DNA from: a virus
Taxonomy: Duplodnaviria > Caudoviricetes
Length of the DNA stretch: 64,000 nucleotides
Virus record (IMG/VR): IMGVR_UViG_3300025389_001023
Coordinates: 1 to 64,000 of that record
Strand: one strand, 5' to 3'
In this document: in pieces, positions 1 through 64,000 of the stretch
Layout: each line of letters opens with the position of its first letter
How positions within the stretch are numbered: position 1 is the stretch's first letter
Notes under the pieces: generated by a model
Seen by the model: the letters and a program-made list of their open reading frames with translations, nothing else
Told to the model about the DNA's origin: nothing
Database searches by the model: none
Program-made: the position numbers and the translations under genes

Positions 1-1970
1 ATCCAATCACCACCGTTAACTCTAACCCATGTTGTTTGTCCCAATCCATTAGAGTTATCAATAGCAATATCAACTACATCACCTGTTGTGAATGTTGGAT
101 AACCTGAATAGGCTGACCCGCCGTTTGAATAAAAACCACCATCATTATAGAATGCACAGCTATCTGTAGTGCCGCCCACATAACTTTGTAATTCAGCACC
201 ACTACCACCAAATCCAATGCATTGACTGCCTGAACTAGCAGATGTATCTACAGTTAAACTGAACATTACTTTTTGACCAAATGTAATATCGTATGTACCA
301 GTAGCAATACCAGGATAACTGCTATTGTTTGCTGTTGCTTCAACTGATAAGTTGTTGTTAGATAGACTTAATATAATATTTGCTTCACCAGTACCATAGT
401 TACCACCGCCATCGTATACATAAGTTTGTGTAGGATCAAATGCCACAACAGCATCATTGGTACCATAACCACCTGCACCAGCACCACCGATTGGCCAAGA
501 ACTTAGTGAATCAACTACGCCACCCTTACCCCCACTGTCACCCCATAATGGTTTAGCACGTGGTCCAGGAGTACCGTTGTTGTTAGTATAATATTGGCTA
601 TTATTTATTTCAAGCGCACCTTGAGCACCGACAATAGTTTGACCCAAGAAATTATAAACGTTACCACTGACTGAATCTAGACTAGGAGAAATAGTCAATA
701 CAACGTTTGCTGTATCAGTACTATCTACTGCTAAGACCATACCGTATACATTGCCTTCAATTAATGCTCTATTGGGATAATAATTGTTTAAGTCAATACT
801 AGTAAACAACCAACCTGGGGCAACATTGCCCAATAACGCATTATTATTACCAGTAGTACAATCAAATGTAATGAATGGAGCGCCACTATAGCCAGCATTT
901 GTATTCATGTTTACATTAAAATGAGACCACTGAGAATAAACATAACTGTCACCACCTGGAGGGCTGTAACCAGCATAAGTGCCACCGCCTCCGCCACCAA
1001 CTGCCACCATACTTACACTACTTACACCTTGTGGTACTTGGAATGTATATTGACCTGGTACTGAGAACAATTGACTATATGTTTGTCTAGGCATATCATT
1101 ATTTTGTTCGACTATTTGAATACCATATTGATTTCCATATCCACTAGTATAACTAGCAACTTCGCTAGGACTTAATGCATAGTTCCATGCTGTCATAACA
1201 CCAAGGTCACCGTTCAAATAATTTTGACCTTCTAGTGTACCCCAATATAATGATTCATTGCCACTGATAGGCATAACACCTGTTGAAACACCACTACCGC
1301 TGATTGCTTGTCCGTTAACATACAGTCTCATTGTTTGACTACCAGAATCATATGTAAGTGCTATAGCATACCATGTATTGAGTTGATATTGTGTTTCAAA
1401 ATCAGCAACTGCTGGATAGGTGTTGGTATTGTTTGCACATAACACTGGATAAGGATTTCCAAGGAGTCCCGGTGGAACAAATTGCAAATACATGTTATCG
1501 CCACCTACTACACCGCCACCGCTAAATGAACCGCCGGAACCAGTAAAACCTTTCAGTCTTACAACAGCAAAAATTGAGTAACTACTGCCAGATGGAATGT
1601 CATAACCATTGACATAGGTGCTATCAACATATTGATCAGCGGTACTGCTATCAAAACTTAGATAACTCATTGGGCCGTGAGTAATAAAAGCATTACCGCA
1701 GCCACTATTGCCACCATTACCATTAAAATATTGTCCAATATTACCAACAGCGCCATTTGCATAATCTGCTGAAATATCAAACATAAAATTAGTACCAGTT
1801 GTACCACCAGCTGGTCCAAGAAAGCCATTACGACTTAAATCAAGTCCTTGGCCGTTATAACTTGCGCTGTTGCCCATTGCATACTCAAAAATTATGTTTC
1901 CAGCTGGGGCCGTATTGCCTGTGCCCATTGTTGCGCCTGATCCTATTACTACGCCTGATCCTATAATCAT
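1..1970 (-). CDS. Virion/tail protein with LamG (ConA-like), Gly-rich and SPRY-like domains (runs off the left edge)
   Basis: Not in the ORF track. ATG at 1970 reads MIIGSGVVIGSGATMG..., with LamG-type WYAIALTYDSGSQTMRLYVNG, MVAVGGGGG and SPRY-like DVVDIAID..TWVRVNG. TATAAATA lies upstream. Confidence 0.75.
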   Translation of the reverse strand, partial: MIIGSGVVIGSGATMGTGNTAPAGNIIFEYAMGNSASYNGQGLDLSRNGFLGPAGGTTGTNFMFDISADYANGAVGNIGQYFNGNGGNSGCGNAFITHGPMSYLSFDSSTADQYVDSTYVNGYDIPSGSSYSIFAVVRLKGFTGSGGSFSGGGVVGGDNMYLQFVPPGLLGNPYPVLCANNTNTYPAVADFETQYQLNTWYAIALTYDSGSQTMRLYVNGQAISGSGVSTGVMPISGNESLYWGTLEGQNYLNGDLGVMTAWNYALSPSEVASYTSGYGNQYGIQIVEQNNDMPRQTYSQLFSVPGQYTFQVPQGVSSVSMVAVGGGGGGTYAGYSPPGGDSYVYSQWSHFNVNMNTNAGYSGAPFITFDCTTGNNNALLGNVAPGWLFTSIDLNNYYPNRALIEGNVYGMVLAVDSTDTANVVLTISPSLDSVSGNVYNFLGQTIVGAQGALEINNSQYYTNNNGTPGPRAKPLWGDSGGKGGVVDSLSSWPIGGAGAGGYGTNDAVVAFDPTQTYVYDGGGNYGTGEANIILSLSNNNLSVEATANNSSYPGIATGTYDITFGQKVMFSLTVDTSASSGSQCIGFGGSGAELQSYVGGTTDSCAFYNDGGFYSNGGSAYSGYPTFTTGDVVDIAIDNSNGLGQTTWVRVNGGDW

Positions 1971-1991
1971 GTTAATTATCCTTTAATCTGT

Positions 1992-1999
1992 TATTTATA
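1992..1999 (-). promoter_or_regulatory. T4-type late promoter TATAAATA
   Basis: Exact T4 late consensus 22 nt upstream of a structural gene. Confidence 0.65.
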
Positions 2000-2016
2000 C
2001 TTACTTACCGCTACTA

Positions 2017-2733
2017 TTACAATAAACCATATCGTGTTCTTACTGAATTATGCGCTTGTAACATTTGTTGAGAAGTTAACACGGAGCCATATATACATGC
2101 AACTGATATAGGTCCTGACCAATAATTATCAGCGGCACCTACATTTTCTGTAGTATTTGATAGATATTGATAGAATGTACCGGTTGATGTGCCAACCGGT
2201 TGTCCGTTGAAGTAATAAATCATTGTGCCACCGGTAGTCATTGTGACTCCGCAAGTAAACCAATTACCAAATGTATAAGTTAAATTGTTACTGATGCCAC
2301 CGCTACCGCCGGCGGGGCCATTTGCAAAGTGTAATTGATATGAACTACTATTATAATACATATACAAGTTGAAATTTCTATTACCATTGTTACTTCCAAA
2401 CAAACAGCGATATGTATAATTAGCCATTGCTCCGGTCAACTTACCTGCCATGAACATACTTTTGCCAGTGTATGTTACATTGTATTTTGAACTAGTTGTA
2501 TAAAAATATCCTGGATCAGTAAAGTTAAAATAACCACCGTTTCCACTGTTGTATACTGCGTTCGATGATCCTGTGGTATTATTGTTGTTACCGCTTATGT
2601 CATACCATGTTGTCCCGCTACCTGGATAACTGCTGGTGTTACCGGCATCAAGATACAACAACATATTATTTGATGTTGGTATACCTGCATCGATTACAGT
2701 TCCACCGTTTAATGTTATGCCTTGAACTATCAT
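2017..2733 (-). CDS. LamG/concanavalin A-like virion protein
   Basis: LYLDAGNTSSYPGSGTTWYDISGNNN and YYFNGQPV motifs typical of phage LamG proteins. Confidence 0.8.
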   Translation of the reverse strand: MIVQGITLNGGTVIDAGIPTSNNMLLYLDAGNTSSYPGSGTTWYDISGNNNNTTGSSNAVYNSGNGGYFNFTDPGYFYTTSSKYNVTYTGKSMFMAGKLTGAMANYTYRCLFGSNNGNRNFNLYMYYNSSSYQLHFANGPAGGSGGISNNLTYTFGNWFTCGVTMTTGGTMIYYFNGQPVGTSTGTFYQYLSNTTENVGAADNYWSGPISVACIYGSVLTSQQMLQAHNSVRTRYGLL

Positions 2734-2735
2734 GA

Positions 2736-5700
2736 TTATCCTAAGTACACAACTGACCAGTTGTCATTGCTATCAAAAATAAGTGAACCAACAGCTATTT
2801 TAAGTGTAAGTGTGTCCCCTGCCGCAAGTTTTGAAACTGTACTTACACCAAAGTGATTAATACTAGGGTTGGCACCTGATTCCCACATAATTTGATTTAC
2901 ATTACCTGAACCATAGTTTTTGATAACGATTGCCTGTGCGCTTGGTGAAGTATTATTTGCCACACGACAAACAAGATTTAATTGATATAATCCAGCAACG
3001 GGAGCAGTAAACACCCCTGTACTTGAATTTAAGTATCCGCCTTGATTATAATCAACAGTCCAATTGTTAGCATTTAATATACCGTTGGTATTGGTTGTAG
3101 TACTCCAGATTGTTGAACTACTGCCGTATACTCTAAATGCCGGACGATTAGGAGTAATGACACCTGCAGAACCGCTAGCGGTTATATTACCGCTGACATT
3201 CAACGTATTACCAAAAACAGCAGGTGTCGTGCTTGTGACAATAAGTTGACCTGTACCATCAGGATTAATTGTGATGTTACCGTTTGAACCAGCGACACTA
3301 CCTAATGTAGTGTTAGCAGAGAATACTAAATCTCCGTTTACAGGTAACGTAAAATTACCAGTGTTGTCAAACACATAGTTATAACTACCAGCGACTAATG
3401 TTACGTTTGGAGTTGTACCTGTTACATTGCCAACTAAACTTACATTAACACCTGTTAACTGACTACCGTTACCTATAAAGTAGTTAGCACTAATATTAGC
3501 ACTTACATTGGCATTACCTACAATATTAACATTACCTGTACCATCTGGATCAATATTGATGTTAGCGTTACTACCGTTTGTAGAACTAATATTTTTACCA
3601 GCAGCCATTACAATATTGCCGCCTGGTGTTATGTTACCATATGTTCCAATACCAGCGGCTGTAACAGCCAATGCCTGTACAGGAACACCGCTGACATTAT
3701 TATAGATTACAGTTGAAGCACTACTATAAATTCTTGTGGTTGATGTTGGTCCTGCGTTAGATGCTATTGTTAATGTTCCACCAGAAGTTGGATTGATGAT
3801 ATTAGCGTAAGCACCGTTTGCAACAATGTTGCCATTAATAACTACTGCACCGGTACCATCTGGGTCAATATTTATGTTAGCGTTACTGCCTGAAACTGAT
3901 GTAATAACTGATGAACTTGCTAACATTAAATTACCACCAATGTTAGCATTGCCTGCTGTAATATTACCTGTTGTAGTAATAGTGTTGCTACCATAACTCG
4001 CTAACAATGTTACAACATTACTGTCACTATAATTACCACTGATTGATACTTGTGTGCCATTAGCATAGTTTATAGCAAACGTGTTACCTGGTAATGTTAG
4101 ATTACCAGTATTATCAAAAATCCAAGAGTATAATGGGTCTATGCCAGTGTTTGTATGAATAGCTACATTAGTAAGACCTTGAATGGTTGTATGAGAGTTT
4201 GCAAACATCTCAATACCATTGTGGTTTAGATCCTCAGCGTATAAGCCTACGAAATCTTGATATGTATACATACCGCCGCCATTACCGGTGCCCTTCAACA
4301 ATCCAAAACCATATGTAGAATCAACTCCGAATTCCCATTGACCACTATTACCATTGCCATTATTACTGTTGACAATGATGTTACCTGTATTTGCTAACTT
4401 AACATATAAATCATCACTACCAAAATATAACTCAGTATCATACAAGTTACCTGATGTCAAATGTAAATGATTGTTGTCACCACCGGCAGTTGGATAAATT
4501 AATAATTGTTGATTAGCATATAAACCACCTGATGGCGTAAGTGAAATTGTGTTACCTGATAAACCATCAACCGGTATATTTGTCTCACTAATAACGCCGT
4601 TACGTGGTAGAGTTAAATTACCCGCCATGTCAAATTTGAATTCAGGACCCATAGCAAAGTTAATAGTAACATTGCTTGTATTAAGATTAACACCAGAACC
4701 AGGTGCAGTATTTCCTGAACCTAATCCTAATGTGGTATTGTTACCTAATATTACTCCTGGAGTTGTTAAAACACCATCGCTACTAAATATCCATTTATTT
4801 TCTGTACCAGCTTTATTAGAATGAATTACAACATTAGTGCCGGCACTTAAATCAGTATTACTATCTGTGATGGAGAATCTATCATTGCCATCTTGTTTAA
4901 CATAGAAGTTGCTATTAGCACTCAATGTCATGTTTAGCCCGCCGTCTACTTTAATGACACCGTTAATATCTGTCCCGTTACTACTGAATGTAATACTTCC
5001 ATTATCACTAGCCGGTACAGTTAGTACGTTGGATGTTACAACACGACCATCACCATAAATACTAATACCGTGTAAATCATCTGGTCCAATAGATACTGCG
5101 ACTACATTAGCATTGCCCGAATAATAGCCGTTATAAATTTGTAGTGCTTCACTAGTTGGGCCGTTGATACTGCCAGGAACATTGATGTATGCTGGGCTTG
5201 CACCACCATATGTTGGATTAATAACAATGTCACTACCATCACTAACACTTATTGTACTGGTGTTACTAGTTGGATTAGGGAACACAAAGTTGGCAATATA
5301 ACCACCTAATTGTGCTTGTGCTCCATTAGCATAGTTAATTGAGAATGTATTACCGGGTAATGTTAAGTTACCATACCCATCAAATGTCCAAATACCGCCG
5401 GGTAGTTCGTATGCGCCTGTATAAATTACTACGTTACAATCAGAAGTACCTACAGAGATAGTTGAGGGGAAACTAGAACTTTGTATATTACCACCTGTTA
5501 TTAAGTCGCCGCTGTTATTAAAAGTCCATGAACCAATTATTGTATTTCCGGTACTAATAGTAGTGTTACCACTTGCTATGTTAATACCACCATCTGTTAG
5601 TGAACCCATGAATGCGTTTGCACCATAGACTTCTAATATGTATGCACCTGGATTGGCTACAAAGTTTGCACCAGTGATTGCAACATTGCCGCCGTCAAAA

Positions 5701-6362
5701 GTAAAAGAATCGCTACCTGCAAATGAACCATTATGATTAAATTGAATCTCTGTAGTATTACCACCGGGTGAGGCATTGCCACCTGATACTGTCGCCCAAC
5801 TTAATTGAGCACCGTTAGTAGTTAAATACTTGTTACTATTACCGGATACCGCTGGGAATTCAGGGCCAGTATAAGCACTATGTTGAACACTTCCACCAGG
5901 GAATGTAATTTCTCCACCTACACCAAATGTCCATACTGAATCAGAGTCGCTAATACTAACAACAAAATTACCACCAACTCCGTCTATATATGCTAATGAC
6001 GGTCCCTGTTGAATAGTATTTGAAGTACCACCTGACTGTGCTACCCAGCTTAAGTTACCTGCACCATCTGTACTTAGTACTTGGTCTGCTGAACCACCCG
6101 AAATCTTTAATGTGTTAACATTTAATGTACCAACACTTGTGATGTTAGGTTGTGCGGCATTTGTAACTGAGTATGCTAGATTAGATAAAAATGCGGGAGC
6201 AAAAGTAGTTCCGGCGCCTGTAAGTACAAAATTACCAAGATTACCTACATTTGTTTGGTCCGTTGTTGGGGTACCCATCATGTTAACTACTGGCACTAAT
6301 GTGTTTGCGTCTAAACTATTACCAATATCAGCTAATTGTGTTATTTTTATTTGTGATGTCAT
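2736..6362 (-). CDS. Long tail fibre/adhesin-like protein with C-terminal C1q-like domain
   Basis: 1208 aa, G/N/S/T-rich with internal repeats; C-terminal RPAFRV...GVFTAPVAGLYQ...LAAGDTL is C1q/TNF-like. Confidence 0.8.
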   Translation of the reverse strand: MTSQIKITQLADIGNSLDANTLVPVVNMMGTPTTDQTNVGNLGNFVLTGAGTTFAPAFLSNLAYSVTNAAQPNITSVGTLNVNTLKISGGSADQVLSTDGAGNLSWVAQSGGTSNTIQQGPSLAYIDGVGGNFVVSISDSDSVWTFGVGGEITFPGGSVQHSAYTGPEFPAVSGNSNKYLTTNGAQLSWATVSGGNASPGGNTTEIQFNHNGSFAGSDSFTFDGGNVAITGANFVANPGAYILEVYGANAFMGSLTDGGINIASGNTTISTGNTIIGSWTFNNSGDLITGGNIQSSSFPSTISVGTSDCNVVIYTGAYELPGGIWTFDGYGNLTLPGNTFSINYANGAQAQLGGYIANFVFPNPTSNTSTISVSDGSDIVINPTYGGASPAYINVPGSINGPTSEALQIYNGYYSGNANVVAVSIGPDDLHGISIYGDGRVVTSNVLTVPASDNGSITFSSNGTDINGVIKVDGGLNMTLSANSNFYVKQDGNDRFSITDSNTDLSAGTNVVIHSNKAGTENKWIFSSDGVLTTPGVILGNNTTLGLGSGNTAPGSGVNLNTSNVTINFAMGPEFKFDMAGNLTLPRNGVISETNIPVDGLSGNTISLTPSGGLYANQQLLIYPTAGGDNNHLHLTSGNLYDTELYFGSDDLYVKLANTGNIIVNSNNGNGNSGQWEFGVDSTYGFGLLKGTGNGGGMYTYQDFVGLYAEDLNHNGIEMFANSHTTIQGLTNVAIHTNTGIDPLYSWIFDNTGNLTLPGNTFAINYANGTQVSISGNYSDSNVVTLLASYGSNTITTTGNITAGNANIGGNLMLASSSVITSVSGSNANINIDPDGTGAVVINGNIVANGAYANIINPTSGGTLTIASNAGPTSTTRIYSSASTVIYNNVSGVPVQALAVTAAGIGTYGNITPGGNIVMAAGKNISSTNGSNANINIDPDGTGNVNIVGNANVSANISANYFIGNGSQLTGVNVSLVGNVTGTTPNVTLVAGSYNYVFDNTGNFTLPVNGDLVFSANTTLGSVAGSNGNITINPDGTGQLIVTSTTPAVFGNTLNVSGNITASGSAGVITPNRPAFRVYGSSSTIWSTTTNTNGILNANNWTVDYNQGGYLNSSTGVFTAPVAGLYQLNLVCRVANNTSPSAQAIVIKNYGSGNVNQIMWESGANPSINHFGVSTVSKLAAGDTLTLKIAVGSLIFDSNDNWSVVYLG

Positions 6363-6372
6363 AATTTAATCC

Positions 6373-7482
6373 TTAACCAAAGGTTACTCCGTTTTGTCCT
6401 ATGCAGAACCATTTGTTGTTTATATATTGTAAGGTGCACCCTGAACCTAAACTACCTATTGTTATTGTTCCTGTACCGCTACTTTTCCATCCTGCATTAG
6501 TAACAGTAATAACCATATCACCACCGTTACTTAGTGAACTCATCATGAATGTTTTAATTAATCCAGTTGTACCTGCGGCTAATGTTGCTGTACTTGCACC
6601 GGTTACTGTTATATAACTTGCAGTAACTGCTAAGTTTACAGCACCGCCGTTAACTAAATTTTCACTACTGCTTAATGTTAAAGTACCTGATACTTGCAAG
6701 TTAGCTGGCAATTCAACTTCTAATGTTCCTGCAGTCGTAACAGCACCGCTGGATACCACCAATGATGTACTTGTTAGTCCAACGCTAGTTACAGTACCAC
6801 CAACTTGCGTAGCACTAATTGTAATGCTACCATTGCTACCACTTAGTCCAATGCCTGAACCTGCTTTTAAACTTGTGACACCTGTGTTAATTACTGTGAT
6901 GTTACCTGCAGTTGTGATTGGACCGCCTGAAATTTGTATACCTGTACCGCTAGTGATTAATCCAACACTTGTTACTGTACCAATACTATTTGCGTTTGCT
7001 ATGTTTGTTATGCGACCATATTGGTCAACACTTAGTGTAGGGTAAATATAATTACCTGCAACTACACCTGAGTTTGCTAAATCAATTGAAATATTACCGT
7101 TACTTACAATTGGACTGTTTGTTACTGTTAATCGGTCTGCTGAAACAGGAGTAACACCAACACTTGTTACTGTTCCGCCTGAACCACCGTTACCACCACC
7201 ATTAGATGAAATAGTGACGTTTCCGTTACTCTGGTCAATAACAATATTTGTACCAGCAATAATATTGGTAACACCGGTGTTTGTGATTGTAATCGTTCCG
7301 GTGTTTGCGTCAGCTTCAGTTGTTATACCTGAATTTCCTACAAAATTATTGTATGGGCTGGCGCAACCAAATAATGTCGTAAAATTTGTTTGTGTTTTTG
7401 TAAATGCTGAGTATAAAGAATCGCTACCTGTGGATTCGTTAGGTAAGCCTATCTGTATAACTTGAATGTTTCCAATTGCCAT
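6373..7482 (-). CDS. Tail fibre/baseplate-associated structural protein
   Basis: N-terminal IGLPNESTGSDSLYSAFTK (T4 baseplate/fibre-like), GTVTSVG repeats, SVDQYGRIT. Confidence 0.75.
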   Translation of the reverse strand: MAIGNIQVIQIGLPNESTGSDSLYSAFTKTQTNFTTLFGCASPYNNFVGNSGITTEADANTGTITITNTGVTNIIAGTNIVIDQSNGNVTISSNGGGNGGSGGTVTSVGVTPVSADRLTVTNSPIVSNGNISIDLANSGVVAGNYIYPTLSVDQYGRITNIANANSIGTVTSVGLITSGTGIQISGGPITTAGNITVINTGVTSLKAGSGIGLSGSNGSITISATQVGGTVTSVGLTSTSLVVSSGAVTTAGTLEVELPANLQVSGTLTLSSSENLVNGGAVNLAVTASYITVTGASTATLAAGTTGLIKTFMMSSLSNGGDMVITVTNAGWKSSGTGTITIGSLGSGCTLQYINNKWFCIGQNGVTFG

Positions 7483-7500
7483 TTTTTCGTCCTTATAGTG

Positions 7501-7508
7501 TATTTATC
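7501..7508 (-). promoter_or_regulatory. Late promoter GATAAATA
   Basis: T4-late-like motif upstream of the tail gene operon. Confidence 0.6.
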
Positions 7509-7528
7509 AATAAGGACGAAATAAATAG

Positions 7529-7855
7529 TTATCCTGGACTAAAACTACTGCCGCAACCGCATGTTGTCTGTGCGTTTGGGTTCTTGATGCTAAAACGTGA
7601 GCCTTGTAAATCATCAACAAAATCAATCGTAGCATTTTCTACATATTGCATACTCATGCTATCAACTAATACAGTTGAATTTCCTGCAGGAATTTCCCAA
7701 TCATCCTCATTTTTAACTTCATCCATTGTAAAGCCATATTGCATTCCTGAACAACCCCCACCTTGTACAAACATACGTACTTTAATGTTTGGATTGTTTT
7801 CTTCTGCTAAAATATCAGCAATTTTAAGTGATGCGCTTTCTGTGATTGTAATCAT
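7529..7855 (-). CDS. erpA: Fe-S cluster insertion protein ErpA/IscA (A-type carrier)
   Basis: GGGCSGMQY and TTCGCGSSF motifs. Confidence 0.92.
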
Positions 7856-8454
7856 TTTCTTCCTTCGTTTGTTCGTTCATATTCACTGGCATTACCATCT
7901 AAATCTACATGCCAAGCATAAAATTTAGTGTCAGGGAATTCTTTTTTAAGACTTAAAAATGCATTTAAATTTGGTAATGCATCATCGTACATGATTGCTT
8001 TATCATAGTTGTCTTTTTCTAATAACTGATGAATAATCAATTTTTTCTTGTGTTCTGTTGATATTTTACCTTTCATATTTCCTGCACGATAAACATGTAC
8101 TTTACTCATGTCTACCCCGTATTTACGAAAAGTATCTAAGAACAATTCTCTATCATTGAAATCAGCACGTGCTGTTACCATGACAACTTTATTTCCTGTA
8201 TTAATATCTTTCTTTAATAGATTTATCATAGGAATGATAGGCTTAGATTTTTCAAAGAACTCTCTAGCATCTTCAAAATCGCCAAAATCAAACTCTTCAC
8301 CCGGCTTTAACTTATAGTGTGTAAAATCATGACTGTTTAAACTGTGTGTAACTACGCCATCTTTAATCACATGCACTTTAGTTTGAGTGTGGACAAGTGT
8401 GTCATCTATATCAAAGATAACAAGTTTTTTAGGTTGTAGTTCACTGGCTCTCAT
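7852..8454 (-). CDS. HAD-superfamily phosphatase
   Basis: [11 protein letters not shown] and MYDDA HAD motifs. Confidence 0.8.
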
Positions 8455-8843
8455 AATAACTCTTTTTCACCTTCTGGTGTTATAAACCAAAACCCATCAC
8501 CGGGGGTAACAATATATCCTGCATTTTCTAAGCTGTCATATACATTTTGTTGTGCATCAGTTACACCACGTATATCTTGTTGAAAATCTAATCTATGACT
8601 GTTGGCAACTTCAATTGCTTTAAGCAATAATAATTTACCATATCCTTGACCTTGAAATCTGCTTTCAACTTCTACTTCATTATTGACATCATCTGTTTCT
8701 GGGTCACGAACAAAATTAAAATGCCCAACATATTTGCCGTGTACTGTTAATTTGATTTGAAAACTACTGGAAAAATTGTCAGGTGTATGCACATCAAACT
8801 TCAATGAGGGGGTGCCTTCAACAATAAATTCATTTGCTCTCAT
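8451..8843 (-). CDS. GNAT acetyltransferase
   Basis: VESRFQGQGYGKLL acetyl-CoA binding motif. Confidence 0.8.
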   Translation of the reverse strand: MRANEFIVEGTPSLKFDVHTPDNFSSSFQIKLTVHGKYVGHFNFVRDPETDDVNNEVEVESRFQGQGYGKLLLLKAIEVANSHRLDFQQDIRGVTDAQQNVYDSLENAGYIVTPGDGFWFITPEGEKELL

Positions 8844-8847
8844 ATTA

Positions 8848-9741
8848 CTAATTCACCGATTGATTTATTGCAAATTCTAATTCGGGATACTTGGCAATAA
8901 TTGCATTTTCTAAATTAGACATACTAGCACCAAATCTACTATGTAAATAACGCATATTTACACGATCATCATGTTCGTCCATAAATTGTGATTCTTCCAG
9001 GTTGTTAATTAAATAATCTTCTCCATATTCATGATATGCTTCTAGGTAAGCATCCTCACTAGTAATTAGTTTATTGCCCAAAGAATACACAAAGTGTAAT
9101 TGATATTTTTCTCCTACATGTTTAGGCTTAAGTGGAAGTACTATAAACAATGGAGCTAGATCGTTGTAGGAATCAAACATATTGTTACCTTTAGTGGCAG
9201 CGGTGCACCATTGTGTGCCTTGACCATAATAACAAGCAGCCGTTTGATCTTCTGGTACGATAACTCGTATACTATTGTCTTGATAAATTTCTGTAGCACG
9301 TCCTTTTTCTTTTTCAGTAGTTTCAGGATCAGGATATTGACCTACTGTATTCAAAAACTCCTTAAAAGTTCTATATCTATTGATGTCATTAGCCGGAGGC
9401 TTAATCATTTTCCTTCTATTAAGTTTATAAAACTTTTCTAAATAGTCTTGTACTGTACTGGCTACATCTTCAAACTTGGTGCCACGTCCTGTGTTCCATT
9501 CTCTGATATAAGTTCTGATTATCCATTCTGTATATTGATTATTTTCTGTGGGATCCGCACCGGCAAACATTCTTACGGCAAGAATTATAGTTCGCGGGTC
9601 GGGCTCATTCTTCATGTCCTTAATCCGACCCAATATGTTATATGTTGTACGATCTTTTTTTGCAGCCTGCAATAGTGCCGGACCTAACTTCTGCACAGTT
9701 ATGTCTTGATTGTATTCTATTAAAAATTCACTTGCCTTCAT
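8848..9741 (-). CDS. Phage protein, probable internal head protein
   Basis: Likely start MKASEFLIE (overlaps the SOD stop); AACYYGQGTQWCTAA motif. Confidence 0.6.
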   Translation of the reverse strand: MKASEFLIEYNQDITVQKLGPALLQAAKKDRTTYNILGRIKDMKNEPDPRTIILAVRMFAGADPTENNQYTEWIIRTYIREWNTGRGTKFEDVASTVQDYLEKFYKLNRRKMIKPPANDINRYRTFKEFLNTVGQYPDPETTEKEKGRATEIYQDNSIRVIVPEDQTAACYYGQGTQWCTAATKGNNMFDSYNDLAPLFIVLPLKPKHVGEKYQLHFVYSLGNKLITSEDAYLEAYHEYGEDYLINNLEESQFMDEHDDRVNMRYLHSRFGASMSNLENAIIAKYPELEFAINQSVN

Positions 9742-10292
9742 AGCGAACGACCCCACCTAGTATTAATTACATTCCAGTTTATGATTTTCCACTGTTCTTT
9801 TAAGTATTTCTTTTTGTCACTACCATAATCTAATATAAAAGCATGTTCCCACCAATCAATAAGCAATAGTATATCATCACGTACTTCATGGTTTTTAATT
9901 GTTTTTATAGTACCATCATATGCAAGATAGACCCAACCGCTACCCTGAATTTTCATAGCAGTTTCTTCAAACTCTTTACAAAACGATTCAAAGCTACCAA
10001 ACTTTTTATTGATAAATCCATACATAGGACCGTTTGGTTTATTATTGTTTCTTATTTCTCGAAATTGCGGGAAATAAACATTGTGTAAAAATGCACCAGC
10101 AAAGTTAAAGTCAGGGTCGCCCTCACCCTTGTTGTATCTTTCTGCATAGCCTTTGGCTAGTTTGTCATAGTGCAAATGTATTGTGTCTTTGCTTAATACA
10201 GGTGCTAAATCATTTTCCCCAAAGTTAAGTGGAATGATTTCTATGTCTTGTGGTTTAGACTTTTCTTCAAGTAATGTAATTATGTCACGCAT
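9738..10292 (-). CDS. sod: Fe/Mn superoxide dismutase
   Basis: LHYDK, AFLHN, QGSGW and DWWEHA; the four metal ligands appear retained. Confidence 0.9.
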   Translation of the reverse strand: MRDIITLLEEKSKPQDIEIIPLNFGENDLAPVLSKDTIHLHYDKLAKGYAERYNKGEGDPDFNFAGAFLHNVYFPQFREIRNNNKPNGPMYGFINKKFGSFESFCKEFEETAMKIQGSGWVYLAYDGTIKTIKNHEVRDDILLLIDWWEHAFILDYGSDKKKYLKEQWKIINWNVINTRWGRSL

Positions 10293-10311
10293 TAGTATAT
10301 TTATCGTGACG

Positions 10312-11052
10312 TTATATAAATGATCGCACCTTTTTTAGTATCTTATTTGCAGTTTGTCTGTGCGTAAGATTTCCCATATGCAAATCATCTCTGGCTCTGT
10401 CTATGTTATAAATCTGAATGGTTTCATCTTCCTGTGAATTTTTCTTTGCCATGTGAAAAGTTAATTCAATGATAGGTACATCTTTTATTGTGTTTTTTAT
10501 AACTTTTTTTGCAAATTCACATTTGCTATTGAAATAATCAATTTGATCTCCTAAAATTATAAAATCATTTATTTCTTTATTTTTAATCCAAGCCCCGTGA
10601 TTTTCTATATATTCTTCTTTAATAACGCTAAATCTGTTATTATTTGGATTTTGTAAAACAATAAATTTAGGTTTTTGTTGAATTTTATTATACCAAGTTA
10701 ATAAGTTGTACTGTAATATATCTATGCCTGTACCACCTAAGGCTAAATTATAGTAATCATAATTTATTTCTTTACTTAGTAGATATGAATATGTATCTTC
10801 TAGGTATAACCCAATACCCTCAGTATGGCTGCATCCTATAACAAGAAAATAATTATTTAAATTGATTTCTTCTATATTTTTACAACGATGTCCGTAGTTG
10901 TTTCGTTGATATGTTATTGGGTTATTTCTATAATACCAATCGATTGGTTTAGTTTTTAAATTTTTATTAAATAATTCTTCAGTATCGGAACCGCAAAAAT
11001 TTATGTTTGTTTCGTAGGGCGCCAATCCAATAAAATCATCAATGAATAACAT
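10312..11052 (-). CDS. SGNH/GDSL-like hypothetical protein
   Basis: GCSHTEG, YNLALGG and RDDLH motifs. Confidence 0.55.
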   Translation of the reverse strand: MLFIDDFIGLAPYETNINFCGSDTEELFNKNLKTKPIDWYYRNNPITYQRNNYGHRCKNIEEINLNNYFLVIGCSHTEGIGLYLEDTYSYLLSKEINYDYYNLALGGTGIDILQYNLLTWYNKIQQKPKFIVLQNPNNNRFSVIKEEYIENHGAWIKNKEINDFIILGDQIDYFNSKCEFAKKVIKNTIKDVPIIELTFHMAKKNSQEDETIQIYNIDRARDDLHMGNLTHRQTANKILKKVRSFI

Positions 11053-11053
11053 T

Positions 11054-11269
11054 TTATCTTCTCCTAGTAATTCGACCTCTGGCTAGGTCATAGGGGCTGA
11101 ATTCTACCTCTACAGTATCACCTAGTAATACCTTAATATCATTTTTACGCATTTTGCCTGATATGTAACCTAATATTGTTGGGCCTGTTACTAGCGTAAT
11201 TCTAAATGTAGCGTTTGGTAATACTTCTATTACCTTGCCATCCATCTTAATACCTTCTTCTTTTGCCAT
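11054..11269 (-). CDS. infA: Translation initiation factor IF-1
   Basis: [18 protein letters not shown]...[10 protein letters not shown]...[14 protein letters not shown]. Confidence 0.95.
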
Positions 11270-11282
11270 AATTAAATACTAT

Positions 11283-11666
11283 TCATTTCTGTAATATGCT
11301 CCAAATCTTTTCTTTTTCTTTGATTTCTTCTTCAAGTTTTATATACTGATTACGCAATTCACGTAATTGTTCCCACTTTTCTTCTAATTTTTCATTTGGG
11401 TGTAAGATAGCTAATTTTTCTTCAATCATTTCTATTGACTTTATAATGCTTTTACCTTGAATTTTAACATCACCTTCAAAGTTAGCATCACCTTTAACAA
11501 GTAATGTTGAGTTAGTATCGGTAGTACTAATAGTATTAACGCCACCCCAATTTGGATTAGAACCATTGCTATATAGATACTGACCTGATTGGCCTGTGTT
11601 GGGTGCAACTGTTATAACTGGTACAGCAGTATTATCGTTATTAAAGACGTTGTTTAATATGCTCAT
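11283..11666 (-). CDS. Hypothetical protein with C-terminal coiled coil
   Basis: ORF track; overlapping stop/start with neighbour. Confidence 0.6.
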   Translation of the reverse strand: MSILNNVFNNDNTAVPVITVAPNTGQSGQYLYSNGSNPNWGGVNTISTTDTNSTLLVKGDANFEGDVKIQGKSIIKSIEMIEEKLAILHPNEKLEEKWEQLRELRNQYIKLEEEIKEKEKIWSILQK

Positions 11667-11848
11667 ATTTTCCTAAGAATATATCGACCTTCATCATCGA
11701 TTTGAAAATCAATGGTGTCCCCTGGCTTCCATGACATGGCATCCAATAAAGGTTTGGGAATAGGTAATAACAAATCTTCGTTATCAGGATCTTTTTGTGC
11801 AATAACTTCGTAGCGAACGTGGTCAAGCCCGGGTTTATTTTTACTCAT
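11663..11848 (-). CDS. AbrB/MazE/SpoVT-like DNA-binding protein
   Basis: LPIPKPLLDAMSWKPGDTIDF pattern. Confidence 0.65.
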   Translation of the reverse strand: MSKNKPGLDHVRYEVIAQKDPDNEDLLLPIPKPLLDAMSWKPGDTIDFQIDDEGRYILRKI

Positions 11849-11891
11849 ACGTTATGATACTACTATGCAAGGGTAAATACAAGCGTTTTGG

Positions 11892-12332
11892 TTACCATGC
11901 ACGACATGACCAATAACGTGCTTTCCAACGTGGTCCAGGATTTTCACAGTGGTGTCTTGCCCTGAATGATTTACGATGTCCAGGACTGTTCTTTTTGATA
12001 CGCATGTTTTTGTCACCAAAGTTAACTTTAACTACATTACCTTTTGGTCCCTTAACATACACTTTAGATTTCTTTACATCACCTTTCATTGGCTTACCTA
12101 AGGGCACTTCACGACCTTGATATTTTGCTTCATCCAATTGCTTTTTAGCATCAATCATGATTCTGATTGCTTGTTCATCAATGTGGATAATCACGCCATC
12201 ATCAGTAAGGTCTTTGATTGTTGTTTCAATTAGTGTATCTCCCAATTCGATTTCAACTATATCACCAATTTGTGGCTCAGCGTATATATCTTCTAATTGT
12301 TCAATGATACTGCGAATGTCATCTGATTTCAT
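11892..12332 (-). CDS. Basic phage protein, probable head-associated
   Basis: KVYVKGPKGNVVKVNFGD...RKSFRARHHC...ARYWSC C-terminus; late promoter at 12356-12363. Confidence 0.65.
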   Translation of the reverse strand: MKSDDIRSIIEQLEDIYAEPQIGDIVEIELGDTLIETTIKDLTDDGVIIHIDEQAIRIMIDAKKQLDEAKYQGREVPLGKPMKGDVKKSKVYVKGPKGNVVKVNFGDKNMRIKKNSPGHRKSFRARHHCENPGPRWKARYWSCRAW

Positions 12333-13116
12333 TTAAAGTTTCCTGTATATTGTAGTATTTATCTAACCATGGCATTTTTTGTGCAATTAATGATTTTTGG
12401 TCAATTAAATAGTCAGAATAATATTTAATAATAGTATCACTAGCAGTTACACCAACAAATTCTTCAATTTTACGTAGTCCTACATTAATATCATATAACT
12501 CATCAATGCTTATTTTCAATATATTATCTTTATATTGTTCAGGTATAGGTGATGACATTTGAAAGTATGGATGATCCATACCATTAATTCTATGTGCTTT
12601 GATAAAATTTTTAACAACTTCGTCGGGCATTTCTTTGGGCCAATTGTAATTTTTTATAATTTCATAAGCCTCTGGAGAAAATTTTTTAACTCTTTCAAAC
12701 CAAAATTTATTACCCTCAGCACTAGTTCTATGATACCAGGCTTTGTGAAATAAATTACCTACAACCAGGTCTTTATCATCAACATCAACTGTGATGATAA
12801 CATTTTTAAAATTAGGATAGTATGTTACTAAATCGTCCCAGTCAGTTACAAAATGACTTTGTAATATAAAAGGTATAGATTTTTTGCTTCTAGTGATTTG
12901 TTTATAAGGCAAATCTCTTAATATGTCATACTCTTTATCAAGCATGTTAAACTTGTAATTGTATCTCAAAACATCTACAATGTGGTGAGCATTTTTTGTA
13001 GGGGAAATTAAAGGTGTATAATCAGTCAATAAACTGTAAATTAATGTAATCAGAAAGTTACCTGAACTTCCTCCTACGTAATTTACCAAATACATGTTAT
13101 CTAATCCATTGTGCAT
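12319..13116 (-). CDS. P-loop sulfotransferase-like protein
   Basis: YVGGSSGNFL loop; paralog of 13612-14376. Confidence 0.5.
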   Translation of the reverse strand: MHNGLDNMYLVNYVGGSSGNFLITLIYSLLTDYTPLISPTKNAHHIVDVLRYNYKFNMLDKEYDILRDLPYKQITRSKKSIPFILQSHFVTDWDDLVTYYPNFKNVIITVDVDDKDLVVGNLFHKAWYHRTSAEGNKFWFERVKKFSPEAYEIIKNYNWPKEMPDEVVKNFIKAHRINGMDHPYFQMSSPIPEQYKDNILKISIDELYDINVGLRKIEEFVGVTASDTIIKYYSDYLIDQKSLIAQKMPWLDKYYNIQETLNEIR

Positions 13117-13624
13117 AAATCATACTCAAAACGTTAATTGTCCTATCAGTAGTACTATCGTGGTGCTTGACTGCAATACCACCGTGATTTGCAAATGGAC
13201 CTAAATAAACTTCGTAGTCATCTACTAAAACATTTGGATGCCCATCTGTTAATGCATACTTATACTTATGTCTGTCAAAAATGCAACTACTACTAGTGCC
13301 TGGGTTATGTATATCTAACCAATCTTTTTTACCTTGTATACATGCCTCGGTTTCTATTTTAAAAGGTGCACTTAATACTGTAAAAGGTATTTTGTTATCA
13401 CGTAACCATTTAATGATTCGTAGTCCACCCTGCAAAGGTTGCAAATCTTTGAAAAAATTATAAACAACATCCGGTCCTTGTAATTTAACACGTAATGTGG
13501 CATTTTCTTTATCTTCTATGTGATCCCAACTTGGAACTTTATGTAATCTGGCCAGTGCATGGAATAAATCAGCTTGTACTCCATCCATATCCAAATATAA
13601 GTGAGGCATTCTTATATCAGCCAT
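13097..13624 (-). CDS. 5'(3')-deoxyribonucleotidase (NT5C/HAD)
   Basis: YLDMDGVQAD, LSAP, GKKDW and LVDD motifs. Confidence 0.85.
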   Translation of the reverse strand: MADIRMPHLYLDMDGVQADLFHALARLHKVPSWDHIEDKENATLRVKLQGPDVVYNFFKDLQPLQGGLRIIKWLRDNKIPFTVLSAPFKIETEACIQGKKDWLDIHNPGTSSSCIFDRHKYKYALTDGHPNVLVDDYEVYLGPFANHGGIAVKHHDSTTDRTINVLSMIYAQWIR

Positions 13625-14376
13625 GGCATTTTTTCTTTCACTAATTTATTTCTATTGTTTACGTATAAGTTATACGATTCTTTAGTAGCACTAGTTATAG
13701 TGTGCCCCGTAAAAATTCTAAGTCGTTCTAACATTTCATCAACATTGAATAATTCTTTATATGAAATTACTATCGTTTTGTCTGTAAAATCTTCCGGTAC
13801 TGGTGTAGTCATAAACCTAGCCCAAGATAAAAATTTTGGACCCATAATTTCTACCATTTTATTAAATATAGGTTCAAAATGTTCTAGTGTAAATTCATGA
13901 CCATCGTAGTCTTTGTTATAGATATCTTTGTATATTTGTAGTATCTCTTGGTACGTAATTGATTTTCGTTCTGCATCTTCAAATATCAAGTCGAAACCAT
14001 TTTTATACATAATATTTCCAATTAATTCAGGAACGTCTTCTTGTTCGTATTTTATAATAATAGTTTTAATAGTTGGAAATTTTTCCCTAATGGTTTCCCA
14101 GTCAGGATATGAGTGTGTTGTGACCAATCCAATGGGCGAATCACCCACAAAATTAAAATTTTTAAATGCATTAGGACCATTAACATACCAAGACCCACCA
14201 CCGTAATTGATTTCTTTATTCCAATTATTAGTCCATGGATGTTTGTAATGTGCAGAATTATACTTAGTAAATTCTATTTGAGAATCAGCATCATTTATTA
14301 TATTCCATAATATATTTGCTAAAAATCTGCCACTAGAACCTGCTACAAAACTGATTATATATTTGTCGTCATTCAT
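13612..14376 (-). CDS. P-loop sulfotransferase-like protein
   Basis: FVAGSSGRFL loop; likely start MNDDKY, 5 nt below GATAAATA. Confidence 0.5.
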   Translation of the reverse strand: MNDDKYIISFVAGSSGRFLANILWNIINDADSQIEFTKYNSAHYKHPWTNNWNKEINYGGGSWYVNGPNAFKNFNFVGDSPIGLVTTHSYPDWETIREKFPTIKTIIIKYEQEDVPELIGNIMYKNGFDLIFEDAERKSITYQEILQIYKDIYNKDYDGHEFTLEHFEPIFNKMVEIMGPKFLSWARFMTTPVPEDFTDKTIVISYKELFNVDEMLERLRIFTGHTITSATKESYNLYVNNRNKLVKEKMPWLI

Positions 14377-14454
14377 TGCTATATTTATCAACACAGGCCG
14401 GTGTTTATTGTTTTTTGAAATAAATACATGCTAATAAGGGAGAATAATAATAAA

Positions 14455-15045
14455 ATGGCCTTAATAGATTCAGTATTAAATTTAATAACAAAACAACCAA
14501 AAGACCCTAACGCGGTTAAACCGCCTGTGGGTTCACGTAGCGAACGTGAAGCTAAAATTAAAGATAAAGCAGGTATGGTTATTAGTGTGTTTGCACTAAT
14601 TTTAGCAGTTAATAGTTGGTACGGTGGTAAATTAAGTAGTTTAACACTTAACAACACAATTGCAGCCAATGACGTTTGGAGTTTTTATGAGGCTAAAAGT
14701 ATTAAACAAACTCTTGCAGAGCAAAGTTTAGATGATGCTATTGTTCGTAAAGACGAAAAGAAAATTGAAAGTTTGAAAGCTAAAATTGCTCGTTACGAAA
14801 GTGATCCAGCAACGGGTGAAGGTAAAGTAGAACTAATGGCAAAGGCTAAGAAATTAGAAGCCGAACGTGACCACGCTAAAAAGCAAAGTCCATGGATTGG
14901 TTTTGCAAGTACATTATACCAATTAAGCATTGTTGTATTATCTGCAAGTATTCTTGCGGTTAGTATGAGCATGTTCTGGGGCAGTTTCTTTGTTGCAGGA
15001 TTAGGACTACTACTATCAGCGCAAGGTGTGTTCCTCTGGTTCTAA
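14455..15045 (+). CDS. DUF4337-like membrane protein
   Basis: Transmembrane segments, ANDVWSFYEAKSIKQ, QLSIVVLSASI; SD AAGGGAGA before 14455. Confidence 0.7.
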   Translation: MALIDSVLNLITKQPKDPNAVKPPVGSRSEREAKIKDKAGMVISVFALILAVNSWYGGKLSSLTLNNTIAANDVWSFYEAKSIKQTLAEQSLDDAIVRKDEKKIESLKAKIARYESDPATGEGKVELMAKAKKLEAERDHAKKQSPWIGFASTLYQLSIVVLSASILAVSMSMFWGSFFVAGLGLLLSAQGVFLWF

Positions 15046-15057
15046 GGAGCCGGACTT

Positions 15058-15834
15058 GTGGATCCGCTAACACTCTTTGCCCTTGCCAACGGGGCAGTTG
15101 CGGCCGTAAAGAAAGGTTGCCAACTTTATAAAGATATCAAAGGTGCCGCCGGGGACATTAAATCTGTCCTCAAGGACCTTGACGACCAATTTCACTCTAA
15201 TCATCCACCCGATAAACCTGCTACAGTTACGCAACGTAACGCTTACATAGAAGAAAAAAATCGTGTAATAGAATTAAACAAAAAGCAAGGTGAGACCACA
15301 GGCATATACACAGAACTTGGTAACTACCTTGGAGACTTCTTTGATGCTATGAATCAATGCATGGCAGTTATAGAGGAGGAGGAAAGAAAAAATAAAGAAG
15401 AAATTTATAGCGGTGATGCTAGTTTAGGTAAACGTGCTTTGCAACTTGTATTAATGAAAAAACAATTAGAACAAATGGCTATAGAGTTACGTGAAATGAT
15501 GATTTATAATGCACCACCCGAGTTAGGTGCTCTTTGGACTGATGTTAGTGAAATGATGAAAGTCATGGGTGCCCAACAAAAGATTCTGATTGCTAAAAAA
15601 ATGAGAGCTGAAGAAGTAATTCAGAAAAGACGCAAAGCACGTATGAGGCAACTTACACAAGATGCTGTATTAGGTGTAGTAATCTTGTGTAGTATATTTT
15701 TAATCAGTGGTATGTTTATGTGGGTAGCATATGACAGGCAACAAAAATACCCTCAGTATGGGGATGGCTTGTTCCCCAAAACTGAAAAGGAACGTAGAGC
15801 AGAGGAGCAACCTCAAGTCTACGTAGGTAGATAA
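15058..15834 (+). CDS. Hypothetical coiled-coil membrane protein
   Basis: MDPLTLFALA N-terminus and C-terminal transmembrane helix; GTG start with AGGAG. Confidence 0.65.
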   Translation: MDPLTLFALANGAVAAVKKGCQLYKDIKGAAGDIKSVLKDLDDQFHSNHPPDKPATVTQRNAYIEEKNRVIELNKKQGETTGIYTELGNYLGDFFDAMNQCMAVIEEEERKNKEEIYSGDASLGKRALQLVLMKKQLEQMAIELREMMIYNAPPELGALWTDVSEMMKVMGAQQKILIAKKMRAEEVIQKRRKARMRQLTQDAVLGVVILCSIFLISGMFMWVAYDRQQKYPQYGDGLFPKTEKERRAEEQPQVYVGR

Positions 15835-16899
15835 TTATCCACGTTCAGGGAAATAATCCTCTTTCACACCTTCACGATGTAAATCACTTGTTATGCAATG
15901 CAATCCGCCGTCCCAAAAATATCTATGTCTAAAATTACATATGTGTGGAGTTATACCATATCTACTGAATGCATCAAATACTTTTCTATTGTATCCATTG
16001 ACAACTACGTTTTTCTTGTCAATCACTAACATGTTAACATCAAATACACTTTCTTCAGCATATCCAACCCATTGATTCATCCATCTTTCTACAAATCTAG
16101 TAAAATCTTCATTTAACTCTTCACCTGGCACCCACCATTTACCGTTATTTCTTTGTTTTAAAATTAAGAATGGTCCCATTTTTTGCCATGACTCACCGGG
16201 CAAATATACAATCTCCCAACCTGGGAATGTTTCAGCATAATTGTATTCTCCGACTATACTTACGATTAACCCCGGTACTACTGGAGTAAAACTTCCATCT
16301 GTGTGGCCTTGTGTAACAACCACACGCACACGATAATCAGGAAATAGTGAACTTAAATGGTCAAACTTACTTGGATCTTCGTCTGCATCTTCTAATGTGC
16401 CAATGTATAAATCCTTACCTAATCTAGTGGCCATAGCCGCATTTATTCTACGTTCAAAGCCTGAATATGGATTAGTAGTTGATGTCCCTAACAATATACC
16501 TTTTGAAGTAACACCGTTATTTTCACAATATTCAACAACATGTTTCCATTCTTTGGATTTACGCCAGTACAAATCACTACCCAACATGATAGATAAATCT
16601 CTAGGTTGCATGATATTACCTGGCGACTCTATTTCTCTACCATCTATAATTTCTTGTCGTACACGTTCTAATTGAGATTCAATGTTTGGTCTTAATACTT
16701 CAACATTGAAACTTTTCAATAGTGCAATTAATTTTTGATAGTCTTCTTCCGTCTCTTCGGCTATCTTATAAAATACTTTTCTAACTCTGTCATTTTTAAT
16801 ATAGTCGTATATTTCGGGTGGGTATGATTGACCCACAGCACAAACTTTAAGTGGGTCCCAATGTTGGTAAACTGAAAATGTCATAGTGTATCTGGCCAA
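15835..16899 (-). CDS. Amidinotransferase (glycine/inosamine-phosphate amidinotransferase family)
   Basis: WDPLK, MQPRD, GHTDG, FDVNMLV and FWDGGLHCIT (pentein catalytic His/Cys). Confidence 0.88.
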   Translation of the reverse strand: MARYTMTFSVYQHWDPLKVCAVGQSYPPEIYDYIKNDRVRKVFYKIAEETEEDYQKLIALLKSFNVEVLRPNIESQLERVRQEIIDGREIESPGNIMQPRDLSIMLGSDLYWRKSKEWKHVVEYCENNGVTSKGILLGTSTTNPYSGFERRINAAMATRLGKDLYIGTLEDADEDPSKFDHLSSLFPDYRVRVVVTQGHTDGSFTPVVPGLIVSIVGEYNYAETFPGWEIVYLPGESWQKMGPFLILKQRNNGKWWVPGEELNEDFTRFVERWMNQWVGYAEESVFDVNMLVIDKKNVVVNGYNRKVFDAFSRYGITPHICNFRHRYFWDGGLHCITSDLHREGVKEDYFPERG

Positions 16900-17213
16900 T
16901 CTCTAAAAAGTGCATGTTGAATATTACCATCAACAAATTGGTTAAAACTTTTATGTTTTGTTTCTAAATCGCCCTCTAGAGGTGCGACTCTTTTAAATGC
17001 TTCATCCATCTGAGCCATATTATTAAATTCCATCATAATATGCCATTCAGGTAAATCTTGTATGCTACGAAATCCCATTTTACATCTAGTGATGCGATAT
17101 GACTCCATTTTCTTTTCAGATACTAAATGATCCAGAAAACTTTTCATATTGTTGACCCAATTAAGGTCACTTATGTCTTGCGACTTGTCACACCATATAT
17201 GATATATATCCAT
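16881..17213 (-). CDS. DUF6614-like protein
   Basis: MDIYHIWCD...YRITRCKMGF...PEWHIMMEF. Confidence 0.55.
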   Translation of the reverse strand: MDIYHIWCDKSQDISDLNWVNNMKSFLDHLVSEKKMESYRITRCKMGFRSIQDLPEWHIMMEFNNMAQMDEAFKRVAPLEGDLETKHKSFNQFVDGNIQHALFRDWPDTL

Positions 17214-17650
17214 TAAATTGGTCCTAAAATTTCATAGCCATCTATTTGGCTTTTGTAGTTGTCTGCTAAACCCAAATATAAGTACTTGAATCCTTGACTT
17301 TTATAATAAGCACACTCATGTTGTAAACTTAATATTCCTAATTTCATTTCGGGATTATGATAATCCCATGCAAATTGTATTGATTCTGCATTTTCTCTGT
17401 CGTATCTTTTAACGATGCTAAATGCACACATTTTTTCATCTGGAAAATATGCAATAACATCGGTGTATTTGTCAAATAACAAACCGGTAAACAATGGCAT
17501 TACGCTTGTGAATTTTTTATAACTACAGTATTCACGATAGATATTTTGAATGGTATCCATGCGGTCATTACGCTCGGGCACCGTCAAGTAATGTCCAAAG
17601 TCTAATGTTTTGTAATTTGTTTCAGCTAGATTTATTCTACAGAATTTCAT
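17213..17650 (-). CDS. Aminoacyl-tRNA--protein transferase (ATE1/Bpt C-terminal domain-like)
   Basis: FAWDY...KLGILSLQHECAYYK..GFKYLYLG..YK matches the ATE_C pattern. Confidence 0.7.
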   Translation of the reverse strand: MKFCRINLAETNYKTLDFGHYLTVPERNDRMDTIQNIYREYCSYKKFTSVMPLFTGLLFDKYTDVIAYFPDEKMCAFSIVKRYDRENAESIQFAWDYHNPEMKLGILSLQHECAYYKSQGFKYLYLGLADNYKSQIDGYEILGPI

Positions 17651-17654
17651 TACT

Positions 17655-18149
17655 CTATTTAGTACGCCAGGACACTACGCTATCTAAATCATTTTTTGAC
17701 CAAACATCATAGTAACCTTTTTCTTTCAACTGGTTACTTGCTATTGTTAGTTTATCTAATTTTTGTAAGATAAGCAACCCACAATGACCAAAATTCATTT
17801 TTACATCGTTGATGTACTCAGGTGTGTGTGGGTGGTCTTCTAGTACTACATAGTTAATAGGTAACAATCGTTCATTGAGATAATGAACTATTTCTTGTAA
17901 TCTAGCTGGATCAATACTTTTATGGTCAAACGCAATGACCACAACTTCTTTATTATCTAAATGCTGTATGCAATTAATCGTGGTCATGTATAAATCACAT
18001 GAATCAGTATAAACAATCTCTATTTGATTATTGATTCTAGCTTGGCGAGCATAAGGACAAGGACTCCACCCATTCAATGACTCATTAGGTTTTTCTACGA
18101 AATTAATTAACCAACTGGTTAGTTGGTCTTTGATAAACTCTTGATTCAT
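17655..18149 (-). CDS. DUF1415-like protein
   Basis: W...FVE...CPYARQAR and DHP motifs. Confidence 0.5.
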   Translation of the reverse strand: MNQEFIKDQLTSWLINFVEKPNESLNGWSPCPYARQARINNQIEIVYTDSCDLYMTTINCIQHLDNKEVVVIAFDHKSIDPARLQEIVHYLNERLLPINYVVLEDHPHTPEYINDVKMNFGHCGLLILQKLDKLTIASNQLKEKGYYDVWSKNDLDSVVSWRTK

Positions 18150-18421
18150 TCAAATTGCTTTTTATCTTTTTTTGGAATATAATCTACACCAGCTATGGGT
18201 GTAAAATCTTTGCATACATTATTAATCATGTCTTCTCCATACTTAAGTGTAAGCAAACTAAAATGCTGGTCGATGTCTTTGTTATAATTATCAATACCAA
18301 TCATAAAATGTTGCCACCAACGAATCTTGGTTCCGGCATATTTTTTTATGATTGAATCTTTTTCAATGTCTTCAAAGTTATTGTTCTCACGGTAAAACGT
18401 ATAATATTTCATTGTTTCCAC
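18146..18421 (-). CDS. Hypothetical protein
   Basis: ORF track; fits the operon packing. Confidence 0.6.
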   Translation of the reverse strand: METMKYYTFYRENNNFEDIEKDSIIKKYAGTKIRWWQHFMIGIDNYNKDIDQHFSLLTLKYGEDMINNVCKDFTPIAGVDYIPKKDKKQFE

Positions 18422-18603
18422 ATCCTAAAGGCAACTAAGTCCTTTTCATTTTCAAAGTAAAACTGATATGTACCTACTGTGTTACCTGCAGGCTGTACGC
18501 ACTGGTACCCAAACTCACCCTCACAATTACGTTTTAACCAATCTACCATTGGTTCTAATTCACCAAATTGAATCTCAGTTTCAGCCCTCAAACTTAGCAA
18601 CAT
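18409..18603 (-). CDS. Hypothetical protein
   Basis: ORF track; WL...C...YQFYFENEKD..AF pattern. Confidence 0.55.
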   Translation of the reverse strand: MLLSLRAETEIQFGELEPMVDWLKRNCEGEFGYQCVQPAGNTVGTYQFYFENEKDLVAFRMWKQ

Positions 18604-19018
18604 CTACTTTACTTTTAATTAAAAAATCAATGCCATCTGTACTACGATAGGCATCACGATAAATCAATCTTGATATACCACTTTGATATATCAATTTAGC
18701 ACAATCTAAACAAGGTGCATGTGTGCAAAACATAACTGCATTCTCTCCTGCCTCAGTACTCTTTGCAAGTTTACTTATAGCATTTGTTTCTGCATGTAAT
18801 ACTTCGGGTTTGGTTTTTAATGTAATACCTTCTGCATCGGGATAAGTAATTTGGTCTTCGCAGTTGTTGTCCCATCCTGCGGGCATTCCATTGTATCCAA
18901 TACTAATGATTCTATCATCTTTAACAACAATAGCGCCAACTTTTAATCTTACTGCATGGCTAAGTTGTGCAGTACGTTCTGCAACATCCATAAAGTAATT
19001 TATAAATTTTTCTTTCAT
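18581..19018 (-). CDS. dCMP deaminase (ComEB-like)
   Basis: VGAIVV, GYNG, HAE and PCLDC zinc motifs. Confidence 0.92.
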   Translation of the reverse strand: MKEKFINYFMDVAERTAQLSHAVRLKVGAIVVKDDRIISIGYNGMPAGWDNNCEDQITYPDAEGITLKTKPEVLHAETNAISKLAKSTEAGENAVMFCTHAPCLDCAKLIYQSGISRLIYRDAYRSTDGIDFLIKSKVDVAKFEG

Positions 19019-19266
19019 TTTACGTAAAATGTTTCTATATGACTTTTAGCACGACTATCAGGTAAAACATCTAATACATAATTAACTGTGTCGTATTTTT
19101 CACAGAATGCTTTGCCTAAGGATTTACCATCTTTAATCTGTTCAAATAAATGATACTTACAAAAATCTTCAAACTCTTGTCTAGATATTTTAAAATCTCT
19201 ATCACCTTTACCCAGTGACTGTAATTCTAGTTGTCTTGCCATTTGGTCAAACATAATCAATCCCAA
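19015..19266 (-). CDS. Hypothetical protein
   Basis: ORF track. Confidence 0.55.
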   Translation of the reverse strand: MGLIMFDQMARQLELQSLGKGDRDFKISRQEFEDFCKYHLFEQIKDGKSLGKAFCEKYDTVNYVLDVLPDSRAKSHIETFYVK

Positions 19267-19793
19267 AGATTTCTATAATATTTACCAAACAATTCTAAAC
19301 CTTCTTGTATACGTTCATCATGAAGTTTGTGTCCCTCAGCATCATACCAATGTCTATCAGGGTTCTTATCAACCATTTGAAAGGTTTCTTCGTCTTTGCC
19401 TGTTATTGGATTGGGGAATGTTCTGTCAGTTTTTACCCAATCGAACTCTGGTTTACCATGATGATATAATTCATCATAATCATTTTTGACTAGTTGCTCG
19501 AAGGCCCAAATCATTTTATCAAGTGTTTCTTCCCAACGTTTGACACCTAATATAAAACAGTCATCATTTGATTCTTCATAAAAATCAAAACTTTGTTGCT
19601 CTGTATATTTTTCTCCGCCTACTTCTGCAAAATCATGAGGTACACCATGTTTAGTATTCTTAAGTTGTATCAATGCAGGGTAGATAATAAGTGCTAATGT
19701 ATGGTCAAGATTCCATGTGTCATGTCCCTCAATGGTAACATTGATTTTTCTGTTGTTGGCTTTTTTTGGAAACTTACCTAGGCTAACTTTCAT
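19257..19793 (-). CDS. Conserved phage hypothetical protein
   Basis: DTWNLDHTLA...HGVP...GLELFGKYYRNLWD. Confidence 0.65.
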   Translation of the reverse strand: MKVSLGKFPKKANNRKINVTIEGHDTWNLDHTLALIIYPALIQLKNTKHGVPHDFAEVGGEKYTEQQSFDFYEESNDDCFILGVKRWEETLDKMIWAFEQLVKNDYDELYHHGKPEFDWVKTDRTFPNPITGKDEETFQMVDKNPDRHWYDAEGHKLHDERIQEGLELFGKYYRNLWD

Positions 19794-20140
19794 AATGAAC
19801 TTTTAACATCTCCATTGATAAAATAATAACAATTTTTGTCGTGTACTACAACCGCTACATTGACGCCTCTATCTAATTTGGCTTTTTTTGCTAATTCTTG
19901 TACAGTATGTCCCTGGCAAATAAACGCCTTGTTATCAAAATCGTATAAGAACAATTGATTATCAGATTCTTCTACCATCATTTTTCTAACAATAATTTCT
20001 TCATCTTCGTCGGTTGTAAAACCCTGACGATGTGCTTCAATTTTAACTGCCTCACGAACACGCAATGAAAAAAACATTTCACCAAGTTTAAATCCAATTA
20101 CGAATACTGCTAAAAATGCTAGGATAGTGTCTAAGTCCAT
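19790..20140 (-). CDS. Hypothetical protein with N-terminal transmembrane helix
   Basis: ORF track; AATAAATA 6 nt upstream of the ATG. Confidence 0.6.
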   Translation of the reverse strand: MDLDTILAFLAVFVIGFKLGEMFFSLRVREAVKIEAHRQGFTTDEDEEIIVRKMMVEESDNQLFLYDFDNKAFICQGHTVQELAKKAKLDRGVNVAVVVHDKNCYYFINGDVKSSL

Positions 20141-20145
20141 GATTA

Positions 20146-20427
20146 TTATTTATTGATTGTTAAGTTAGACCATTGTTTTAATTTCTCAAACTTTTTCTTT
20201 TTAGCTTGAGAAATGCCTGCCTTGGACACTCCGATATTTAAGTCGGTAAGCAATTCAACCATTGCAAACAAGTCACCAATTTCTTCTTCAAGCATATTGA
20301 TGTTTGTTCTATCTTTACCTGGCTTCATTTGGTCGGGACCAAAACGCATACACTTACTTACTGCTTGTGTAACTTCTGCACATTCTTCCTGTAAAATTAA
20401 CAGTACTTCTCTGGTTTCTTCATTCAT
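20146..20427 (-). CDS. MazG-like NTP pyrophosphohydrolase
   Basis: EECAE...EEEIGD motif. Confidence 0.8.
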   Translation of the reverse strand: MNEETREVLLILQEECAEVTQAVSKCMRFGPDQMKPGKDRTNINMLEEEIGDLFAMVELLTDLNIGVSKAGISQAKKKKFEKLKQWSNLTINK

Positions 20428-20728
20428 CTTTTGTCAATACTTCTAATGTACCATTTGCGTTGGTTACTTTTTCTGTTAAGTGTTGCAATACACCTGCACC
20501 ATAACTATTCATTCCTTCACGACCTTTATAACAAATATAAAGACTTCCTGAATGATTAGTATACTCGAACCTGTCTTCAAACTCTACTGTTTCGGTAATG
20601 CCTGAACTAAGTTTCCAACTATCACCATCTAAATATCCACCATACCAATTGGCAAATACTTTGTCAATTGTTTCATCACCTGATGTTATCTTTACAACTA
20701 ACCATCTGTCTGGAGTGTATGTACTCAT
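20420..20728 (-). CDS. Conserved phage hypothetical protein
   Basis: YTPDRW...WYGGYLDGDSWKLSSG. Confidence 0.65.
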   Translation of the reverse strand: MSTYTPDRWLVVKITSGDETIDKVFANWYGGYLDGDSWKLSSGITETVEFEDRFEYTNHSGSLYICYKGREGMNSYGAGVLQHLTEKVTNANGTLEVLTKDE

Positions 20729-21177
20729 ATAGCATCTCCTAAATATTCTTCATGTTGAATCCACTTGTTATCTTTTAAGAAACCCCAATCACGTTGTTGT
20801 CTGCCCATAAAGAATAAACTCACTGTGGGCCTTTCTTCATCTAATTCTAACCAATGATACTCTTGTGCGTTGCGAATAATAATACTACCTGGACCACGCC
20901 ATCTAGAATACTCTGCAAATTTTTGACCTCTACTATTAAACACGGGTGTATGTTCCCAGTAACCACCACGCAATATGATTGTCATGTAACCCCAGGGATG
21001 GTCGTGAAAGATTGGATCATCACTCTTTACAATTTTATGTAGTGTGACATTGAAGGGGAACCATTTACGGTCTTTAAGAAAGATATAGTAACGATGCATG
21101 TAGTCTGCACCTGTTCTACGGTCAGGAATAAGGCGATATCTGCCTAATTTGTTCATGATGTTATGCAGAATTCCCAT
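20725..21177 (-). CDS. Cupin-fold protein
   Basis: HDHPW...GGYWE...YHWLEL cupin metal motif. Confidence 0.7.
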   Translation of the reverse strand: MGILHNIMNKLGRYRLIPDRRTGADYMHRYYIFLKDRKWFPFNVTLHKIVKSDDPIFHDHPWGYMTIILRGGYWEHTPVFNSRGQKFAEYSRWRGPGSIIIRNAQEYHWLELDEERPTVSLFFMGRQQRDWGFLKDNKWIQHEEYLGDAI

Positions 21178-21193
21178 GTTTCTCCTAACATTA

Positions 21194-21232
21194 AAAATAA
21201 GAATCGGGCTTTACAACAGTAGGTGCCCGACT
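21194..21232 (-). terminator. Rho-independent terminator
   Basis: GTCGGGC...GCCCGAT stem followed by TCTTATTTTT on the minus strand. Confidence 0.65.
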
Positions 21233-21246
21233 GACCTTTTACCTAA

Positions 21247-21501
21247 TTACAGACCTAATGCTAAAGCACGATAGCCGGCTGCCACGATTTCACGTGATGG
21301 CTTACCCAAACGATACTTAGTAGATACACGACCTTTAGTATCTGTGTGCTTGTTTGCATAAACAGCATAACCTTCGAAACGCAAGTTGCTAATTGTGGCA
21401 GTTGGGTTCTTCACGCTGAAACGTGCGGCGATTTGTTTTGCTGTAAGTTGCTCACCATTTTGTAGTGCCTCTAGGACACGATTTTGCTTAGTTAATGTCA
21501 T
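21247..21501 (-). CDS. Small winged-HTH DNA-binding protein
   Basis: Start MTLTKQ with SD AAGGA; LTAKQIAARF...ATISNLR. Confidence 0.65.
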   Translation of the reverse strand: MTLTKQNRVLEALQNGEQLTAKQIAARFSVKNPTATISNLRFEGYAVYANKHTDTKGRVSTKYRLGKPSREIVAAGYRALALGL

Positions 21502-21597
21502 TTTGATTTCCTTTGTTGTTTCGTTGTTCTCACAACGTACATAGATTATACGATAATAACGATTATCAAACAATACTGTTTGGATACCTTGTTTCAT

Positions 21598-22446
21598 TTA
21601 GATATCCAAAAATACTAAATTAAATGGTTCATCGTCACTTCTTTCACCTGGATATCCAAGTGGGTTACAAATAACCTGTGTGGTACCAACCATGTAATCA
21701 CTATTGTCATGCATGTGACCATGAGTCCATAAAACAATTTGTGGATGGTCTAAAATAAACTCACTTAAATCACTTGCGTAACCACCATTCATAATATAAT
21801 CATGGCGATATTTTTCATGGATACTTTGATACGTGGGAGCATGGTGTCCTACGACCACACACTTTTTATCTTTGTTTTCTGTTAAGATTTTATCAAAGAC
21901 ACGTAATGTACCAATGTGGCGAGTGACCACATCCTGTGAACTTAATCTGGCATAATTTCTGTCATCGTTTTTAATGATACGGAAATCATTCATCATTGTT
22001 GGAACTGCCTGCATTGTAAGTGGATCCATTTTGTTCATGTCTGTCCATAATGTACCACCAACAAAAACCACATCATCAATTGTTACACTAGTGTCTTCCA
22101 AAAAGTGTACATTGGGAAAACGTTCACACTCCTGACGCAAATAGTCAATACTTGCATGAAACTTACCATGATAAAATTCATGGTTCCCTGCAACATAAAC
22201 CACATGTGGAAATTGAAAACTACAACGCTTTAAAAAGTCACGGAAATCTCTAGCACGTTGTTGTCTATGTCCTAAATTTTCAATATTGGTTGGGTCAGCA
22301 GGATGAACCTCAGGATGGTCATGCAAGTCCTGAGCAATCATGATATCACCGCTTAGGATTAATACATCAGCATTTTGTGTATTCTTGATAATTAACCCAA
22401 CATTAAATTCCAAATGCAAGTCACTACAGACTGCTATTCTCATCAT
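21598..22446 (-). CDS. Calcineurin-like metallophosphoesterase
   Basis: SDLH, SGD, GNHE, HHAP and HGHMH motifs. Confidence 0.9.
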   Translation of the reverse strand: MMRIAVCSDLHLEFNVGLIIKNTQNADVLILSGDIMIAQDLHDHPEVHPADPTNIENLGHRQQRARDFRDFLKRCSFQFPHVVYVAGNHEFYHGKFHASIDYLRQECERFPNVHFLEDTSVTIDDVVFVGGTLWTDMNKMDPLTMQAVPTMMNDFRIIKNDDRNYARLSSQDVVTRHIGTLRVFDKILTENKDKKCVVVGHHAPTYQSIHEKYRHDYIMNGGYASDLSEFILDHPQIVLWTHGHMHDNSDYMVGTTQVICNPLGYPGERSDDEPFNLVFLDI

Positions 22447-22451
22447 AACTC

Positions 22452-22853
22452 CTAGCCCCGTCTCATGCGGGAAATTTCTACTGCTTCCTCGTCACTAAAG
22501 ACCGGTACTGCATTACTCTTGTGCATTGTTGCAATACCTTTAACTTTAGTGCCCGTATATACCTTAGGCGGTGCCACTGTTGCAGTACCACCAACACTAT
22601 TTAAACTTTTAATATGTGCTGTAGTATTTCTGCCCTCAGGAATTTTTAATGAATAAGAACCACTCAATGAACCTGCACTTAATGCTCGTACACGTTTCTT
22701 TTCTTCAGCCTCAACTCCCCACTTCTTTTGAAGTTCCTTCCAACTCTCATCTAACTCACGTGCCTTACGTGCATGTTCGGCACTGGCAAATTTGCGTTTA
22801 CTCTTTTTCTTGCCTACTGTACTAAGCCATGGGCCCTCTAAATGCATACTCAT
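22452..22853 (-). CDS. Conserved phage hypothetical protein
   Basis: YTG...GIATMHKSNAVPVF motif. Confidence 0.65.
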   Translation of the reverse strand: MSMHLEGPWLSTVGKKKSKRKFASAEHARKARELDESWKELQKKWGVEAEEKKRVRALSAGSLSGSYSLKIPEGRNTTAHIKSLNSVGGTATVAPPKVYTGTKVKGIATMHKSNAVPVFSDEEAVEISRMRRG

Positions 22854-23185
22854 TTGATTAACTCCGCAATATGTTTACAAGCACCACGATATGTATATCC
22901 GGGACACGTACAAGATTTTTCCTCTGTGTCAATAGAATATACAGAACCTTTACTACCAGTCACTTTGATAATTGTACTCTTTTCTTTAATTTTTGTAAAG
23001 GGGTTTGGCTTAACCGTTACAAACTTGCGACCACGCTTGTCAAAATTTTTGATTGGATTTTTGAAATAGAAGGGCGTTTTCTCACCCTTCTTGATGTATG
23101 CTACTAGATTATTTCCATCCAACAGATATGTATGATTCGGTGTATTAGAATCGGCCCAAACTGTTGTTTCTAGTAACGCTTCCAT
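22850..23185 (-). CDS. SWIM zinc-finger protein
   Basis: CTCPGYTYRGACKH. Confidence 0.8.
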   Translation of the reverse strand: MEALLETTVWADSNTPNHTYLLDGNNLVAYIKKGEKTPFYFKNPIKNFDKRGRKFVTVKPNPFTKIKEKSTIIKVTGSKGSVYSIDTEEKSCTCPGYTYRGACKHIAELIK

Positions 23186-23403
23186 TATACAAGTCCTAAT
23201 TCTTTATCAAATGAAAATTCCAATTCAGCTATATATTCTTCAAACAATCCTACATCCATATAACTGTCACCGGACACTTCAATTGTTATCCAATCATCTT
23301 TCAATTCAAACCTATGCATGGTCAATTGATTGACAACAATATAATCTATAATTTTTGTCAGATCCCAATGTCGGAATACTGACATTGTAACATTGTTATT
23401 CAT
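23185..23403 (-). CDS. Hypothetical protein
   Basis: ORF track. Confidence 0.5.
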   Translation of the reverse strand: MNNNVTMSVFRHWDLTKIIDYIVVNQLTMHRFELKDDWITIEVSGDSYMDVGLFEEYIAELEFSFDKELGLV

Positions 23404-23864
23404 ACTTCATCAGCCTTTTTTTCTATTGTAAAAGCCTCTTCAAGTGGAATATATTTACCTTCTGTTTTGTAAAAACATACATACCATTTACCATCAGTAC
23501 GCAGGATATACTCATATTCCTGATAGTCATGGTGTGTAACATACTCATCAAAATTTGAGAATTTTGCAATAGCAAGATCCTCACCACGATCACGACCATA
23601 AAATGTAGTCATGTTACCAAAGGTAGCTTTGAACACATCTTCAGGCATTTTAGTATCAAATTGACTGAAAGGATGTTGAGTACCAATTTCAGGACGCAAA
23701 CTTGAAATACCACCGAGGTCAATTAAGTCACGAACCTTGAATGGATCCATGTAATATTCTTGTAACAATTTACCATTGTTATCAAGATAACCATCCCAAT
23801 GACAATATACTTGTTGTACTGTACCATCGGCAAATTCAAGAGCGATTGTTGAGCGAGTAGCCAT
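23400..23864 (-). CDS. Conserved early phage protein
   Basis: MATRSTI...YCHWDGY...YGRDRGE; directly after a sigma70 promoter. Confidence 0.7.
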   Translation of the reverse strand: MATRSTIALEFADGTVQQVYCHWDGYLDNNGKLLQEYYMDPFKVRDLIDLGGISSLRPEIGTQHPFSQFDTKMPEDVFKATFGNMTTFYGRDRGEDLAIAKFSNFDEYVTHHDYQEYEYILRTDGKWYVCFYKTEGKYIPLEEAFTIEKKADEV

Positions 23865-23897
23865 TTGTTTGTCCTTTTGTTTACTGTTTAAGATTCT

Positions 23898-23926
23898 ATT
23901 ATATACCCAAACCGATTTATTGTCAA
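23898..23926 (-). promoter_or_regulatory. Early sigma70 promoter (repeat copy 1)
   Basis: TTGACA-ATAAATCGGTTTGGGTA-TATAAT; perfect consensus with 17-nt spacer. Confidence 0.9.
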
Positions 23927-23930
23927 CCTT

Positions 23931-24203
23931 TTACACCAAGTCAACTTGGACTTGTTTGCCACGAAGGGTATGACCTAGACCTGTTGGGACGGGTTCGTTT
24001 TTGCGCTTGGCTTCATAACGCAAATAAGACAGTTTAATCAACGAATCCCAGCACAATGTACGGGCGTTAACTGTAGCAAATTGTTCGGTCATTTGCTGGA
24101 TAGTCATGTACATACCAATGTCGTTTTCAGAACCATCGCCCTTGAAAATAACACGGAATTTTTGAGAATTTTTGAAGCCGTCAATCACAGTTTTTGTACG
24201 CAT
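23931..24203 (-). CDS. Early hypothetical protein
   Basis: Start MRTKTV with SD AAAGGA. Confidence 0.6.
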   Translation of the reverse strand: MRTKTVIDGFKNSQKFRVIFKGDGSENDIGMYMTIQQMTEQFATVNARTLCWDSLIKLSYLRYEAKRKNEPVPTGLGHTLRGKQVQVDLV

Positions 24204-24232
24204 TTCAGTTCCTTTAATCAATCAATACATGT

Positions 24233-24261
24233 ATTATATACCCAAACCGATTTATTGTCAA
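24233..24261 (-). promoter_or_regulatory. Early sigma70 promoter (repeat copy 2)
   Basis: Identical 29-mer to copy 1. Confidence 0.9.
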
Positions 24262-24263
24262 AT

Positions 24264-24503
24264 TTAGGAGCCTTTATAAAAGTCCCGCAGGCCATACTCT
24301 ATTGCTACGTAAGCCAAGTGACCCTTTACCGCATCCTCGTAAGTATTGTAGGTTTCTACAACATTACTGTCACCGGACTCATAAAAAATACAAGTTTCAT
24401 ATTTGTTCGGTGATAAACTTGCGGAATTCAATTTAACTGTTGACACATCAGTTTTACCAATTTTGTTAAAAGCAATGGTCTCTGGCATCACAAAATTTTC
24501 CAT
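24264..24503 (-). CDS. Early hypothetical protein
   Basis: Start MENFV; VSTV...YETCIF...AVKGH. Confidence 0.6.
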   Translation of the reverse strand: MENFVMPETIAFNKIGKTDVSTVKLNSASLSPNKYETCIFYESGDSNVVETYNTYEDAVKGHLAYVAIEYGLRDFYKGS

Positions 24504-24504
24504 A

Positions 24505-24996
24505 TTAGGATCCTGTTGACAAAAATAAGATTTCAGGAGAAATAGTACTTTGTTGGAAATGCTCAATATATGAATGATGAGTATCAGCCTGAGTAATTGC
24601 CGCATTAGCCGCAACATACAATGCCGCCCATGTTAAACCATTGATTTCCACAACAATGTCACGTCCTGTGCTGTACTCTTTATAAACCACCTGTTTAGCA
24701 CCCTCGTAAGGATGACGGTCATTGAGATTGTCAATCTCGTAAATACTCCAAGTAGTACGCAAACCTAGGTCATCACGCACACTAGAAAAATGATCCATCT
24801 TAGTTTCAAAAGCCTTGTTGTCCTGCTCGTAAGCACCTTTGAGTGCCTCTTGCATTTCCAATTGTGCGTTGACCAATTTGAGCAACAATTTGCTGTCAAC
24901 CACACCCTCTAGCTTAGAGGTGATTGAGGAAATATCAATCATTGCATTGTGAATTTTGCTAAATTCTTGGGAAGTAAGAGTTGGGTTGCAGTACAT
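24505..24996 (-). CDS. Early hypothetical protein
   Basis: Start MYCNPT with SD AAAGGAG; C-terminal HHSYIE...LSTGS. Confidence 0.65.
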   Translation of the reverse strand: MYCNPTLTSQEFSKIHNAMIDISSITSKLEGVVDSKLLLKLVNAQLEMQEALKGAYEQDNKAFETKMDHFSSVRDDLGLRTTWSIYEIDNLNDRHPYEGAKQVVYKEYSTGRDIVVEINGLTWAALYVAANAAITQADTHHSYIEHFQQSTISPEILFLSTGS

Positions 24997-25025
24997 AAAA
25001 GCTCCTTTAATCAATCAATACAAGT

Positions 25026-25054
25026 ATTATATGCCCAAAACGATTTATTGTCAA
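25026..25054 (-). promoter_or_regulatory. Early sigma70 promoter (repeat copy 3)
   Basis: TTGACA-ATAAATCGTTTTGGGCA-TATAAT. Confidence 0.9.
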
Positions 25055-25058
25055 ATTT

Positions 25059-25280
25059 TTAGGCTGTTTTTTTATCCAAAATCTTGTCGGATAAACGTTG
25101 TTTTTCTGCAACAACTGCTCTGGCCATTTGGTCCAAATAGATTTTTTGCTTTTTCTTGGGCAAATCCTGCATCATTTCTCCAACTAGACTTTGGAGATAT
25201 CCTGAGGAATATGCGTAGGTGTCATGTGACTGTCTTGTGACTTTTACAAACTCGTCAACCAAACCATAAAATTCTGACAT
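25059..25280 (-). CDS. Early hypothetical protein
   Basis: ORF track; SD AAAAGGAG. Confidence 0.6.
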   Translation of the reverse strand: MSEFYGLVDEFVKVTRQSHDTYAYSSGYLQSLVGEMMQDLPKKKQKIYLDQMARAVVAEKQRLSDKILDKKTA

Positions 25281-25310
25281 ATAAGCTCCTTTTGTTCATT
25301 CAATACAAGT

Positions 25311-25339
25311 ATTATATGCCCAAAAAGATTTATTGTCAA
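25311..25339 (-). promoter_or_regulatory. Early sigma70 promoter (repeat copy 4)
   Basis: TTGACA-ATAAATCTTTTTGGGCA-TATAAT. Confidence 0.9.
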
Positions 25340-25342
25340 CCT

Positions 25343-25918
25343 TTACAATGATTCTAAAATGTAGTCCGCGGCCCCTAGGTCTATCATTTCTTGGGCACTT
25401 AGCCAAACATCGGTAGTGTGTAACAGTTTCTTTTTTACTGTGTTTTCGTCTAGGTCAGTTGCTAATACCAATGTTTGAACCATTCTATCGTTTAACCTAT
25501 CGTTTTCTTTTACCATTGCTTTAATGTCATGGTACTTGTATCCATCTTCACCACCTGAGAATTGGTGACACATGATACCTGTGTTTTGTGCGATGTAACG
25601 TTCGCCCTTAGCACCACTTGCAAAAATTAAAAAAGCGGCACTCATAATGTTACCAATGCCAATTGTTCTAATGGGGTGAGTACTACTTTTCATTACATCA
25701 ATCAATGCAAATCCTTCGTACATCTCCCCACCTTGACTATTGATATATAGGGTTAATGTTTTTTCTCTTTTATCTAGGTTCTCATACACAATCCATTTAA
25801 TGGCTTCACTAATAGTTTCGTTATCAATCGATCCATTTAGAAAATGTACATGATTGTTTAATAATGTTACACCAACTCTGTCCGTTGCGTTAAATTCTTC
25901 TATTTTCTTAGTTGCCAT
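25343..25918 (-). CDS. clpP: ClpP-family protease (divergent paralog)
   Basis: LYINSQGG, IMSAA (Ser), CHQ (His), TDVWLSA..GAAD. Confidence 0.85.
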   Translation of the reverse strand: MATKKIEEFNATDRVGVTLLNNHVHFLNGSIDNETISEAIKWIVYENLDKREKTLTLYINSQGGEMYEGFALIDVMKSSTHPIRTIGIGNIMSAAFLIFASGAKGERYIAQNTGIMCHQFSGGEDGYKYHDIKAMVKENDRLNDRMVQTLVLATDLDENTVKKKLLHTTDVWLSAQEMIDLGAADYILESL

Positions 25919-25928
25919 TTTTTATCTC

Positions 25929-26570
25929 TTAGAATGTGTGTGAACCTAAATTGTCTTCTCCTACCCCTGTCTTACCAGACCAAAATGTATTGAATGATAA
26001 TGTTCTACGCATTGGTGAACCAGATGGTATTTCTTCTACAAAATGATGTAAGCTACTTAAGAACAATACCATGTGATTTTGTAGATTGTTAATACTAACT
26101 GGATCAATTTGTTGGTCTGCAACTAATGCATACAATGATGCATATGTTTTATTTTTTGTAACAAAATAAGGAATCTGTGGTAAGTATGATTCAATGCATA
26201 AGTTTAAATTACTAGGATTATTATCTAAAAAGATAACACCACTAACAATACTAAATGGATGAATGTGGTCATGATGATTTTCACCTACTTGAGTTTTATT
26301 AGCCCAGCTTTCTGTGATTTTGATATTTTCATACATACCCTTGATATGCAATGTGTTATCAACAAACTGTCTGCATTCTTCTTCAATAAATTCTTTTGCA
26401 TCAGCAAAAATGCTTTTATCTAAAAAATGCTTATCTACACTTATTTGATTACCAACATTTTTTGTAAATTCGCTGGATGATAATTCACCATCTACGTCTT
26501 TAAAATCTAACACATCAGTTAAATCTTTTACCAATATTAACTGTTGGCTCAAGTTAAATAATAAGTTCAT
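25929..26570 (-). CDS. Putative 2OG-Fe(II) oxygenase
   Basis: SWAN...HIH..SIVSGV...LFLSSLHH.V...RRTLSFN. Confidence 0.75.
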   Translation of the reverse strand: MNLLFNLSQQLILVKDLTDVLDFKDVDGELSSSEFTKNVGNQISVDKHFLDKSIFADAKEFIEEECRQFVDNTLHIKGMYENIKITESWANKTQVGENHHDHIHPFSIVSGVIFLDNNPSNLNLCIESYLPQIPYFVTKNKTYASLYALVADQQIDPVSINNLQNHMVLFLSSLHHFVEEIPSGSPMRRTLSFNTFWSGKTGVGEDNLGSHTF

Positions 26571-27157
26571 TATTCTCTCTTTTCAATTATCTTATCTACA
26601 AGCCCGTATTCCAATGCTTCAGCTGGACCCATGAAGTTATCACGTTCCATGTCAAGTGTTAATTCTTGGAATGTTTTACCTGCACTATTGTGTTTAACAT
26701 AGATGTTGGTTAAATTCTTTTTCATCTCCAATATTTCTTGCACTTGAATCATCATGTCAGTTGCTTGGCCACGTGCGCCACCGCTTGGCTGATGTATCAT
26801 GTGTCGTGCATTTGGAAGAATATAACGTTTGCCTGGTGCACCTGCTTGAGCAAGTAAGCTACCCATTGAACATGCTTGGCCCATTACAATAGTAGTAACA
26901 TCGGGTTTAATAAATTGCATTGCATCATAAATTGCCATACCGGCTGTAACGCTACCGCCCGGGCTGTTGATGTAAATATTAATATCTTTTTCGCTTTCAC
27001 TTTCTAAGTAAAGCAGTTGGGCAACAATAAGATTTGCCATTTGGTCATGTACTTCGCCCTCAAGCAAAATAACACGGTCACGTAAAAGACGGCTATAGAT
27101 ATCATAGCTACGCTCACCCTTTGAGGTTTGCTCTAAAACCATTGGAACTAAACTCAT
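26570..27157 (-). CDS. clpP: ATP-dependent Clp protease proteolytic subunit
   Basis: [50 protein letters not shown]. Confidence 0.97.
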
Positions 27158-27244
27158 AATTCTCCTTAAATAGATATAATCATTTTACATGATATATTTA
27201 CTTAATTCAAATTTTATGGCTGGATTTTTTTTATATTGGGTAAG

Positions 27245-28702
27245 TTAATCGGTAACTTTGAAACTTAAACCAGCATCGCCAGGGCTACCGGGAGACATTT
27301 TGGTATGTAATGAAACATGACCGTCAACTTTACCTGGCCATAAAACGTCGGTTGTTAATTTTTTACCCACAATACGTGAGAAGATTTGGATAAAGTTCTC
27401 ATCCAATAACTCTAATACTGTTTTTCTAAAGCTATCAATCAATCCGCTTTCATTAATGATGCGAACCAAATCTTTTGTAACCACATAAGCAAGTTTACCA
27501 CCATCAGTGCCTTTACTTGCTTGAATACTCGGTGCTTGAATCAATGTTTGAAACTGTTCAGGCATGGGCTCTGCACCCTTTGAATTGATATTCTTTAATA
27601 CTTGTTTCATGTCGCCACTGATAAATGGCAATAGACCTTGATACTCAGGTGGTACCATGTCAGGGTGATTGTAATACAACCAGTTCATACCAGCAAAGCC
27701 TTGTACACTAACAGGCTTAACTTGAATAATGCCATTAATAAAATCTAATGCATTGCCTTTTTTGATTCTATTTTTACGTTTTTCAATTGATGGTGCTAGA
27801 CCACTAAGTGCAGGAGCCGCTCCACTTGCAGTACTACCTTTACCACCTTTACTACTAATCATAATTGTGTGACCAGTACCAGCATTCTGTACTCCATAGC
27901 TATCTTGCAATGATGCATTCTGTTCACCAGGGAATATTAGTGCTAGTCCACCAAAGTCAGGCGCACCTAAGAATTTTAAAAATCTATCACGTTTTGGAAA
28001 GTTTGCAATGTTATTTACCATAGCGAGAATACCCAAGTATTCTCCTGCGTCAATTGCTATTTTCTTTTGTGTAGTTTCATCATAATTTTTCAAATCAGGT
28101 ATAACTTTGCTTTCCATTTGTTTGGCAACTTCTTTAATTGCTACACCTAAATCACCGGCTTCGTCAAGTGTACTATTAGTGACGATAGTGTTATACAATT
28201 TACTTGCAGGAATTTCTTTATGTGAATCCAATGCATGTTTAATTTCTTCATCAGTTGATAACACAACTTTGTCTTTTGGTTTCGTACCGGGCTTGTTGAT
28301 TGGATCAACTGCAATACCAATACCGATTGGTTGTACATTAACGTCAGTGGTCACTTGACCTTTTTTAGTCTGTAGGTCTGCCTTTTCAAACTTACTAACT
28401 GATACTGGCTTACCTGGTAGTTCTTCTCCCTGCGGAGTAACTATTTTATCAATTTGTAATGATATGCTTGGTAAGGGAGTGTTTGGTTGTTCTTTTAGTT
28501 TTTCTAGAAGATTATTAATAATTACTTCTGCTGTCTTGTATGACCTTTTGCTAGGGAAATATTGATTTCCATCTTTATCAACAAAGGGAGTACCGTCTTT
28601 TAATTTCTTTAGAAAATTAGCAGGTCTCCAATCAAGGTGACGTGGATCAAATAATGCCGCTGGGTTAAGTGGACTTTCAGTTAAAAATTCTGTTGCTCTC
28701 AT
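27245..28702 (-). CDS. Large late protein, probable internal head protein
   Basis: MRATEFLTE N-terminus; AATAAATA upstream; QDS...ISSK resembles a PD-(D/E)xK core. Confidence 0.6.
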   Translation of the reverse strand: MRATEFLTESPLNPAALFDPRHLDWRPANFLKKLKDGTPFVDKDGNQYFPSKRSYKTAEVIINNLLEKLKEQPNTPLPSISLQIDKIVTPQGEELPGKPVSVSKFEKADLQTKKGQVTTDVNVQPIGIGIAVDPINKPGTKPKDKVVLSTDEEIKHALDSHKEIPASKLYNTIVTNSTLDEAGDLGVAIKEVAKQMESKVIPDLKNYDETTQKKIAIDAGEYLGILAMVNNIANFPKRDRFLKFLGAPDFGGLALIFPGEQNASLQDSYGVQNAGTGHTIMISSKGGKGSTASGAAPALSGLAPSIEKRKNRIKKGNALDFINGIIQVKPVSVQGFAGMNWLYYNHPDMVPPEYQGLLPFISGDMKQVLKNINSKGAEPMPEQFQTLIQAPSIQASKGTDGGKLAYVVTKDLVRIINESGLIDSFRKTVLELLDENFIQIFSRIVGKKLTTDVLWPGKVDGHVSLHTKMSPGSPGDAGLSFKVTD

Positions 28703-28804
28703 AGTATTAGTATTTATTCATTTTATTAATATATTTATAGAAAAAATGCAGTAATGGCTTTCCTATAGTAAATACTATTTAAGTTCTATATTAAGGAGAA
28801 ACTC

Positions 28805-29125
28805 ATGTTTGAATTTTTGAAAAAGTTATTTTCACTAAAGCCTAAAGCAGTACCAGCTGAAGCACCTTATAAGGTCGAAGCACCTGTTGCACCTGTTGCA
28901 GTAGTTGAAACACCTTCACCAGTAGTTGAAAATACTGTACCTGAAGTTGCTAAAACAGAAGCAATTATATCAGGTGTTCCTTCTGCTGTTAAGAAGCCAC
29001 GTAAACCACGTGCTCCAAAGGTAGAGGCAGAAGCAAGTGCAATTACAGCTAAGCCTAAAAAAGCTAAGGCTGCAAGTGATAAACCAAAAGCACCAAGAAA
29101 ACCTAAAATCACTATCGCCAAGTAA
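28805..29125 (+). CDS. Lys/Ala/Pro-rich basic (histone H1-like) protein
   Basis: SD AAGGAG; KKPRKPRAPK, KPKKAKAA; late motif AGTAAATA at 28767. Confidence 0.65.
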   Translation: MFEFLKKLFSLKPKAVPAEAPYKVEAPVAPVAVVETPSPVVENTVPEVAKTEAIISGVPSAVKKPRKPRAPKVEAEASAITAKPKKAKAASDKPKAPRKPKITIAK

Positions 29126-29128
29126 TCA

Positions 29129-29830
29129 ATGAATGCAATTGGATTTGATTTAATTAGCGACCTTAACCTAATTGCTCAGGATAAGTTTAATTGGGAAGGT
29201 AAAGCTACAAGTTTATATTGCATAATTGCAGGTAACTTAAGTGATGATTTAGAAGTTATTAGACAAACATTAACGCATTTGTCTACGTGCTATCAGGGCG
29301 TGTTTTATACATTGGGATCTATGGAATATAATAGAACCAATGATATCAAAACACGGACCAATGAAATACATCAAATATGTAGTAAAATAAAAAATATAGC
29401 AATTATGTATCATCACGTTGTAGTGATTGATGGTATAGCTGTTGTAGGTGCTAATGGTTGGTACGGTAATGTACTTTCAATTGATCCGCACATTGATGCA
29501 TTAGTTGAACAGCACCGCAATGAAGATATTATATACTTAAAAAATACAATAGAAAAACTACAAAAACATTTAGATGTTAAAAAAATTGTAGTTGTTAGTA
29601 ATTCAGTTCCCAGTCCAAATTTATATTTTGGACAACAGCCAGAAATGGTTGGCAATCAATTAAATCTTAGTGTTGCTTTGTTAGCAGATACTGAGAACAA
29701 GGTTACTCATTGGGCTTTTGGAACGTATGATAAACAAGTTGATGTCGCTGTTGACGGCATCAACTATGTTAATAACGGTTGTTTTAGAAGAAATCCTTAT
29801 TGGCCAAAACGACTTGAAGTTATTTGTTAA
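29129..29830 (+). CDS. Degenerate metallophosphoesterase-like protein
   Basis: ISDLN, IAGN, GSME and HWAFG resemble MPP motifs with lost His/Asp ligands. Confidence 0.6.
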   Translation: MNAIGFDLISDLNLIAQDKFNWEGKATSLYCIIAGNLSDDLEVIRQTLTHLSTCYQGVFYTLGSMEYNRTNDIKTRTNEIHQICSKIKNIAIMYHHVVVIDGIAVVGANGWYGNVLSIDPHIDALVEQHRNEDIIYLKNTIEKLQKHLDVKKIVVVSNSVPSPNLYFGQQPEMVGNQLNLSVALLADTENKVTHWAFGTYDKQVDVAVDGINYVNNGCFRRNPYWPKRLEVIC

Positions 29831-30132
29831 ACTTCTTCTTCAATTTTAACTTGTAATGGGAAGCCTTTGCTACGTGCATCAAGTGTAACTTCTACACCTT
29901 TTTGCTCGGCAATTTCATAGGGCAATACTGCTACCACAGCACTACCTACATCGTGAATCGTGTGTGTAATTGACTGTGCTGTATCAACGTTATAATCAAA
30001 ATAACTAATTAAACTACCAACAACAAACTCCATGCTTGTAACGTCATCATTAAAATAAATTATTTTAAATAATGATGGTTCTTTTAATGCTAGATTTGGT
30101 CTAATTTTTACTTTTGTGTCTGCTCTTGACAT
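29827..30132 (-). CDS. clpS: Clp protease adaptor ClpS
   Basis: FNDDVTSMEFVV...IHDVGSAVV...EIAEQK...FPL. Confidence 0.9.
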   Translation of the reverse strand: MSRADTKVKIRPNLALKEPSLFKIIYFNDDVTSMEFVVGSLISYFDYNVDTAQSITHTIHDVGSAVVAVLPYEIAEQKGVEVTLDARSKGFPLQVKIEEEV

Positions 30133-30197
30133 GATTTAATAGCCTTTAATAGTTGTGATAGGAGTATGCAATCTGTGACTGCATACTCTCTATTATA

Positions 30198-30635
30198 TTA
30201 TTTAGTATAGGTAATTGCAATACTCTTTGGTTTCTTTTCTTCTGGAATTACACGTTCCAAATTAATAGTCAAGATACCATCTTTTTGTACTGCACTAGCT
30301 ACCTCTACATATTCGGCTAATGTGAATTCACGAACAAAATCACGGTCGCTAATACCTTTGTGTAGGTATTCATTAGCAGAAGTTGCTTTGGTTCCTTTGA
30401 TAGTCAATACACGATTGTCTAAATTGATATCAATTTCACCTTCACTAAATCCAGCTACTGCAATCTCAATAAGGAAGTTATCCTCAGAGAGTTTTACAAT
30501 ATTGTATGGGGGATAGTTGGTTTGATTTTGTTGATTATTAATTCGCATTAATTCATCTAGCATTGTATCGAAACCGATACCAAATTTGTGAATTGACGGA
30601 ATGTCGAGGGAACGAAGGGTTAATGTATTAGTCAT
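30198..30635 (-). CDS. ibpA: Small heat shock protein IbpA/Hsp20
   Basis: GIGFD, NYPPYNI, IAVAGF, YLHKGIS.R.F.R.FTLAE, DGIL, IPEEKKPKSI. Confidence 0.95.
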   Translation of the reverse strand: MTNTLTLRSLDIPSIHKFGIGFDTMLDELMRINNQQNQTNYPPYNIVKLSEDNFLIEIAVAGFSEGEIDINLDNRVLTIKGTKATSANEYLHKGISDRDFVREFTLAEYVEVASAVQKDGILTINLERVIPEEKKPKSIAITYTK

Positions 30636-30640
30636 GTTTT

Positions 30641-30696
30641 ATCTCCTTTATTAAGCAAGACTGTTATAATATAGACCCGATTATCGGCATCTACAT
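30641..30696 (-). promoter_or_regulatory. ROSE-like RNA thermometer in the ibpA leader
   Basis: GUCUUGCUU-AAUA-AAGGAGAU hairpin (UUGCU opposite the SD, bulged G) preceded by a second hairpin. Confidence 0.7.
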
Positions 30697-30742
30697 TAGT
30701 ATTTATTATATTTGAAATACGTAAAAAATTCTACTATTTAGG

Positions 30743-30964
30743 TTAAAATAGTTTTGGTGGAAGTTGCTGACTACGCAAGTGTTTCTTCCATCTACTCTTT
30801 GCTTGACCTCTAGCAATTTTTCTTTTTGTAGTTGGTTTAACGTACTGTTGGCGGTCACGGACTTCTTGTAGCAAATTTGAATCTGCTATCTTCTTTTTGA
30901 ATTTACGTAATGCTTTTTCAACATTTCCGTCTTGTACTATTACTTTTCTGCCTTTTAATATCAT
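30743..30964 (-). CDS. rpsU: Ribosomal protein bS21
   Basis: NVEKALRKFKKK...EVRDRQQYVKPTTKRK. Confidence 0.92.
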   Translation of the reverse strand: MILKGRKVIVQDGNVEKALRKFKKKIADSNLLQEVRDRQQYVKPTTKRKIARGQAKSRWKKHLRSQQLPPKLF

Positions 30965-32169
30965 AATATAGATTTTGGTTCCAAAACTAAGTTTCGAGTA
31001 ATATTTATCTGTTTTATGTTATTTTCTCTATAACTTCTAGTATTAAACATATGAGGCATTAACACTCGTTCAATTTCAGTATGTAACCCACGTGCACCTG
31101 TTTTTAGTGTTAAACAATTCTCGACAATTTGGTCTAGTGCTTCATCTTCAAAATTTAATTCAATATTGTCAATAGATAACAGATATTTGTATTGGTCAAT
31201 ATAACTATTCTTAACATCAACTAATACACTTTTAAGTTGATCTTTGGTTAATTCACTAATGCTAACTGTTGTTGTAAAACGACCGATAAATTCTGGAATC
31301 ATGCCAAACTTAACTAAGTCATCAGGTGTAGTTAATGCTAAATCACCCTCTTTTTTATTATCATGTACCTGTGCATTAAAACCAATACTAGTACCATTCA
31401 ATCGTTTATTCAAGACCTCTTTTAATCCTACAAAGGCTCCGCCTGCAATAAACAATATATTCTTTGTGTTGACTTCTAACATATCACCACCGGGGTGTTT
31501 ACGCCCACCACCGTTTGGTATGCGGCAAATAGTTCCCTCAACCAATTTAAGCAATGCTTGTTGTACACCCTCACCGCTTACATCACGTGTGATGCTTGTG
31601 CTTTCACTTTTACGTGCAATCTTATCAATCTCGTCAATAAATACGATCCCGCGTTCAGCAAGTTTAGCATCACCATTAGCGGCATTGACCAACATTGATA
31701 TCATACTTTCAGCATCGTCACCCACGTAACCTGCTTCTGTTAAACTTGTAGCATCAGCAACTACAAAAGGCACTTCAAGATATTTTGCTACTGTTTTTGC
31801 TAATAGTGTTTTACCACTACCAGTTGGACCAATCAATAATACATTACCTTTTTGAATTTCTAAATCTTTAGGCGGGTGTGTAATTCGCTTATAGTGATTA
31901 GCAATAGCAACACTTAATATTGTTTTTGCATTGTCTTGGCCAATTACATGCAAGTCTAAAAAATCCTTGATTGTACAAGGATCATATTTGACATTAAGTT
32001 CTTGTTTAGTTTCTACATCCTCAGCAACTGATTCTTCTTCCATTAAGTGTAGACATAAATCAATACATTCGCTACAGATGGCTACATCATCTCCAACAAT
32101 TAATTTTTTTACTTTGTCTTTGTGATTGTTGCAAAAGGAGCAGTGGTTAAGTTGTTTTTCAATTGTCAT
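30961..32169 (-). CDS. clpX: ATP-dependent Clp protease ATP-binding subunit ClpX
   Basis: CSFC..CSECIDLC zinc domain, GPTGSGKT, EAGYVG, DEIDK, RKHP, IGF loop, GARGL. Confidence 0.97.
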   Translation of the reverse strand: MTIEKQLNHCSFCNNHKDKVKKLIVGDDVAICSECIDLCLHLMEEESVAEDVETKQELNVKYDPCTIKDFLDLHVIGQDNAKTILSVAIANHYKRITHPPKDLEIQKGNVLLIGPTGSGKTLLAKTVAKYLEVPFVVADATSLTEAGYVGDDAESMISMLVNAANGDAKLAERGIVFIDEIDKIARKSESTSITRDVSGEGVQQALLKLVEGTICRIPNGGGRKHPGGDMLEVNTKNILFIAGGAFVGLKEVLNKRLNGTSIGFNAQVHDNKKEGDLALTTPDDLVKFGMIPEFIGRFTTTVSISELTKDQLKSVLVDVKNSYIDQYKYLLSIDNIELNFEDEALDQIVENCLTLKTGARGLHTEIERVLMPHMFNTRSYRENNIKQINITRNLVLEPKSIL

Positions 32170-32204
32170 GTTTTATTTATATAATTAATTTTTATGTCTT
32201 ATTT

Positions 32205-33191
32205 TTAACAACTACTGTTTGGCACAACAGATACATCAATGGTAATTGTTTTTTGCAAAATCCATTCGTGCTGTCTGTCAATAGTTGCATGTAATGTATT
32301 TTCTTCTGATTCGTTACCGTAAACAACAATATTATTTGGTTCTCCAATATAGTAAAAGTTATTTTTTTTACCTGTTAACGAATTTGGAATCCAACAACTA
32401 CTGTACAATTTAGAATTATTCCCATCACGCAATGTTAGTTTAATTCTAACTTCACGTTCACCCGCCATAGACGATTTAACTTTTTCAATCATTGGAATGT
32501 CATTGAATTCATAATGATTGTGCTTACCTATTACATAGTCTTTAGGGTTCTTTGCCATTACAGTAACATTGGCTGGTGCTCTTTCAAATAAACCAAACTT
32601 GTTATCCTGTGTGATTTGCATGGCTTCATTAAAAGCCTCAATGTAATCATAGTTCCAAACTAACTTATATGGAATTTGTAAAATAGTATTTTGATACTTA
32701 TCAACCACTACACTAAAAGGTTGAGTTTTTATAGTAAATGCATTTTGTGGATATGATTGCATAACGATATCAATTATTTGATATGCGTCTTGTTTCTGAC
32801 TTCTGTATGAAACAATTTTGTCATGTAATTTATAACCATCAACATAGTTTTCTACTTTACCTGTACTAAGTTTTTGATTCAACAATTTGCTAGGATTAAC
32901 TAAAACATCCATTACAATGGTAGTTGTTTGTCCTACAGTAAAGGATGATACTATTTTATAGTCATAAACATAACCAGCACTATAAACTGAAATGTTATTT
33001 TTATCAAGGCTATTGATAGTGGATTCTTGTTCGCTTAATACCACTGTACCAATCTTTAATTGTACAGCTTCACGAAAAGCATTATTTTTTGCCTCAGTTA
33101 ATGTAGAGCCTTGACCAGTAACACGTATATAGTCATTAGCAAAACAATTAACTGAAACAAATAAAAACGCTACAATTAGTAGCCTAAACAT
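32205..33191 (-). CDS. Exported protein (LPP20-like N-terminal domain)
   Basis: Signal peptide; VTGQGSTLTEAKNNAFREAV. Confidence 0.6.
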   Translation of the reverse strand: MFRLLIVAFLFVSVNCFANDYIRVTGQGSTLTEAKNNAFREAVQLKIGTVVLSEQESTINSLDKNNISVYSAGYVYDYKIVSSFTVGQTTTIVMDVLVNPSKLLNQKLSTGKVENYVDGYKLHDKIVSYRSQKQDAYQIIDIVMQSYPQNAFTIKTQPFSVVVDKYQNTILQIPYKLVWNYDYIEAFNEAMQITQDNKFGLFERAPANVTVMAKNPKDYVIGKHNHYEFNDIPMIEKVKSSMAGEREVRIKLTLRDGNNSKLYSSCWIPNSLTGKKNNFYYIGEPNNIVVYGNESEENTLHATIDRQHEWILQKTITIDVSVVPNSSC

Positions 33192-33193
33192 GA

Positions 33194-33832
33194 TTAATTA
33201 CTATTGAATTTTTTACGCAATGCGGCTGTTGCCATATCACTTTCTCTATCCCAACGAATAGTTACAGTAATGTCCTGTGGACCTGTAACCTCTTGTTTGA
33301 TTGGATAGAAACCATGTAATCTTGCCTGAGCATTGTTGCGAATATTTTCAGTTAAATTAACTGCGGTGTCATTGCTATTTTTACGAATACTAAAATTAGT
33401 ATCTTTTTCAGCTTCCGTGTCACTCATGCTTACAGTATCACCTTCGGTCATGTGCGATTTAAGACGGTCGTTTGCTTTTTCAACGTTTTTAGCAATTGTA
33501 CTTTGGACCTTATTACTAGAAATTTCCTCATTCATAAAGTGTGCGACATTTGCCAATGCCTGCATTCTAGCACGTGTTACTGCTTGAGTACGGTTATTAC
33601 TGCTATTACCAAATGTGCTTACTGTTGCGCTACTTGTGATAGATGAAATTTCACAATCAGTTTTAAAGGGCTTATACCAGGCACAATCTGTTTCAATTTT
33701 AATCATGTCATTGTGAAATGACGTAGATAATTTTTGATTACGAATTGGTTCTGCTTCTCCTGTACCTTTTGTAGCTACAGTACTGCAACCTACCAAACTA
33801 ACAACAATTCCTGAAATAAGTAAACGTTTCAT
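33194..33832 (-). CDS. Lipoprotein (LPP20-like)
   Basis: Lipobox LVGC; ARMQALANVAHF. Confidence 0.65.
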   Translation of the reverse strand: MKRLLISGIVVSLVGCSTVATKGTGEAEPIRNQKLSTSFHNDMIKIETDCAWYKPFKTDCEISSITSSATVSTFGNSSNNRTQAVTRARMQALANVAHFMNEEISSNKVQSTIAKNVEKANDRLKSHMTEGDTVSMSDTEAEKDTNFSIRKNSNDTAVNLTENIRNNAQARLHGFYPIKQEVTGPQDITVTIRWDRESDMATAALRKKFNSN

Positions 33833-33869
33833 TTTAAAACATCCTAAGAGTTACGATAATGATAGTATA

Positions 33870-35561
33870 TTATAGGTTAGATTTATTGTCATCTTTTTTG
33901 GTTAAATATTCCTCAATCTGTTGTTTTTCGCTTTCGGACAACAAGTCTATGTCATACTCACCGTTGTCAATTTTTTGGATAAGGTATTTGATGTATTCTT
34001 CATCATGTAAATAACTAGAATTTTCTTTGTTTACGGCAATCCATCGTATTCCATCAAATTTATACACACGGTTTGGTAATACGTCAACACGTACAAATGT
34101 GTCACCCTTGTTTGCTAATTTGGGAAACTCTGACCCAAAACTTGTATTACTTTGTCTTTGGTTGTCTGCGACCAATTTTAATACATCAGGGCGCATATTT
34201 TTTAACACATCCATAGACATGTGTTTCCCATCATAAACCACATAACCACCATCTAGTTCTTGAAATGGTATTTCTTTGGTTACTCCATCTGTGGTTATCG
34301 GATCTACTGCATCTATTGTTACTTCAGAATCTACAGTTGGTTCTGCAATTTTTATAATATTTTTTTGTTCACCAAAAGTTACTTCTGGTTCATTCATAAT
34401 ATAGTTGCTATTACTAAAATTAACTTGTTCCGTTTTGATATCAAGTTCTCTAGCTAATTCTTCTAGTTCACGATTTATTCTTTCAATGGCTTCATCATTG
34501 GTTTCTTGTTCGTCAAAATCAAACTCTTGTTGTAAAGATTCTTCTTTCCAACTATCTGCAACATCACATTCTTTATTTGGGCAGAATAAACCTATTCCCG
34601 GTGCATCAACCAATTCTGTGCCACATTTATAACAATTGATTGGTTCGACTTCTTGTGTTTCTTGTTTAGCATGTTTACGTAGTGCTTCCAGTGCTTCCTC
34701 ATTAATAGGACCATCGTCAGGTTCATAATCGGGCATTGTAACATCGGCTACATAGATAGGAGCCAGTTCTTCTTGTTGCTTTTTATATTCTTCGTTGTCC
34801 CAAATACGACTTTGATTTGCCGCAATAACCAGCATTAATGCCAATGGGTCAAACACTAATACAATAAGAATAATTACCCAACGTACAGCACGTTCTAATA
34901 AATTACTATCTGGGTTATCACCATACATGAATGCGGCAATGTATTTGATTGGTCCTACTTCAGCTTCAACCTTGCGTACTTCGGCGGCAATAGGCGCACG
35001 GGCATCACTAAGTTCTGCGATAGACTTCTGCGACTGTGATATTTCAGCTTGAAGGCGAGTACGTTCTTTCTGCTGGGCTTTACGCAAAGCCACAGCTTTG
35101 TCGGCACCCTTTTCATCTGTTGAGCGGCCCAGTACTTGGTCCACTCCCTCATCCATCTGTTTAAGTGCCTTACGGTTCGCTTCAATATTCTCTTTTTCGG
35201 TTTTAATTTTTTCATCATAGACTGCTATCTTTGCGGCAACATCACCGCTTACTAAACTTTGGTCACTATGTGCTTTACTTAAGAAACCAAAGATACCCAT
35301 GCTTGTCATTAATGCCAACGCAAGAACCGCAGGAATCAAATATAGTTTAAGTAAAAAACTTATACGTTCCCAGTATAGTTTTAACCAAACAGTTGTAACA
35401 ATCTTTGATAGTTCTAGTATAGAACCCATGATAATGATAGGAATCACGGCTCCTGCAAAGATAGCAGTAAGACCTGATATACTATACCAAGCGGCAATAG
35501 CACTTAATGAAAGTGCTACTAGTAGGGTAAAATTAGAGAAGGTGAATATTTTTCTTAGCAT
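33870..35561 (-). CDS. Multi-pass membrane protein with coiled coil and Zn-ribbon
   Basis: N-terminal transmembrane helices, TSMGIFGFLSKAH, EVGPIKY, VFDPLA, CYKC...CPNKEC. Confidence 0.7.
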   Translation of the reverse strand: MLRKIFTFSNFTLLVALSLSAIAAWYSISGLTAIFAGAVIPIIIMGSILELSKIVTTVWLKLYWERISFLLKLYLIPAVLALALMTSMGIFGFLSKAHSDQSLVSGDVAAKIAVYDEKIKTEKENIEANRKALKQMDEGVDQVLGRSTDEKGADKAVALRKAQQKERTRLQAEISQSQKSIAELSDARAPIAAEVRKVEAEVGPIKYIAAFMYGDNPDSNLLERAVRWVIILIVLVFDPLALMLVIAANQSRIWDNEEYKKQQEELAPIYVADVTMPDYEPDDGPINEEALEALRKHAKQETQEVEPINCYKCGTELVDAPGIGLFCPNKECDVADSWKEESLQQEFDFDEQETNDEAIERINRELEELARELDIKTEQVNFSNSNYIMNEPEVTFGEQKNIIKIAEPTVDSEVTIDAVDPITTDGVTKEIPFQELDGGYVVYDGKHMSMDVLKNMRPDVLKLVADNQRQSNTSFGSEFPKLANKGDTFVRVDVLPNRVYKFDGIRWIAVNKENSSYLHDEEYIKYLIQKIDNGEYDIDLLSESEKQQIEEYLTKKDDNKSNL

Positions 35562-35570
35562 AAGTTATAT

Positions 35571-35804
35571 TTATTCAAATAAATGTCCATAGAATTCTAT
35601 AAATGATGCTAATGGTAATATTAGTTTTTGTGGAATTCCAGGACCTTGGTAAGTAAAATAAGTCACAGAGGCTCCGCCTCGGCGCTCATCCTTAAGGTTA
35701 ATTCTAACTATTTCTAGTTTGTTACCATCTTCAAAGACATGAGAATCACCCTCTTTAAAATTAAAAGAGGGTATATCATCTTCTTGATCCATCATTTGAT
35801 CCAT
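35571..35804 (-). CDS. Hypothetical protein
   Basis: ORF track. Confidence 0.55.
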   Translation of the reverse strand: MDQMMDQEDDIPSFNFKEGDSHVFEDGNKLEIVRINLKDERRGGASVTYFTYQGPGIPQKLILPLASFIEFYGHLFE

Positions 35805-36658
35805 TATTTTTTAGTCTTTTCTGAAAACATTTCATTTAGAATACGATTTTGTTCTTCAATTTCTTCATCAGTGGGTGGCTCACCTTCGTATTCAGCGTTA
35901 CCCTGGTCTTCTTCGGATAACATTTCAAATTCACGTTTGAGTTCTTCAAGTGCCTCTTCTAATTCTTTAGTTTTTTGTTCATCATCTTCACGGTTATCCA
36001 TATCGACCCAACCCTCACCGCAATGTGGGCATATATACTGACCATCCATTTCAATCAAGTCTTCTTGTGCTACAACTTTATCACAGCTATAGCAAGATTC
36101 ACCTTCAAGGTTTTCTTCTACGTCTATTGCCGCCCAACGTGCCTCACGTTCCAAACGTTCTTTTTCTTTCTGAACACCTTCTTCAGTCAATTCAGTATCA
36201 CTATCACACATTGGACAAACATCTTTTGTGATATCTGATTCTTCTTCGGAACTATAGTAATCTTCAATTACAGTACCATCTTCACGCAAATGTTGTGTTA
36301 GTGTTTGCCAACTCTTACCTTCCCAACGACACTTAGTACACTTATGTGTAGAAGGGGTGTCTTCGGGAGCAGTATGATAACTGTCCTCATCGCCGTATTC
36401 ATAGGTAACCTCGTACCCGCCTTTGCGGTCAGTCCAACAATCATCGTATTGAAAGTCCCATTCAATATCAACATCATTATTCCAGGCCTCATCGATAATT
36501 TCTTCAATATCGGCTTCACCGTTTTCAAGTTGTTCTAATAAACTAGCGATTTCATCTTCATCATAGTCAGGGTAGATTTCGTTGAGGATGTCTTCATTAA
36601 GTTCATATGTGTATTGTCTATCAACTTGATGCCATTCATGTTTTACAATAGTTACCAT
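35804..36658 (-). CDS. Acidic Zn-ribbon protein
   Basis: D/E-rich; CTKC, CPMC, CYSC and CPHC. Confidence 0.7.
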   Translation of the reverse strand: MVTIVKHEWHQVDRQYTYELNEDILNEIYPDYDEDEIASLLEQLENGEADIEEIIDEAWNNDVDIEWDFQYDDCWTDRKGGYEVTYEYGDEDSYHTAPEDTPSTHKCTKCRWEGKSWQTLTQHLREDGTVIEDYYSSEEESDITKDVCPMCDSDTELTEEGVQKEKERLEREARWAAIDVEENLEGESCYSCDKVVAQEDLIEMDGQYICPHCGEGWVDMDNREDDEQKTKELEEALEELKREFEMLSEEDQGNAEYEGEPPTDEEIEEQNRILNEMFSEKTKK

Positions 36659-36794
36659 GGATACTTTCCTTAAAAATTATATTATATATTGTTTTATAGC
36701 AAAATCAAAAGAAATAGGATAAATGCCATGATCGGATGACCAAATAATAGAAAAAATATTATGGCCATTGTGCCATAAAATGCACGGTCATCAC

Positions 36795-36992
36795 TCATAA
36801 TTCAACTCCAAAATGTTTTCGAATAGCCCTGCCTGCCGTGTCCCAATCTTCGCCGGCAATATCAGCACACTCACGTATAATCAGTTCAGCAAATTTTTTG
36901 TTATATTCTTTTATCCAATCCTCAACGCCCAAGGTATCTGTTGGGATACTTTTGGCAGCTTGTTCGGAAAATTCTTGAATTATGTCGTTCAT
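36795..36992 (-). CDS. MNE...KFAELI...HFGVE family protein
   Basis: KKFAELIIREC...IRKHFGVEL. Confidence 0.75.
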   Translation of the reverse strand: MNDIIQEFSEQAAKSIPTDTLGVEDWIKEYNKKFAELIIRECADIAGEDWDTAGRAIRKHFGVEL

Positions 36993-37216
36993 ATAATTCT
37001 TCCCAATCCACAGTAAATTAATTGATCCAATTCATATTGATAGTCTAAACCATTCCTACGCTTATGATAAATGGTAACAAGTAATTCTGTGGTAATTGAC
37101 CTATCAACAAGGCCAAGACCCCGAAGTTCCATTTCGTCTAAAATTTCCTCATCATCAAAGTCTGCTAAATCAACATCGATTTCGACTTCTTTATAAACAG
37201 ATTGATATCTACTCAT
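36989..37216 (-). CDS. Hypothetical protein (array cargo)
   Basis: ATGA-coupled to both neighbours. Confidence 0.65.
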   Translation of the reverse strand: MSRYQSVYKEVEIDVDLADFDDEEILDEMELRGLGLVDRSITTELLVTIYHKRRNGLDYQYELDQLIYCGLGRII

Positions 37217-37434
37217 TCTTCAACTCCAAAATGTGCTCGAATAAATTTACTCACATAAGAATCCATGTCTGCTCGTTCTACTTCATCAGCAATATTACAA
37301 CATTCTTGAACCAGCAACTCGGCAAACTCTCTTAACACCTCAGTAACATTTGATTCTGGAGCAAGTATTTCACGCCTACTTTCAGAAACATAAAAGCCGG
37401 CTTGTTCGGCAAGTGTGTTAAATCGTTCGTTCAT
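37213..37434 (-). CDS. MNE...FAEL...HFGVEE family protein
   Basis: MNERF..LAEQAG...FAELLVQEC...HFGVEE. Confidence 0.8.
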   Translation of the reverse strand: MNERFNTLAEQAGFYVSESRREILAPESNVTEVLREFAELLVQECCNIADEVERADMDSYVSKFIRAHFGVEE

Positions 37435-37547
37435 CTGCCATCCTTAGCATCATTATAACCAATCAGATAACCCATCACCAATGCAAACAACATACCCGCA
37501 ATAGCAATGGCTGTGCCAATGATTGGATCCCAATTAAATTCATTCAT
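37431..37547 (-). CDS. Small single-TM protein (array cargo)
   Basis: MNEFNWDPIIGTAIAIAGMLFALVMGYLIGY; likely start at 37547. Confidence 0.55.
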   Translation of the reverse strand: MNEFNWDPIIGTAIAIAGMLFALVMGYLIGYNDAKDGR

Positions 37548-37716
37548 GCCGGTCCTTTTCCCAAGGGGTAAATTCGTATCTGTAAATTGGTAACAGGCCA
37601 AACAACCATGTACCAACCTTTACTTGTTTTAATTCTCTATGCTCAACTTCGGGCCGGTATTGGTCTGGGGTGTTCCTGATTCTCGTGAAGTCATCTTGGA
37701 AATTTGTTAGGTTCAT
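37540..37716 (-). CDS. Small hypothetical protein (array cargo)
   Basis: 58-aa ORF MNLTNFQDD...PWEKDRHE read manually; ATGA-coupled to the upstream gene. Confidence 0.55.
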   Translation of the reverse strand: MNLTNFQDDFTRIRNTPDQYRPEVEHRELKQVKVGTWLFGLLPIYRYEFTPWEKDRHE

Positions 37717-37961
37717 TGTTCGACTCCGAAATGTTCTCTAATTCCACTAATCATCTTTTCACAAGCACGGTCATACCCAATAACATAATGTGTATCAGTT
37801 GCTGGTTCCCCTCTAACCTCAAAGGCAATGTCTAAACAGTCTCTGACAATCAACTCGGCGAACTTTTGTTGTGCCGGAGTTAATGTAGTCCTGTCGAAGC
37901 CATTATACTCTGCGACAATCAGACCAGCCTGTACCGCAAGTTGTGTAAATCGTTCGTTCAT
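37713..37961 (-). CDS. MNER...KFAELIV...HFGVE family protein
   Basis: Family motifs present. Confidence 0.8.
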   Translation of the reverse strand: MNERFTQLAVQAGLIVAEYNGFDRTTLTPAQQKFAELIVRDCLDIAFEVRGEPATDTHYVIGYDRACEKMISGIREHFGVEQ

Positions 37962-38197
37962 TCTTCAACTCCGAAATGTTCTTTAATTGCTGTTTTAATA
38001 CTTTCTGCCTTGACCCACATTCCCATATCATACTCGTCATGCTCATCATCGTTAGATTCATGTTCACAAAATTTGACACATTCTAGCACAATCAACTCGG
38101 CGAACTTTTCTTTATTGAAATTATCATAACTTACTCCCCACTTATGTTCTTCGATAGTAGTGGCTTGCTTAACAAGTTCTCGAATTCGTTCGTTCAT
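37958..38197 (-). CDS. MNER...KFAELIV...HFGVEE family protein
   Basis: Family motifs present. Confidence 0.8.
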   Translation of the reverse strand: MNERIRELVKQATTIEEHKWGVSYDNFNKEKFAELIVLECVKFCEHESNDDEHDEYDMGMWVKAESIKTAIKEHFGVEE

Positions 38198-38200
38198 TCT

Positions 38201-38314
38201 TCAACTCCGAAATGTTCTTTTAAGTATATTACTAATGCCAACAAATACAAAAATAATTGGCAAAACTAATAAACCAATAACGACCATCCACCAAGGCATA
38301 TCTCGTTCGTTCAT
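38201..38314 (-). CDS. 37-aa single-TM peptide between two repeats
   Basis: MNERDMPWWMVVIGLLVLPIIFVFVGISNILKRTFRS read manually. Confidence 0.6.
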   Translation of the reverse strand: MNERDMPWWMVVIGLLVLPIIFVFVGISNILKRTFRS

Positions 38315-38571
38315 TCTTCAACTCCGAAATGTTGTTTAATCTGGTCAATACATTGAGAACCACCGTTAAGCCAAGTGTCAACTGATTTAGGAACAGGATC
38401 ACTAATAACTTGTTCACAACATCCAATACATTCTTTCACAATCAACTCGGCGAACTTTTCTTTGTCAAAATATTCTACTTGTTCTATGTAACCTTTACCT
38501 CTGTAACCTTCATGATTCATGGAGAGAGTTGAAGTAGCCTGTTCAGCAAGTTCTTTAATTCGTTCGTTCAT
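38311..38571 (-). CDS. MNER...KFAELIV...HFGVEE family protein
   Basis: Family motifs present. Confidence 0.8.
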   Translation of the reverse strand: MNERIKELAEQATSTLSMNHEGYRGKGYIEQVEYFDKEKFAELIVKECIGCCEQVISDPVPKSVDTWLNGGSQCIDQIKQHFGVEE

Positions 38572-38786
38572 TCTTCAACTCCGAAATGTGTTAAAATATT
38601 TCCACCAATCCACTCACACTTATTCTCATCCGCAAGGTCAGCAACTTTAGCACATTCCTTGACAATCAATTCGGCAAACTTTTCATCACGAATACGATTA
38701 TATCTCACAATCTCTCTAAGGTCAGGTTCTATAACCCTAGCTAACGCATCAGCTTGTTTGGTTAATTTATAAATTAGTTCATTCAT
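38568..38786 (-). CDS. MNE...KFAELIV...HFGVEE family protein
   Basis: Family motifs; coupled to the ligase stop. Confidence 0.8.
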   Translation of the reverse strand: MNELIYKLTKQADALARVIEPDLREIVRYNRIRDEKFAELIVKECAKVADLADENKCEWIGGNILTHFGVEE

Positions 38787-40129
38787 TTATCGTCCCTAAA
38801 TCTTACAAATCGAGGGAAACGCAAACTGTATGTACCATCTTGATTTTGCGTAATCACATCACACAAGATTTCAGCAGTACGACCAATAACACTATTGCTA
38901 TTAGCCCAATAGTCATCACGATCCTCGTCACTAAAGCCACTACCCACATTGACAGTAATTTCTTTACCATCATCAACGCCTTGACATACTAGTGCACCTA
39001 GACGACCTACATTTCGACCAGTCCCCTCTTCAACACCAATCACTTGTAGATCAACACTTAGTGTAGGTTTCCATTTCATCCAAAATGTATTACGCTTACA
39101 CTCGTAAGGTGCATCAACATTCTTAATCATAATACCTTCGAATCCTGCGTTAACATTATCTTTAGCATAACGCTCTAGTTGATTTTTACCTTCTGCGGTG
39201 TCTAAGTCAACCATGATGTGTGGCAGTAACTCAACATTAGGCATTGTATCAATAACAGGACGCATTGCCTCAAGCAAATTAATACGTTTGCTCAATTGTG
39301 CATTCCAATATCCTCTGCGAAAATCTTGTAATGGGATAATGTCAAAAATATTGAACACACTATCATCAGCCTGCACATCAGTTTTGCGGCGTGCTTGTCG
39401 CATGAGTTCTTGGAATGTATTGCCAATCACTTCACCGTCAAGTACAAAGCCATCGATTAGTCCACGACCTTGATCCGTACCACGTGTAGCTCTACAAATT
39501 TTGGCATAATTGTTTTCTACTTGTTCTTCAATGTGTCTAAAGTTTTCAAACACCTTACCATTGCGACTGTAACAAATTGTAGTCATGCCATTATCGCTAG
39601 GGATAACAACAAGCAATACACGAACACCATCTAGCTTAGGCTCTAGACGTTTAGTACCCTTCATCTCGGGGCGACCTTCACTATTGGTTGCAAGTTGACA
39701 ACCAAACACTGGAATCTCGTAATCAGTTTTTTTACAAATTTTATTGATAGTCTTGTCACTAATACCTGCACGTAAGTCACGGCGAATAACAGGAGCACAA
39801 AATGTATTCCATTCGTTACTATCAAAACGTTCACTCATTTCTTGGATAGCATCACGTGCGGCATGACCAGTTAACCCACGTTGACCTAACTCACTCAACA
39901 ACTGATTAAAGTCTTCCCAAGGATTTTCTGCATCAACAATGCCAACTGTATCAGGCACTTGTTTAACACCAAACGTCACATAAGGATTATAGCAAACTTT
40001 GGTTAATGTTAAAAAATTAATAGCATTTGTGCTACCAAGGACACTTGCCTCAAGCGCCTGTTTAAGTACATCTTCTTTGTGAAGCCTGCTATCACTTTCA
40101 TTTAATTTTTTAATCCAACTTGCTGACAT
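38783..40129 (-). CDS. lig: ATP-dependent DNA ligase
   Basis: EPKLDGVR, LDGE, FDII, EGIMIK, WMKWK, VGSGFSD, SLRFPRF..RDDK. Confidence 0.96.
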   Translation of the reverse strand: MSASWIKKLNESDSRLHKEDVLKQALEASVLGSTNAINFLTLTKVCYNPYVTFGVKQVPDTVGIVDAENPWEDFNQLLSELGQRGLTGHAARDAIQEMSERFDSNEWNTFCAPVIRRDLRAGISDKTINKICKKTDYEIPVFGCQLATNSEGRPEMKGTKRLEPKLDGVRVLLVVIPSDNGMTTICYSRNGKVFENFRHIEEQVENNYAKICRATRGTDQGRGLIDGFVLDGEVIGNTFQELMRQARRKTDVQADDSVFNIFDIIPLQDFRRGYWNAQLSKRINLLEAMRPVIDTMPNVELLPHIMVDLDTAEGKNQLERYAKDNVNAGFEGIMIKNVDAPYECKRNTFWMKWKPTLSVDLQVIGVEEGTGRNVGRLGALVCQGVDDGKEITVNVGSGFSDEDRDDYWANSNSVIGRTAEILCDVITQNQDGTYSLRFPRFVRFRDDK

Positions 40130-40138
40130 GAATATTCC

Positions 40139-40366
40139 TTAAATAGTTTTTTCTTTATTTTCTTTAAGACGATTGGCGCATTCTGTGATTACTTCTTCGG
40201 GTACATATTTGTATTCTTTAAGCATTGAACACCTATAGTCTATTGACACCACATCTGGATCGTCATCATCGTCATTGGTAAAAGAAATAGAATCTGTTTT
40301 GGTCCAAAACAGTAATACTATTAATATTAGTATTACAAATAATATTGTTTTTTTATCATCATTCAT
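40139..40366 (-). CDS. Small membrane-anchored protein
   Basis: Start MNDDKK; transmembrane helix then an acidic, Cys-containing domain. Confidence 0.55.
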   Translation of the reverse strand: MNDDKKTILFVILILIVLLFWTKTDSISFTNDDDDDPDVVSIDYRCSMLKEYKYVPEEVITECANRLKENKEKTI

Positions 40367-40542
40367 TTGCGACCAACCGTAACGTGAAAGAATCCATGTG
40401 CAAGTAACATTGCCAACCATGTATCAAACATATATGGAATATTAAGACTTGGAAATAATGTGTTCAATGCCCAAATATAAGCAAATGGCATTATCAATAT
40501 TAAAACAATTACTAAAAGAATGACTGAGAAAAGTTTAAGCAT
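40363..40542 (-). CDS. Small membrane protein
   Basis: Read manually: MLKLFSVILL...IWALNTLFP.LNIPY.FDTW. Confidence 0.55.
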   Translation of the reverse strand: MLKLFSVILLVIVLILIMPFAYIWALNTLFPSLNIPYMFDTWLAMLLAHGFFHVTVGRK

Positions 40543-40551
40543 GTTGGTTCC

Positions 40552-40680
40552 TTATTTTGCTTGTTCAACTGTAACTTGTTTTACCTTATCAACACCGTTA
40601 TCAAGCATTTTTGCAATGCCACTGAAACCTACGGTTGAAATAATAATTCCAAAAATAATGCCTGCAATAAAATTAGTCAT
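40552..40680 (-). CDS. Small membrane protein
   Basis: MTNFIAGIIFGIIISTVGFSGIAKMLDNGVDKVK. Confidence 0.55.
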   Translation of the reverse strand: MTNFIAGIIFGIIISTVGFSGIAKMLDNGVDKVKQVTVEQAK

Positions 40681-40681
40681 T

Positions 40682-40831
40682 TTAGTTTCTTCCTTGTTCA
40701 GGTTTAATCCAATGTGCAACAGTATCGGTTCCAGACTTAACATCTTCGCCCATACCTTTAACAGTACCGGCTACAGTACTGCAACCAGCTAACACTACAA
40801 CAACACTTGCAATTAAAAATTTTGAGAACAT
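40682..40831 (-). CDS. Entericidin EcnA/B-like lipoprotein
   Basis: LAGC lipobox followed by STVAGTVKGMGEDVKSG. Confidence 0.7.
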   Translation of the reverse strand: MFSKFLIASVVVVLAGCSTVAGTVKGMGEDVKSGTDTVAHWIKPEQGRN

Positions 40832-40859
40832 GACAAGTCCTTTAAGTTGATAATGATTC

Positions 40860-40888
40860 ATTGTAATATATTTGACTATTATTGTCAA
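40860..40888 (-). promoter_or_regulatory. Sigma70 promoter
   Basis: TTGACA-N17-TACAAT. Confidence 0.75.
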
Positions 40889-41538
40889 ATAACTTTTACC
40901 CGATTTAATTGCGTACTGTTGTCACGATATGCTTTAACAGTACCATAAATATCACGTTGTTGACCAATTGGCAATTCTTGTTTGTAAGCAAAGAACACAA
41001 CTTGGTCATCACTTGTAATACCAGTGATGTAGAATGTATTCCATTTTTGTGAGTAAACGGATTTCAATACTTCAATGGTTAGTGAAATTTTGCTACCAAT
41101 ACTATCAACGATTTTACCTGTAGCAAATGCAATACGTTGGTCTATAGTTTGACGTTTGACACCACGCTCATAGCAACTTGGAAGACTTGCAATAACTGCC
41201 AAATCATACCTGGTATCAATTGTATCTCTGTTTGCAAGTAACATTGCGGTGTTATCAAACTCACTTAATTTGATACCTTTAAGGATTTTAAAAGTCAAAC
41301 CCTGATAGAATGCACAAACCTTACGACCTTGTTCCATATCCTCTTCAGTAATTTGAGTAGGATCAACCAATAAATTTTCAACGATTTGACGATTGGATAG
41401 TTTATTTGTTTGAGGGTCACTTTCTGACAATACACTCAATTTAACATAACTACCATTGATACGCTGTGCCTGACATGCCGCACCCCAAACGGTATCAGCA
41501 ACAATATTAAGGGGTACGGGTTTTTGATATTTGGGCAT
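40885..41538 (-). CDS. Hypothetical protein with C-terminal OB-fold-like segment
   Basis: GTVKAY..STQLNRVK C-terminus. Confidence 0.6.
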   Translation of the reverse strand: MPKYQKPVPLNIVADTVWGAACQAQRINGSYVKLSVLSESDPQTNKLSNRQIVENLLVDPTQITEEDMEQGRKVCAFYQGLTFKILKGIKLSEFDNTAMLLANRDTIDTRYDLAVIASLPSCYERGVKRQTIDQRIAFATGKIVDSIGSKISLTIEVLKSVYSQKWNTFYITGITSDDQVVFFAYKQELPIGQQRDIYGTVKAYRDNSTQLNRVKVI

Positions 41539-41633
41539 GATTACTCCTTACAGTTTACTAACAATGATAACTTTAACAAAAAAGATTGCAATAACAACCA
41601 GTGTAGTAATGATAATTTGTGTATCAGTCATGA

Positions 41634-41945
41634 TTAAACCTTTGCGTAATGCTTGTTGACATTATCCTGAATCAACTGATTGAAGCCTGCAACACTAACA
41701 GGATAACCTAGTTCCTTAAGGTGCTTTTTGATATGGGGCAAGAGATAACCTTTAGACTCAACAATTTTCAATGGGGCCTCACCACCTGCCAAACGACTGA
41801 AATATTCTTCAACTGTGAAATTTTTGCACAAGAAGGTAATGAATGTACCTTTACCAGCTTTGGCATATTTAAAACGTGCAACAAATTTACCATTGTAATT
41901 AACGTACTCAGTACCATTGAATTCAGATTTGATAAATGCAGTCAT
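41634..41945 (-). CDS. Early hypothetical protein
   Basis: FVARFKY...FL.KNFTVEEY; SD AAGGAG. Confidence 0.65.
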   Translation of the reverse strand: MTAFIKSEFNGTEYVNYNGKFVARFKYAKAGKGTFITFLCKNFTVEEYFSRLAGGEAPLKIVESKGYLLPHIKKHLKELGYPVSVAGFNQLIQDNVNKHYAKV

Positions 41946-41955
41946 AGTTTTCTCC

Positions 41956-42273
41956 TTAAACAGTATATGTGTGACCAGTTAAAACATTCACTACCTTTGC
42001 ACCAGGACCAAATGCGGCACGCATTTCAAACAATTCCTCATCACTTGGACCTTTGTAATTTTTGCGATAAGCCTCGATTGCAATACGGTCTTCAACTTTA
42101 CGTTGTTCAACACTATTGGAATACATTTGACCGTCAATCCAACCAGCATCTTCAAAATTTTGCAACATATCTGCAAAAGGAATACGGTCATTGCTATTCC
42201 AACGAACAACAGGACCTGTTGCATCATTAGTGTAATCAATGTAAAACTCTGATTTGTATTTTGCATCTACCAT
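41956..42273 (-). CDS. Early hypothetical protein
   Basis: EMRAAFGPGAKVVNVLTG; SD AAAGGAG. Confidence 0.65.
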   Translation of the reverse strand: MVDAKYKSEFYIDYTNDATGPVVRWNSNDRIPFADMLQNFEDAGWIDGQMYSNSVEQRKVEDRIAIEAYRKNYKGPSDEELFEMRAAFGPGAKVVNVLTGHTYTV

Positions 42274-42305
42274 TTGAAAGCTCCTTTAATCAACTCAATA
42301 TAAGT

Positions 42306-42334
42306 ATTATATGCCCAAAATGATTTATCGTCAA
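42306..42334 (-). promoter_or_regulatory. Early sigma70 promoter (repeat copy 5)
   Basis: TTGACG-ATAAATCATTTTGGGCA-TATAAT with the same leader/RBS as copies 2-4. Confidence 0.88.
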
Positions 42335-42373
42335 CCTTTTTGTAAGTTGTTGATTTACAACGGTTTTTTTGGG

Positions 42374-43162
42374 CTATTTTAAGCTGATTTTCGCCATTTC
42401 TAGGCGGGAAAACACGTTATCTCCGAAATTCCAGCCCTCGGGCATGGAAGTTTGAAGGTCAAGTTCATGGTCTAACCGGTCTGCTTCCTCATTTGTAATC
42501 AATACTATAGCCAAATTGTTCTTAATCATTTGTGCTATTTCGGTTACACTACGTTTTTCCATTGTCATAGTAACTGCTTGATTGTAGATTAGGATACAAG
42601 GTACAATATGTTCACGGTATGTGTTTTCTTTTGTGCGATTAATACTTTCACCGATTGTGATTAAATGGTCAATACTATCACCCTCAAGTAATGCCCTTGT
42701 ATTCTCTAAACCAAATCCATCTTCGTTGTCAATAAAATACTTAAAACGTTTGGCAATCTTTTCAAATATATTACGTTCGCTTACCTCACGTGCAATAGGT
42801 TTAATTGCTTGACCACGTACCTTACGTACAATAGATTCAATTGATTCAATAATGCCAACTAATATCCAAAAAGATTCTAGTATATCACCATCAAAGTGTA
42901 CGTTGATAAAATCCTTTTGGTCTTTACGTTTTTCACTACGTTTGCCAAACTTCTCAGTAAAGCCTGCCTCAATAAATTTCTCTCGCATGACTTTAACATC
43001 TTGAGGCTTTGCTAACCATCCAATTGTATAATGATTCTTTTTAATTTCGCACTTGATTCCATTATTAGAATATAGTACAAGAACTCCGCGGTCTTCATAG
43101 ATACGTTCAGTATACCCACGTTCTTCGCAGGAGTTTTTAAATGTATTGAATGGTATTGCCAT
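42374..43162 (-). CDS. Hypothetical protein with HNH-like C-terminal motif
   Basis: YREHIVP...VLITNEE pattern. Confidence 0.5.
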   Translation of the reverse strand: MAIPFNTFKNSCEERGYTERIYEDRGVLVLYSNNGIKCEIKKNHYTIGWLAKPQDVKVMREKFIEAGFTEKFGKRSEKRKDQKDFINVHFDGDILESFWILVGIIESIESIVRKVRGQAIKPIAREVSERNIFEKIAKRFKYFIDNEDGFGLENTRALLEGDSIDHLITIGESINRTKENTYREHIVPCILIYNQAVTMTMEKRSVTEIAQMIKNNLAIVLITNEEADRLDHELDLQTSMPEGWNFGDNVFSRLEMAKISLK

Positions 43163-43163
43163 A

Positions 43164-44423
43164 TTAGTTAAGTGTGATTGTATGATAGCCCCAGGGTTGG
43201 CTAAAGTAAGTGTTTAACGTTTTTTGTTCTGTTAAATCATTTGAGATTTCCCAACCACAACACCAATATTTGTATACAACACCATCAGGAGTAGCAAAAC
43301 TAGAGTCTTGTAACCAAGGTTGAAATTCAGAAAAACTAGTACCAATTACTATGTTGCTCAATTGTAATCCTAAAATTTCATGGAATGCACTTATTTTTGC
43401 ACTTTTTAAGTTTCCGTTGTATGTGATATCACTCGTTGATGTAGCATTAACCAAAAAGTTTGTATACATAGAATTAAAAAAGTCCGGCGGGATATCGTTA
43501 ACACCTATGTCTGCACCCATTGATTCTTCAGTTAAAATTACTTTTTTACCATAATTATTGTAAACTGCTTTAATTTGGTCAACTTCATTTTTGCCGAAGG
43601 CATCATTGAAATACATTTTAACAATTGAAATCAAATCATTTGCAGGGGTATTAGATAATGTGCCATTCATAATGATAGAAGGGTAATCAACATAGTTCCA
43701 AATTGGTGTATCTGCACCTAGATTAGATGTGTATGAAAGTTTTCCATTGAACACCGTTCTTATTTGATTAATTAAATAAGCCCAATAGGGTAAATGACTA
43801 GCTGATTCCATATTGGATACTTGCTCCCCAACAAACAGTCCATCAACATTATGTTGTTTCGCCAATTGCGCTAAAGATACATCATAATTTGCAATATTGG
43901 TAAACAATTGTTGCTCTGTGTATTTTGTAAAATCAGGTGTAAGTAAACAGTCTGTTACACTATCAGATATACTAAGTGAAAGCCAAACAGCTAATCCCTG
44001 ACTTTTTGCATAATCAACCAACTTCCAAAGCGCCTTGGGGGGTGTTTTAGTACCTTGACTTGGATTATCATTAAATGATATATTACCTGTACTTGCATTA
44101 ATAGGTGCTTCCATTTCAAAAATAACACCACTGAATCCTACAGATTTAATTTGGTCTATAGTAGCACTAACTGCTTCATACGATGAAGTCTGCAATCCAT
44201 TGGCATTGATTGATTGGCTTGGGGTATCAAATCGATAATCTATTCTAGCTAAACGGAAGTTACCATTTAATGGTGCTGTCGTAGCAAATGTTGAGTAAAT
44301 GTTATGCGGGGTAATTTGCTCACTCGCCGAAGAAATAGTACTAGGTGTACCACCTCCCCCTCCCCCACCGCAGGCAGTAAGGACAATACTAAAAAAAGTT
44401 ACAACTAGACTGGTACGTACCAT
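43164..44423 (-). CDS. Lipoprotein with glycoside-hydrolase-like TIM barrel (GH113/GTA-like)
   Basis: LTAC lipobox plus GGGGGGG linker; DYAKSQGLAV, GLFVGEQ, IRTVFNGKLSY, ILTE. Confidence 0.6.
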   Translation of the reverse strand: MVRTSLVVTFFSIVLTACGGGGGGGTPSTISSASEQITPHNIYSTFATTAPLNGNFRLARIDYRFDTPSQSINANGLQTSSYEAVSATIDQIKSVGFSGVIFEMEAPINASTGNISFNDNPSQGTKTPPKALWKLVDYAKSQGLAVWLSLSISDSVTDCLLTPDFTKYTEQQLFTNIANYDVSLAQLAKQHNVDGLFVGEQVSNMESASHLPYWAYLINQIRTVFNGKLSYTSNLGADTPIWNYVDYPSIIMNGTLSNTPANDLISIVKMYFNDAFGKNEVDQIKAVYNNYGKKVILTEESMGADIGVNDIPPDFFNSMYTNFLVNATSTSDITYNGNLKSAKISAFHEILGLQLSNIVIGTSFSEFQPWLQDSSFATPDGVVYKYWCCGWEISNDLTEQKTLNTYFSQPWGYHTITLN

Positions 44424-44461
44424 GGAGATCTCCATAAGTGATTAAGTAAGTCTGTATTCTA

Positions 44462-45589
44462 CTACGAAAACCATTTATTGTCAACATAGGCTTCTAGCTG
44501 TAAAGTTTTGGGTACATCTTGGTACCACTCTTTGACTTCTTGATCCCCAATTAGTTTTAATTTTTCATTTGTATATTTTGTTCCCAATTTATTGGTATCT
44601 ACCCATTTATGGTATGTGTATAAACACATGTCAAAATTTTTAATAATTTTGCGTTTCTCTGCTAACGTTTGCAATTTAATAGGAACCCCTAATACCAAGG
44701 TTCCGTTGTCAACTAATTGTCTAATTGCATCACTAGCATTTTTATATTTTTTGCCATGTTCTAATAAGTACTTTTGGTCTGCTAAGGTAAGTTGTGTTTC
44801 TAATTTAGCAACCGCATGTGCAGTAGATTTAGTTTGGTCATACTCTAACATTTTTATATCTTCTACACTACCCAAATCACTTATTAATTTGTGACATTTA
44901 TTCCAATCATTCCATTCAATCGAAAAAATATCATTCCATGTTCTTTTTTCTTGATTAGGGAATATGTCTAAATTTAATATATAATTCTCAATATTTTTTA
45001 AATCTTGTTCATAGTTAAAATAACTATTAACCTCAAAATATGTTTCTACCCAATCTAAATAAATTTTATATCTATTTAAATTATTAGTTAAATTAGTTTG
45101 GTCTATAGTAATACCGTTTTTATAAATTTCATAGTATGTGTTAAATTTTTCGTAGTGACTAAAAACATTTAATTGTTTACTATGTGCTACGATAGACCAA
45201 CTAAGTGCATGTTCAAATAAATTTTCTCGTCTGCATGATATAATAAAAAAATTTTTATTAAGGTATTCATAAAAACGAAATTGGTCTGCAAGACTGTCTT
45301 TTCGTTTGTTTATATGGTAGTGTGCCAATCTTGCAGTTTTGTAGTGGTCTGCTTTGTCTAGTAAATTTACAATTTCTTCTAATGATTGATAATACGACCA
45401 ATCATTACCTGGAGGTTTCCCTAAAATTTCTCTATTGTATGTAGTATTATAATAAAGATTTATACCATTTGTTAACTCATGCAAATTGATGACTGGTCTA
45501 TCATATTGATGCCCGGCCATATATATGGTAATTAATCGTTGTAAAAGTGTGCTACCAACTCTGTCAGGTGTTAATATTAAAACATTCAT
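44462..45589 (-). CDS. Sulfotransferase-like protein (Stf0-like)
   Basis: TPDRVGSTLL 5'-PSB-like loop; RRENLFEHALSW; NYE. Confidence 0.6.
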   Translation of the reverse strand: MNVLILTPDRVGSTLLQRLITIYMAGHQYDRPVINLHELTNGINLYYNTTYNREILGKPPGNDWSYYQSLEEIVNLLDKADHYKTARLAHYHINKRKDSLADQFRFYEYLNKNFFIISCRRENLFEHALSWSIVAHSKQLNVFSHYEKFNTYYEIYKNGITIDQTNLTNNLNRYKIYLDWVETYFEVNSYFNYEQDLKNIENYILNLDIFPNQEKRTWNDIFSIEWNDWNKCHKLISDLGSVEDIKMLEYDQTKSTAHAVAKLETQLTLADQKYLLEHGKKYKNASDAIRQLVDNGTLVLGVPIKLQTLAEKRKIIKNFDMCLYTYHKWVDTNKLGTKYTNEKLKLIGDQEVKEWYQDVPKTLQLEAYVDNKWFS

Positions 45590-45609
45590 TATCTATTTAG
45601 TAGCCGTGG

Positions 45610-45631
45610 AAAGAGGATCATGATCCTCTTT
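45610..45631. terminator. Palindromic hairpin, probable terminator
   Basis: AAAGAGGATCATGATCCTCTTT perfect inverted repeat downstream of 45644-45913. Confidence 0.55.
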
Positions 45632-45643
45632 GTTATGTAAGAA

Positions 45644-45913
45644 TTACTTCTTAGGTGTAGCTTGATTTACAAAACTGTACATTTTTTCAGCAGTTTCTAA
45701 AATTTTGTCTAGTCCTGGAAACTCTGGCATGCTAACAATACTGATAAGACGACCTGTCTTATCGTCTTTTCTTGATGTTAATTCCCAGTTAGCAAATTTG
45801 TACTGATACTCAGCAATCAACTGGCTTTGTGCAAGTGCTAAAATATCGCTACGAATTTCGTAACCGTTTTTTGTGAATTTAACTTCTGGAAGTTTTGGTG
45901 TAAATTCTGACAT
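45644..45913 (-). CDS. Conserved hypothetical protein
   Basis: KNGYEIRSDILALA...ILETAEKMYSFV; SD AAGGAG. Confidence 0.65.
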   Translation of the reverse strand: MSEFTPKLPEVKFTKNGYEIRSDILALAQSQLIAEYQYKFANWELTSRKDDKTGRLISIVSMPEFPGLDKILETAEKMYSFVNQATPKK

Positions 45914-45923
45914 ATTAATCTCC

Positions 45924-46187
45924 TTAAATTTGTGTGTCAATGTCTGTGTTGGCTTCTCTTACAGCTTCGGCCTTTGCTGATTCTTTCTTTGGATAGAAAA
46001 AATTGTTTACCGCCTCTACATTATATGCAGAGATGTCAATTGTATTACGAACAAGCATTTTTGCAAATGCTGTTTGGGCATCTATGTAGTTGTGACAAAC
46101 CTTATTAATTGTTTTGTCCTTATAAACTTCATCTGTTAATATTTTCTTTCCTGCTTGGAAACTGTCAATAAAAAAATCCATAAACAT
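45924..46187 (-). CDS. Phasin-like small helical protein
   Basis: FIDSFQAGKK...YIDAQTAFAK; SD AAGGAG. Confidence 0.45.
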   Translation of the reverse strand: MFMDFFIDSFQAGKKILTDEVYKDKTINKVCHNYIDAQTAFAKMLVRNTIDISAYNVEAVNNFFYPKKESAKAEAVREANTDIDTQI

Positions 46188-46197
46188 TTTTATCTCC

Positions 46198-46755
46198 TTA
46201 TATGTATAATAACTTTGGAATCCTTTTACCAAAGTAATCTGCTACCGCTAAATTAACGTTAGTAGCCTCTTCAACATAAGTAACCAAATCAGGAGAATCC
46301 AATTCAATATCTGCCATTGTTTCCCCATGTTCACTATGTATGTTGATACCGTTTTTAATGCACAGGTGTTTAATTGCCTTATTGGTACTTAAACATACCA
46401 TGCAACCTTTAAGTTTGTTATTTACACGACACCATTGAATAGCACGTTTCATTAGTTTGTTGCCCAAACCTTGTCCCTGATATTCTTTAAGCACACTAAA
46501 TGCTAATTCCATCTCATTCTCAATTGCAATATGTGCAATTGCTATAAACTCAAGGTCTGTGTTTTCTATAGCAAAGAGTATATGCTGGTGAGTATTGGCT
46601 TCAAACTTGTCGCAAAGCTGGTCAATGATTGTGTCATTAGCTGTGTAGCCAAACCTGAGTACCTTAGATTCAGAATCTAAGGACTTAAGGTGTGTGCGAT
46701 ATTTACCATACTCATGTGGCAATACCCTGCGAACCGTCGTGTACACAATTACCAC
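46198..46755 (-). CDS. GNAT acetyltransferase
   Basis: ELAFSVLKEYQGQGLGNKL...CLSTN. Confidence 0.85.
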   Translation of the reverse strand: MVIVYTTVRRVLPHEYGKYRTHLKSLDSESKVLRFGYTANDTIIDQLCDKFEANTHQHILFAIENTDLEFIAIAHIAIENEMELAFSVLKEYQGQGLGNKLMKRAIQWCRVNNKLKGCMVCLSTNKAIKHLCIKNGINIHSEHGETMADIELDSPDLVTYVEEATNVNLAVADYFGKRIPKLLYI

Positions 46756-46949
46756 CCCTTGTGTGCTAATCTTGCTTTACGTGCTTCTTGTAATACTTCT
46801 GAAATAAATTCAAAAAATTGTTTAATAGTTTTCATTTTATGTGTTCCTGTATGTGTGGTTAAAATCTTTTACGTATAGGTCAGCCTTTAATTGCTGTAAA
46901 CGTATGTACTGTATGAGTGCCTGCTTTAAAAATCTACGTAGTGATTTCA

Positions 46950-47096
46950 TTATCTAGACCTCTGGAAATCGTATTGACGTATCCAATAGTCTACTTCTGC
47001 AGGTGTTGTGGGATTTTTTGATATGACATAGTGTTCTATGTCTGTATGTAAAGTGGGTGAAAACCACTTATTTAATAAGTCGATAATTTGTTTCAT
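46950..47096 (-). CDS. DUF3563-like small protein
   Basis: Read manually: IEHYVISKNPTTPAEVDYWIRQYD. Confidence 0.5.
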   Translation of the reverse strand: MKQIIDLLNKWFSPTLHTDIEHYVISKNPTTPAEVDYWIRQYDFQRSR

Positions 47097-47150
47097 TTAA
47101 TTTTCCTCTGTGTGTGTTCAATTTTTACAGAATTGTAACTGATAATGTAT

Positions 47151-47888
47151 TTATCTAATATATTTAGATTCTATTAATTTATCAACAAAAATAGTTGCTG
47201 TTTTTATATCATAATGATAGGTGTCTCTAGCCCAATCTATCGGTCTATATTTAATTACAGGTGTGTTAAGTTTATCAAATTCGTTCCAAAAACGTTTAAT
47301 ATATTCAGGGTCAATAAAATCAGGGATAAAACTGTTAATTAATATTGTATTAGATTGATTACATGCATTTATACTATTTTTTATACATTGTATTGTATGC
47401 AATGCATCATCCAATGATTGTTGATCCTTAAGAAAGTGAATTCTTCTATCATAATCATCTAATACTTCTCCGTCATTCAATTGTTTTTCTCTACGATTAG
47501 CATAGCTCCATTGTACAACAATTGTTTTTGGTTTTATAATTTCTGCTATTTTTTGTATCTTGCGTGATATCCAATCATTACTGGCTCCATCCATAGACAC
47601 GTTAATTGTACGTATGTTTAATTTGTTTGATAAAACTTGGGGCCATATATGGTTATATGGTTGCCCCACACCAGCAGTAAAACTATCCCCAACACACCAA
47701 ATACATTCATCTAAGTTTTCGGGCCACTCACTATCTCTGTAACCTCTACTATTGTATTTGTAACTTATTGGATATGGATAGTTTTTAAAATTATGTTTAT
47801 GTAGGCATTTGTCAGGCGAGTCAATGCCAGTATACCGTGTTTCAGTATTAACAAAGTCTTTTAAAATAAAATCAGGAAGTATATTCAT
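47151..47888 (-). CDS. SGNH/GDSL-like hypothetical protein
   Basis: YNSRGYRD, GDSFTAG, NVSMDGASND and RDTYH; paralog of 10312-11052. Confidence 0.6.
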   Translation of the reverse strand: MNILPDFILKDFVNTETRYTGIDSPDKCLHKHNFKNYPYPISYKYNSRGYRDSEWPENLDECIWCVGDSFTAGVGQPYNHIWPQVLSNKLNIRTINVSMDGASNDWISRKIQKIAEIIKPKTIVVQWSYANRREKQLNDGEVLDDYDRRIHFLKDQQSLDDALHTIQCIKNSINACNQSNTILINSFIPDFIDPEYIKRFWNEFDKLNTPVIKYRPIDWARDTYHYDIKTATIFVDKLIESKYIR

Positions 47889-47893
47889 AATTA

Positions 47894-47918
47894 AAAATAG
47901 GGGAACATAGTCCCCTAT
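47894..47918 (-). terminator. Rho-independent terminator
   Basis: ATAGGGGAC-TAT-GTTCCCCTAT followed by TTTT. Confidence 0.7.
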
Positions 47919-47923
47919 AATAC

Positions 47924-48208
47924 TTATGCAACGTAAGTTTTGTGATATTTTTTTAGTGCCAATGCTCTAGCTAAGAATAATCTAAATTTTGCATAATCAG
48001 ATATTTCTATTTCTTCTTCATGCACTATTTGACCATACTCATAGCTTTTTTTATTGCGACCAAAAGCTAATTCATCATCAATGATGACACAGTTATCGTC
48101 ATCATTGTTTTTACTTTTACTTACCTGTTGACGGTGCTGTAGTTGTTGCTGTAGGTTTTGATTCGTTTTTCTTATCAGTTTTGGCTGGGCTTTTGTTGGG
48201 CTTAACAT
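47924..48208 (-). CDS. Hypothetical protein (start uncertain)
   Basis: ORF track; overlaps the upstream gene. Confidence 0.45.
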   Translation of the reverse strand: MLSPTKAQPKLIRKTNQNLQQQLQHRQQVSKSKNNDDDNCVIIDDELAFGRNKKSYEYGQIVHEEEIEISDYAKFRLFLARALALKKYHKTYVA

Positions 48209-48389
48209 CGGCCTTTTTATCTTCTTTTTTCTTTGCTAATAACATTGGCTTGCCTGATTCTGTTTCCTTAGCGGATGCCTTGGCTTCAGTTTTTGTTTCT
48301 GCGGCTTTTGGCTCAGGCATGTTTTTTGCAGGTTGTGCAAATGCTGATACTGTTGCTAATGCGGCGATTAAGGTGATTAGTGATTTCAT
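48117..48389 (-). CDS. Exported Lys/Ala-rich low-complexity protein
   Basis: Signal peptide ending SAFA. Confidence 0.65.
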   Translation of the reverse strand: MKSLITLIAALATVSAFAQPAKNMPEPKAAETKTEAKASAKETESGKPMLLAKKKEDKKADVKPNKSPAKTDKKNESKPTATTTAPSTGK

Positions 48390-48504
48390 GGTAATTTCCT
48401 TTAAGTTAAGTATGTAGAACTATTCTACATATATATACAACGCTTGCCAACTGGTTTTCGTTGACATGTATTTAATATATATATGCCCAAACGCTAAATA
48501 CACT

Positions 48505-48993
48505 ATGCAATATATATCTTATCAAGGAATTTACGACGGCACTAACTTTGAAGACGCCGGTACACCTAATCAAATTGGAAAATCATTCAATAAAGGGTTT
48601 GCCACTGTTCAAAATGTTTGGAGAATAAATGGTCAAACATTTTTAGGTGTTTTTCAACCAATTACACCTGTAGCTGATACTTTTATACAAGGACCTAGAT
48701 TTTTTCTTAACGCAATGAACGATGAAATGCGTAATTGGTTACCAACGCAACCGGCAAAATTATATCCAAATTATTTTTCATTTCCCAACGCACAAGAAAA
48801 CACTCCTGTAACCACCAGCGGTGGACAGCTTATTACTCCTGGCACAGTTGCAATTAATAATAGTAGTATTATATTCCTTCCTGAAATTCAGGATCGTGGA
48901 ATGTATAGTACAATTAAATTACGTTGTTATGGTATATGTAGCAACTATGCTAGTTTTGCTAAACGTATTCGTAGCGTTAACTATTGGTGTTAA
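48505..48993 (+). CDS. Degenerate PLC/glycerophosphodiester phosphodiesterase-like protein
   Basis: Start MQYISYQG, 4 nt after GCTAAATA; ISxxG...TP.QI...GICSNY pattern. Confidence 0.5.
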   Translation: MQYISYQGIYDGTNFEDAGTPNQIGKSFNKGFATVQNVWRINGQTFLGVFQPITPVADTFIQGPRFFLNAMNDEMRNWLPTQPAKLYPNYFSFPNAQENTPVTTSGGQLITPGTVAINNSSIIFLPEIQDRGMYSTIKLRCYGICSNYASFAKRIRSVNYWC

Positions 48994-49157
48994 CCACCAC
49001 GACCTGTTCTACGCACTACAGTTGGGCCACCAAAACCCTTGGTATTCATTTTTTTAATTTTACCTTCATTTGGTTTAGCATTGGGAATACTATTTTTCTT
49101 TTTAGCTTCATTGGCTAAGTTAATGAATGGGTTTTTGCTTTTCTTTTCTTCTGTCAT
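48990..49157 (-). CDS. Small basic disordered protein ending RRTGRGG
   Basis: 55-aa ORF read manually; ATGA-coupled to 49154-49540. Confidence 0.6.
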   Translation of the reverse strand: MTEEKKSKNPFINLANEAKKKNSIPNAKPNEGKIKKMNTKGFGGPTVVRRTGRGG

Positions 49158-49540
49158 TTTCGTACCTTTATTGAATCTAAGTAACTATGTATGTCACCGT
49201 ATAGTGTCATAACCACAGCAATTTTACTATCGTACAATCTTATGTACATGTGTTTTTTCTTGCTGTCATTAGTATTTACGCCAATGTAATATGGGCATTT
49301 GATTTTCTTACTACAGTCAAGAATAAACTTATGCCAATTATCTTGCTTGATTTCAATCGGTAATTCGTAGAATTCTATTTCAGCATGGCGAAATGCCATA
49401 TCACCCATTGGGGACAATCTTAATGTTTCGCTTGATTTGGTTAACCACCAATCCTGTATCACTTGCTGTAGTGAATGTTCCGTGGATGGTAATTGTGCTA
49501 GTACTGCTTTGGTGATGGACTCTTTAGTCTGTTCATTCAT
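49154..49540 (-). CDS. Hypothetical protein
   Basis: ORF track. Confidence 0.65.
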   Translation of the reverse strand: MNEQTKESITKAVLAQLPSTEHSLQQVIQDWWLTKSSETLRLSPMGDMAFRHAEIEFYELPIEIKQDNWHKFILDCSKKIKCPYYIGVNTNDSKKKHMYIRLYDSKIAVVMTLYGDIHSYLDSIKVRK

Positions 49541-49826
49541 CTGGGTACACAGTTGTACCGTTATTTAAAAATACAACTGTAAATTTATTAGTTTTAAACT
49601 GGTTATTTAATTTTCTGCATAAATTACGTGCATGACCAGGATTACTAAAACTTGTTTTCTTATATTTAGGTGCAACTTCATTATTTAAATAATGTTGACT
49701 TTTTAGATTAATAGGTTGTCTATCATAGAACACAGCCCATATACCGCTGGCTTCTACGATTTGGTCGCATTTATATGTTTTTTTGTCTACAAGTTCAAGT
49801 AATACTTTAGGTTGGGTTCTACTCAT
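49533..49826 (-). CDS. Conserved phage protein
   Basis: MSRTQPKVLL...PKYKKTSFSNPGHARNL. Confidence 0.7.
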   Translation of the reverse strand: MSRTQPKVLLELVDKKTYKCDQIVEASGIWAVFYDRQPINLKSQHYLNNEVAPKYKKTSFSNPGHARNLCRKLNNQFKTNKFTVVFLNNGTTVYPDE

Positions 49827-50020
49827 TTGAATGAACCTCCGTTAACTTGAATTTGAATTATTTCTTCAGGTTTATTTTTTGTGTCGGTCTGCATATCTAC
49901 CAATAGTTTAGCCAACTCATCACGAAGACCTCTAGCTTCCGTCAATGGAATTACTACGTCTTTACCTTGTCTACTATCAACGCTGGCTACTCTATCAATA
50001 AATTTTTTAATGTTAATCAT
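49823..50020 (-). CDS. Hypothetical protein
   Basis: GATAAATA 6 nt upstream; C-terminal GGSF. Confidence 0.65.
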   Translation of the reverse strand: MINIKKFIDRVASVDSRQGKDVVIPLTEARGLRDELAKLLVDMQTDTKNKPEEIIQIQVNGGSFK

Positions 50021-50480
50021 TGTCAGTATTTATCATGCTCAAGGCTTCGGCCTCTGTTTTATAAGGTCCCATATATGGGTATCGCTGAATGAAAATATAT
50101 TTAGGACAGAACACCAATTCTGGTTCACTACCTTGTTCCAATATATACCACCCTGCCGCAAGATAGCACTTGCTTTTTGCAGTTGGTGTGAACAAGTGTA
50201 TCTTACGCTTAATATCCACCATTGAATTAAAAACACGTTTTGGAGTAGGATATTCACTTAACGGTAGTTCTTTCTTTGATTTTATTTCAGTTGGTCTTTG
50301 AAATTCGATTTTTGTTTGTTTTTGAATAGTTGACGTATTCTTATAAAACTGTTTATTTCCGTTTAACTTTACCTCAAAGCCACTACCTTCAGCCAATACA
50401 TTACCTACCTTTTCGTTACCATCAGTAACGATCCAAAATTGATTTTTAACTACAGGCTTAGCTATTAATGTCTTTGTCAT
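50013..50480 (-). CDS. Conserved phage protein
   Basis: AKPVVKNQFWIV...AAGWY...FCPK...YPYMGPYKT. Confidence 0.7.
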   Translation of the reverse strand: MTKTLIAKPVVKNQFWIVTDGNEKVGNVLAEGSGFEVKLNGNKQFYKNTSTIQKQTKIEFQRPTEIKSKKELPLSEYPTPKRVFNSMVDIKRKIHLFTPTAKSKCYLAAGWYILEQGSEPELVFCPKYIFIQRYPYMGPYKTEAEALSMINTDND

Positions 50481-50551
50481 GTTATTTCCTCATTCTTTTG
50501 ATAGTAACAGAATATGTTATTGTTTACAAGTATTATGGTTACCAACATAAA

Positions 50552-50788
50552 TTATTTTTCTAACTGTTCCCAGGCCCAATCACTTTCCTTAAGGTATGCA
50601 ACTGGTTTAAGCCAACCATGTTTAATACATTCCTGAATAAGACTTTGGTAATTCTCAGGGCATCTATTACTAATCTCAAGTCCTGCTCTAGGGGTTAATG
50701 TAACGTTATCATGGCTCATGAACCAATCAGGATCATTTGGAGTAAGTTTTTTAATTTTAGAATTTGAATTAGAATAGGTAACTGTCAT
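50552..50788 (-). CDS. Hypothetical protein
   Basis: ORF track. Confidence 0.55.
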   Translation of the reverse strand: MTVTYSNSNSKIKKLTPNDPDWFMSHDNVTLTPRAGLEISNRCPENYQSLIQECIKHGWLKPVAYLKESDWAWEQLEK

Positions 50789-51018
50789 AGTTGAAATTTT
50801 TTCAAATAGTCTTTAGCCATATCGTAATTATCCATAGCATCATCTATTAGTGTTAATACTAATAAATTTTTTAACTGTTCAGCCATTTGTGCCTCTTCAA
50901 GTGTAATGCTATCAAGCCAATCTTGATAATCTTGGTATGTTTCAATACTCCACATCATGTCAAGCATTTGAACCTGTTCGGGTGTAAGGCCATGGATTTC
51001 AATATCTCGTTCACTCAT
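50785..51018 (-). CDS. Hypothetical protein
   Basis: Start MSERDIE coupled to the rnh stop. Confidence 0.6.
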   Translation of the reverse strand: MSERDIEIHGLTPEQVQMLDMMWSIETYQDYQDWLDSITLEEAQMAEQLKNLLVLTLIDDAMDNYDMAKDYLKKFQL

Positions 51019-52013
51019 ACTAATTCTCCTACATAAGGATTGTTTAACCATTTTGCGTAGGTCTCTGCCTGTTCGCTAATTTTTGATAACTCATACTTGC
51101 CACAGAAACGCATGAAGTGTACGCCCACTTGCGGAGTAACAGTAGTACGTACTGTTTCACGAATGCGTTGGTCAACTGCATCCTTAATATCTTGTGGTTG
51201 TGCAGTTAAGTCAATAAGTGTACGATTGCGTTCGTAGTCCTCACGCACACGATGCTCAACACCATCATGGTCTACCCAACGTTGCAACATCATGTTATTC
51301 CAATTAAAGCCCTGTTTGTTGCGATCCTCGTAAGCCTCGACCAATCCAACTTTGTTTTTGCTACCTTTAGTACGCACACCTGGATATGCACTAAACACGT
51401 TGTCACTTGCATCACCACGCATACATTTTTCAAATAAATGAAATTTGGGATCACCCAACAGTTTAGCTTCTTTTGTTTTCTTGTCTACAATCAATTTACC
51501 TTTTTCGTCATGATAGCCCTCAAGAGTAATAAATTGATTTGTTATACCATTATATTGAAAAACATGTTGGTCAATTAATTGGATGTAATCCGTGTCGCTA
51601 CTGATGATGTAGTGTTGGTCCTCAGGATGCAAATGGATGAAACGTGCAATTAAATCATCAGCCTCAGCACGTTCGTGACGTAATACACTTACGTTGGTCT
51701 TTTCCTTAAGGAACGTAGTGAATAATTCATACGTTTCCCAAAACATTTTGTTTTCCTCAACCTCAGCCTCTGTTTGCTGAGTGGCGTCTACAATACGATT
51801 TTTCTTGTAAGGACCATAATAGTCTTTGCGCCATGAACGACCTTCTAAACAGAATACAACATGGCCAATCCCAAACTTGCGTACAACTTGATTTACACTT
51901 GCAAGTGTTAAGTGTAGTGCCATACCGATCTTTTCTTCTGTTGTACTATTGCGACTTGCAATGTGACGGGCACGGAAGAATGTGTTAGCTGTGTCAATGA
52001 GTGCGTATTTCAT
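51015..52013 (-). CDS. rnh: T4-like RNase H / 5'-3' flap exonuclease
   Basis: LIDTAN, SWRKD..YKKNR, EADD, SSDTD and GDASDN. Confidence 0.92.
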   Translation of the reverse strand: MKYALIDTANTFFRARHIASRNSTTEEKIGMALHLTLASVNQVVRKFGIGHVVFCLEGRSWRKDYYGPYKKNRIVDATQQTEAEVEENKMFWETYELFTTFLKEKTNVSVLRHERAEADDLIARFIHLHPEDQHYIISSDTDYIQLIDQHVFQYNGITNQFITLEGYHDEKGKLIVDKKTKEAKLLGDPKFHLFEKCMRGDASDNVFSAYPGVRTKGSKNKVGLVEAYEDRNKQGFNWNNMMLQRWVDHDGVEHRVREDYERNRTLIDLTAQPQDIKDAVDQRIRETVRTTVTPQVGVHFMRFCGKYELSKISEQAETYAKWLNNPYVGELV

Positions 52014-52039
52014 TTATAACCTTAAGATAATATACGTAT

Positions 52040-52068
52040 ATTATACGCAAAGTTTGAATTGTTGTCAA
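52040..52068 (-). promoter_or_regulatory. Sigma70 promoter
   Basis: TTGACA-N17-TATAAT upstream of rnh. Confidence 0.8.
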
Positions 52069-52074
52069 TAAACA

Positions 52075-52563
52075 TTAGATTTTTTGGGTTACTTCATCAA
52101 ATGAGCATAGATATTTTGTTAATTTACCCGAAATATTTCCGTTCTTTTCACGTATTGTAAATTTAAGTGCATCACTACCTATTGCATATTGTTGATAGGC
52201 CTCATAAGGTATAAGCAAAAACCACACGTGATGGTGAGTGTCCCCGGGCAAACACAAACATACTCGTAATGGTCCTATTTTAGTTCTAATATTACCTACA
52301 GAAACTTCGTACACATTATCTTTTCTTTTATAGAAGGTTCCCCATTTGGCATCGGAACCATCCAAAAAATCTCTACCAACAGCATTTTTGGTTAATAGTT
52401 TGGTATGGCTACTCATTGCTTTTTGTAGAACTTCTTCCCAAAAATGCCCCTTGTTAATATTGGCACTACTTTTGTACATTTGTTCCATTATATAATTTCT
52501 AGTAGCATATGGTTTATCACCATGAAGATAATCTACTAATTGATGCAAAAAATTAATTTTCAT
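52075..52563 (-). CDS. Hypothetical protein, possible PD-(D/E)xK nuclease
   Basis: FWEE...RDFLDGSDAK pattern. Confidence 0.45.
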   Translation of the reverse strand: MKINFLHQLVDYLHGDKPYATRNYIMEQMYKSSANINKGHFWEEVLQKAMSSHTKLLTKNAVGRDFLDGSDAKWGTFYKRKDNVYEVSVGNIRTKIGPLRVCLCLPGDTHHHVWFLLIPYEAYQQYAIGSDALKFTIREKNGNISGKLTKYLCSFDEVTQKI

Positions 52564-52611
52564 AAAACCTTTCTGATTAAAACCTGTATTCTACGTAGAA
52601 GTTAATTAATG

Positions 52612-53043
52612 TCAACTAATTTCAGTACGCCCGTTACCCAAATCTTTTTGTCTTACTACACGCATGTCTGTTGGCATTACACGATTCTCTGGATCAGCTT
52701 GTTGTTGTTCATACATCTCTAGCGCAATATTTCTGCACACAGTTTGGAACCAGCGGTCCACAATCATAGCATCAGTATCATCCTCACGAATCTTGTATCC
52801 TGCACGAATTAAGTTTAATACAAACTTATCATTCCAATCTAATTCAAATGCACCACTATTAATATCATACGGGTCAATCTCCATCTTTAATACATTAACA
52901 TAAGGTTGATTGTTTTTCTCAGCTAATTCTTTTTCGCTAGGTGATGTATCCTTAGGTGCACGTGGTTTGCGTGGTTTCTTAACCTTTGGTTCTTCTACCT
53001 TAACAGGTTCTGGTTTCTTTTTGAATATATCAAATAATCCCAT
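52612..53043 (-). CDS. Conserved phage protein
   Basis: Start MGLFDIFKK; GAFELDWND.FV..L..AGY...IVDRWF. Confidence 0.7.
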   Translation of the reverse strand: MGLFDIFKKKPEPVKVEEPKVKKPRKPRAPKDTSPSEKELAEKNNQPYVNVLKMEIDPYDINSGAFELDWNDKFVLNLIRAGYKIREDDTDAMIVDRWFQTVCRNIALEMYEQQQADPENRVMPTDMRVVRQKDLGNGRTEIS

Positions 53044-54070
53044 GTGTCTTTGCCTTTTCATATAATTTAAAACTTGCAAGATTTTTAGCCTTGCTTTCGC
53101 ACATTATATCAGCCCATTCATAATGTGTCAATGCCCAATCATTTACTGCATCATTCCAGTAATAGTCACTATGGGCACGTAATTTTTGTTTGTTGTGACC
53201 ACTCTCAATCAAGGGTGCAAGAGCGGGGCGTCCATGTTTGGTATGCTCAGTAAGTACATCTTCACGGCTGACGGAGTAATGTATAGTAGGACGCAGACCG
53301 CGCCAGCTATCAATAATTTTTTTAATACGGCTATCGTTGCTTTCAATATATTCTCCAGTTTTAATCCAGTGATGATGTATGTCTAAGACCAAAGCGAGAT
53401 CCTTTGCGAGTTCCAGGGTGCTGTCAAGTCCCCATGACATTTCTTCGTTTTCGATTGTGATTGTGTTTCTTGCTTCGGGGGTAAGGCGTTTGAGGGCAGA
53501 GCGGATACCTTCGGGACCGGCTCGACCCGATATGTGTACATTGATTTTAATGTCTTGAAATTGTTTACCGTACCCCATCCAACGTGCCATATCGACATGA
53601 TATTCAAACTCCTCTATACTCTTATTTACTACCTCAGGACGGTCACTTGCTAAAACAACAAATTGGTCAGGGTGAAAACTTAGTTTAACATCATTGGCAC
53701 GTGCAGTTTCACCAATTGGTGCCATCCAACGCTCTAAACTGTTTTGTACATCGGTAGATTTCCAAAAGTCACGATAGTCTTCATGTGTATAAAAACTAAA
53801 CATATCACTTGTAAGACGAACCATGCGTAGTTCAGGAGCTAGTGTTGCTACCTTTTTAACAAGATTATGTGTGTTCATAATATTGCTTTTTGCAACATCT
53901 AAGATTTTTTGCTCTACAATATCACGTTTGTTACGCTTTGCCCATGCAAGAGTCGTGCCACCTGTGTTGAGTCCGTCAACACTGGCTATCTCGCCCTTCT
54001 TATTAATCTCTGCCCATTTACATGCAAAGCCGATACGTTTGATAGATTGATTTGTCAAGATAATGTCCAA
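53030..54070 (-). CDS. uvsE: UV damage endonuclease
   Basis: RIGFACK, RLTSD, SFHPDQF, INVH, IENEE, LDIHHH, HYS, AHSD, MCESKAKN. Confidence 0.93.
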   Translation of the reverse strand: MDIILTNQSIKRIGFACKWAEINKKGEIASVDGLNTGGTTLAWAKRNKRDIVEQKILDVAKSNIMNTHNLVKKVATLAPELRMVRLTSDMFSFYTHEDYRDFWKSTDVQNSLERWMAPIGETARANDVKLSFHPDQFVVLASDRPEVVNKSIEEFEYHVDMARWMGYGKQFQDIKINVHISGRAGPEGIRSALKRLTPEARNTITIENEEMSWGLDSTLELAKDLALVLDIHHHWIKTGEYIESNDSRIKKIIDSWRGLRPTIHYSVSREDVLTEHTKHGRPALAPLIESGHNKQKLRAHSDYYWNDAVNDWALTHYEWADIMCESKAKNLASFKLYEKAKTHGII

Positions 54071-54073
54071 AGT

Positions 54074-54118
54074 GATAAATAATATACATATAGTAACACA
54101 TACGGCTTTTTAAGTCAA
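54074..54118. promoter_or_regulatory. Overlapping divergent promoters: + late GATAAATA (54074-54081) and - sigma70 TTGACT-N17-TACTAT (54090-54118)
   Basis: Motifs read directly between uvsE and the Gp88-like gene. Confidence 0.6.
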
Positions 54119-54133
54119 TAAAAAAGGAACAAC

Positions 54134-55408
54134 ATGAAATTTATAGAATTATTTGAGGGTGCAACGCCCAAATTACCAGGCGCTCCTAAGGGAGTTGACA
54201 TTATGACTCCTGAGCAATTTTTAGCCAAAAGTGCGAAAGGTGAAGAACCCGGTCCTGAAGAGGATGTAGATGAGGCAACAAAACTACCTGCACCAAGTCG
54301 TGAATTTGGCGACCAAGAATTCCAAGACTATTTAAAACGTACAGTTGGTACACCTGATATTGATAAAAAGACAGGTAAGGTTAAAGTAGATAAAAAGGGT
54401 AAAGAAAAGTATGTGTCTGGTAAATTAAAAACAGACAAGTATAAACTACCATACATTCACCGTAGTAGTGCTATCAAGTATTATAGCCCTGAAGAAAAAC
54501 GCTACGACCCAGAACAAGTTAAAGATGTGCTTAAACAACGTCCTAAAAAGTTATTAAAGCAAAACGAAAAGATGAAACACAGTAACGGAGAATTAGAACA
54601 ATTCTTCAATATTGGTTTTGCCGCATTGGTAGGTGTTGCTGTAGATGAAGCTACAGATAAATTGATTATTGTTAACACATGTCCTGGTGCTGGTAGCTGT
54701 AAAATTGATTGCTTTGCAATGGGTGGTGGTAAGATTCAATATGAAGCTCCTTGGCAAAGTGATGGTAAAATATTAACATATCTATTAAACGATCCAGAAG
54801 GTTTCTTTAATCAACTAAGCGCAGAAATTGCAAAAGAAGAAAGCGATGGTAAAAAGGGTGGTTACAAGGTAAGTATTCGTTGGCACGATGCTGGTGACTT
54901 CTTTAGTCCAGAGTACATGGATTTAGCGTTCAAGTTAGCTAACAAGTTCCCTGATGTAGACTTCTATGCTTATACTAAAATGGCAGGTGCGGCATTAGGT
55001 GCTAAGCCAAAGAACTTTATTATCAACTGGAGTGAAGGTGCTCATACTAGCCAAGAGAAACAAGTTAAAGCAAAGGATCCTAACTTACAACAGACTAAGA
55101 ACAGTCGCATTGTTCCTGATGATGTATTCCAAGACTTATTGGTTAGAAATGAAAAGGGTAATTTAGAAAAAGGACCTAATGGTCAATGGCAAGTACAACC
55201 TGATAAACTACCTGAACTAAAACAACGTTTAGCAAAACAGTATAACGTTAGTGCTAATTCAATATTGAGTTATGATGAGTGGGAACAAAAAACCAATCGC
55301 GGTAAGAAAGCAACACCAGTTAAGTACAACGTTATTGTAGCACCGGGTGAGCCAGACTTATCAGCAAACTCACTAGGTGTACTAGGTACATTCTTACTAA
55401 AGCATTAA
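54134..55408 (+). CDS. Gp88-like (radical-SAM-related) phage protein
   Basis: NEKMK, TCPGAGSCKIDCFA, IRWHDAGDF and FYAYTK. Confidence 0.75.
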   Translation: MKFIELFEGATPKLPGAPKGVDIMTPEQFLAKSAKGEEPGPEEDVDEATKLPAPSREFGDQEFQDYLKRTVGTPDIDKKTGKVKVDKKGKEKYVSGKLKTDKYKLPYIHRSSAIKYYSPEEKRYDPEQVKDVLKQRPKKLLKQNEKMKHSNGELEQFFNIGFAALVGVAVDEATDKLIIVNTCPGAGSCKIDCFAMGGGKIQYEAPWQSDGKILTYLLNDPEGFFNQLSAEIAKEESDGKKGGYKVSIRWHDAGDFFSPEYMDLAFKLANKFPDVDFYAYTKMAGAALGAKPKNFIINWSEGAHTSQEKQVKAKDPNLQQTKNSRIVPDDVFQDLLVRNEKGNLEKGPNGQWQVQPDKLPELKQRLAKQYNVSANSILSYDEWEQKTNRGKKATPVKYNVIVAPGEPDLSANSLGVLGTFLLKH

Positions 55409-56235
55409 ACTTTTAGTAACTCTTCCATAGTGTAGAGATTTCTCATATAGGGCGATACATCTTTTAATACATAATAATCGATGTCGCCCTTTCTTCTTGG
55501 GCCTACTTTTGTAAGTAAATCCTTGTTAGGAATGTTATTGACTTCTCTAAACATCTTTACAATCTCACCAACGCTATAACCTACACCATGACCCAAGCAT
55601 TCAATTTGATTTGCAGGGTTTCCGATTGCTGTACGTAATGCATCACATACTTCATTAACATGAACATAGTCACGCACACATGTGCCGTCTACTGTGTCAT
55701 AATCATTACCATTGATGGTAAAATACCCTTGTTCACGTGCCTTCATTAAGTTGTACATCAATCCATCAGGGTTAGTTGGTTGATAGCCATCACTACCAAT
55801 CACGTTATAGAATCTAAAGATTGTATATGGTGTGGGTTTATGTTGTGTATAAAACTCACGTATCACATCTTCTGCCGCACGTTTGCTTACACCATATGGA
55901 CTAACACAATGTTCTGCGGCACCTGTACTTGCAAAGATAAAGTTTTTTGTTTTAATCTTATTGATTACATTCATAGTACCATTTAAGTTAGTGATGTAGT
56001 ATGTTAATGGTTGTTTTTCACTTTCACCTACATTAACCAATCCTGCTAAATGAATGACACAATCAAATTCTTCTTCGATAGCAAATTGTTTTCTAATATC
56101 AATATGATAATGATTTTTTACTGGATGCTGTGGTGCACGAAAATCTAATCCATATACCTCACAATCACTTTCTAACATTTTAGTTAGATGACTACCAATG
56201 TAACCGCTGTTACCTGTGATTAAAACCTTTTTCAT
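55405..56235 (-). CDS. galE: NAD-dependent epimerase (UDP-glucose 4-epimerase-like)
   Basis: TGNSGYIGSH, HLAG, YGVSK, RFYNV and DGTCVRDYVHV. Confidence 0.88.
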   Translation of the reverse strand: MKKVLITGNSGYIGSHLTKMLESDCEVYGLDFRAPQHPVKNHYHIDIRKQFAIEEEFDCVIHLAGLVNVGESEKQPLTYYITNLNGTMNVINKIKTKNFIFASTGAAEHCVSPYGVSKRAAEDVIREFYTQHKPTPYTIFRFYNVIGSDGYQPTNPDGLMYNLMKAREQGYFTINGNDYDTVDGTCVRDYVHVNEVCDALRTAIGNPANQIECLGHGVGYSVGEIVKMFREVNNIPNKDLLTKVGPRRKGDIDYYVLKDVSPYMRNLYTMEELLKV

Positions 56236-57569
56236 TATAATCCTTCAAATAGTGACAGACCAGTAGCCTCTTCCACGGGTTCAAAGCTAGGGTCTTTTGT
56301 TAAGTATGTGTTATCGTCTGTGTATATAATACGGAACTTATGTTTATTTGTCAATACACTACGGATATCATCAATACAAATTACTTTACGATTTAAACTT
56401 TTAATAAAGTTGTCAACGGTGATAGTAGTTTCTTCACAAATTTTTGCTGTATTGGTAGTAGACTGTTTACCATTAAAATCATTAAAGCAAACGTTCCATT
56501 TATGAAATACATCTTTTTCCAAACTAACTGAATGGTCCAGTGATCCTTTATTATACCAATCATTACTAGTTACAAACATATCATACGCACCTTTAACATC
56601 AGATGCCATAGATTTTTTGTTTGTCTCAAAGAAAAAATGTCCATCAAAGTTTTTAGTCCAACGTTGATTTTCTAAACAGAAAGTGGGTAGTTGTGTAATC
56701 TGCTCATAAAATGCCATACCATAGCTTTCAACTGTGCTAGGATTAAACGCAACTCTACAACTTGTAATGAAGTCTACTTTTTCTTTACCAATGATACTTT
56801 CTTTAATGATATAATCAACACCAATCTTTTTTAATCTGTCTTCAAATTTTTTAGCACCATTGCTATTGGTCATTACTCTTGCAGGTAAGTTGGTCTGTTC
56901 AATAAGTTCCAAGTATAATTCAGGATTCTTACCTTCTTCCCAACGACCGACAAACAATACACCTTCACGTGGTTTATTGTGTTCTTCTAATAATGATTGT
57001 TCTGTAATAGGAATAGGCAAATGATAAGCATTATCAAACTGTAATTGATTAAACTTGCTTTGTGTTCCTATAAACACATTGTCAGTTTGTAACTGTTGTC
57101 TCATTAATACATTGGTATTATACAAGAATGGATTTTTAGTATCTTTAAAAATCTGACTTTCCAAATGAGTATACGCAATGATTTGAATGCAGTCATCAAG
57201 CCCCATTGTACTTGCTACTTGTACAGTTTCATATGTGTTGCAAACAAATGCATCATACAAGTTATGTTCCAATGCCTCTACAATAGCATTTCGAAAGTTA
57301 GCCATACGCTCATAACAAAATGTATCTCCATACATAAAGATACTGCTATGGTCGGTATACTTTAATGATTCAACTGGGGCAATGATATTTGCTTTTAATG
57401 ATTTAACAAACTCAGTATTTTGTGGTTGTTTGTCTGTAATGATATCAACCTTGACACCATGACTATCCATAAGTTCACAAAAACTTCTAGCAAATTGACC
57501 AATACCACCATGTGGAATTAATGTTTGATAGCTAACTAAAAAACCAATGCGTTTACTGTACGTTCTCAT
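56235..57569 (-). CDS. GT-B glycosyltransferase (GT4-like)
   Basis: PHGGIG, LFVGRWEEGKNP and PSTVESYGMAFYE. Confidence 0.85.
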   Translation of the reverse strand: MRTYSKRIGFLVSYQTLIPHGGIGQFARSFCELMDSHGVKVDIITDKQPQNTEFVKSLKANIIAPVESLKYTDHSSIFMYGDTFCYERMANFRNAIVEALEHNLYDAFVCNTYETVQVASTMGLDDCIQIIAYTHLESQIFKDTKNPFLYNTNVLMRQQLQTDNVFIGTQSKFNQLQFDNAYHLPIPITEQSLLEEHNKPREGVLFVGRWEEGKNPELYLELIEQTNLPARVMTNSNGAKKFEDRLKKIGVDYIIKESIIGKEKVDFITSCRVAFNPSTVESYGMAFYEQITQLPTFCLENQRWTKNFDGHFFFETNKKSMASDVKGAYDMFVTSNDWYNKGSLDHSVSLEKDVFHKWNVCFNDFNGKQSTTNTAKICEETTITVDNFIKSLNRKVICIDDIRSVLTNKHKFRIIYTDDNTYLTKDPSFEPVEEATGLSLFEGL

Positions 57570-57570
57570 T

Positions 57571-57831
57571 TTAATTATATTTTATATTAAACTTATCTTT
57601 AATGCTTTTTACACAACGTTGTTTGGTTCCTTCAATCATGCTTTTATCATAGGTTGTGTATGTTAACTCTGTTACCAGTGTTTCATTTATAGCATCAATA
57701 CATTCTTTGATAAGCAATTCTGCAAAATCTTGTAATTTTTTATCACTAACATCTTCGCCATAAAAATCACCGTCATCAGCTACACCATAAAAGCCTGCTC
57801 GTTCACCTAATTGTTTAATTTTTTCATTCAT
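57571..57831 (-). CDS. Orphan member of the MNE...FAELLI..EC family
   Basis: MNEKIKQLGERAG...FAELLIKEC...IKDKFNI. Confidence 0.7.
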   Translation of the reverse strand: MNEKIKQLGERAGFYGVADDGDFYGEDVSDKKLQDFAELLIKECIDAINETLVTELTYTTYDKSMIEGTKQRCVKSIKDKFNIKYN

Positions 57832-58073
57832 TTTTTTAATTTCCATATAATATGTTCAAGTTTATCATGCCATCTATGCTCAAACAAAGGTTCAGTAAGA
57901 CCTGTATACAATGCAGTAACTTGGTAACCATACTTTAACCAAATGCGCTTACCAGATATGTCACATGTTTTTGGTAACCACGCAAATTTTAATTGAGCAC
58001 CTATATACTTATTATAAAATAAATCATCAAATGAAGCCGTTTGGTAATTAGCACCCATCATTATGTTCCCCAC
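57828..58073 (-). CDS. Hypothetical protein
   Basis: FAWLP..C..SGKRIWLK. Confidence 0.6.
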   Translation of the reverse strand: MGNIMMGANYQTASFDDLFYNKYIGAQLKFAWLPKTCDISGKRIWLKYGYQVTALYTGLTEPLFEHRWHDKLEHIIWKLKK

Positions 58074-58939
58074 TCATTCTTAAAGAGTGGTACTTGTAAT
58101 CTGTCACTATAACGCCAGCCTCGCTTCATTGCGGCAAGGGCAACAGACTTAGCATTGAGATTATAAACAGACTCAACACCACCAACAGGCATAAGGTATA
58201 CGTGACCCCTAAAACCCGACGCTCTAAATTGTTCAACTGCTTGTTCTGCATCTTTAACATCCTCTTCTGTCGCTACTACAAATTTCAAATATACGGTTCC
58301 AACTGTTTGATAATCACAAACAACTTTAGGCTTGATAGCATCTTCCCAACTTTCACCACTACCTGGTAATTTAGCACTAACACTAAATGTAATTTCTTTG
58401 TTATGTAATCTATTCAATGCAGGCTGATGCATTTCTAACCATTTAGTCTGTAAGTAGTGTTTGAATTCTGCTGTAAGTTCCTGTGTACCATTTGTCTCAA
58501 AAGTAATTTCTTTTAACTTTTGCATTTTAGGATGATTCAACAAGTCAGGATACGCACGTTGCCAGCCCAACAATGGCTCACCACCTGTGATAACTAAATG
58601 TTCTTCTTTCCACTTATTGTGTGGAAGTATCTCCATAATACGTGACACAATAGCATCACTTTCTAATACAGGACTTAAATCCTTAAAGTCAGGATGCCAA
58701 CTTGCATAACTATCACACCCTGTACTAACTAGTGGCAGTTCTTCATACTTGTTATATAAATGTGCAACTGTTGCAATATCGTTAGCCTCTGCGCTTAGTT
58801 GTCCCCTAGGCATACCGAATCCGGCACACTTAAAGTTACAACCAAACGTGCGTAAAAAGACTGAAGGTACTCCCATGTACCTTCCTTCACCTTGAATACT
58901 ATAAAATAGTTCGGCTACTTTAATTTTACTCATCTTCAT
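58061..58939 (-). CDS. queE: 7-carboxy-7-deazaguanine synthase (radical SAM)
   Basis: ELFYSIQGEG, FLRTFGCNFKC...GCDS, ITGGEP, ETNGT and RLQV. Confidence 0.92.
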   Translation of the reverse strand: MKMSKIKVAELFYSIQGEGRYMGVPSVFLRTFGCNFKCAGFGMPRGQLSAEANDIATVAHLYNKYEELPLVSTGCDSYASWHPDFKDLSPVLESDAIVSRIMEILPHNKWKEEHLVITGGEPLLGWQRAYPDLLNHPKMQKLKEITFETNGTQELTAEFKHYLQTKWLEMHQPALNRLHNKEITFSVSAKLPGSGESWEDAIKPKVVCDYQTVGTVYLKFVVATEEDVKDAEQAVEQFRASGFRGHVYLMPVGGVESVYNLNAKSVALAAMKRGWRYSDRLQVPLFKNEWGT

Positions 58940-59162
58940 CTTTCTCTAAAAATTGAGTTACCTGATCTTCTGCATCTTGTAAAAATTCTGCGTATACTTC
59001 AAAAGTAGCAATGCCATTTTTACATTTGATGTTAAATGGTATAGTACCGTTTGGTAACCAACCGGGACCTACCTCACGTTTAATTTCAAAACGTTGTAGG
59101 CTTTTTACCTTAACCATTGTTTCGTTAAATATTTGTTCTGCTGTTTTCATCATTGATTCCAA
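58926..59162 (-). CDS. Hypothetical protein
   Basis: ORF track. Confidence 0.55.
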   Translation of the reverse strand: MESMMKTAEQIFNETMVKVKSLQRFEIKREVGPGWLPNGTIPFNIKCKNGIATFEVYAEFLQDAEDQVTQFLEKDEDE

Positions 59163-59356
59163 TGTCTAATAACACCTGCTATAATAAAGCAATTTGTTGT
59201 GATATATGATAACACAATAATGGTACGAATACAAGCAATACGGTCTGATTCTTTATCCGTACTGCCTGCTTTTTCGCCCAGTGCTTTGGCCCAAATTCGC
59301 CAAATATATTTAGCCTTCGTAAGTAGCAGAATTAGCCCCGTGTTCAAATACTTCAA
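59150..59356 (-). CDS. Small membrane protein (start uncertain)
   Basis: WRIWAKALGEKA...D.IA.IRT...NCFIIAGVIRHW. Confidence 0.6.
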   Translation of the reverse strand: MKYLNTGLILLLTKAKYIWRIWAKALGEKAGSTDKESDRIACIRTIIVLSYITTNCFIIAGVIRHWNQ

Positions 59357-59837
59357 CTGATTTTATCCTTACTGTTGGATTAATTGGATAACGCATATTG
59401 CCATTTACTAGTAAGTCTGCCATTTTATCGTATGCCATTTTAGCAAACATTTCACATCCTACAGCAGGAACAATACGTAAATCACACAACGCACCGCGCT
59501 CATGTGGTTTTAATTTATCCCACTCAGGAAGTGTGCCACTACCCGGGATATTACCTTTGTTGTTCATGATTTTGAAAAAGTCTAGATGAGGATCATCTTC
59601 TGCAACAATCAATGTATGGTCAAACATATAATCTGCCCATGCTTTGAATTCTTTAAGTCCTCCAAAGTCCATACACCAGTTTTTGTCATCTAGTGTGTCG
59701 CACTCAAAAATTAATTTGATGCCTATCGAGTAACCATGCAATGTTGAGCAATGGCTATGTGTAGCACGCCATTGTCTAAAACAGCAAGATAACCCTCTAT
59801 CATTACCGTAAGTTTTTGTTGAATAAAATTTTGCCAT
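59310..59837 (-). CDS. queD: 6-carboxy-5,6,7,8-tetrahydropterin synthase
   Basis: CSTLHGY, MDFGGLK, FDH, GCEMFA and VFE.GANSA. Confidence 0.9.
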   Translation of the reverse strand: MAKFYSTKTYGNDRGLSCCFRQWRATHSHCSTLHGYSIGIKLIFECDTLDDKNWCMDFGGLKEFKAWADYMFDHTLIVAEDDPHLDFFKIMNNKGNIPGSGTLPEWDKLKPHERGALCDLRIVPAVGCEMFAKMAYDKMADLLVNGNMRYPINPTVRIKSVEVFEHGANSATYEG

Positions 59838-59840
59838 ACA

Positions 59841-59912
59841 TTTCTCCTATGTTAATTGTAGCATAGGCAGCAGAATTTGTAAAGCGGGAATGATGCCAAA
59901 AGACCGCTATAG
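59841..59912 (-). promoter_or_regulatory. Structured queD leader (candidate riboswitch / SD-sequestering hairpin) with embedded sigma70 promoter
   Basis: AGCGG/CCGCU stem, GGCAUCA:UGCUGCC pseudoknot, CCUAUG/CAUAGG hairpin over the SD; TTTACA-N17-TACAAT. Confidence 0.6.
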
Positions 59913-60341
59913 TTATTTACCTTTTTTTAAAAGTTCTTGTGCAATAACTTTTGCCCATTTTTCACAATCTTGTTCGGTAACATGAAAATCGTATTTATAT
60001 GGTGGTACAAACATTTTATTGGTATCTTCAAATCTACCTTTATTAATTGTATCTACCCAAATAGTAATATCGGCATTAAAAATTTCACGCATTTCAGGTA
60101 ATGGGCAAACAAAATCAACAATAGCAAAGTCTGATTCTAATATATCTGCCTCATTGCGTAGGCGGTTGGCTTGTCTAATACGACCTTCAATACTAAAATC
60201 CCAATCATTATATTTTTCTCTAATACGGTCTGCATTGATCCAAACACATTTAGATTGTGGATATAATTGATTGTATAATGAGTCTGCTAGTTTTGTTTTA
60301 CCGGCACCAGGTAAACCCATAATTAATATTCGTTGTGTCAT
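59913..60341 (-). CDS. cysC: Adenylylsulfate kinase-like protein
   Basis: GLPGAGKT, NADRIR, DFSIEGRIRQA, FVCP and FVPP. Confidence 0.8.
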   Translation of the reverse strand: MTQRILIMGLPGAGKTKLADSLYNQLYPQSKCVWINADRIREKYNDWDFSIEGRIRQANRLRNEADILESDFAIVDFVCPLPEMREIFNADITIWVDTINKGRFEDTNKMFVPPYKYDFHVTEQDCEKWAKVIAQELLKKGK

Positions 60342-60808
60342 TTTGGTTTTTTACTGTGTTCTGCATCATAAACACGTTTACGCAAATTAGTGCTACTAAA
60401 ACTATGGTCACGACCGTTAAACACAATCTCAATACCACGTTTCCAACATGCCTCATCACCTGTAAATTGTTTACCTTCATACTCTACACCTAAAACACGA
60501 ACATCAATTGGTAAGGTTAATAGAATGTCAATTAGGTCTTGCTCAGTTGAATACACAACAACTTCATCAACATAACGGCATGCTGCCAATTGAATTTGTC
60601 GTTCAACAATACTTTGAATAGGTTTGTTCTTAGTATCTGGTCTGTCAATAGTAGGGTCAGTTTGTAATCCTGCAATTAAATAATCACAATGATTCTTAGC
60701 GTCACTAAGCATTGCAACATGTCCTGCATGTAACATATCAAAGGTACTAAATGTAATACCTATTTTTTTACCATCTTGTTTAAGTTTACGAATGTGATTG
60801 AAAATCAT
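60338..60808 (-). CDS. tagD: Cytidylyltransferase (TagD-like)
   Basis: STFDMLHAGH, KP, YVDEV and HSFSST. Confidence 0.85.
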   Translation of the reverse strand: MIFNHIRKLKQDGKKIGITFSTFDMLHAGHVAMLSDAKNHCDYLIAGLQTDPTIDRPDTKNKPIQSIVERQIQLAACRYVDEVVVYSTEQDLIDILLTLPIDVRVLGVEYEGKQFTGDEACWKRGIEIVFNGRDHSFSSTNLRKRVYDAEHSKKPK

Positions 60809-61038
60809 TTTTTTAATATCCTTATAATTTTTTCTTGTTCCTGCTCTTTAAGCCACTGTTCTTCACCACTGTATGTAGATGACTTATTTAAGGCTTCATC
60901 AACCATCCATTTTATTTTATACAGTTCTTGTTTGCAGTCCCATGCAATATAACTATCAGTATATATATCAAGTAATTCCCCGCACATGGCTTGTACTTGA
61001 TTTGATACCTGTGGTCCCCAACGCCTCATATAACCCAT
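60805..61038 (-). CDS. Hypothetical protein
   Basis: Likely start MGYMRRW. Confidence 0.55.
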   Translation of the reverse strand: MGYMRRWGPQVSNQVQAMCGELLDIYTDSYIAWDCKQELYKIKWMVDEALNKSSTYSGEEQWLKEQEQEKIIRILKK

Positions 61039-61039
61039 A

Positions 61040-61207
61040 TTAGCCTTGCAATCTATTTTTACAATCGCAATTGCGACCTTGGTTGCAGTCTCCTGTACAA
61101 GCTGAAGTATATGTTGCGTTATACGCATTAATGAATACTGCTTTTAGTACATTAATAAAAGGATAGCTAAAATAACCTAGTGCAAAACTACAAATAAGCC
61201 ATTCCAT
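61040..61207 (-). CDS. Small membrane protein with CTGDCNQGRNCDC motif
   Basis: 55-aa ORF read manually. Confidence 0.5.
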   Translation of the reverse strand: MEWLICSFALGYFSYPFINVLKAVFINAYNATYTSACTGDCNQGRNCDCKNRLQG

Positions 61208-61209
61208 AA

Positions 61210-61887
61210 TTATTTACCCATTCGTGCAATACTTAAGAATTCACTACGTGCCGCGGCATCTGTTTTGAATCCACCACCTAAACGAACAGTAACTGTACTA
61301 CTACCTGTATCCTCAACACCACGTGACTTTACGCAATAATGTTGTGCATCAATCATTACTGCAACATCTTCAGTCTCCAGTATAAATTGGAGAGTGTGGA
61401 AGATTTGTTCGGTGAGTCGCTCTTGGATTTGAGGGCGCTTACTGAAATACTCAACAATACGGTTAATTTTTGATAATCCGAGGACTTTCTGTTTAGGCAC
61501 ATATGCCACAGTAGCGAGACCATCAATGACAACAAAGTGATGTTCGCAATTGCTTTGGACATTAACGTTGCGTTCAACGACCATTTCATTGTAACGCATC
61601 TTGTTATCGACAGTCGTACACTTTGGAAATGCATCATAATCTAATCCCCAGAAAATTTCGTTAACGTACATTTTAGCAACACGCTTGGGTGTTTCCATCA
61701 AGCTATCATCACTTAGGTCTAGACCTAATACTTGCATGATATGGCTAAAACTTTTTTCGATTTCTGCAATTTTGTCTTTACGATCCAATGCAGTTTGAAA
61801 TGTAGGAGTTTCTACTCCCATAGCTACCAAGTGCTGATGTACTTTTTGACCTAACTCAGGGTCGGTTTTCGTTTTGTTATATGACAT
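61210..61887 (-). CDS. folE: GTP cyclohydrolase I
   Basis: ETPKRVAKMY, SNCEHH, GLSKINR, RPQIQERLT and HYCVKSRG. Confidence 0.96.
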   Translation of the reverse strand: MSYNKTKTDPELGQKVHQHLVAMGVETPTFQTALDRKDKIAEIEKSFSHIMQVLGLDLSDDSLMETPKRVAKMYVNEIFWGLDYDAFPKCTTVDNKMRYNEMVVERNVNVQSNCEHHFVVIDGLATVAYVPKQKVLGLSKINRIVEYFSKRPQIQERLTEQIFHTLQFILETEDVAVMIDAQHYCVKSRGVEDTGSSTVTVRLGGGFKTDAAARSEFLSIARMGK

Positions 61888-61958
61888 ATGTATCCTTCCT
61901 TACACGGATGTTATTTTTGAAAAGTATGCAACCTTTGTGTCGCATACTTTTATTTATC
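61888..61958 (-). promoter_or_regulatory. folE leader: late promoter plus two hairpins
   Basis: GATAAATA, then AAAAGTATGCGAC-ACAAAG-GTTGCATACTTTT, then ATCC-GTGTAAGGAA-GGAT over the SD. Confidence 0.55.
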
Positions 61959-61959
61959 A

Positions 61960-62499
61960 TTATGGCTTTGTACCACTAGGAAAAGGCCAATTACTATCTA
62001 CTTCTGTTTTATCTGTTTCTTCATCAAGAAAAGGCCAGGCTGCAGGTTCATTTACTTTATCGTTAACGGTAAAAGTTGTTTCTATTGTTACTGAATCTTC
62101 TTCACCTTCAAACTCTTCACCAGTGTCTAGATTTACTAACTTAAGTGGACCTTGAAAAAAGTATTCTGTGTCATCTTGTGACCAGCCTTCTTCTTCAAGA
62201 CCTTCGTAATAGTTTTCGTCCCAAATTTCTTCAAGACGTTCTTGTTCTTCTTCGTCCATGTCATCAGGCCATTCCCACTCAGCCCAACACCCATCATCTA
62301 ATGATACCAACTCCCAATCACTATCTAACTCAAACTCATCAGGATTGTTTAAGTCAACATCAGGCATAGTGTCTGATTCTATAGTAAATGTGCCCCAGCG
62401 ATAACCTTCAGTACGAATGGCAACTTGACCATCCTTATACCAAAATGATTTCTCAATCGCAGATTTTTTATATAAAGTGGATAGTTCCCAAGTTGCCAT
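61960..62499 (-). CDS. Acidic hypothetical protein
   Basis: D/E/W-rich; two C-terminal WPF motifs. Confidence 0.7.
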   Translation of the reverse strand: MATWELSTLYKKSAIEKSFWYKDGQVAIRTEGYRWGTFTIESDTMPDVDLNNPDEFELDSDWELVSLDDGCWAEWEWPDDMDEEEQERLEEIWDENYYEGLEEEGWSQDDTEYFFQGPLKLVNLDTGEEFEGEEDSVTIETTFTVNDKVNEPAAWPFLDEETDKTEVDSNWPFPSGTKP

Positions 62500-62501
62500 G
62501 A

Positions 62502-62696
62502 TTAATTGTCCAATTCTTTACTTAGATATTCATTGATAACATCAAACAATTGTTCTTGTGAAGTACAAAGAATTTTACAATTCTTCCAATCGTTGTCATC
62601 ATCACGACCACTAAACTCAACCATAAATCCGTTATCGTAACGATTAACGGTGAATGATTCATTTACTTTTTCTAACTTGTCTAATTGATTTGCCAT
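62502..62696 (-). CDS. Hypothetical protein
   Basis: VNESFTVNRYDNGFMVE; SD AGGAG. Confidence 0.65.
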   Translation of the reverse strand: MANQLDKLEKVNESFTVNRYDNGFMVEFSGRDDDNDWKNCKILCTSQEQLFDVINEYLSKELDN

Positions 62697-62708
62697 TTCT
62701 ATCTCCTA

Positions 62709-63887
62709 TTAAAATTTGGCTTCACGTGTATACTTCCTATAATCGGTAGTCATGCGTAACATGTCTTCACCTTTCCCTTCAAGTATATCACAGATTCTAT
62801 CGATAGTGCTATCATTACGGGCACTAATCTTACCCATGTTAGGGTGTGGTTTACGAATAAGTTTTTCTAACTTACTTAATGCATCTTCTAAAGACCAGGG
62901 TACATAAAGACGCTCATTGTCATTAGCAAAAGTTTCGGGAAAACTTCTATAAGCAGGATAAAGAACATTACACCCAAGAGTATCTGCCTCCGATGCTGTG
63001 TTACTGACCCAGTCCTGTAAAGCGCAATTAAACAGCAGGCGAGTGTTGTTAAGAAGATTGTAATAATCATTTTTTTCTAGGTCCTCATAGATAGTTAATA
63101 GTCCACGTTCTTGCAAACTTCTGGTACGTGCCATATAACTATCATTGTTAGATTTTAGTTTACTACCACTAAAAATTGCAAACTCAAGTTTTTGTCCAGG
63201 ATGACGTTCGTGCCATAATTCAATCAAGTCCATATAGAAGTCAGGTTGTTTTTCCTGATCCCAACGTGCGGCAAAACCCACACGAAATGTGCGCTCATTA
63301 AATGGTCTTAATGGACCTTCTACACGACTGCGAACTTCATCTTTACCAAATGCCAATCCGCTGATATTGTAAATTGGAGACCTCCAACCTGCAATTTTCA
63401 TGTGCATTACCATTTCTTCGTTAGTAGCAAGTACACCGTCAACAAATGAATCAACCATTTTTTCATAGTGACCCATGAATTCACTCATACCCCATACATG
63501 TACAAAATCATCCGGATCGATTGATTGAGCAAGACAGCGGACATATATCCTAGGGCGCATATTAGCATCAATCTGATTAAGTATGTAAGGAAGACTTTCG
63601 ATTCCTGGCTGAAACATGTCTTCAAAATATATAACATCATCACTTGATAGTTCCCCTGCTTTCATCATTTTGATTAGATTCATTAGTTGCGACATACCGT
63701 AGTATGTACGACCATGTGCATCTAATACTTGCCCAGTAACGATTGCTTGGTCATTACTTAGTGTTTCGCCAGGGACAATAACATAGTCAATATCCCTACG
63801 TTCAAATACAGTACGATTCCACTCTTGTAATTGTAGAGTGTATCGTGCTTTATAAGGCTCAAGGCCCATGTAATATAATTTACGCAT
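62709..63887 (-). CDS. GT-B glycosyltransferase
   Basis: FAARWDQEKQP, KNDYY..L, NCALQDWVSNTASEA and YPAYRSFPE. Confidence 0.82.
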   Translation of the reverse strand: MRKLYYMGLEPYKARYTLQLQEWNRTVFERRDIDYVIVPGETLSNDQAIVTGQVLDAHGRTYYGMSQLMNLIKMMKAGELSSDDVIYFEDMFQPGIESLPYILNQIDANMRPRIYVRCLAQSIDPDDFVHVWGMSEFMGHYEKMVDSFVDGVLATNEEMVMHMKIAGWRSPIYNISGLAFGKDEVRSRVEGPLRPFNERTFRVGFAARWDQEKQPDFYMDLIELWHERHPGQKLEFAIFSGSKLKSNNDSYMARTRSLQERGLLTIYEDLEKNDYYNLLNNTRLLFNCALQDWVSNTASEADTLGCNVLYPAYRSFPETFANDNERLYVPWSLEDALSKLEKLIRKPHPNMGKISARNDSTIDRICDILEGKGEDMLRMTTDYRKYTREAKF

Positions 63888-64000
63888 TATGGTCTACGAT
63901 TCTCTTCCCACTGATTTTTTACAGGCTTGTCATTCATCAATTTAGTATATTGACGATAGACATAGCTACGTGGGCTATACAATTCAGCCTCGTTATAACG
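63887..64000 (-). CDS. Hypothetical protein (3' end only)
   Basis: Open frame ...YNEAELY...KNQWEENRRP ending at a TAATG overlap. Confidence 0.5.
   Translation of the reverse strand, partial: RYNEAELYSPRSYVYRQYTKLMNDKPVKNQWEENRRP

Follow-up and report, generated by a model that had tools for sequence, protein, structure and literature searches.

A run of tiny genes lies downstream of the DNA ligase gene in a large uncultured freshwater (lake) phage, and one short sequence recurs at the junctions between them. This raises the question of what the repeat does. The initial annotation of the locus suggested that it serves both as a site of homology and as a ready-made expression joint, making the array expandable and shufflable. 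Alternatively, the repeat may be kept for the RNA or the protein that it specifies, may be the target of a dedicated recombinase, or may owe its pattern of occurrence to sequence assembly. The window that we analyzed is a stretch of 64,000 nucleotides, positions 1 to 64,000 of the IMG/VR record IMGVR_UViG_3300025389_001023.

A translationally coupled operon with a repeated joint

The genes of the operon and the sites at its end are as follows.

38783..40129, minus strand: ATP-dependent DNA ligase, 448 aa, first gene of the operon; its stop overlaps the F72 start (ATGA)
38568..38786, minus strand: F72, family member 1, 72 aa (family HMM, blocks)
38311..38571, minus strand: F86, family member 2, 86 aa (family HMM, blocks, AF2 model)
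38201..38314, minus strand: TM37, 37-aa transmembrane mini-gene, non-family cargo, with an exact J copy on either side
37958..38197, minus strand: F79, family member 3, 79 aa, a clear chimera (family HMM, blocks, nucleotide comparisons)
37713..37961, minus strand: F82, family member 4, 82 aa (family HMM, blocks)
37540..37716, minus strand: c58, 58 aa, non-family cargo, starting at a degenerate J (..GGAGTCGAACAATGAACC..)
37431..37547, minus strand: TM37b, 38-aa transmembrane mini-gene that travels with c58
37213..37434, minus strand: F73, family member 5, 73 aa, opening with the N-terminal half of J and closing with the C-terminal half
36989..37216, minus strand: c75, 75 aa, non-family cargo of cluster c34 (18 tblastn matches)
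36795..36992, minus strand: F65, family member 6, 65 aa, the most diverged array copy
36694..36798, minus strand: TM34, 34-aa transmembrane mini-gene, last gene of the operon, just beyond the 36795-38786 span
36681..36778, minus strand: terminator-like hairpin (36778-36759), then a promoter-like site (36708-36681); consensus matches only

The ten minus-strand open reading frames within 36795-38786 lie head to tail, as first described, and with TM34 they make eleven tiny genes after the ligase. We aligned ten junctions, from ligase/F72 through F65/TM34, and found ATGA in every one, these being the only invariant columns; the eleventh, c58/TM37b, reads ATGAATGA. The ligase and the eleven tiny genes form a translationally coupled operon, and the hairpin and promoter-like site at 36681-36778 probably mark the end of its transcription unit. 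The ligase itself is about 35% identical to ligases of SPO1-like and Lysinibacillus phages.

The junction sequence, J, spans about 57 nt and consists of a C-terminal block, a GGAG ribosome site 8 nt upstream of the ATGA stop/start overlap at every junction, and the N-terminal block of the next gene. It includes the 30-mer ACATTTCGGAGTTGAAGAATGAACGAACGA, whose four exact minus-strand copies were found just where they had been reported (37950, 38186, 38303 and 38560), with none in 100 shuffles. A looser 15-mer, CATTTYGGAGTYGAA, occurs at seven sites in the 114.5-kb record, all seven within the array. A repeat search also recovered seven copies of the C-terminal half (family D1; 36793, 37211, 37711, 37956, 38192, 38309 and 38566) and six of the N-terminal half (family D3), in agreement with the half copies noted earlier near 36795, 37213, 37423 and 37713.

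The annotation had counted six paralogs with unrelated middles and four pieces of unrelated cargo. The count stands, although the middles are not unrelated: a third constant block, (E)KFAELIVxEC, lies mid-gene and is repeated as DNA (43-nt family D2 and 61-nt family D5). This block, M, had been overlooked, and it is an equally used exchange point.

38533..38589, minus strand: J between F72 and F86 (repeat family D4), with C block, GGAG, ATGA and N block; exact 30-mer at 38560-38589
38303..38332, minus strand: J between F86 and TM37, exact 30-mer
38186..38215, minus strand: J between TM37 and F79, exact 30-mer
37950..37979, minus strand: J between F79 and F82, exact 30-mer
38064..38106, minus strand: M block of F79 (EKFAELIVxEC), D2/D5 repeats; site of the breakpoints in F79 comparisons and mid-gene exchange point
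38638-38680, 38414-38456, 37822-37864, 37286-37328 and 36853-36895, minus strand: other copies of the M block, D2/D5 repeats

A large family of mini-proteins

The six array paralogs, of 65-86 aa, share three constant blocks, N (MNERIxELxxQA), M (KFAELIVxEC) and C (HFGVEE), with variable modules V1 and V2 between them. All show the features by which we define the family, namely three ordered blocks, a length of about 60-110 aa and two variable inserts. Their scores against the family HMM (E 1e-24 to 2e-33) are circular because the HMM was built from those same six genes. Independent support comes from 726 members in 200 loci and from a seventh gene in the window, a solitary and diverged member that has different ends (..KDKFNIKYN) and no J.

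57571..57846, minus strand: seventh family member, 91 aa as the ORF was called (family HMM E ~1e-11 to 3e-10)

With a single paralog as query, the family comprises at least 1,867 clusters at 90% identity, and we counted 6,999 clusters at 50% identity; up to 14 copies occur in one locus of 13 kb. AF2 models of F86 (pLDDT 85.7) and F79 (pLDDT 77) share one predicted topology, helix, beta-hairpin, helix, loop, helix, in which the N, M and C blocks would occupy the three helices, V1 would form the hairpin, and V2 the loop together with the beginning of the final helix. The conserved Cys of M and His of C hint that the proteins may bind metal or take part in redox chemistry.

Searches outside the family returned little. 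None of the ten array genes had a significant match in Pfam or PHROGs (best phrog_14580, E 0.0025; Pfam E ≥0.1), and the best hit of a PDB sequence profile search (E 0.026) was not meaningful. For the two AF2 models, Foldseek gave no match in the PDB at E ≤0.001, and a wide fold search with VIA-align reached at best Z 5.2, within the noise for helical models. BFVD returned only uncharacterized proteins of uncultured phages, themselves family members, and the ESM Atlas only viral hypothetical proteins. Cultured-phage records gave no match by megablast of the array, tblastn of F86 or megablast of J, and a literature search for HFGVEE and FAELIV found 0 occurrences. Metagenome-assembled genome labels disagreed on a host (Burkholderiaceae, Haliscomenobacter, Aquiluna, Bacteroidetes and others) and therefore probably reflect mis-binned phage contigs. 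The annotation had put forward anti-defense or host-takeover effectors as candidate roles. The proteins might be small binders that have two exchangeable surfaces and are directed at the host, a reading to which we give low confidence.

Array content and order differ among relatives

If the array is shuffled, then the number, order and content of its genes should vary beside the ligase, and comparison of relatives showed that they are not fixed. Among 255 ligase relatives in IMG/VR, we kept 80 that were 78-96% identical; the ligase clade includes contigs of 340-374 kb. Across 56 loci of the ligase clade, the interval from the ligase to c0/c1 spans 260-3982 bp and contains 0-6 family genes with differing cargo. 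The nearest relative, L207, lacks window positions 38567-37245, and both breakpoints of this deletion fall on the junction repeat. A second relative, L157, has five segments in common with the array (92-96% identity), but their order is changed and c75 lies at the opposite end; outside those segments, it matches the 114-kb record over one 100-bp stretch only, at 73%.

The cargo varies as well. Copies of c58 with 98% identity occur in L117, L106 and L039/L157; TM37b comes next in every case, and the neighboring family genes differ. Transmembrane mini-genes similar to TM37 follow J in four loci (L099, L104, L114 and L153), and L207 has a homologue of TM34 with 65% identity. Genes foreign to the family carry the joint on other contigs too: J flanks a rhodanese gene (PF00581, E 5e-16) at either end, and the exact 26-mer opens a PsiE gene (PF06146, E 8.5e-18). 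Overall, J stood between two family genes in 209 cases, between a non-family and a following family gene in 57, between a family and a following non-family gene in 33, and between two non-family genes in 4.

One copy of J has left its reading frame: in TM37, a single additional A (AAAAGAA, compared with AAAGAA in neighboring copies) puts the 3' repeat out of frame, and the frameshifted gene is 100% identical in contig L117. We considered this as strong proof of selection on the DNA and rejected it, since a single extra A suffices; the evidence is modest, though the allele recurs in L117.

Modules assort almost independently and break at the M block

Exchange also appears to reach inside genes. 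In 163 gene pairs whose V1 modules were at least 85% identical, V2 was also common to 11 and unrelated in 122; conversely, V1 was unrelated in 104 of the 137 pairs that share V2. The eight genes of V1 cluster 0 have eight different V2 partners. V1 and V2 therefore assort almost independently, and our sample holds about 400 clusters of each. Between near-identical modules, 65-67% of codon differences are synonymous, and the modules are real coding units under purifying selection.

The chimeric gene F79 illustrates where identity breaks off. Its nucleotides 1-110 match a gene of L039 at 110 of 110 positions and gene B of L008 at 109 of 110; L008 and L138 are readings of one contig, whose core genes are only 72% identical. 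Identity is lost immediately past AAGTTCGCCGAGTTGATTGT, and the L039 gene is unrelated beyond the M block. The 3' half of F79 shows the converse break, being about 95% identical to gene A of L008 and to a gene of L172, and the F79 protein recurs letter for letter on 5 contigs. F72 has a V1 95% identical to that of an L207 gene with an unrelated V2, and a V2 100% identical to that of an L132 gene with an unrelated V1; both modules of F86 are found elsewhere with other partners. In F82 only the 3' half (37865-37712) aligns with an L209 gene, at 91% identity, and the 3' half of F73 is 93% identical to an L157 gene.

The blocks are conserved at silent sites

We compared codon use in the blocks with background in loci fetched by protein pattern. 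R4 is encoded by CGA in 85% of family genes (background 12%), A35 by GCC in 78% (19%), L37 by TTG in 84% (26%) and G77 by GGA in 93% (21%). Across 12,956 gene pairs from different loci, unrelated in both V1 and V2, residues shared in the blocks used the same codon at a frequency of 0.65-0.75, compared with 0.41-0.46 expected; the conservation is thus partial. Loci L008-L126 had been fetched by an exact 29-mer and L127-L206 by block peptide patterns, and the statistics given here use only protein-fetched and ligase-fetched loci. Since loci were fetched by block sequences, block conservation is somewhat enriched by ascertainment. Silent divergence in the repeat equal to that of its flanks had been named beforehand as one of the results that would speak against a role of the repeat as DNA, and the blocks proved far more uniform than background.

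Could the nucleotides of the blocks be kept mainly for an RNA-level function, such as a translational operator, an RNase site or optimized coupling, with recombination as a by-product? Phages do use such common sites, the targets of RegA and RegB in T4 being examples. The fixed spacing of GGAG and ATGA at every junction would fit this explanation, as would the ATGA ending of 185 of 252 family genes elsewhere, and the strongest silent bias falls on the GGA GTT codons that form the ribosome site; indeed, silent conservation of the C block is partly explained by the embedded GGAG. However, the mid-gene M block is equally conserved at silent sites with no evident part to play in translation. Folding of the four J copies and their flanks was no better than that of shuffled sequences (z 0.10, -0.78, 0.59 and -0.41), and Rfam, searched at E up to 1, gave only a single chance match to a snoRNA. 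An RNA role alone also does not explain the exchange of modules among diverged phages, and we consider it unlikely as the main account.

An ordinary tandem-duplicated family, with the blocks kept for protein alone and the DNA repeat having no role in recombination or expression, is a still poorer fit. Tandem paralogs are common in large phages, and the blocks match the three predicted helices of the scaffold, so that selection on the protein is certainly present. Selection on protein does not, however, account for silent codons far more uniform than background, for the independent assortment of V1 and V2, or for 110/110-nt identities that stop abruptly at the M block. Nor does it account for J on rhodanese and PsiE genes, or for a junction kept even where it is out of frame (TM37, L117). 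This explanation is strongly disfavored, and we judge it very improbable.

A proposed mechanism of exchange at short linkers

Comparative patterns suggest that recombination takes place at J and M and that conservation of the blocks is maintained by or for this exchange. We therefore regard it as likely that the arrays are shuffled at these two sites, with J supplying translation signals. J and M, tracts of 20-57 nt, would be the homology on which ordinary homologous recombination or copy-choice acts, both as unequal crossover in a single array and between phages that infect a cell together and are otherwise diverged. Exchange at M would swap half genes, V1 against V2, while exchange at J would add, delete, reorder or replace whole genes, unrelated cargo included. 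Since J bears its own ribosome site and stop/start overlap, any insert between two copies would be translated with the operon. The proposal of a homology site combined with an expression joint in an expandable, shufflable array is in this way supported by the relatives, the silent sites and the presence of J on rhodanese and PsiE genes.

The annotation had also remarked that no recognizable integrase lies nearby, and we found neither an integrase nor a resolvase in the 114-kb record. Searches with PF00589 and PF00239 for tyrosine and serine recombinases gave no match in 114.5 kb; as the record covers only about 30% of the genome, a recombinase could lie elsewhere. In the region 35500-41000 we found 21 promoter-like sites, with 21.0 expected from shuffles, and none of them coincides with any J copy. 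The array contains no inverted repeats of 12 nt or more. With no integrase, hairpin or promoter attached to the linkers, we infer general homologous recombination at short linkers rather than a site-specific process.

A dedicated integron-like system, in which J is recognized by a recombinase encoded in the other ~70% of the genome, would be compatible with promoterless cassettes, a common boundary sequence and unrelated cargo, and with a record just ~30% complete. Yet the 114-kb record encodes no tyrosine or serine recombinase, J has no attC-type inverted repeat or hairpin, and exchange is equally frequent at the unrelated M block inside genes, so that homology-driven exchange fits and a site-specific one is highly improbable. 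A search of the 114-kb fragment for a RecA/UvsX-type gene found none, which counts against the general-recombination account. The fragment also has no match to reverse transcriptase (RVT_1). T4 gp20 had no match, and neither did gp23, a result that carries no information because gp23 matched none of the control genomes either; since neither was found, we do not call the phage T4-like. A candidate Chi-like hotspot, GAGTTGA, was not clearly enriched outside the array (12 gene-strand sites, 5-9 expected), and we dropped the idea.

Finally, all relatives are metagenome assemblies, in which repeats can produce chimeric contigs; but that short-read assemblers created most of the mosaicism by joining strains at 20-57 nt repeats is hardly credible, for although exact 30-mer arrays are hard to assemble and the family has no match in cultured-phage records, both the k-mers with which assemblers usually finish and, by a wide margin, the reads are probably longer than the exact tracts of 20-36 nt, hundreds of independent assemblies show this pattern, the F79 protein and the frameshifted TM37 recur unchanged on other contigs, and reading frames are intact with modules under purifying selection.

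Comparison with known systems

The nearest known parallels both come from T4-type phages, namely the PeSL cassettes and the motifs of the gp38 adhesin. PeSLs (promoter-early stem-loops) are intergenic, carry a sigma-70 promoter and a terminator stem-loop, and have been shown to form excised mini-circles with one chimeric repeat (Arbiol et al. 2010, PMC2839356; Comeau et al. 2014, PMC4122927). Like J, they are short repeated motifs that flank small ORFan genes in hyperplastic regions, mark insertions, deletions and replacements between related phages, and bring their own expression signals so that an inserted gene is expressed, and homologous recombination between the repeats is the proposed mechanism. 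The flanking of variable genes by repeats is seen here in the L207 deletion, the 56 loci and the order in L157. J differs in having neither a sigma-70-type early promoter (-35/-10) nor a stable stem-loop, and the second exchange block sits inside the gene. J is also coding sequence (C-terminus, ribosome site, ATGA, N-terminus) and therefore couples translation, not transcription, and adds peptide tags to cargo.

In gp38 adhesins of T-even phages, glycine-rich motifs lie between hypervariable segments (Trojet et al. 2011, PMC3157838), and conserved gp37 motifs have been described (Tetart et al. 1996 and 1998, as cited in PMC3157838). In both systems conserved core motifs double as exchange points that shuffle hypervariable segments, a likeness of mechanism and not of membership: Pfam, PHROG, PDB sequence and fold searches found no homology or fold similarity to gp38. 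That protein is a single-copy tail-fiber adhesin, whereas here multi-copy arrays encode cytoplasmic-looking proteins of 65-86 aa beside ligase/replication genes, and the exchange unit reaches whole genes and foreign cargo.

Integrons pair the IntI integrase, a tyrosine recombinase, with attC sites, imperfect inverted repeats that fold into a hairpin. The array resembles them in its promoterless cassettes, unrelated cargo, recurring boundary sequence and upstream-driven expression. It differs in that the 114.5-kb record (~30% complete) has no IntI-type integrase and the array no attC-like hairpin, and in that the boundary is a coding and translational joint with exchange inside genes as well.

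Botstein's modular theory of phage evolution reportedly invokes conserved linker sequences between modules, and the pilS/pilE mini-cassettes of Neisseria are a segmental gene-conversion system. Both share with our array constant tracts, variable mini-cassettes and combinatorial reassortment by homologous recombination, although here exchange acts at the sub-gene scale and across a community of diverged phages. Unlike in pilS/pilE, no layout of expression locus and silent donors is visible, and every copy looks expressed. Diversity-generating retroelements (DGRs) likewise give phage proteins hypervariable regions set in a constant scaffold, but the fragment has no reverse transcriptase and no template/variable repeat pair, and its discrete, unalignable modules under purifying selection differ from the products of adenine-directed point mutagenesis.

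A bolder version of recombination at J and M is that the blocks have evolved as a community-wide exchange standard, giving a combinatorial library in which expressed copies double as donors and yielding adaptable two-surface binders. Lake phages would then keep assembling such binders from a shared pool of V1 and V2 and add foreign genes supplied with ready-made translation signals, and the binders would be aimed at host targets that evolve fast, defense systems for example. This would be a functional parallel to antigenic-variation cassettes or DGRs, although achieved by general recombination only; we regard it as rather doubtful.

Implications

The array is an unusually clean natural case of linker-mediated modular evolution below the level of the gene. 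Two variable surfaces on a constant, predicted three-helix scaffold are reassorted almost freely, and one linker, J, would both move whole genes and provide their translation signals. Since this very large family has no Pfam, PDB or literature match, it makes up a considerable part of phage dark matter, and its evolutionary logic can be tested. The design of J and M could also serve phage engineering as a simple standard for shuffling and expression. Should the proteins prove merely dispensable, the locus would still illustrate how tracts of 20-57 nt structure gene flow among phages with core genes only ~72% identical; if the proteins are host-directed binders, such arrays would be a new diversity-generating route for phages.

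Organization of the array and of its repeats

Ten open reading frames run head to tail on the minus strand at 36795-38786, and together with the ligase gene upstream and a 34-codon transmembrane (TM) gene downstream they make up a twelve-gene chain. The 30-mer ACATTTCGGAGTTGAAGAATGAACGAACGA (minus strand) is present in exact copies at 37950, 38186, 38303, and 38560, with no matches in 100 shuffles, and all seven sites of a looser 15-mer in the whole 114.5-kb record fall inside the array. A repeat search found the C-terminal half seven times and the N-terminal half six times, where the initial annotation had placed its full and half copies (the latter near 36795, 37213, 37423, and 37713), so that both the repeat and the ten-gene array it described were recovered.

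Six of the genes encode paralogs of 72, 86, 79, 82, 73, and 65 aa (F72 to F65 in array order), which had been described as having common ends and unrelated middles. The common ends hold, namely, an N block (MNERIxELxxQA) and a C block (HFGVEE), but the middles carry a third constant block, M ((E)KFAELIVxEC), which recurs at the DNA level too (families D2 and D5). The layout of each gene is therefore N-V1-M-V2-C, where V1 and V2 are variable modules. AF2 models of F79 (pLDDT 77) and F86 (pLDDT 85.7, pTM 0.70) have the same topology, in which the N helix is followed by the V1 beta-hairpin and the long M helix, and V2 and C supply a loop plus helix. This predicted topology points to the constant blocks as the scaffold and to V1 and V2 as exposed inserts.

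Where copies stand in tandem, the C block, GGAG, ATGA, and the N block merge into a junction repeat, J, that is ~57 nt long (family D4). Across an alignment of ten junctions, ATGA forms the sole invariant columns; the junction between c58, a 58-aa cargo gene, and the TM mini-gene TM37b reads ATGAATGA. GGAG lies 8 nt ahead of the ATGA overlap in J, and ATGA also closes 185 of the 252 family genes found elsewhere. By supplying both signals, J would allow a segment between two of its copies to be translated by coupling to its upstream neighbor, in keeping with the ready-made expression joint that had been proposed. M and J are also similar as DNA (GAAxxxTTCG--GAGTTG-------AAGAATG; 38064-38106 versus 38186-38215, plus other copies) and have E[KH]F[AG] in common as protein. 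In a post hoc test, 0.3% of shuffles reached their local alignment score, and the likeness may reflect either an ancient internal duplication or chance. There was no clear Chi-like enrichment of GAGTTGA in the rest of the genome.

Two further features of the window touch on the family and on the end of the chain.

57571-57846, minus: solitary, diverged seventh family member, 91 aa by the ORF call, with different ends (..KDKFNIKYN) and no J
36778-36681, minus: terminator-like hairpin, then promoter-like site (consensus matches only)

The seventh member lies directly downstream of a glycosyltransferase-like gene (56235-57569). The hairpin sits within the last TM mini-gene (36681-36778, minus), and the promoter-like TTGATT-16-TATAAT precedes a gene for a 284-aa zinc-ribbon protein. 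Judged from consensus matches, the two elements probably mark where the ligase-array transcription unit ends. The array region showed no excess of promoters compared with shuffles.

Cassette number, order, and content vary among relatives

The ligase (38783-40129, minus) is at most 35% identical to cultured-phage ligases (SPO1-like and Lysinibacillus phages), and it has 255 relatives in IMG/VR, 80 of which, 78 to 96% identical, were kept. Some relatives lie on contigs of 348 to 364 kb, and CheckV puts the completeness of this record at about 30%; these figures make it probable that the phage is very large. The ligase clade is one of large uncultured freshwater phages.

The initial annotation had proposed an expandable, shufflable array, and relatives do not share a fixed order and content. 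Among 56 loci that contain the complete stretch between the ligase and the conserved genes on the far side of the array (c0/c1), 33 have no family gene, 14 have one, 4 have two, 2 have three, and one each has four, five, and six, the window being the sole locus with six. The interval spans 260 to 3,982 bp, and its cargo clusters vary. The nearest relative, L207 (ligase 96% identical as protein and ~83% as DNA), lacks the equivalent of 38567-37245, and its breakpoint sequence aligns to both J copies. Locus L157 has five array segments in common with the window at 92 to 96% identity, in a different order; beyond the array, it matches the 114-kb record in only one stretch (100 bp at 73%). In L138, whose core genes are ~72% identical, the array adjoins a 5'-3' exonuclease homologue, not the ligase.

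Half genes are probably exchanged at the M block

We compared 153,735 gene pairs and found that V1 and V2 behave as independent units. V1 was at least 85% identical in 163 pairs, only 11 of which also shared V2, while V2 fell below 30% in 122; conversely, V1 was unrelated in 104 of the 137 pairs that shared V2. Clustering of 555 genes gave 408 V1 types and 406 V2 types, and recurring modules nearly always had a new partner. F79 illustrates this pattern: its nt 1-110 match a gene of L039 at 110/110 and gene B of L008 at 109/110, the similarity to both is gone straight after AAGTTCGCCGAGTTGATTGT, and from that block on its 3' half is ~95% identical to gene A of L008 and a gene of L172. Between near-identical modules, 65 to 67% of codon differences are synonymous, which indicates genuine coding units and argues against both junk and DGR-type mutagenesis.

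Silent positions in the blocks are nearly fixed

Conservation of the blocks could be purely protein-level. We examined this using only genes whose loci had been fetched with protein patterns or with the ligase, which avoids DNA-based ascertainment. Silent block positions were near fixation; with background usage in parentheses, the codon was CGA for R4 in 85% of genes (12%), GCC for A35 in 78% (19%), GAG for E36 in 84% (27%), TTG for L37 in 84% (26%), GGA for G77 in 93% (21%), and GTT for V78 in 91% (38%). We also took 12,956 pairs of genes, each pair drawn from different loci and unrelated in both V1 and V2; at same-residue positions, codon identity was 65% in N, 70% in M, and 75% in C, compared with the 41 to 46% predicted from background usage. 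The GGAG ribosome site accounts for part of the C-block bias, although not for that of the M block. Given this uniformity, we rate purely protein-level conservation low.

Foreign genes adjoin J copies

Of the 323 J-like sites that include ATGA, 209 lie between two family genes, 57 lead from a nonfamily to a family gene, 33 from a family to a nonfamily gene, 4 join nonfamily genes, and 20 lie at a locus end. Two examples of nonfamily genes at such sites are the following.

L071:4101-4517, minus: rhodanese-domain gene, 138 aa (PF00581, E 5e-16); starts MNERI, ends ..GVEE, with J on both sides
L031:2790-3209, minus: gene for a PsiE-family (phosphate-starvation-inducible) membrane protein, 139 aa (PF06146, E 8.5e-18); starts MNERI with the exact 26-mer

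Since both start with MNERI, we conclude that host-type genes have been taken into the cassette format. In the window, the TM mini-gene TM37 (38201-38314, minus) has an exact J copy on each side, and comparable TM mini-genes come after J in four further loci. The two-gene cargo unit c58-TM37b (37431-37716, minus) recurs at 98% and 92% identity, between differing family genes, in L117, L106, and L039/L157. The 3' J of TM37 is out of frame through one extra A in an A-run, so that the protein ends in KRTFRS* instead of KEHFGVEE*. This allele is 100% identical in L117 and is thus not a one-off assembly error; assembly chimeras more generally appear improbable as the source of the mosaic pattern. 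Because it involves a single extra A, the out-of-frame J is no more than modest evidence for selection at the DNA level.

The family is large and confined to metagenomic sequences

No Pfam or PHROG family was significant, PDB gave neither a sequence nor a fold match, and structural neighbors were solely uncharacterized proteins from uncultured phages. A literature search for HFGVEE and FAELIV found no occurrence. Nonetheless, a search of 1.84 billion representatives (E ≤0.001) gave 6,999 clusters at 50% identity, and the candidates scored form at least 1,867 family clusters at 90% identity. The 200 fetched loci hold 726 members, with a maximum of 14 per locus (13 kb), and the exact J 29-mer is present in at least 119 IMG/VR contigs. 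Family loci range from 34 to 50% GC, the majority having no DNA similarity to this genome. The family was not found in cultured-phage records, occurring solely in metagenome contigs and freshwater MAGs; all comparison sequences are metagenomic. MAGs with members (L286 to L305) are labelled Burkholderiaceae, Haliscomenobacter, Aquiluna, Bacteroidetes, Rhodoferax, and others, which suggests phage contigs binned with bacteria, and because the labels conflict they give no reliable host. Small genes of a variant that looks related (..FAALVAAxERE..C....IRARGE..) adjoin family members in L286 (4137-4374) and L287 (5151-5364); they keep the MN..I..LA.QAG start and differ in the middle and end. The family may be part of a wider superfamily of phage mini-proteins.

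Possible mechanism and relation to known systems

As the initial annotation had noted for the vicinity, the 114-kb record contains no recognizable integrase, and we found no resolvase or reverse transcriptase in it either. There is no sign of a specialized site-specific system: inverted repeats are absent from the array, and exchange takes place at both J and M, which are unrelated tracts, as well as at any site of homology. We consider an unseen site-specific recombinase unlikely. J folds no better than shuffles and has no Rfam match, and conservation of the repeat as an RNA-level operator likewise seems doubtful. The simplest reading is that short near-identical tracts undergo general homologous recombination or copy-choice, which would proceed by unequal crossover inside arrays and by exchange between coinfecting phages.

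Two known systems come closest: the PeSL cassettes of T4-type phages (PMC2839356, PMC4122927) and the design of gp38 adhesins, in which conserved motifs alternate with hypervariable segments (PMC3157838). Like PeSLs, J marks insertions, deletions, and replacements among relatives and brings expression signals (PMC2839356, PMC4122927). However, a PeSL consists of a promoter and a stem-loop, and J has neither; J is coding sequence that couples translation and puts MNER and HFGVEE tags on cargo. The hairpin and promoter-like site at 36681-36778 are loosely PeSL-like in composition. As in gp38, constant motifs double as scaffold and crossover points (PMC3157838), although the array family has no homology to gp38 and its unit of exchange reaches whole genes. 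Tested for the defining features of integrons and of DGRs, the array proved to be neither. Given this result and the likeness to PeSL and gp38, we class the array as a variant of linker-mediated modular shuffling, a known kind of process.

Follow-up and report, generated by a model that had tools for sequence, protein, structure and literature searches.

In T4-type phages, an element that combines a sigma-70-like early promoter with a terminator stem-loop (the PeSL) is found in intergenic regions (Arbiol et al. 2010, PMC2839356; Comeau et al. 2014, PMC4122927). PeSLs are repeated between small non-essential ORFs of a hyperplastic region, where they allow exchange between sequences that are otherwise unrelated, and ORFs are thereby gained, lost, or substituted in modular fashion (PMC2839356, PMC4122927). 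We describe a phage locus in which a short conserved regulatory repeat also lies between small ORFs and in which unrelated ORFs are exchanged at this repeat between related phages. Unlike the PeSLs, this repeat (the junction) has neither a promoter nor a terminator stem-loop. Instead, it is translational (an SD, a spacer, and an ATGA), and it lies inside coding sequence, where it encodes the C-terminal end of one protein and the N-terminal end of the protein that follows. Another difference from the PeSLs is that a second conserved block, within the genes of the main protein family at this locus, permits swaps of half-genes.

Three other arrangements are also similar. Overlapping stop and start codons (ATGA), with an SD inside the upstream gene, couple genes in many bacterial and phage operons. 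As in those operons, the ATG of the junction overlaps the TGA of the upstream gene and is preceded by an SD at a distance of 7 nt, and eleven genes follow each other without gaps. The junction differs from them in that the entire coupling block (about 15-29 nt) recurs as a module, with invariant nucleotides, that is common to unrelated genes, in that a second frame also contains a stop, and in that the block coincides with recombination breakpoints. In the modular theory of lambdoid phages, Susskind and Botstein reportedly proposed in 1978 that short boundary homologies ("linkers") guide module exchange; lambdoid boundary homologies are few and disputed. The locus resembles this model in having short homologies at gene boundaries and module exchange between related phages, but the junction is dense (7 copies in 2 kb), its conservation extends to the codon level over hundreds of copies, and one cassette is seen in many contexts. 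Finally, as in integrons, small promoterless co-oriented units of unrelated function are separated by a repeated element. Unlike integrons, the junction has no attC-type imperfect inverted repeat or hairpin and the breakpoints vary, and we found no match to tyrosine integrases (PF00589) in the 114-kb fragment of this genome (about 30% of the total).

An array of tiny genes and the repeat that joins them

The window that we analyzed covers the first 64 kb of an IMG/VR virus contig of 114.5 kb. CheckV estimates that this contig is about 30% complete, so the source, a large uncultured phage, is probably jumbo-sized. The array lies directly downstream of the gene for an ATP-dependent DNA ligase (38783-40129, minus strand), which is about 32-35% identical to the ligases of SPO1-like phages. 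It comprises eleven tiny genes, all on the minus strand (36694-38786) and with no intergenic gaps. Six of these are paralogs from one family (65-86 aa), interleaved with five unrelated small ORFs: TM37, a 58-aa ORF, a 38-aa membrane ORF, an acidic 75-aa ORF, and a 34-aa membrane ORF. When we compared the array to GenBank phages by megablast, we did not find a near-identical genome. In order along the minus strand, the genes and the features of TM37 are:

38568..38786, minus strand: 72-aa family paralog, first in the array; ATGA overlap with the DNA ligase gene
38311..38571, minus strand: 86-aa family paralog, a mosaic, upstream of TM37
38201..38314, minus strand: TM37, a 37-codon single-pass membrane mini-gene (predicted); ATG at 38312-38314, TGA at 38201-38203
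38215..38314, minus strand: interior of the TM37 cassette, 100 nt; right-hand breakpoint is the motif AAAAGAA
38218..38221, minus strand: run of four As that sets the frame of TM37 (a T-run on the plus strand), within the joint AAAAGAA
37958..38197, minus strand: 79-aa family paralog downstream of TM37; ATG at 38195-38197
37713..37961, minus strand: 82-aa family paralog, C-terminus HFGVEQ
37540..37716, minus strand: unrelated 58-aa cassette after a junction; 93-95% DNA identity with L005 and L085
37431..37547, minus strand: second membrane mini-gene, 38 aa
37213..37434, minus strand: 73-aa family paralog
36989..37216, minus strand: unrelated acidic 75-aa cassette after a junction
36795..36992, minus strand: 65-aa family paralog, C-terminus HFGVEL
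36694..36798, minus strand: third membrane mini-gene, 34 aa, the array's last gene

Elsewhere in the window, the phage encodes ClpX (with an AAA_2 domain and the ClpX zinc finger; 30961-32169, minus strand) as well as a protein of 1208 aa whose C-terminal domain is C1q-like (2736-6362, minus strand) and which is probably a fibre or receptor-binding protein.

The family (65-86 aa) is recognizable by its MNER start, its KFAELIV.EC core, and its HFGVEE end, and the array's paralogs are 33-49% identical to the 86-aa member. In a profile search, 7,989 of the 8,000 candidates that were scored had E ≤ 0.001, which means that the search was saturated and the family is very large, and its distribution is viral. 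The family has no match in Pfam or PHROGs, and none of ten array proteins gave a significant match to either. Nor did the 86-aa paralog have a tblastn match among 50,697 GenBank phage records, and no relevant paper turned up when we searched the literature for HFGVEE and KFAELIV. An AlphaFold2 model of the 86-aa protein (from 68 sequences; pLDDT 85) has the topology helix, hairpin, helix, helix. Foldseek found no match to this model in PDB at E ≤ 0.001; a weak resemblance to the winged helix of TFIIE (TM 0.50) is a lead only. We also noticed a lone family member outside of the array, near 57726 of the window (minus strand; core ..DFAELLIKEC..), among deazaguanine and glycosyltransferase genes.

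The 28-nt junction has four exact copies on the minus strand (37951-37978, 38187-38214, 38304-38331, and 38561-38588), with none expected in shuffled sequences. Each reaches 29 nt by one more common base, and there are diverged copies near 36793, 37211, and 37711, for a total of 7 copies in 2 kb. The two copies on either side of TM37 are:

38303..38331, minus strand: upstream copy, with the HFGVEE end of the 86-aa paralog, SD GGAG at 38322-38325, and the MNER codons of TM37
38186..38214, minus strand: downstream copy, same sequence, with SD GGAG at 38205-38208 and the ATG (38195-38197) of the 79-aa paralog

The order of elements is the HFGVEE codons, the SD (GGAG, within the G-V codons), a 7-nt spacer, the ATGA stop/start overlap, and the N-E-R codons. 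In its extended form, the SD is GGAGTTGA, which agrees with the complement of the extended anti-SD, GGAGGTGA, at 7 of 8 positions, and this resemblance explains the G-V-E codons of the junction. Because the SD is 7 nt from the ATG and inside the upstream ORF, and because stop and start overlap in the family's frame, the junction appears by its anatomy to be a translational-coupling element. Two of the junction's three frames contain a stop, in each case no more than 10 nt from the following ATG, so ORFs that enter in either of these frames end beside the restart codon. In the frame that TM37 uses, the spacing is TGA, 3 nt, and then ATG. We expect that the whole array would be one transcript and that each gene would be translationally coupled to the next via the junction.

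Within 36400-40300, there were 14 promoter-like sites (13.6 expected), none of them within junction copies, and 2 terminator-like sites (1.9 expected), neither of them at a junction. Predicted RNA folds at the junction ranged from -4 to -7.5 kcal/mol, with z-scores from +0.40 to -0.48 for these folds and down to -0.74 overall, and none were significant. With no promoter, terminator, or RNA structure above chance, the junction is not a PeSL. By analogy, the best reading is that it would function like the PeSLs of T4 and have the same evolutionary role. (We also searched for a RegB-type endoribonuclease, which cuts at GGAG. There was no match, but the control genomes gave none either.)

Nucleotide-level conservation and use in two frames

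To examine codon usage, we collected family ORFs from 80 related viral loci by protein motif only, which gave 142 distinct ORFs. At the junction, the synonymous sites are almost invariant, often with non-preferred codons, and codons at the start and in the core are also biased. The backgrounds are from the same genes:

Junction Gly GGA: 141/142 (background 28%)
Junction Val GTT: 139/142 (background 40%)
Junction His CAT: 141/142 (background 73%)
Junction Glu GAA: 139/142 (background 77%)
Junction stop TGA: 123/124
Start Asn AAC: 87% (background 33%)
Start Arg CGA: 91% of Arg (background 18%)
Core Phe TTC: 81% (background 22%)
Core Ala GCC: 86% (background 22%)
Core Glu GAG: 84% (background 18%)
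Core Leu TTG: 86% (background 23%)

The binomial p-values are extremely small. They overstate the independence of the copies, which are related, but neither the sign nor the magnitude of the bias is in question. For the junction, selection for translation initiation could by itself account for the conservation, with no role in recombination. It does not account for the core block, whose conservation cannot be explained by an SD.

The core block (TTCG-CC-GAGTTGA-TTGTGAA-AGAATG, at 38428-38456 on the minus strand and in every family gene) itself resembles the junction (TTCG-GAGTTGA-AGAATGA). Relative to the junction, it has insertions of 2 nt and 7 nt, which sum to 9 nt and preserve the frame. 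The family gene may thus be an ancient fusion of two mini-cassettes, and this likeness might permit recombination between core and junction.

We then defined junctions by DNA only (GGAGTTGA, three bases, and ATG), which gave 218 distinct sites from about 90 related loci. Family ORFs entered the junction in the HFGVEE frame at 171 sites and in the other stop-containing frame at 4, while for unrelated ORFs the counts were 20 and 14; the remaining 9 of the 218 sites had no upstream ORF of at least 25 aa. The difference in frame use between family and unrelated ORFs is significant (Fisher p = 1.3e-9, or 3.4e-6 with the copies of TM37 collapsed). In a separate count, the third frame, which lacks a stop, was used at 2 of 204 sites. 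At these junctions, the unrelated proteins end in ..LGVEE, ..IGVEE, or ..YGVEE, or else in ..RS* or ..WS*. Two family genes (from L064 and L071) also end in ..RTFRS*.

A preliminary description of the window, made from its sequence, had suggested that the repeat is maintained as DNA or RNA, either as a recombination site or as a ribosome binding site. The near-invariance of the synonymous sites, along with the presence of the block after unrelated ORFs in two frames, agrees with the first part of this suggestion. As for the choice between roles, the evidence favors both.

Some related arrays contain variations on this theme. A zinc-ribbon-like ORF with CxxC motifs (L032:4223-4345) enters the junction in the third frame and reads on into the next gene; the same ORF in L019 and L080 has an in-frame end (..VGVEE or ..VGIEE). 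In L067 and L069 (4228-4737), a 170-aa protein of the T5orf172/MUG113 type (GIY-YIG-like) has the HFGVEE end and is followed by a standard junction. And in a family gene from L085 (2188-2439) and L089 (293-574), the junction's ATGA has become ATCA, and the ORF continues for 18 more codons to a second type of junction. This second type encodes ..YFGNNP and then has an ATGA overlap, and the same tail is found on an unrelated 50-aa ORF in L094.

TM37, a small ORF in many contexts

The preliminary description reported a 37-codon ORF (38201-38314) between two copies of the repeat, lacking the KFAELIV core and entering the downstream copy out of frame (ending in KRTFRS*) even though that copy is still identical. 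We see the same ORF at these coordinates, and both copies of the junction are exact. TM37 is not a member of the family: the KFAELIV.EC core is absent, the family's HMM gives no match, and there is no similarity to the interior of family genes. Its ATG is the one in the 38304-38331 copy, and it enters the 38187-38214 copy shifted by one base, so that it reads F-R-S and stops at a TGA (38201-38203) inside GTTGAAG, 3 nt ahead of the next gene's ATG.

What TM37 has in common with the family is its first four codons (MNER) and, out of frame, its last 14 nt. The ~14 nt ahead of the SD (AAAGAACATTTC) are the family's C-terminal coding sequence, read out of frame. Since the MNER codons and AAAGAACATTTC are derived from the family, the foreign part of the unit amounts to only about 75-80 nt. 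With this correction, the earlier proposal that foreign sequence can be captured between the repeats is supported, as the identical 100 nt is present in nine other contigs (see below).

TM37 has a charged N-terminus (MNERD, with E, R, and D), about 23 hydrophobic residues, and a tail with K, R, and R. Its best 19-residue window has a Kyte-Doolittle mean of 2.88. We predict that it would be translated into a small single-pass membrane protein. About twenty single-pass membrane mini-ORFs of 28-42 aa, TM37 among them, lie directly after junctions in related arrays. Searching 5.8 billion clusters and 1.8 billion representative proteins with the TM37 peptide, we found only three relatives (P0121-P0123). 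P0122 is a variant with V12I, I20F, and T34I, of which the first two are conservative. P0123 is a chimera that breaks inside the hydrophobic segment, and the remaining relative is the 50-aa form in L092. Peptides in L023 and L033 with the motif ..AGWWAVV.. have a similar layout. The one in L023 is about 33% identical to TM37, but is too short to establish homology; it and its closer relative in L033 are possibly related to TM37. The L023 peptide also ends out of frame (..FWS*), whereas the L033 peptide ends in frame (..FGVE*).

To find other contexts of the cassette, we looked in public contigs for exact occurrences of a 23-mer taken from within TM37. This matched three viral and seven metagenome contigs, which correspond to nine distinct contigs from eight other datasets. 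In every locus, 38215-38314 is 100% identical, and just outside the junction blocks the ungapped identity drops to 20-40%. The cassette has 5 distinct left flanks (four different family genes that end in HFGVEE, and the second junction type that ends in ..YFGNNP). On the right there are 8 distinct flanks: six are different family genes, one is an unrelated 103-aa gene, and one is the tail of a NUMOD3-type endonuclease. In the last of these (L092), the A-run is followed by a different sequence with no junction, and the K-R frame runs on into the endonuclease tail. The peptide is found elsewhere both with junctions, in varied contexts, and without a following junction. Short-read metagenome assemblers can mis-join at shared repeats, and some combinations of left and right flanks could be chimeric. 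However, each joint of a flank to the cassette fits within one read length, so at least 8 contexts must exist even if some of the contigs are chimeric. That the same 100-nt mini-gene lies beside at least 8 different neighbors implies that the repeat is conserved as DNA or RNA and is a site where small genes are swapped.

L005, from a close relative, has the same cassettes in another order, and TM37 is absent. When we searched for an empty site (the two flanks of TM37 joined directly), the sole match was in L095, where the right flank is perfect and the left flank matches for the last ~30 nt only. This is too short for a precise empty site, and we consider the locus to be another mosaic instead.

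These contexts also bear on whether the frame of TM37 is real. The preliminary description had flagged a T-run, which is at 38218-38221 on the plus strand, as a potential single-base error. Homopolymer runs are typical sites of sequencing or assembly error, and dropping one A from the coding strand would give an ATGA overlap and the ending ..NILKEHFGVEE*, similar to the first paralog's ..NILTHFGVEE. But a run of four is short for such an error, and the four-A run and the reading frame are the same in 10/10 loci (nine distinct contigs from eight other datasets), including L092, where no junction follows the run. (Three contigs have an ACA-to-ATA change in the junction, which does not affect the frame.) Out-of-frame ends also occur at sites that are not homopolymers, such as ERTFRS* in L064 and ..RS* in L044, L048, and L072. 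Given the recurrence in nine contigs, an isolated error in the homopolymer is very unlikely, and we put very little weight on the idea that the frame of TM37 is an artifact. Nor do all homologs end in HFGVEE, as the alternative in the preliminary description would require.

It is even less probable that the ribosome restores the family's frame by a programmed +1 frameshift at AAA-AGA, with tRNA-Lys slipping to give an HFGVEE-ended isoform. A-AAA-G does permit tRNA-Lys to re-pair in the +1 frame, and this motif is kept in all copies of the cassette and recurs in a family gene in L071. But AGA is the most used Arg codon here (28%), so no hungry-codon pause is expected, and no stimulatory SD lies upstream; the SD is downstream of the slip site, unlike in prfB. 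Also, the slippery run is absent from other out-of-frame ends (L064, L044, and L048), and the two products would differ in their last residues only. We rejected this site as a candidate for programmed frameshifting on the basis of the common AGA codon and the missing stimulator.

Instead, the out-of-frame end is best explained as the scar of a join at the DNA level, and not as a point indel. The string AAAGAA is common to the K-R codons of the peptide (AAA AGA A..) and the K-E-H codons of the family (AAA GAA CAT), and the chimera in L092 breaks at the same string as the 3' joint of TM37, which suggests a microhomology join that was blind to frame. At AAAAGAA, the codons for the peptide's basic tail (K-R) would have been joined to the 3' end of a family gene (K-E-H-F...).

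Another possibility is that TM37 is not a gene but a non-coding T-rich spacer or the relic of a deletion, whose open frame is incidental to its base composition. The unit is tiny, and an open frame of 37 codons in 114 nt is not improbable: we estimate that about 10-20% of random 100-nt stretches are open in a given frame. T-rich DNA yields hydrophobic peptides when translated, and the copies from our exact-word search are all identical, which leaves no pattern of substitutions to gauge coding constraint. Against this, TM37 fits exactly between a strong SD with its ATG and a stop that precedes the following ATG by 3 nt; its N-terminus is charged, its 23-residue core is hydrophobic, and its tail is basic; it is intact in 8 contexts; and it has neither similarity to the interior of family genes nor significant RNA structure. 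Also, the ~twenty comparable membrane mini-ORFs after junctions include two more in the window. We consider it unlikely that TM37 is a spacer or a relic.

We think that TM37 is probably a real mini-gene cassette and that the junction is probably a frame-tolerant stop/restart adaptor as well as a recombination joint for cassette shuffling. TM37 would use the adaptor's ATG and exit by the adaptor's second-frame stop. As the junction tolerates two entry frames, a captured ORF would be expressed from a ready-made SD and ATG and would still hand ribosomes on to the next gene.

Mosaic paralogs and the exchange of cassettes

The family genes are mosaic in structure, with half-gene modules whose breaks fall at conserved blocks. 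High-identity DNA matches between the array's genes and other loci stop at these blocks. For example, the N-terminal and C-terminal halves of the 86-aa gene have identities of 97% and 62% with a gene in L005, but of 50% and 93% with one in L008. Similarly, a gene in L005 matches the 79-aa gene at 100% in the N-terminal half and at 54% in the C-terminal half, and the N-terminal half of the 79-aa gene is 100% identical in genes from L005 and L095 whose C-terminal halves differ. The gene in L095 (3842-4081) combines the N-terminal half of the 79-aa paralog (100% over ~100 nt) with the C-terminal half of the window's 82-aa paralog. This appears to be the product expected from recombination or deletion between the core blocks of adjacent paralogs.

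These mosaics and the varied contexts of TM37 show that recombination has taken place. We propose that homologous or microhomology-mediated recombination would occur at the 29-nt junction, at start codons, at the core block of about 15-22 nt, and at short microhomologies. The units that are swapped would be half-genes and whole mini-genes, and the partners would be tandem paralogs or co-infecting relatives.

Alternatively, the cassettes might be moved by a dedicated enzyme, either a homing endonuclease or a site-specific recombinase of the integron type. Conserved sequences are the usual targets of homing endonucleases, and repair co-converts the flanks; remnants of a NUMOD3-type endonuclease adjoin the cassette in L092, and the array in L067/L069 includes a T5orf172/GIY-YIG-like gene with the HFGVEE end. 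However, the 114-kb fragment (about 30% of the genome) has no match to an endonuclease, an integrase (PF00589), RecA, or NUMOD3, and the junction lacks an attC-like hairpin. Furthermore, the breakpoints vary (the ATG, AAAAGAA, inside the junction, or, in P0123, inside the TM segment), so homology-guided exchange fits better than a fixed cleavage site. We think that movement by a dedicated enzyme is improbable and we favor general recombination. Because of the endonuclease remnants in related arrays (L092 and L067), double-strand breaks may aid this exchange.

The 50-aa form of the membrane peptide in L092 (24-176) has a tail that matches the C-terminal NUMOD3 motif of homing-endonuclease-type proteins. 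Among the proteins P0124-P0128, several short NUMOD3-only ORFs resemble endonuclease genes in decay, including one whose fusion partner is another TM segment.

More speculatively, the three conserved blocks (start codons, core, and junction) might be kept by selection for recombination competence, as a cassette-based generator of diversity. We consider this idea less likely than not. If it is true, then the scaffold would let jumbo phages reshuffle half-genes and mini-genes combinatorially, both within the array and between co-infecting relatives, and the frame-tolerant adaptor would ensure that a captured ORF is expressed without silencing its neighbors.

Modular shuffling at short conserved regulatory sequences is known; what is new here is that the sequence is translational and intragenic, not transcriptional and intergenic. 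This extends the idea of the PeSL to translational intragenic cassettes. The locus also brings to light a very large family of phage proteins that has no name in Pfam or PHROGs, and it carries a warning for annotation, as an SD can, as a by-product, give rise to a conserved C-terminal peptide like ..GVEE. For the question of how phages acquire and circulate tiny ORFan genes, we have one mini-gene of 100 nt that can be traced unchanged through at least 8 contexts and whose joint can be read. At the junction, gene expression (by coupling) and gene flux (by recombination) would be united in one short element.

Follow-up and report, generated by a model that had tools for sequence, protein, structure and literature searches.

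The preQ1-I riboswitches have a short P2 and an aptamer of about 34 nt. Compact pseudoknots in which a loop lies in the groove of a helix are likewise found in the SAM-II, SAM-V, guanidine-III and fluoride riboswitches, many of which act on translation, and the leader of phage T4 gene 32 carries a 5' H-type pseudoknot for autogenous control of the downstream gene's translation, in which gp32 binding is nucleated and spreads cooperatively over an unstructured stretch and which is not known to involve alternative pairing of the ribosome-binding site. In the sections of PMC11625349 used here, the class I preQ1 aptamers are furthermore marked by a strictly conserved C before the P1 3' strand and by a closing G-C pair of P1, and the preQ1 switches described there are gene-off switches. 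According to the same sections, preQ1-II and preQ1-III (RF01054 and RF02680) resemble the leader treated here in being pseudoknotted leaders of queuosine-related genes that control translation by way of access to the Shine-Dalgarno (SD) sequence; they differ from it in their HLout topology, their larger size and their association with queT transporter genes, and their models do not match it.

The leader in question looks like a new riboswitch-type control for the making of modified DNA bases. It is found in the window, by which we mean the whole 64,000-nt stretch of lake phage DNA analysed, where a spacer of 75 nt lies ahead of queD, the sole PTPS gene of the 114.5-kb record. The preliminary description had named a late box, a 5-bp stem, a loop pairing in 6 of 7 positions, a hairpin hiding the SD and an internal promoter, and all of these are present on the minus strand:

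59914-59920, minus strand: GTAAATA, late-promoter-like box, its promoter function suggested by sequence
59904-59908, minus strand: AGCGG, P1 5' strand, pairing 5/5 with 59883-59887
59898-59903, minus strand: UCUUUU, L1, with near-invariant C and U at positions 2-3
59891-59897, minus strand: GGCAUCA, P2 5' strand, pairing 6/7 with 59866-59872 (mismatch U59893/C59870)
59888-59890, minus strand: UUC, L2, in which C59888 is the invariant C preceding the P1 3' strand and a candidate specificity base
59883-59887, minus strand: CCGCU, P1 3' strand, partner of AGCGG
59873-59882, minus strand: UUACAAAUUC, L3, 10 nt, A-rich
59866-59872, minus strand: UGCUGCC, P2 3' strand, its last two bases also belonging to the SD hairpin
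59846-59867, minus strand: CCUAUG(CUACAAUUAA)CAUAGG, SD-sequestering hairpin (arms 59867-59862 and 59851-59846), calculated at -5.8 kcal/mol
59855-59883, minus strand: TTTACA-N17-TACAAT, sigma70-like promoter with TG extension (promoter scan, 10/12 matches)
59844-59848, minus strand: AGGAG, Shine-Dalgarno sequence, 6 nt ahead of the ATG
59310-59837, minus strand: queD (PTPS family), ORF of 175 aa with its ATG at 59837-59835, the regulated gene (PF01242, E 3.6e-15)

The GTAAATA box overlaps the last codons of the upstream ORF (59913-60341), GGT AAA TAA, stop codon included, and the end of its TAAATA lies 5 nt from P1. Comparative sequence evidence shows the 5' approximately 50 nt of the leader (59908-59861) to be an H-type pseudoknot, conserved in sequence as well as in structure. 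C59867 and C59866 are common to the end of the pseudoknot strand and to the SD hairpin, of which they form the first two C residues, and the 3' arm of this hairpin covers the AGG of AGGAG.

Taken by itself the copy in the window does not stand out, since the 101-nt leader has a nested minimum free energy (MFE) of -16.6 kcal/mol as compared with -16.79 +/- 2.94 in shuffles (z = 0.06, not above chance) and six promoter-like sites are seen in the region where 10.2 are expected; significance comes only from comparison with relatives. Among 101-129 distinct sequences P1 is paired in 99.0-99.5%, with both sides changed in four of its five pairs, and in 129 distinct MAFFT-aligned cores P2 is paired in 79.1%, eight of nine pairs having changed on both sides, it being understood that many sequences are close relatives from similar samples and that cell counts overstate the independent events. 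Over the whole structure 86.8% of the 129-core alignment is paired against 73.4% in shuffles, a value reached by 0 of 500 shuffles, and the covariation score is 0.312 against 0.121 in shuffles and 0.05-0.07 with the partners slid by 1-3 columns. An alignment of 101 sequences made with a P1-only model (A4) has 88.2% of its cells paired against 72.2% when shuffled, seven rows, including that of the window, lying one column off in P2a and being counted as unpaired, and its covariation score is 0.404 against 0.142 shuffled and 0.05-0.09 when slid. In a further sample of 45 distinct cores the P2 pairs x1-x5 are formed in 37, 42, 44, 42 and 40. The compensatory changes in both helices support the notion that the P1/P2 pseudoknot is real and under selection, and the covariation among homologous leaders on which the preliminary description had made its case depend is thus found in P1 as well as in P2.

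P1 comprises 5 bp, and P2 comprises 7 bp in the window and up to 10 bp in relatives. The U/C mismatch in P2 is kept in 161 of 161 distinct cores, in which the pairs x1-x5 are formed in 91, 84, 90, 75 and 70% (anchored register) by several Watson-Crick pair types, and in three of which a P2 A-U pair has become G-C. P1 is closed by a G-C pair in 128 of the 129 and in 100 of the 101 sequences of the two alignments. In the loops, the first base of L1 is variable and is followed by C at position 2 and U at position 3, each in 159 of 160 distinct cores, and the final base of L2 is C in all 160, the L2 variants being UC (115), CC (17), AC (13), UUC (9), CUC (4) and UCC (2). L3 is 10 nt long in every parsed core, positions 3, 5 and 7 being A and 9-10 being UC, a conservation that is partly circular since the parse anchor and the scan patterns demanded these bases, and it is presumably placed in the groove beside P1.

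The link to queD drawn in the preliminary description turns out to be a specific one. Of 80 related viral loci retrieved with the protein of the window, 75 have a match to a model of the element (R1) directly 5' of the QueD/PTPS gene, the motif being missing before queD in the other five of these close relatives, and for a PTPS type that is only 36% identical the upstream match is seen at 77 of 80 loci; in 70 of 80 loci with canonical QueD the motif is missing. When a pattern of sequence only was used, the first downstream ORF was Pfam PTPS in 115 of 119 matches, and likewise in 72 of 72 with a second pattern, while 47 of 48 matches to the second pattern that had no P1 complementarity were without PTPS nearby. 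The window has one R1 match (60.6 bits, the next best scoring 8.7), this is the only one in the 114.5-kb record, and five large phage genomes (228-519 kb) likewise have one copy each with their single PTPS gene just downstream. The unrelated-looking N-termini of the downstream proteins had raised the idea of a generic multi-copy leader or promoter cassette, which was rejected since all of them are PTPS by Pfam and there is one copy per genome. Exceptions exist in which, at loci of the same kind, the element stands ahead of a radical-SAM-like, a methyltransferase-like or a cupin gene. As is general among riboswitches, a conserved and structured 5' leader, here a candidate aptamer, thus appears to be specific to the genes of one pathway.

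A second general trait of riboswitches, an expression platform with mutually exclusive structures, is found as well. P2b shares 2-6 nt with a hairpin that covers either the SD or the start codon in all three platform types, termed A, B and C, so that the P2 3' strand competes with this hairpin. CCUAUG/CAUAGG is present in 70 of 77 leaders of type A, the subtype of the window, and variants that preserve the pairing are CCUAUA/UAUAGG (L130, L188), CUCUAUU/AAUAGAG (L165) and CCUAUG/UAUAGG (L043), although the type A hairpin overlaps P2 by 2 nt only and is so nearly invariant that it offers little covariation of its own. In type B, RNAalifold gives a start-codon hairpin UGUC(A/G)UC/GAUGGC(A/G), and in type C it gives P2 and a shortened hairpin. 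The type B pair x6-y6 alternates between U-A (14) and C-G (23), and the y6 base still pairs with the U of AUG as A-U (21) or G-U (29). A second sequestering pairing in type B, CUUGCUAC/GCAA, came from one constrained fold and was discarded, being unsupported at the alignment level.

Since P2 and the hairpin cannot coexist, folding of the pseudoknot should free the ribosome-binding site. When L3 and P2b were blocked, the platform opened in the models, its MFE being lowered by 5-7 kcal/mol in each of the three types, and no conserved alternative structure was left at the alignment level; in the window, P2 is calculated as a duplex of -7.1 kcal/mol against -8.9 kcal/mol for the tail-TIR duplex, and the SD lies at least 18 nt downstream of P2. 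An ON direction is thereby suggested by thermodynamic models that ignore pseudoknot energies. It should also be mentioned that a preQ1-I pseudoknot can, in the part of PMC11625349 that bears on this, attenuate translation even with the SD outside the aptamer, so that an OFF switch is conceivable here too.

Promoter-like signals accompany the element in a type-dependent manner. Of 77 distinct type A leaders, 67 have a box of the TAAATA/TAAGTA type within the 26 nt that precede P1, and 75 have an internal sigma70-like element, which is TG-extended in 73 of these 75. At positions 4-6 the -35-equivalent hexamer reads ACA in 73 of the 77 leaders of type A as compared with 2 of 55 in type B and 2 of 21 in type C, and types B and C keep the pseudoknot and lack the internal promoter. 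In type C, 16 of 20 leaders have an upstream TTGACN-16/17-TATAAT whose -10 box ends 7 nt short of P1, which implies that the element starts the transcript. A short transcript from the internal promoter is predicted to be unstructured (0.0 kcal/mol). The internal sigma70-type promoter, which had been offered as an alternative to the RNA switch, holds for type A, where it coexists with the RNA element and does not replace it. An intrinsic terminator of the upstream gene, which would call for a G+C-rich hairpin followed by a U run, was rejected on the ground that a terminator scan of the leader did not flag P1; in most relatives L3 starts with AAUAUAAA or UUAUAAA, and most types have no U run.

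The reading we favor, with somewhat better than even confidence, is that the queD leader is a new cis-acting pseudoknot RNA of the riboswitch type whose folding would turn translation on, perhaps in response to a ligand. The 3' end of the P2 strand doubles as the 5' arm of a hairpin directed at the AGG of the SD in the window and at the start codon in other subtypes, and once the pseudoknot has folded the ribosome-binding site is predicted to be free and queD translated. A small molecule with a guanine-like face may stabilize the pseudoknot, for which guanine, GTP, a 7-deazaguanine intermediate or the pterin on which QueD acts are candidates; with ligands of the product type the gene would be under positive feedback, an uncommon arrangement in biosynthesis. 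In type A, short transcripts from the internal sigma70-like promoter would escape control, and longer ones, started at the late-like box or arising by read-through, would carry the switch.

Among known RNAs preQ1-I comes nearest, and the preliminary description had called the element preQ1-I-like, a label that stands for its resemblance, which lies near the junction, and falls for its family membership. The H-type topology with crossing and covarying P1 and P2, the 5-bp P1, the A-rich L3 beside it that ends in a conserved C, the invariant closing G-C and the invariant C before the P1 3' strand, mostly as UC like in type I and otherwise AC or CC, all have counterparts in the pertinent sections of PMC11625349, as does the position upstream of a queuosine/7-deazaguanine pathway (que) gene, the two base identities agreeing at the sequence level. 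A true but highly divergent preQ1-I member, binding preQ1 or preQ0 and repressing queD as an OFF switch, could account for these likenesses. However, RF00522 does not match the 501 nt of window positions 59600-60100 or the 61-nt aptamer alone (59855-59915) at E <= 10, nor five other loci (L001, L005, L023, L042 and L076) at E <= 1, and in the same scans no family of Rfam 15 matches the element. The short P2 that includes or abuts the SD in a gene-off arrangement is also not what is found, since the aptamer here is about 50 nt long, P2 has 7-10 bp and always the U/C mismatch, the longer L1 has a variable first base before the invariant CU, the SD lies outside P2 and the modeled platform logic reads ON rather than OFF. 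Furthermore, no QueC turned up in the record, and synthesis of preQ0 and preQ1 may thus not take place here. We consider such membership very improbable, whereas the element may be an expanded offshoot of preQ1-I with inverted logic. The SAM-II, SAM-V, guanidine-III and fluoride riboswitches have unrelated consensus sequences and gene contexts, and their Rfam models do not match.

Structure, gene link and platform overlap would fit equally well with a protein-binding translational operator, in which QueD itself in an autogenous manner, or a dedicated regulator, sets the balance between P2 and the hairpin and no small molecule is involved. The 5' H-type pseudoknot of T4 gene 32 is a precedent for autogenous control, from which the present element nevertheless differs by its covarying competitor hairpin and its pocket-like invariant core, and T-fold enzymes are described as binding purines and pterins in the part of PMC10516641 drawn upon. 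Against an operator speak the facts that the PTPS proteins linked to the element are only 32-58% identical to that of the window and the unpaired core bases are invariant all the same, that radical-SAM-like and methyltransferase-like genes are also preceded by the element, and that the places taken by the invariant C, by the closing G-C pair and by the A-rich L3 resemble those in a small-molecule pocket (PMC11625349); we regard it as unlikely, though still to be reckoned with. The retention of the internal promoter-like element in type A, the unstructured short transcript and the start of the motif at the predicted 5' end of the transcript can alternatively be read as a ligand-independent device for mRNA 5'-end protection or a fixed translation level, where the pseudoknot and hairpin would be found on long RNAs, late or read-through, and the SD would be free on the short ones made from the internal promoter. 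This seems rather improbable, since types B and C, which have no internal promoter, still possess the pseudoknot together with a start-codon hairpin that covaries and cannot form alongside it, since selection for two alternative structures points to switching, and since the invariant unpaired bases and U/C mismatch exceed the needs of a stabilizer. That the signals should be at the DNA level only, as promoter and upstream-gene terminator with incidental RNA pairings, accords with the overlap of the type A promoter-like hexamers with L3, P2b and the hairpin loop, but is contradicted by the covariation, as the compensatory changes in two helices would be left unexplained, and likewise by types B and C and by the terminator scan, and is almost certainly wrong.

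Should the favored riboswitch reading be correct, phages would be shown to possess metabolite sensors of their own for pathways of DNA hypermodification, and the leader would constitute a new small aptamer, possibly with a new ligand from deazapurine or pterin chemistry, and a natural case in which pocket features like those of preQ1-I are combined with a long P2 and ON logic. The leader RNA also marks QueD genes in uncultured jumbo phages, is a compact part for synthetic gene control and, with three interchangeable platforms and, in one subtype, a promoter nested in the aptamer, makes a case for co-evolution of RNA and DNA signals. A bolder claim, which we put forward only tentatively and at somewhat less than an even chance, is that it represents the first virus-only riboswitch class, a pseudoknot of about 50 nt that senses a guanine-like face (7-deazaguanine, CDG, preQ0, guanine, GTP or dihydroneopterin triphosphate) and switches on translation of QueD and, in certain phages, that of a gene for a radical-SAM protein or a methyltransferase, thereby tuning synthesis of the base that replaces guanine in phage DNA.

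No description of the element was found in the literature searched, and the main texts of PMC10690425 and of a 2026 bioRxiv noncoding-map preprint mention neither queD, PTPS, queuosine nor deazaguanine; the motif may nevertheless be present without a name among the more than 10,000 candidates of PMC10690425. An estimated 1100 or so stored viral stretches match the narrow sequence pattern alone, and yet the element corresponds to no Rfam 15 family. In cultured phages, blastn of two leaders gave chance-level pieces only, the best QueD match is 49.7% identical, and phage Iggy and RHph_N17 lack room for a leader and are without an R1 match over the whole record; judged by these searches, the leader RNA class is confined to uncultured phages. 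Indeed the element is found essentially only in viral contigs, and the pattern scan of cellular genome contigs gave one match, on a 5.9-kb contig of a metagenome bin, where a large putative tail-fibre-like ORF adjoins it and the DNA is probably that of a phage.

The 75-nt spacer between the P-loop kinase-like ORF and the PTPS/QueD ORF almost certainly carries a real, conserved and gene-specific structured leader RNA, an H-type pseudoknot of helices P1 and P2 and loops L1 to L3. The GTAAATA box, P1, P2 with six of seven pairs, SD hairpin and TTTACA-17-TACAAT promoter named in the preliminary description are all present in this spacer region on the minus strand, and the surrounding 7-deazaguanine-type gene set spans 55405-63887 of the window:

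59913-60341, minus strand: P-loop kinase-like ORF, upstream of the spacer
59920-59914, minus strand: GTAAATA box, overlapping the stop codon of the upstream ORF
59912-59838, minus strand: spacer, 75 nt
59908-59904 with 59887-59883, minus strand: P1, AGCGG with CCGCU
59897-59891 with 59872-59866, minus strand: P2, GGCAUCA with UGCUGCC, 6/7 pairs and one U/C mismatch
59883-59855, minus strand: sigma70-like promoter TTTACA-17-TACAAT with TG extension (promoter scan)
59867-59862 with 59851-59846, minus strand: SD hairpin, CCUAUG with CAUAGG, covering AGG of the SD AGGAG
59310-59837, minus strand: PTPS/QueD ORF, 175 aa, downstream of the spacer
61210-61887: FolE, of the 7-deazaguanine-type set
58061-58939: QueE-like radical SAM enzyme, of the same set
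60338-60808: cytidylyltransferase, interleaved with the set
55405-56235: epimerase, interleaved with the set
56235-57569: glycosyltransferase-like ORF, interleaved with the set

Taken by itself the window leader is unremarkable, as its nested fold has no excess stability over chance (z = 0.06) and promoter-like sites in the leader region are not enriched (6 found vs 10.2 expected from shuffles). A viral-contig search with the window QueD protein gave 354 relatives, and upstream of the 80 loci kept the same element is found with its paired positions filled with different bases. The preliminary description had proposed covariation in homologous leaders as a check, and both P1 and P2 were indeed found to covary, with helix pairing above that of shuffles. 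In a MAFFT alignment of 129 distinct sequences, P1 is 99.5% paired with both-side changes in 4/5 pairs (AGCGG/CCGCU, UGCGG/CCGCA, AGAGG/CCUCU, AGUGG/CCACU, AGUCG/CGACU, AUCGG/CCGAU and ACCGG/CCGGU all occur), and P2 is 79.1% paired with both-side changes in 8/9 pairs. Over the full structure pairing is 86.8% vs 73.4% in shuffles, 0/500 of which reach the observed value, and the covariation score is 0.312 vs 0.121, falling to 0.05-0.07 once the 3' side of each pair is displaced by 1-3 columns. P2 is not fitted in a further alignment of 101 sequences, since these were aligned to a P1-only model, and here pairing is 88.2% vs 72.2% and the covariation score 0.404 vs 0.142 (0.05-0.09 when slid); true agreement must be somewhat above 88.2%, because seven rows, including that of the window, have a 3-nt L2 and are scored as unpaired owing to the resulting one-column shift.

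In all these comparisons the sequences are not independent events, and many are from related phages. Anchoring on UCA and UGC gave a register of 161 distinct cores. Here the A-U pair of P2 is A-U in 158 and G-C in 3, the following pair is C-G in all 161, the U/C mismatch is kept in 161/161, and the five pairs beyond it are formed in 91, 84, 90, 75 and 70% of cores, each by as many as four Watson-Crick types. The same five pairs are formed in 37, 42, 44, 42 and 40 of 45 new distinct cores from a second, independent sample. Furthermore, positions 2-3 of L1 are CU (159/160 cores each), the 3' end of L2 is C in 160/160, and L3 has invariant A at positions 3, 5 and 7 and UC at 9-10, although this last invariance is partly circular, these bases being required by the anchor and scan patterns.

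A covariance model built from the 129 distinct cores with P1 as sole structure (R1) matches directly 5' of queD in 75/80 loci found with the window QueD protein, while in the other five (L021, L066, L067, L068 and L070) there is no match and queD abuts the preceding ORF. It likewise matches in 77/80 loci found with a PTPS 36% identical to that of the window (there is no match in L278, and hardly any DNA precedes the gene in L212 and L228), but in only 10/80 found with a canonical 141-aa QueD, and the element is therefore a property of a particular phage set and not of all phage queD genes. A pattern scan of 185,579 species genomes found it essentially absent, with one match on a small contig that is probably viral, nor did it turn up in records of cultured phages. 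A sequence-only pattern of P1b (the P1 3' strand), L3 and UGC gave 120 loci among the matches listed, out of an estimated ~1100 stretches in the collection, and the first downstream ORF is a Pfam PTPS in 115/119 scanned, L153 being left out for an ORF call of only 8 aa. With a second pattern excluding the commonest P1 class, 72 of the 120 loci among the matches listed show complementary P1 strands together with the CU of L1, and PTPS comes next in 72/72; PTPS is lacking within 700 nt in 47 of the remaining 48, the exception being the truncated locus L394. There is one R1 match in the window (60.6 bits, the next best 8.7), one match and one PTPS gene in the 114.5-kb record, and one of each, adjoining, in each of five genomes of 228-519 kb that are 66-100% complete. 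In L111, L127 and L131 the aptamer core is identical to that of the window (679-728 in L111) and the PTPS behind it only 37% identical to the window QueD, so the leader seems to be a module that passes from one gene variant to another.

The proposal of a preQ1-I-like pseudoknot holds in part. The nearest known system is preQ1-I. Its class I features as described in PMC11625349 recur in the element: both are H-type pseudoknots with a conserved G-C pair closing P1, a C that is strictly kept just 5' of the P1 3' strand (as UC in type I) and an A-rich L3, and both stand before que genes. Membership of preQ1-I was however rejected, since the family model does not recognise the element, whose P2 is far longer and carries a fixed mismatch, whose SD is not part of P2 and whose logic reads ON. 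No family of Rfam 15 matches it, and no description was found in the literature covered, which included the supplement of PMC10690425 only in part. It is regarded here as a novel class of pseudoknot leader, possibly similar to preQ1-I in action and possibly descended from it.

Three expression platforms are seen. In type A, that of the window, P2b (the P2 3' strand) continues into CCUAUG...CAUAGG over the SD with a 2-nt overlap. In type B, P2 is extended to 9-10 positions and its last six bases are the 5' arm of UGUC(A/G)UC/GAUGGC(A/G), a hairpin that hides the start codon; the shared base y6, in the P2 3' strand, can be A or G, the base opposite it in P2 shifting from U to C along with it (U-A 14, C-G 23), and either is compatible with the U of AUG (A-U 21, G-U 29). 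In type C, G(U/C)CAUUG/CAAUGGC likewise hides the start codon; here the overlap is 3 nt, and the inner stem covaries. Blocking L3 and P2b changes the predicted minimum free energy from -8.4 to -3.4 (A), -10.3 to -5.7 (B) and -11.0 to -4.0 kcal/mol (C), and no conserved alternative structure is then left. The calculated energies for the window are -4.8 (P1), -5.8 (SD hairpin), -7.1 (P2 duplex) and -8.9 kcal/mol (duplex of the tail with the translation initiation region), by which P2 and the competing platform pairings are predicted to be near balance. The element probably acts by competition of P2 with the start-region hairpin; pseudoknot folding would then free the ribosome-binding site and turn queD ON, a direction that we infer from this model. 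According to the preQ1 review PMC11625349, class I pseudoknots are able to attenuate translation also where the SD is not part of the aptamer.

An internal sigma70-type promoter had been put forward as an alternative, and type A leaders support it: a TANNNT hexamer lies 17-18 nt past (T/A)T(T/A)ACA in 75/77, with a TG extension in 73/75. This promoter-like element, across L3, P2b and the hairpin loop, is confined to type A, the ACA of its -35-equivalent hexamer occurring in 73/77 type A vs 2/55 type B and 2/21 type C leaders, and it is present alongside the RNA element; a short transcript from it would be unstructured. An upstream TTGACN-16/17-TATAAT, ending 7 nt before P1, is found in 16/20 type C leaders, and such a promoter in 26/54 of type B and only 3/77 of type A, 67/77 of which carry a TAAATA/TAAGTA box no more than 26 nt upstream of P1.

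Regarding the ligand, the chances that it is a small molecule appear about even. FolE, QueD and the QueE-like enzyme are placed among sugar-handling genes, no match to the QueC or TGT family (Pfam) occurs in the 114.5-kb record, which is ~30% complete, and the PTPS proteins behind the motif all keep the CxxxHG(Y/H) signature, QueD-like rather than DpdL-like. Phage phiST has FolE/QueD/QueE without QueC and 2'-deoxy-7-deazaguanine in its DNA (PMC10516641). Speculatively, plausible ligands would thus have a 2-amino-4-oxo face, as do 7-deazaguanines, guanine, GTP and the pterin substrate, and a substrate or precursor would best fit the ON logic.

A few loci deviate. In L128 a cupin ORF follows the element, and then an ORF that reads like an L088-type PTPS. 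In L140 the element (677-728), again after a phosphoribosyltransferase gene, precedes an ORF of 221+ aa (757-1419) with a DLGCGWN methyltransferase-like motif in place of PTPS. The first downstream ORF of L179 and L189 has no Pfam family; past the motif (278-328 in L179) and SD hairpin there is only a very short reading frame, then a second TAAATA box and an unrelated partial ORF of 72 aa, and the element may be a decayed copy. In L153, after 701-719, the usual start region GAGAUGGC reads GAGAUUGC, which may be due to a sequencing error or to disruption of queD. L033 (2297-2322), L035, L038 and L039 have, besides the full motif, a weak partial R1 match some 640 nt 5' of it, which scores 21.6 bits and covers just the P1 hairpin (model positions 3-29). 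A second full copy in L050 (1345-1396; same in L056) follows a perfect TATAAATA just past a phosphoribosyltransferase gene, 1.6 kb before the queD copy and 5' of a 312-aa radical-SAM-like ORF, which suggests a small regulon. In the window TATAAATA occurs 4 times vs 11.3 +/- 3.3 expected (1992, 28732, 32174 and 59992, all on the minus strand), a depletion and strand bias hinting at a functional signal in this phage.
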